The translations under genes and the position numbers were made by a program. This document shows positions 1 to 11,361 of a stretch of 11,361 nt of DNA, in pieces (position 1 is the first letter of the stretch; each line of letters begins with the position of its first letter). Under the pieces are notes generated by a model. The model made no database searches. It worked only from the letters and a program-made list of their open reading frames with translations, and had not been told where the DNA came from. The DNA is from Abditibacteriaceae bacterium (lineage in GTDB: Bacteria > Armatimonadota > Abditibacteriia > Abditibacteriales > Abditibacteriaceae): the NCBI GenBank assembly GCA_031425655.1, contig JANPJS010000165.1, positions 1 to 11,361 of the forward strand, written 5' to 3'.

Positions 1-140
1 GTCTCGTTGACCGCAACGACCGGCGCGACCTGAGCCTGTTTCGCATCGGCTGGAACTGGCTCGAACGGCTTGTGGCCCAACAAAATCTCCCAAAAGCCCT
101 TGTCCCACTTCATGCCTTACCTAAACTGTCCGGTAGGTAG
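1..140 (+). mobile_element. Right end of an insertion sequence; putative right terminal inverted repeat at about 123-140 (AAACTGTCCGGTAGGTAG)
   Basis: The transposase stop coincides with the element end. The reverse complement starts CTACCTACCGGACAGTTT, and CT- termini are seen in IS10/IS50-like IS4 elements. AT-rich sequence follows from 141. The left IR and target duplication are outside the window. Confidence 0.6.
3..140 (+). CDS. 3' end (partial, 45 aa) of a DDE transposase, probably IS4 family
   Basis: Frame from base 3 reads LVDRNDRRDLSLFRIGWNWLERLVAQQNLPKALVPLHALPKLSGR-stop (TAG 138-140). The 'VDRxDRRDLSxFxIG...KLSG' tail resembles IS4-family transposase C-termini as I recall them. 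Missing from the ORF track because the start lies upstream of the window. Confidence 0.7.
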   Translation, partial: LVDRNDRRDLSLFRIGWNWLERLVAQQNLPKALVPLHALPKLSGR

Positions 141-157
141 AAATAGAATTAGTTTCC

Positions 158-1510
158 TTACTTTATTGCGGCGGGCTTTGTCGGGCTTTCGGTAGAAACT
201 GTCGCCGGCAGGGCCGCAATTTTAGTGACGCCGTTAATTTCGTCCCAGGTGAAGCGGCGAGTTTCGATGAGGCCGGCTCCGGCGCGATAGACTTCCAGCG
301 CGACCGCCGGCTCTGCACCACGAGTATCCACATCGAAAATGCAGTAGAGCTTGCCTTCGCCGTAGTTGAGGAACATATCCGGCAGAACACGCGAAGGAAA
401 ATTGGTAGCGCCCAGCGGGCCGGAGGTAATTTCAATGAGTTGGCCGCCGATCTGATAGCCGCCCGTGAAGTGGCGATCACCCGATAGCAGAATGACGCCT
501 TGAATTTGGTTGTCGGCGATGAACTTCCAGATTTCGCGCCGCTCCCGGTCAAAACTCGTCCATGAATCCCCATGTCCGTTGATTTGCCATTCGCTGCCCG
601 ATGCCACGAATTTGATCTTAGCTTTAGAAGCCAGCAGTTCACGTTTGAGCCATGTTAACTGCTTGGCACCCAGCATAGTTTTGCCGCCCTCATCGGGCGC
701 TTTGTTGGGAGAACGATGATAGCGGTCATCGAGCAGAAAGAAGTCCACGTTGCCGCGTGAAAACTTGCTGTAAATGCCGGGATCATCGGCCTGTCCATAA
801 GACGGGTTGGCCCACCATTGTTGAAAGGTTTGCAGCGACAATTCTTTGCCTTTGGCGGTGCCGTCGCTGTCATTGGGGCCGTAATCGTGATCGTCCCAAA
901 TTCCGTAAGTCGGTGTGCGGCGCGTGATATCGCCAAACCCGGCCACACCGCGTTGCTCACGATAAAAGGCGCGTTGGGTAACGGGATCAGTCGAATCGGC
1001 ATAATGGTTGTCGCCCAGCATCAAGAGCAAATCAATTTGCACGCGTGCAGCCATGTCGCCCCATGTAGCCGCCGGATCGGCAGCGCGGCGTCCTACACAC
1101 GAACCAAAAGCAAAGCGCATTTTAAGCGGCGCGCCAGCGGGCGGCGCCGTGATCAATGAAGGATAAGGCCGCGTTACGGCAAGTTGGCCGTTGAGAAGCG
1201 GCGCGTAAAAGTAGCGGGTAGAAGGCTCTAACTCTGCAACGGCAATATGGCCGGCGAAACCGGCTGCGGCTTCGAGCCGAGGCCCAACAATCGTGCGCGC
1301 ATCCGCTAAATCGGGCTGTTTCCCGATGCGTAACGCCAATTGTGCCTCTCCTGATGCTCGCACCCAGATACGAGCCGCGTTAGGCTCGACATGGCCGACC
1401 ATCGGCCCCAGATCAAGATAAGGCGCAAGAGGCGGCACCGTTTGAGCATACGCTCTGTGGCAGGCAAAATTCGCTGCCAGAACTAATAAAAGCCAGAATT
1501 TCATCTTCAT
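158..1510 (-). CDS. phoD: PhoD-family alkaline phosphatase/phosphodiesterase (calcineurin-like metallophosphoesterase), secreted
   Basis: 450 aa. N-terminal signal peptide (MKMKFWLLLVLAANFACHRAYA/Q), purple-acid-phosphatase-like N-domain (GPMVGHV...ARIWVR...LEPSTRYFY), and PhoD motifs FAFGSC, LGDNHYAD, WDDHDYG, FFLLDDRYHR, MLGAKQLTWL and LSGDRHF. Confidence 0.9.
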   Translation of the reverse strand: MKMKFWLLLVLAANFACHRAYAQTVPPLAPYLDLGPMVGHVEPNAARIWVRASGEAQLALRIGKQPDLADARTIVGPRLEAAAGFAGHIAVAELEPSTRYFYAPLLNGQLAVTRPYPSLITAPPAGAPLKMRFAFGSCVGRRAADPAATWGDMAARVQIDLLLMLGDNHYADSTDPVTQRAFYREQRGVAGFGDITRRTPTYGIWDDHDYGPNDSDGTAKGKELSLQTFQQWWANPSYGQADDPGIYSKFSRGNVDFFLLDDRYHRSPNKAPDEGGKTMLGAKQLTWLKRELLASKAKIKFVASGSEWQINGHGDSWTSFDRERREIWKFIADNQIQGVILLSGDRHFTGGYQIGGQLIEITSGPLGATNFPSRVLPDMFLNYGEGKLYCIFDVDTRGAEPAVALEVYRAGAGLIETRRFTWDEINGVTKIAALPATVSTESPTKPAAIK

Positions 1511-1594
1511 TTGTGTGCCTTGTGAGCTTTGTTAAATTGCCAAGAGAAGAGTTTCGCAAACTGGATAGTTCGTTAGTTGGACTCTTTTAAAGGT

Positions 1595-3340
1595 TTATTC
1601 CTCAGCGGCGTCTGCCTCTTCAGAATCTTCGGGACGGACGCGGGCGCTGGAAGCGATGAGATGAGACACCTTCGGGCCTTCCGCGCCGCGATGAAATAAC
1701 CATGCTGCTTGCTCGATTTCGCGGTCAACGTGGGTCACGCGGGCGTGCTGGCGTAGATGTTGGCCCCACGAATCAACCAGCATCGTCTCAACCCAGCGCG
1801 TTGGCAGGGCCGCGTCCTGAAATAGGTTCCAGCGCAATGCGCCATCGCGCAATCGCAGGCGGCGAATCGGCTGCATGGCTTTGACGAAAGCTTCGGTGTT
1901 TTCGGGAGCAATTTCGAATTCCACCGTCACCAATACCGGCCCTTTTTCGAGCGAGGGTTCAAACGCCATTTGCGGTTCGGGCCAGTGCTGCGACGGCGAC
2001 AGGTTAGCGTTGCCCGGATCAACAATCACGAAACCTCGCAGGGCAAATACTCCCAACAGCATACCAAGAGCGGCCACTAAAAACGCCAGAGGAATGCCCG
2101 AACCCGGCTGATTGGGATCGCCGGCCCACTTGGCGATGCTACCCCACAATACGCTGCCGATGGTGGAACTTCCCATGAACACAAGAGTAAACATTCCGGC
2201 GGCACGCGAACGCACCCAATCGGGCACCGAGCGCACAATGCTGACATTGCAGGTTTGAATGGCAATGGGCCAGGCAAAACCGCCAAACAGCATCGCAGCA
2301 CGCACCAGCCAGGGCGCTATATTTTCAGGCACCCGACCCGGCACGACAGCTAAAACTAATAGATTGAAGGCGCTCAAAAGAGCCGCATAAAAGAGCAGAT
2401 AACTCGGCGTAAATTGCTCGCGCAAACGCGGATACAGCATATTGCCAAGCACGCCCGCCGCCCCGAAGAAACCGATAAGCGAAGCATAGCCGATAGCGTC
2501 AAAGTGGAGAACTTCGCGCGCATACAAAGTCAAAAGCGAAAACTGCGCCGAAATGCAGAGCATTAGCCCCGCCGTGCGCACTAAAATGGGGCGCACCTCT
2601 GCGGAATGGCGCGTATAACGCCAGCCGGTGCGCATGGCACCTAAAATATGCTCCGGCGGCAAATCCACCTCGCGCGGGGCGCGGCGCCAGCGCGCAAAAA
2701 CCAGAACCACACCTAAAAATGAAAGCGCGTTGATAGCGAAAACGACGCCCGGCGCGGTCGCGCGCACCGGCAGCAAGTTCGCCGCAACACCGATAATCAA
2801 ACCACCCAGCAGAGGCCCAATGATACGCGACAAATTCCACGCCGCGCCACCCAGACTCATGGCAGCCGGAACCTGTCGCGGTTTCACCATCTCCGGCAGC
2901 AGGGCCTGCCAGGCCGGGCCTGACATAGCACCGCCCAAAGCCATGAACAGGGTAAAAGTCAACAAAACCCAGGGGCCTGTCAGGTTTAGCAGGGTAAAAA
3001 TGGCCAGTAGGCCGGCTACGGTTGCCGCCCACGCCTGGGTGAAAATGACAAGTTTGCGCCTGTCAACGATGTCAGCCAACGCCCCGGCGGGCAAGGCCAG
3101 TATGAACATTGGGAATGAGGTTGCCGCTGAAATCAGGGCATTCATTTGTTCGCTTTTGGTCAGAGAGGTCATCAACCACGAGGCGCCGACTTCGTGCATC
3201 CACGTCCCGATATTCGAGGCCAAGCTCGCCAGCCATAGCGCCCGAAACAACGGTGATCGTAGGGGTGCCCAGAATGGCGTTTGTCGCCGCGAAACTTTGG
3301 CATCTGTGTGATGTTTGGTTGCAGAGGAGCTATTATCCAT
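1595..3340 (-). CDS. MFS transporter, MFS_3/DUF894 type, with C-terminal soluble domain
   Basis: 581 aa with about 12 hydrophobic segments. Family start PLRSPLFRALWLASLASNIGTWM, MFS motif A GALADIVDRRK, PAWQA, NLSRIIGP, VPDWVRSRA. Soluble tail GPVLVTVEFEI...RRLRLRDGALRWNLFQD...SWGQHLRQHARVT is typical of this family. Confidence 0.92.
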   Translation of the reverse strand: MDNSSSATKHHTDAKVSRRQTPFWAPLRSPLFRALWLASLASNIGTWMHEVGASWLMTSLTKSEQMNALISAATSFPMFILALPAGALADIVDRRKLVIFTQAWAATVAGLLAIFTLLNLTGPWVLLTFTLFMALGGAMSGPAWQALLPEMVKPRQVPAAMSLGGAAWNLSRIIGPLLGGLIIGVAANLLPVRATAPGVVFAINALSFLGVVLVFARWRRAPREVDLPPEHILGAMRTGWRYTRHSAEVRPILVRTAGLMLCISAQFSLLTLYAREVLHFDAIGYASLIGFFGAAGVLGNMLYPRLREQFTPSYLLFYAALLSAFNLLVLAVVPGRVPENIAPWLVRAAMLFGGFAWPIAIQTCNVSIVRSVPDWVRSRAAGMFTLVFMGSSTIGSVLWGSIAKWAGDPNQPGSGIPLAFLVAALGMLLGVFALRGFVIVDPGNANLSPSQHWPEPQMAFEPSLEKGPVLVTVEFEIAPENTEAFVKAMQPIRRLRLRDGALRWNLFQDAALPTRWVETMLVDSWGQHLRQHARVTHVDREIEQAAWLFHRGAEGPKVSHLIASSARVRPEDSEEADAAEE

Positions 3341-3416
3341 GTTGGCGGGCTTGTTGTGTTTATCGTTTCGCTGCTAACCAACAAGTTAACGGTGAAGGCC
3401 GGAATGGCACATTCGG

Positions 3417-3422
3417 ATTATA
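3417..3422 (-). promoter_or_regulatory. Candidate sigma70 -10 box (TATAAT) for the MFS gene
   Basis: Perfect TATAAT on the - strand (ATTATA on +), about 77 nt upstream of the ATG at 3340, in a 241-nt intergenic gap. No convincing -35 at 17-nt spacing. Confidence 0.35.
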
Positions 3423-3581
3423 GCTTGCATTCACAACACCAACACATGGTAGGTTGGGGCAAACGCATAAGAATCAAATTGGAGACAGATATTGATGCTG
3501 GTTGGCGAAAGGGAAGGTGCTCAAGTCCTCAATACGCTGCTGTTCACCGAACCGCCCAGCGGCACAAATACAAATATAGCC

Positions 3582-4529
3582 TTAACGCAGAGCCAGAGGT
3601 TTTTCCTCGTTACGGTCGGCTTCTTGCGCTCGGAGCTTGGCCGCTTCCAAAACAGGAACCGGCGTTTTGAAGAATACACCAACCGCAAACACAACTAACG
3701 CGCCGATCATCACAAACCAGGTGAAAGAAATCTTGGGGAGCAAATCCGAGCGCACCAATGTGCTATCAAAGCCAAGCAGGGGCGCAATACCGTTAAAACC
3801 GGTAATAAAATAGCCTTCCAGACGAGTCATCTGCGGCACGGCCTGCGCCACAGCACTAAAGCCACCGACATGGATAAACAGAGTGACCATCGCAATAAGG
3901 GCACCGCCAAACATCAGGCAAGCCTGAATAACATCCGTCCAAATCACGACTTTGATGCCGCCCAGAGCCGTGTAAAGGCAAGTGACAATCGTCAGAGCAA
4001 GGATGGCGACAAAATAAGGTTGGACATTGGTCACCGCCTGCTGACTGAACTCAACCTGCTGACCGCCGCTAAACATACGCCACGCCAGCACCAGCACCAG
4101 CACCAGCGAGGGCACGAATAAACGTGTGCCTGAAGCTAATGTGCGCATGACCAAAAACAACCCGGAAACGTAGTTTTTGGTCGCCGGGCCAAAGCGCACA
4201 CCGAGATAATCGTAGACCGTGTAAACCTTGTATTGATAATAGGGTTTGAGAAAGACGTTGCCGACAATAACACGCCCGATAATCAGGCCCAAAACCAGTT
4301 GCACATAAACCAGACTCAGTTTGCTGTATCCTTCGCCCGGAGCGCCCAAAAACGTCGCGGCACTGGTCTCTGCGGCAATAATCGAGGCCATCACGGCCCA
4401 CCAGGGCACGCGGCGGCCTCCGAGCGCAAATTCGTGCAGGCTTTCCTCGCGCCGCCCCATGCGCAGACCAACCATCACAATTGCGACGACGTAGAAAACA
4501 ATGATCAGCCCGTCAACGAGTAATGCCAT
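3582..4529 (-). pseudogene. Sodium:solute symporter (SSS/SLC5 family) with apparent in-frame internal deletion; open 315-aa frame, probably non-functional
   Basis: SSS N-terminal motifs are present (LGGRRVPWW, SIIAAETSAATFLGAPG, VYTVYDYLGVRFG, YTALGGIKVVIWTDVIQ). After GYFITGFNG the frame runs straight into a final TM (FTWFVMIGALVVFAVG) and tail. The DQxxxQR loop and Na2-site helix are absent. SD-like GAGGAG at 4533-4538. Confidence 0.75.
4085..4107 (+). repeat. Hexanucleotide microsatellite (CCAGCA) x3.8 inside the SSS gene, encoding LVLVLVLA on the - strand
   Basis: ccagca ccagca ccagca ccagc read directly at 4085-4107. Confidence 0.8.
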
Positions 4530-4654
4530 GCTCTCCTCTGGAAAAACTCCATTTTCGTCATCAGCGTTCGTTTTACGGCTTGGATGAGAATGTTATGTGG
4601 CTCCCATTTGAGCGTCATAATGCGCGTGAGTTGGTCAGGCGCGCCAAAAAGCCG

Positions 4655-7069
4655 TCAGGGATAAAGCAAAAACGGCGCGCGTCGCGTGCGCCATGTGGCG
4701 ACATCATTCGCCCAGGGAGCCATGATTTCTTCGGGCGGCGTGCCTTTAAAAATCGCTTCGGGAATGGTTTTATTGCCGACTAAACCGTGCATTAAATCCA
4801 GCGTTTTCGCATCCATATGTTCGGGAAAAAGGCGCGCCAGAGCATCGGCGATGTGAATGCCTATTTCCGTGGGACGATAGATGCGCCGATCCCACAGCAT
4901 AATCTGAATGCCGCCGCAGAGCACACCTTTGTGCTTGCTGGATATGGGCGTGAAACGCGTGGCCCCAAACGAAACACCGGGCAAGCGGCGCGCGTTGAGG
5001 TTGTTGGCTAAAGCTACGCCATCAATCCACGGAGCGCCCACCACTTCAAAAGGCGTATCGGTGCCGCGCCCGACCGAAATCGGCATAAATTCCAGATAAC
5101 CGATGCCCGGATAAAGCGCGGCCTGGCGCACATTGCGAATATTGGGCGAGGGATTGACCCACGGCAGGCCGGTCTGGTCGAAAAGCAGGCGCCGATTCCA
5201 GTTCGGCATTTTTATCACTTCGATCTGCGCGCCGATTTTGCGCTCGGCGTTATAAAGCAGAGCCAGTTCGCCTAAAGTCATGCCGTGGGCAATCGGCATA
5301 TTATGGTAGCCGATAAACCCGTAAAGCTGCGGGTCGAGCAGCGGCCCTTCCACCATTAAACCACCCAGAGGATTCGGGCGATCTAAAACGAAAACTTTGA
5401 CTTTGTGCTGCGCGGCGGCTTCGAGAATATAGCCCAGCGTCGAACTGTAGGTGTAGTAGCGAGCGCCGATGTCCTGAACGTCAAAAACCAGCGTATCAAT
5501 GCCTTTGAGCATGGCACCGGTCGGGCGATAACGCTCTTCTTTAGGCAATCGGGTATTGTAAAGCGAATAGATTTTTAGCCCGGTTTTGGGGTCAACGCTG
5601 TCGGTAATCGTTTCATCCAACTCACCGCGCACCCCATGTTCCGGCGAAAAGAGCGCCACAACATTGAGCTTTTGCGCCACCATTAAATCCACTATGTGCC
5701 GCCCTCGGCGATCCAGCGCGGTGTGATTGCAAACCACACCGATATTCTTACCTTGCAAACGCTGAAAGTTCTCGGCTTCGAGCACTTCCAGACCGGTTTG
5801 AACTTGCACAAAATCCTCCAGCGATGCCGGCAGCGTCGCGGCGATGCGCCCCGGCCCCGGCGGCCTATCTAAAATAGCGGCAGCCAACGCACCCGAAACC
5901 AGACGGCGCAGCGGCGTGAGGGCTGGAATGGCGGGTTTGGCGTGCACTCCGTTGGCGAGCAGAATCACAAAGGTGCGGCTCTGCGGATCAATCCAGAACG
6001 AGGTGCCGGTAAAACCGGTATGCCCAAAAGAGCCGGGCGGCAAGGCGCCGCGAATCGAGTAGCCGGAATCCAAATCCCAGCCAAGACCGCGCGCGTTGCC
6101 GATAAACGGCGACTGTTTCGATGTCCACAGCGCCACCGTTTGGGGTGTAAGAATGCGAACGCCCCCAAACTCTCCGCCGTTAAGCACCATCTGACAAAAG
6201 CGCGCCAGATCATCGGCGGTCGAAAAAATACCGGCGTGACCGGCGACACCACTCAAAGCGAAGGCGGTCGGGTCGTGAACTTGGCCGCGCGTTGCGGGCG
6301 CATCATCGCCGGAAGTCGTCGCGGCAGCGCGCTCGGACAATTCCGGCGCCGGGCGGAAGCCGGTCTCGCTCATGCCCAGCGGCGCGAAAATCGTCTCACG
6401 GCAGTAAACATCCAGTGTTTTGCCGCTTACCGCCTCAATAACGGCGCCTAAAACGATGAAGCTGAAATCCGAATACAAAAACTGCGTGCCCGGCGGCGAT
6501 TTTTGCGGCACAAGCGCGATTTCTTCGATAATTTGCGCCGTTGTGCGCTGTTTTCCGGCATAAGCGCCGCCCGCCGGAAGTCCTGCACCGTGCGTCATCA
6601 AATGGCGAATCGTGATTTTTGCTTTGTCGCCGCCCGCCTTTTCAAAGGCCGGCAAATAGCGGCCTACCGGCGCATCCAGCTCAATTTTGCCTTCTTCGAT
6701 CAAACGCATAACGGCTGTCGAAACGATTGGCTTGGTCAACGAGGCCACGTCGAAGGGCGTATTTTCCTGCATCGCGCGCGGCTGCGGGCGCAGCCCGGCA
6801 AATCCGTAAGCTTTGCGCAGCGCGATGCCGCCGTCGCGCGCCACCAGCAGCACGGCGCCGGGCACGCCTTGTTTGGCGACCGCTTCGCCAACTAAAGAAT
6901 CTGCCACCAAAAGTCGCTCCGGCGATAAACCCAGCGATTGCGGCTCACGGAGTGGCAGAGAAGGCGTGAAAAACGGGGACGAGGAGGCGCTGACCGTTAA
7001 AAGCAAGAGAAAACAAAAACCCGAACTCAGGGTAGAAACGCACCTCGAAGCGGAAGAATTCAAGCGCAT
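4655..7069 (-). CDS. namZ: Fusion of beta-lactamase-fold serine hydrolase (AmiE/YbbE-like) with exo-beta-N-acetylmuramidase NamZ (DUF1343/YbbC), exported
   Basis: N-domain has SxxK (ASLTKP, Ser codon 6740-6742), YSD, VHDP, GVAGHAG and FGHTGFTGT. After a Pro/Ala linker, the C-domain (about 4655-5805) has TGLEVL, NHT, LFSPEHG, DVQDIGARYYTY, LDRPNP, HGMTLGELA, WVNPSPN and SVGRGTDTPFE. Start placed at ATG 7069 (MRLNSS..., then hydrophobic GFCFLLLLTVSA) rather than at 7108. Confidence 0.92.
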   Translation of the reverse strand: MRLNSSASRCVSTLSSGFCFLLLLTVSASSSPFFTPSLPLREPQSLGLSPERLLVADSLVGEAVAKQGVPGAVLLVARDGGIALRKAYGFAGLRPQPRAMQENTPFDVASLTKPIVSTAVMRLIEEGKIELDAPVGRYLPAFEKAGGDKAKITIRHLMTHGAGLPAGGAYAGKQRTTAQIIEEIALVPQKSPPGTQFLYSDFSFIVLGAVIEAVSGKTLDVYCRETIFAPLGMSETGFRPAPELSERAAATTSGDDAPATRGQVHDPTAFALSGVAGHAGIFSTADDLARFCQMVLNGGEFGGVRILTPQTVALWTSKQSPFIGNARGLGWDLDSGYSIRGALPPGSFGHTGFTGTSFWIDPQSRTFVILLANGVHAKPAIPALTPLRRLVSGALAAAILDRPPGPGRIAATLPASLEDFVQVQTGLEVLEAENFQRLQGKNIGVVCNHTALDRRGRHIVDLMVAQKLNVVALFSPEHGVRGELDETITDSVDPKTGLKIYSLYNTRLPKEERYRPTGAMLKGIDTLVFDVQDIGARYYTYSSTLGYILEAAAQHKVKVFVLDRPNPLGGLMVEGPLLDPQLYGFIGYHNMPIAHGMTLGELALLYNAERKIGAQIEVIKMPNWNRRLLFDQTGLPWVNPSPNIRNVRQAALYPGIGYLEFMPISVGRGTDTPFEVVGAPWIDGVALANNLNARRLPGVSFGATRFTPISSKHKGVLCGGIQIMLWDRRIYRPTEIGIHIADALARLFPEHMDAKTLDLMHGLVGNKTIPEAIFKGTPPEEIMAPWANDVATWRTRRAPFLLYP

Positions 7070-7150
7070 AGATGCTTGTTTTTTACCAACTGGCCGACGA
7101 TAACACAATCAGCAGCACATCTTCTTTTTAAGGAATTTCGCCTGTGCTCA

Positions 7151-7271
7151 CCCCATTAAAATGGGGCGCTATTCTTACAAAGTCCGCCTGCGCGGACTAA
7201 ATTTCGAGTCCGCGACCGGGTGCCCCCTGGGCGGGTGACTTCGTAGCGGTAGACCCCGATTTCAATCGGGG
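7151..7271. repeat. Composite REP/REPIN-like long imperfect palindrome
   Basis: Outer hairpins CCCCAT-TAAA-ATGGGG (7151-7166) and CCCCGAT-TTCA-ATCGGGG (7254-7271), the latter preceded by GTAG (7249-7252). Inner hairpin AGTCCGC-CTGC-GCGGACT (7181-7198) has an interrupted inverted copy AGTCCGCG...GACTT (7207-7241). The linking arms match at 11/16 as inverted repeats. Confidence 0.8.
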
Positions 7272-7316
7272 GAGCGAGTGGACGATGCCTTAAGTTGATG
7301 CCTATGGGTCATTAAT

Positions 7317-7820
7317 TCAGGAACCCTTGGTGACTTCGCCCCAAAAGGCATCCATATGGAAGGTTGCGTCATCGCTGAGTTCGCTGCGTTGGTAACGGCC
7401 ATACTTGCCTTCGACTTTGTCCCAGGGCTGCAAAGCAAACTTGATCGTTTGGCCAACTTTATAAGACGCCGCTGGAGTGAGTTTATTGCTGCGCAGGCCC
7501 CACACATAAACTAAAATGGCGCTTTGCATCAGTTTGCCGTGTAATAGTTTTACATGAGTCAGATGAATGGCCGTGATAGCGTCTTTGTAAGGCACGCTGC
7601 CGGGCCGAGGCGTTTTGGCAATCGCTTTGATTTTGCCCTGCACCACTACGATAGTCAGGCTCTTTTTGACCGCTGCGGGCTTGGCTTGAGCCGATTTTGC
7701 CTTGACCGCCTGAGCAAACGTCGCCGAAGCCAGACAGTCGCATAAAACAAACCCACCAAGCGCCAGTGATAAATACTGTTTCCTTCTCGTGGTGTTCCTT
7801 GAAGTATTTATTCTGGTCAT
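7317..7820 (-). CDS. Secreted hypothetical protein, beta-rich; probable accessory subunit of the O-acetylation module
   Basis: 167 aa, 68 nt downstream of the algJ-like gene on the same strand. Basic n-region plus hydrophobic stretch ending ATFA/Q, a Lys/Ala linker, then a compact domain (VVVQGKI...PRPGSVPYKD...ILVYVWG...RSELSDD...FWGE). Confidence 0.75.
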   Translation of the reverse strand: MTRINTSRNTTRRKQYLSLALGGFVLCDCLASATFAQAVKAKSAQAKPAAVKKSLTIVVVQGKIKAIAKTPRPGSVPYKDAITAIHLTHVKLLHGKLMQSAILVYVWGLRSNKLTPAASYKVGQTIKFALQPWDKVEGKYGRYQRSELSDDATFHMDAFWGEVTKGS

Positions 7821-7888
7821 GATTTCTCTTCGTTGTGTTCCAACAGCGCAATTAAAGCTGATTGTTTAGAGCTATTCTCAAAGGCAGG

Positions 7889-9511
7889 TTACGATTGCTT
7901 CTTCGCAGGAGGCAAATCCAGGAGTTTCCAATCGCCGCCGAGCAGATCGCGCATGGCAAACTCCCAGACTACCAGGCGCTTGCCGCGCAGCGGGTCTTTG
8001 CCACGCAATAACTGTTTGCGTAATTCCTGCCGAGTCGCGTAGGCTCCCCCGGCATTGTTGATAATGGAATGCAGGGGACGCTGGAGATAGAAGCTCATCT
8101 GCTCACACAATCCCGCCGATTCTCCCCAGTTCATGGCTCCGAACGAGTAGATATTGCTGAAGCTATCACCGAGCAGCAGAATATCGGCATCGCGCGTGGA
8201 ATACCACGGCTCTCCCTCTGGCGTCAGCACCTGCTGGATTTGCACCCGTTGCTTCTTATAAAGCGTATGCGTCACCGGGAGTTTCAACATTTCAGCGATA
8301 TCGCCCCTGTTGGCAACTGTTTGCGGTTTGCGCGTATAGCCTGTAGCTTCACTTCTCGGCAGTTTGACTTTCTTCTTAATGAAATTGACAAGTGCCCGTG
8401 CCGTCAACTCCATCGCTTCCGGTGTCCAGTGCGTATCAGTTTCCAAAAACTGCGCGCGGCGAGTGCGCTGTTTGGCGCGAAGCAGAATTTCCGAGGGATC
8501 GAAGAGTTTGACCCCTTTGCGCGAAAGTGCCTGACGAAAGGCCGCGTAAGAGGGATTTTGCAAAGGCGGATGCTCGAAAGCGTAGCGGCCCGACATCTTC
8601 TCGGCATGGATTATGGATTTGACGGGAGCGAGCACCACGATGAGGTCAATGCCACGCGCTGCAAGCTGTTGTTTGAACTGCACAATCGCCTGAACCGGGT
8701 CCGGCTGCACCGCTTCATTTTCTGTATCACCACTGCGCTTCCGCACCTGTTGCAGTCCTGCGTCGAGAAAGCCGCGACTGGTGGCGTAATCTACGTCAGG
8801 GCGATAGAGAAGCCAACCCTCACGCCCAATATAGGCTTGTTCATTGCCGACGCCCACCTGCACGAGAAGACTTTGCATCCGGGGCAAAGTCCACTGCACA
8901 ATGAGCGAATCGTCCTGCAGCCTGTTCTCATGCACTTGAAACCGGGAAGCACTGGGGATAAGGCTCCACGCTTCCTGTGGGTTGCGCACTGCGCGAATCT
9001 GCTCTGGCGACGGCAACTCTTGCCAGGCTTCCAAAATAGTCGGCACCGTCTTTGTTTCCGGCTGTTCGCCGGCTGCCATTTGCGCTCGGCGCTCCGCTGC
9101 ACTGCGCCGCACTTCCACCACGCTTTGTAGAACAGGCACGGAGAAAATGGTGATGAGAAAGAAGATTACCAGTGTCCAGCACATGGGACGAGTAATCGCC
9201 GTGTGTTCCAAGGCGAGCTTTGCTTCTTCTTCGCGGCTGATCTTAACTCTGGGTTGCGCCTCCCTGATAAGCCCATGATGCGGTTTGCGGGCTGCTTCGT
9301 CGCTCAGTGCCGCTGTGGGGTTTTCATCCGCATGGTGACTATCGGGATGATATTCATCAATGGGACGTAGGACTTCAGCCTCGGCGGCTGGCTCGTTCTG
9401 AGAGTGGAGATGCTCGTGCTGTAAAAGACCCGTTCGCTCTTCAGGAGAAGTGGCGTCCGGAGGGACTGCGTCCGGGGAGATGCTCTTCTCGTCTTGATGG
9501 TTATTTTTCAT
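7889..9511 (-). CDS. AlgJ/AlgX-family SGNH-like O-acetyltransferase, membrane anchored
   Basis: GREGWLLY, LAARGIDLIVVLAPVK, catalytic DTHW (D-x-H) preceding LLGDSFS (the permuted order seen in AlgJ/AlgX), and VVWEFAMRDL. Single TM (WTLVIFFLITIFSVPVL). Start likely ATG 9511 (MKNNHQ); the ORF track extends to TTG 9532. Confidence 0.88.
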   Translation of the reverse strand: MKNNHQDEKSISPDAVPPDATSPEERTGLLQHEHLHSQNEPAAEAEVLRPIDEYHPDSHHADENPTAALSDEAARKPHHGLIREAQPRVKISREEEAKLALEHTAITRPMCWTLVIFFLITIFSVPVLQSVVEVRRSAAERRAQMAAGEQPETKTVPTILEAWQELPSPEQIRAVRNPQEAWSLIPSASRFQVHENRLQDDSLIVQWTLPRMQSLLVQVGVGNEQAYIGREGWLLYRPDVDYATSRGFLDAGLQQVRKRSGDTENEAVQPDPVQAIVQFKQQLAARGIDLIVVLAPVKSIIHAEKMSGRYAFEHPPLQNPSYAAFRQALSRKGVKLFDPSEILLRAKQRTRRAQFLETDTHWTPEAMELTARALVNFIKKKVKLPRSEATGYTRKPQTVANRGDIAEMLKLPVTHTLYKKQRVQIQQVLTPEGEPWYSTRDADILLLGDSFSNIYSFGAMNWGESAGLCEQMSFYLQRPLHSIINNAGGAYATRQELRKQLLRGKDPLRGKRLVVWEFAMRDLLGGDWKLLDLPPAKKQS

Positions 9512-9545
9512 AGTGTGGTAGGTGCAGTTCAACGATAACGGACGA

Positions 9546-11006
9546 TTAGAAGATGAAATAAATGAACGGGTTATAAGATTGCGTCAGCAAGACCAAAAGC
9601 GAGACCCACAACGCAATCAGGCAGAACGAGACCTTGCCCCATGTCATGTGTTGCGTCCACTCCCAGGCCGATGGGCAACTCCACACGACGATGGCTGCCA
9701 GCGCCATATGGAAGAGATAAAAAGGCTGGTAAAGCAGTCCGCTGATGAGATCGGCCCCCGTCTGGCGCGGCACGAGGCCAAACAGAGACCCCAGGTAATG
9801 GGCCGCGCCGGGCAAATCGGCGGCACGAAAAAAGACCCACGAGAAGAGGACAATCAGAAAGGTCGAGCCGACCCGCAGCGAGTGAGGCAAGCGAGAGTAA
9901 AAGTTATCTCCACCGCGTGCGCGTTCAACAGCGAGCACACCACCGTGGATGCCGCCCCAGATCAAGAAATTCCAGGAAGCCCCATGCCACAGGCCACCGA
10001 TCAGCATCGTCGCCAGAAGATTAATATAGGTGCGCGCCTCGCCTTTGCGGCTGCCGCCCAAAGGGATGTAAAGGTAATCACGCAGCATTGAGGAAAGCGA
10101 GATGTGCCAGCGCCGCCAGAACTCGGTGACGGACTGAGACTTATAAGGCGTCTCGAAGTTCTTGGCAAACACAAACCCCATCAGTAATCCCAGACCAATC
10201 GCCATTTCGGAGTAGCCGGCAAAATCGAAGAAAATCTGAAATGCGTAGGCGACCAGGCCATACCAGGCTTCCAGAGGCCCCACCGGCCCGGCATTAAAAA
10301 CGGTATCCGCGATCTTGCCGCAGGGATTGGCCAGTAGCACCTTCATCGCCAGGCCGAGGGAAAAAAGAGCGACTCCGCGTGCAAATTTATCGAGAGTATG
10401 TGTGCGATGCTCTAATTGATCCGCCAGTTCGGAATAGCGAACTATGGGGCCGGCCACCATCTGTTGATACTGAGCCACGAAGCAAAAGTAGTCATTGAGG
10501 CTCCGCATCGCTTTGGTTTCACCGCGATAAATATCAATGGCGTAACTGATTTCTTGAAAGACATAGAAACTGATCCCAATCGGCAGCGTGACCCGCATCA
10601 CGTTTTCGACCTGGAACTGCGACAATCCCATCCACCCTATCAGAGCATGATAGTTATCCACCGAAAAGTTGAAGTATTTGAAGAAGCCTAAGAGGCCCAG
10701 ATCAACCACAAGGGCTGTCAGCAAAGCGCCCTTTTGAACGCGCGAACGCGGCCCTCCTGGCTCAAGAGCGTGAATCGGCCCGCGCCAGTTATGAAATCCG
10801 TTGTGCGCCTGCACGCGACCCAGCACATAATCGAGCAGCGTCGTCCCTATCATCACAAACAGGAACTGCGGGCTGCCCCAACCATAGAACAGGAAACTGG
10901 TAACTGTCAGCAAAAAATGCCGCGCCGGACGCCACGGACACGGATAATAAAGCAGTAACGAAAACGGTAGAAAGTAGAAGATGAAGATGTAGGAGCTGAA
11001 AACCAT
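9546..11006 (-). CDS. algI: MBOAT family O-acyltransferase, AlgI/PatA/DltB-like
   Basis: 486-aa polytopic protein. MVFSS..F..FLP start, SFLFYGW, FFKYFNF, LPIGISFYVFQEISY, AGPIVR, DFAGYSEMAIG, FWRRWHISLS, GLWHGA (catalytic His codon 9984-9986), C-terminal FIYFIF. The symbol denotes family only; the substrate is unknown. Confidence 0.93.
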   Translation of the reverse strand: MVFSSYIFIFYFLPFSLLLYYPCPWRPARHFLLTVTSFLFYGWGSPQFLFVMIGTTLLDYVLGRVQAHNGFHNWRGPIHALEPGGPRSRVQKGALLTALVVDLGLLGFFKYFNFSVDNYHALIGWMGLSQFQVENVMRVTLPIGISFYVFQEISYAIDIYRGETKAMRSLNDYFCFVAQYQQMVAGPIVRYSELADQLEHRTHTLDKFARGVALFSLGLAMKVLLANPCGKIADTVFNAGPVGPLEAWYGLVAYAFQIFFDFAGYSEMAIGLGLLMGFVFAKNFETPYKSQSVTEFWRRWHISLSSMLRDYLYIPLGGSRKGEARTYINLLATMLIGGLWHGASWNFLIWGGIHGGVLAVERARGGDNFYSRLPHSLRVGSTFLIVLFSWVFFRAADLPGAAHYLGSLFGLVPRQTGADLISGLLYQPFYLFHMALAAIVVWSCPSAWEWTQHMTWGKVSFCLIALWVSLLVLLTQSYNPFIYFIF

Positions 11007-11159
11007 GAGGGTTGCAGTGGGGCCGATGGCGACGTGAAAGCAAATTCAAGCAGCCTTGATTTCAGACAAGAAAGAAGCTTGCCGCCCCAGCATTAAAAAA
11101 CGCCGCCATCAACAATCCGCTGGGTTTCCTTAGAAGCTGTTTGAAAAGTGGCGGCGACT

Positions 11160-11248
11160 CCCTTCCCCTTTGCCGTATCAAGGGGAAGGGCTGGCGGGTG
11201 CCCTCTGGGCAGGGGGTTAAAAAGCCGCAGAACCCCCACCCTAACCCT
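11160..11248. repeat. Purine/pyrimidine-skewed palindromic intergenic repeat (CCCTxCCC...GGGxAGGG type)
   Basis: Perfect 11-bp stem CCCTTCCCCTT (11160-11170) / AAGGGGAAGGG (11180-11190). Second stem GGGGGTT (11212-11218) / AACCCCC (11231-11237), continuing ACCCTAACCCT. Confidence 0.75.
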
Positions 11249-11313
11249 CTTTCCGGTATGGGTTTTTGAAAAACAGGCGTCAAAAAGCCCCGAAATGTGA
11301 AAAACAGAAGCGA

Positions 11314-11340
11314 TGTCATCCTGAGCTTGCGAAGGATCTC
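11314..11340 (+). repeat. REP-like repeat unit TGTCATCCTGAGCTTGCGAAGGATCTC
   Basis: ATCCT (11318-11322) / AGGAT (11333-11337) stem. Resembles the widespread GTCATCCTGAGCGAAGCGAAGGATCT intergenic repeat as I recall it. Any inverted partner would lie beyond the window. Confidence 0.55.
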
Positions 11341-11361
11341 TGCGTAATACGAGCTATTTTG

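Follow-up and report, generated by a model that had tools for sequence, protein, structure and literature searches.

An 18-nucleotide hairpin element inserted into repeated and mobile DNA of bacteria from two phyla

What kind of DNA is a short motif that interrupts two palindromic repeats on a single bacterial contig? The question is raised by contig C165 of an Abditibacteriaceae genome (G000; 5.98 Mb, 327 contigs, 97% complete), the 11,361 nt of which were analysed as a whole (the window). An earlier note had pointed out two 16-mers at 7217-7232 and 11195-11210 that are identical at 15 of 16 positions, lie on the same strand and each contain a GCCC-nnn-GGGC hairpin, and all these details were borne out. 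The motif itself is real, but its true unit is 18 nt long, CGGGYGCCCTYTGGGCRG (7217-7234 and 11195-11212), with the 16-mer as its core. Sites 1 and 2 lie in unrelated repeat families, as had been stated, each of which also has empty copies. The following features were identified (plus or minus denotes the strand).

7180-7198, minus: left arm of host repeat 1; this copy of the palindromic unit is empty (sequence and fold)
7207-7241, plus: right arm of host repeat 1, filled (sequence and allele comparison)
7216, plus: additional C 5' of the core, common to 4 copies of this filled allele, net gain +16 (allele comparison)
7217-7234, plus: 18-nt core in the variant that has C10 and G17; stem TGCCC/GGGCG and 3-nt loop (sequence and consensus)
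7235-7236, plus: kept fifth target base (G) and one extra base (T), from the empty allele AGTCCGCGM-AGGC-G-GACTT (81 empty copies)
7249-7271, plus: GTAG-tagged, REP-like hairpin after host repeat 1 (sequence and fold; 46 copies of its core)
11160-11250, plus: host repeat 2, a C-rich/G-rich double hairpin (37 empty and 20 filled copies)
11195-11212, plus: 18-nt core, common variant, also an IS110 target with core dinucleotide CT at 11203-11204 (sequence and IS110 junctions)
11213-11216, plus: run of G made up of the kept base and the right flank, with one G fewer than the +15 rule predicts
11315-11338, minus: unfilled member of the host family that elsewhere is filled more often than any other; its target five-mer spans 11326-11330 (sequence compared with 100 empty alleles)

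Frequency and distribution of the motif

A genome-wide count against a Markov background, as the earlier note had proposed, places the motif far above background. G000 contains 322 matches, namely 96 exact, 154 with one mismatch and 72 with two mismatches, where an order-5 Markov model predicts 0.008, 0.3 and 5.5, respectively; at most one mismatch is thus found in 250 matches against 0.3 expected. With the 18-nt pattern CGGGYGCCCTYTGGGCRG, 253 exact copies are counted. The window holds 2 matches against 0.03 expected, a number reached in 0/200 shuffles. In the consensus of the 322 matches, conservation runs from position 1 to position 18-20, with no conserved stretch outside positions 1-20, and the 18-nt core forms, equally on either strand, a hairpin of 5 bp with a loop of 3 nt. 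Grouped by flank, the matches make up about 102 clusters. No sibling micro-elements of similar abundance were seen in G000. The first 10 bases of the core match helix 6 of the 16S rRNA of this genome, which we take to be chance.

The 18-nt pattern is also present in 17 of the 26 other genomes of the family (1-136 copies each), in 5 of 274 genomes from the rest of the phylum (at most 8 copies each) and, within one genus, patchily in 6 of 13 genomes. Letter for letter the same motif occurs in two phyla. In the chloroflexotal order Thermomicrobiales, to which G043 belongs, 25 of 121 genomes are positive and 12 have more than 20 copies, a tally that takes in the unpublished G044, G078 and G136. 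The genome-wide density, with G044 included, is about one copy per 40-125 kb; nothing else reported here draws on these unpublished genomes. Moreover, a Herpetosiphonaceae genome has 45 copies, and the motif was found in 26 stretches of viral contigs, several of which are clear inserts. Controls in which the motif was read backwards gave 0, or 1 in three genomes. Five carriers (G008, G009, G013, G014 and G016) were detected only with the 18-nt pattern.

That the motif is an adapter, sequencing or assembly artefact, for which a screen had been advised, is scarcely credible. A contig end is 300 nt or less away from 83 of the 322 copies, as would be expected of repeats. Against an artefact, the motif is found in single-contig or few-contig genomes (G011, G009 and G016) and in phage contigs, has natural variants, nested copies and IS110 insertions, and is crossed at site 1 by a contig of another study (X4 record 27) with 3 differences and no gap. 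The few-contig genomes and this independent contig refute the artefact, and the motif recurs in many independently assembled genomes. Its excess over background, the empty host repeats and its recurrence in such genomes support the proposal that it is a very short dispersed element or a templated scar.

Junctions and hosts of the insertions

Empty versions of the host repeats, which had been called for, were found by comparison of filled and empty alleles. An empty allele exists in the same genome for 216 of the 317 testable sites of G000; the commonest net gain is +15 (148 sites), with +14 at 23 and +16 at 6 sites, and the remaining pairs are tandem-repeat or chance pairings. At the junction the core takes the place of four target bases, the fifth target base is kept and one extra base is added, which gives the net +15. 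Among the 33 G000 families that have at least 6 empty copies each, 30 show the fifth target base at position 19; a first wording of the rule, 20 bases in place of 5 ending in G, held for 64 of 66 contexts. The kept base is G in 52 of 65 G000 clusters and mixed in Chloroflexota, and base 20 is A in 38% of the G000 and 54% of the Chloroflexota clusters. Target logos are weak; the replaced bases begin with C in 33 and have G in second place in 35 of the 66 contexts. No target-site duplication was observed in filled/empty pairs. Nested self-insertions (19) all occurred at one internal point, and their base 19 is always C or T, as predicted by variable position 11 of the outer copy.

At site 1 the insert indeed lies in a palindrome, as had been described, although as the 18-nt core plus the additional C at 7216. 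This family counts 81 empty copies, and 4 filled copies of the window variant plus 9 of the common variant (regex counts). The direct repeat CGGGT that had been noted here is no target duplication, but a coincidence of the element end, the retained G and the extra T. For site 2 (37 empty and 20 filled copies, by the same kind of count), the replacement of only 3 nt had been predicted from the downstream arm; the actual empty allele, GGGAAGGGYYGG-GGAT-G-GGGTT, differs from that prediction and implies that 4-5 bases were replaced. Other members of this family have 5 G or G-A-GGG at the G run.

In G043 a filled/empty pair was seen directly in an IS701-like transposase, of which the same site carries the element in metagenome locus L304 as well. 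Of the 25 G043 copies, 10 obey the kept-base rule cleanly; in 3-5 copies base 19 is T where the empty alleles have C, and the remainder are ambiguous or have an extra A before the kept T. Orthologous spacers in G001-G003 contain no element and mostly no host repeat either, and therefore yield no allele pair.

Insertions are found in many unrelated repeats and in the element's own copies, in a gene of a tRNA array, in phage DNA and in some ten families of transposases, and single flank clusters hold up to 26 identical filled repeats. Judged by eye, just about 5 of the 102 G000 clusters lie outside repeat families, in a genome where non-repeat DNA outside long ORFs makes up 9% and repeat-masked DNA 6%. 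These clusters are a tRNA-Arg gene of the tRNA array (at 87 nt rather than 72), remnants of IS1-like and ISAs1-like elements, and two filled repeat domains that we take to be Calx-beta-like, each 5 residues longer. No motif copy was found in the two CRISPR arrays of G000 (32 repeats). Ordinary genes are nearly free of the motif, and non-transposase coding sites are mostly linkers with a pre-existing tandem repeat, besides one AlkZ-like and two phage genes.

Elsewhere, in further genomes and in metagenome contigs, 27 insertion sites fall within frames to which Pfam assigns a transposase domain or an HTH of the transposase type (DUF4096, DDE_Tnp_1, DDE_3, DDE_5, DDE_Tnp_1_4, IS66, IS110, ISL3, rve and Tn3). 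The Pfam scan covered 25, 122 and 148 frames, most of which matched no family, and excluded a few singleton matches in unrelated phyla that look like chance. Sense and antisense insertions in transposase frames occur at 19:8, which rejects a strict sense-strand rule. In ISAs1-type genes the same codon was affected in 5 of 5 cases (L033, L086, L230, L382 and C281 of G000), representing at least four diverged sequences. Two to four copies within 1.2 kb are present at 15 of 35 transposase loci (16 if one doubtful match is counted; L127, whose second copy sits in a flanking repeat, was left out), and share one orientation at 11 of these 15, whereas the genome density predicts multi-copy loci at a few percent. 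The 35 loci were chosen after inspection, 3 of them being below the Pfam cut-off and 8 presumably transposases by motif resemblance, and the multi-copy loci include related IS copies (L322/L344 and L169/L280). The metagenome scan took in solely copies followed by a fixed three-base word, and its flank logos are biased accordingly. Transposase-like DNA contains 1 copy in 7 kb and 1 in 11 kb, as against 3-4 candidates in about 5 Mb of other coding DNA.

The presence of two or more copies at 15 of the 35 transposase loci suggests that mobile DNA is the target, and not hairpins in their own right. Part of the bias is explained by purifying selection in ordinary genes and by amplification together with the host repeats. 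The idea that the motif is written preferentially into hairpin DNA is too narrow: insertions also occur in tandem repeats of heptamers, in coding sequences of transposases, in Calx-beta-like domains and in genes of phages, and the folding profile gives no more than a weak indication that a hairpin ends directly upstream of the sites.

A passenger, the search for an enzyme, and possible explanations

One insertion sequence uses the motif as its target. In G000, 9 of 9 left and 10 of 10 right IS110 ends lie within the motif, at its CT (19/19 junctions), as do 10 of 10 full IS110 copies in G016, which have a 380-aa ORF; 4 copies carry an extra CT. A Transposase_20 domain was identified in the IS110 fragment of G000, of which the body is absent from the short-read assembly. 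The left end contains a predicted stem with an internal loop in which the motif's left half and the complement of its right half are present. A transposase, a CT core and a putative bridge RNA with guides matching the target are all in keeping with the IS110 family, and the motif serves as its landing pad, to which the predicted bridge RNA would guide the element. A homologue in the motif-free G121 targets another repeat, and close homologues were not found in G001, G002 and most positive Chloroflexota; the IS110 therefore follows the motif and does not make it. That the motif is the footprint of this element, as the position of all its G000 ends and G016 full copies and the four extra CTs might imply, is very improbable. 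This is contradicted by the homologue distribution, the G121 target and the four bases overwritten at unrelated sites, for which such a footprint gives no account; besides, the sections of PMC11208160 on excision and targeting describe IS110 elements as scarless on excision and often aimed at existing repeats.

Candidate enzymes were searched for in carriers and relatives, many assemblies of which are incomplete and drop repeats. The reverse transcriptase domain RVT_1 had no match in G000 (97% complete), G001 (85%) and G002 (93%), assemblies that may omit repeats, and is broken in G003; motif-free relatives have one. Y1_Tnp (PF01797) was not found in G041, G042, G060, G063, G073 and G086, i.e. 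6 of 10 positive Chloroflexota. Piwi (Argonaute) was detected in 1 of 37 genomes, a motif-free one, and in none of the positive genomes, Ku in 0 of 37, the LigD polymerase domain above cut-off in 1 of 22 positives and NucS in 1 of 44 genomes. The sets taken as motif-free in the searches for Y1_Tnp, the IS110 homologue, Piwi and Ku included the five carriers detected only with the 18-nt pattern; the conclusions rest on absence from carriers and hold. The distribution of the element is not followed by that of reverse transcriptase, Y1/RAYT, Argonaute, Ku, LigD or NucS, each of which was not found in most or all carriers searched; they include the co-occurring reverse transcriptase and RAYT transposase that the earlier note had advised looking for. 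A scar of NHEJ or of a mismatch endonuclease was rejected, as Ku, LigD and NucS were not found in most or all carriers searched and no polymorphism peak was seen at a fixed offset; the latter also argues against heteroduplex-mismatch targeting. We found no unique conserved copy that could serve as template or master, no gene consistently flanked by the element, no shared neighbour gene, and nothing plausible among the matches listed of the 351 proteins shared across the phyla with 1.88 of 5.2 Mb (36%) of G043. A replication-strand bias suggested by a thinned list is not supported by the full lists (10 leading and 17 lagging in G011, p 0.25; 26:24 in G000), which together with a sense bias of just 19:8 leaves a single-strand substrate unsupported.

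We lean towards the view that the motif is a gene-less 18-nt hairpin micro-element of repeated and mobile DNA, probably pasted by a trans-acting nick-and-fill machinery. It has a fixed sequence, overwrites its targets without duplication at independent sites, nests in itself, favours repeated and mobile DNA, clusters in transposases and serves an IS110 as landing pad. The order of core, kept base and extra base would most simply result from top-strand synthesis or joining into a 4-5-base gap, with an untemplated base added before ligation. In such a scheme the top strand would open over 4-5 bases and a preformed or templated 18-mer would join the free 3' end, possibly helped by weak CG microhomology, after which one target base would be copied, one untemplated base (mostly A) added and the nick sealed. 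The substrate may be DNA exposed while mobile or repeated elements move or pair, and a single episode may stamp one molecule several times; filled repeats would then multiply through the host repeat's own spread. Counting against this reading are the G043 copies, of which just 10 of 25 follow the kept-base rule cleanly, the different kept base preferred in G000 and Chloroflexota, and the fact that no enzyme, template or master copy was found.

A more far-reaching version, tentatively put forward, is that an undescribed DNA-writing system shared by two phyla repeatedly stamps repeated and new mobile DNA with the 18-nt hairpin, by a new chemistry in which four bases are overwritten and one is added, and that one IS110 has in turn redirected its guide RNA to this mark. 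Such stamping could be host defence, sensing repeated or incoming mobile DNA and inserting a fixed sequence to cripple transposases and phage genes, like fungal repeat-induced mutation. The clustered, mostly co-oriented copies in some ten unrelated transposase families would suit this, as would those in phage contigs (26 stretches), the tRNA-array gene and the two Calx-beta-like repeat domains, and patchiness within a genus (6/13) with identity in two phyla is typical of horizontally moved defence systems. We nevertheless consider defence doubtful: a gain of +15 preserves the reading frame and is a weak means of killing genes, most copies are in non-coding repeats, the two CRISPR arrays with their 32 repeats are free of them, an IS110 exploits the mark, and neither Piwi nor any such system was found in positive genomes.

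A selfish micro-transposon might instead insert nearly at random, with a weak sequence preference, while selection clears useful genes and host repeats amplify the rest. Weak target logos, clusters of up to 26 identical filled repeats and housekeeping-gene copies confined to linkers with an existing tandem repeat agree with this. It is unlikely, however, in view of the mere 5 or so of 102 G000 clusters outside repeats, where such non-ORF DNA exceeds the repeat-masked part, of the density in transposase-like DNA (1 per 7 kb and 1 per 11 kb) relative to other coding DNA (3-4 candidates per about 5 Mb), and of the 15 multi-copy loci among 35. Finally, a reverse transcriptase (retron-, DRT- or group II-like) might write the 18-mer from a small RNA, the extra base being a terminal addition. 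The single untemplated, mostly A, base at the 3' junction and a hairpin that folds equally on both strands are compatible with it, and multi-copy RT genes can drop from short-read assemblies, as the IS110 body does here. The distribution of RVT_1, without match in G000, G001 and G002, broken in G003 and present in motif-free relatives, and the lack of a template locus among our findings make this improbable.

Comparison with known systems

In fungi, repeat-induced point mutation concentrates change on repeated DNA and leaves several marks per copy. That process makes point mutations in eukaryotes, whereas here a fixed insert is found in bacteria, for which homology sensing is putative. With HIP1 and uptake sequences the motif has in common that it is an over-represented short lineage-specific word. 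According to the passages on HIP1 in PMC5861425 and PMC13756078, HIP1 introduces no indels and is conserved in coding regions, whereas the motif adds 15 bases and avoids ordinary genes. The earlier suggestion of a HIP1- or uptake-like signature is unsupported, because the motif inserts rather than substitutes and is nearly missing from ordinary genes.

REP/REPIN-RAYT systems, as outlined in extracts of PMC3733652 and PMC3116915, resemble the motif in being short hairpins of high copy number and patchy distribution, in serving as IS110 target and in having intragenic copies. The 18-mer differs in having no GTAG or CGTC tag, no doublets and no adjacent tyrosine transposase, and it is not itself a REP-like repeat but has such repeats as hosts. 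Membership was rejected on the absence of a tag from the consensus, of Y1_Tnp from 6 of 10 positive Chloroflexota and of a flanked gene. Neither is the element a MITE, as its ends are not complementary and bases are replaced, not duplicated. Bridge-RNA elements of the IS621 type, in the part of PMC11208160 that covers their layout, are like the IS110 passenger in the arrangement of the bridge RNA with left and right target guides, and not like the 18-mer.

Ever since the description of the Nostoc repeats, it has been an open question by what means elements of some 20 bases move. The junction reported here (four bases out, one kept, one extra in) is precise and fits no transposase, recombinase or retroelement rule checked. 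With carriers and non-carriers in one genus, the enzyme can be searched for by comparison of gene content. If one enzyme does insert the same short sequence at many unrelated sites with no duplication, its chemistry would be new, and if the clustering in transposases reflects targeting, it is a new way to control mobile DNA.

Small dispersed repeats of Nostocaceae are embedded in heptamer repeats and nested. The SDR1-8 families were reportedly described by Elhai et al. 2008 (Genome Res 18:1484). Citing papers (PMC5861425, PMC4390886, PMC13756078, PMC3116915 and PMC2884548), in the passages devoted to these repeats, present them as about 20 nt long, dispersed, gene-less and inserted into other repeats, with SDR5 as a precise insertion into HIP1; the account in PMC5861425 mentions no SDR-like repeats outside Nostocaceae among HIP1-rich cyanobacteria. 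No cyanobacterial copy of the motif is present among the matches listed (80 titled records), and no description of the motif or its junction was found in the literature searched, mostly outside subscription papers. The claim that no named element behaves this way is half right, since these Nostocaceae repeats are a close precedent. We conclude that the motif is a real, very small mobile element of a kind known from them. As far as the descriptions in citing papers go, it resembles the SDRs in its dispersal, its length of about 20 nt, its sharp ends and diverse flanks and its filled and empty sites, and it differs from them in overwriting four bases and adding an extra one, in having no fixed target word, in its occurrence in two other phyla and in its clustered copies in transposases.

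Genes and tRNAs

Between positions 158 and 11006 of the window, the genes around the copies of the 18-mer (the hairpin micro-element) appear ordinary on translation; we take them to encode a phosphatase-like protein, MFS and sodium-solute transporters, an 817-aa hydrolase fusion and an alginate acetylation-like pair. Elsewhere in the same assembly (G000), a copy with one mismatch, which may be an insertion or a chance match, lies in frame within a tyrosyl-tRNA synthetase-like gene (contig C139, position 443). A kinase-like gene and its small partner (C314, 12515-13676) show 54-56% identity to a pair in the Thermomicrobiales carrier genome G043, exceeding that of most genes common to the two genomes.

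Seven tRNA genes on one strand form an array at locus L128 (G000, C61, 85-845), and the 18-mer sits in its tRNA-Arg(TCG), the sole TCG tRNA among those listed by ARAGORN. A copy in the phage contig L432 lies within a tRNA-like stretch (6430-6520), for which no Rfam match was obtained at the gathering threshold.

Other repeats in the genome

The 18-mer was not found in either of the following CRISPR arrays of G000, presumably type I-E-like:

C194, 109-840: CRISPR array, 13 repeats of 29 nt
C240, 12884-13982: CRISPR array, 19 repeats of 29 nt

Two 18-mer copies (C13, 12476; C109, 21412) are truncated by the end of another repeated element, whose 21-nt core has 53 copies in G000.

In the list of empty alleles, one allele of the host-repeat family at C16, 13092, a single sighting, has another hairpin insert, 24 nt long, where filled copies have the 18-mer. 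It begins with CGGG and ends with GGA, as does the 18-mer insert, and is possibly a sibling element.

IS110 directed to the 18-mer

An extra CT, possibly the scar of imprecise excision of the insertion sequence IS110, is present in four 18-mer copies of G000. IS110 with a clean bridge RNA targeting the 18-mer was observed at G000 contig ends (C65, C66, C70, C88, C97, C101 and others); an IS110 in the carrier genome G016 (L141, 608-1900) likewise has a clean bridge RNA directed to it.
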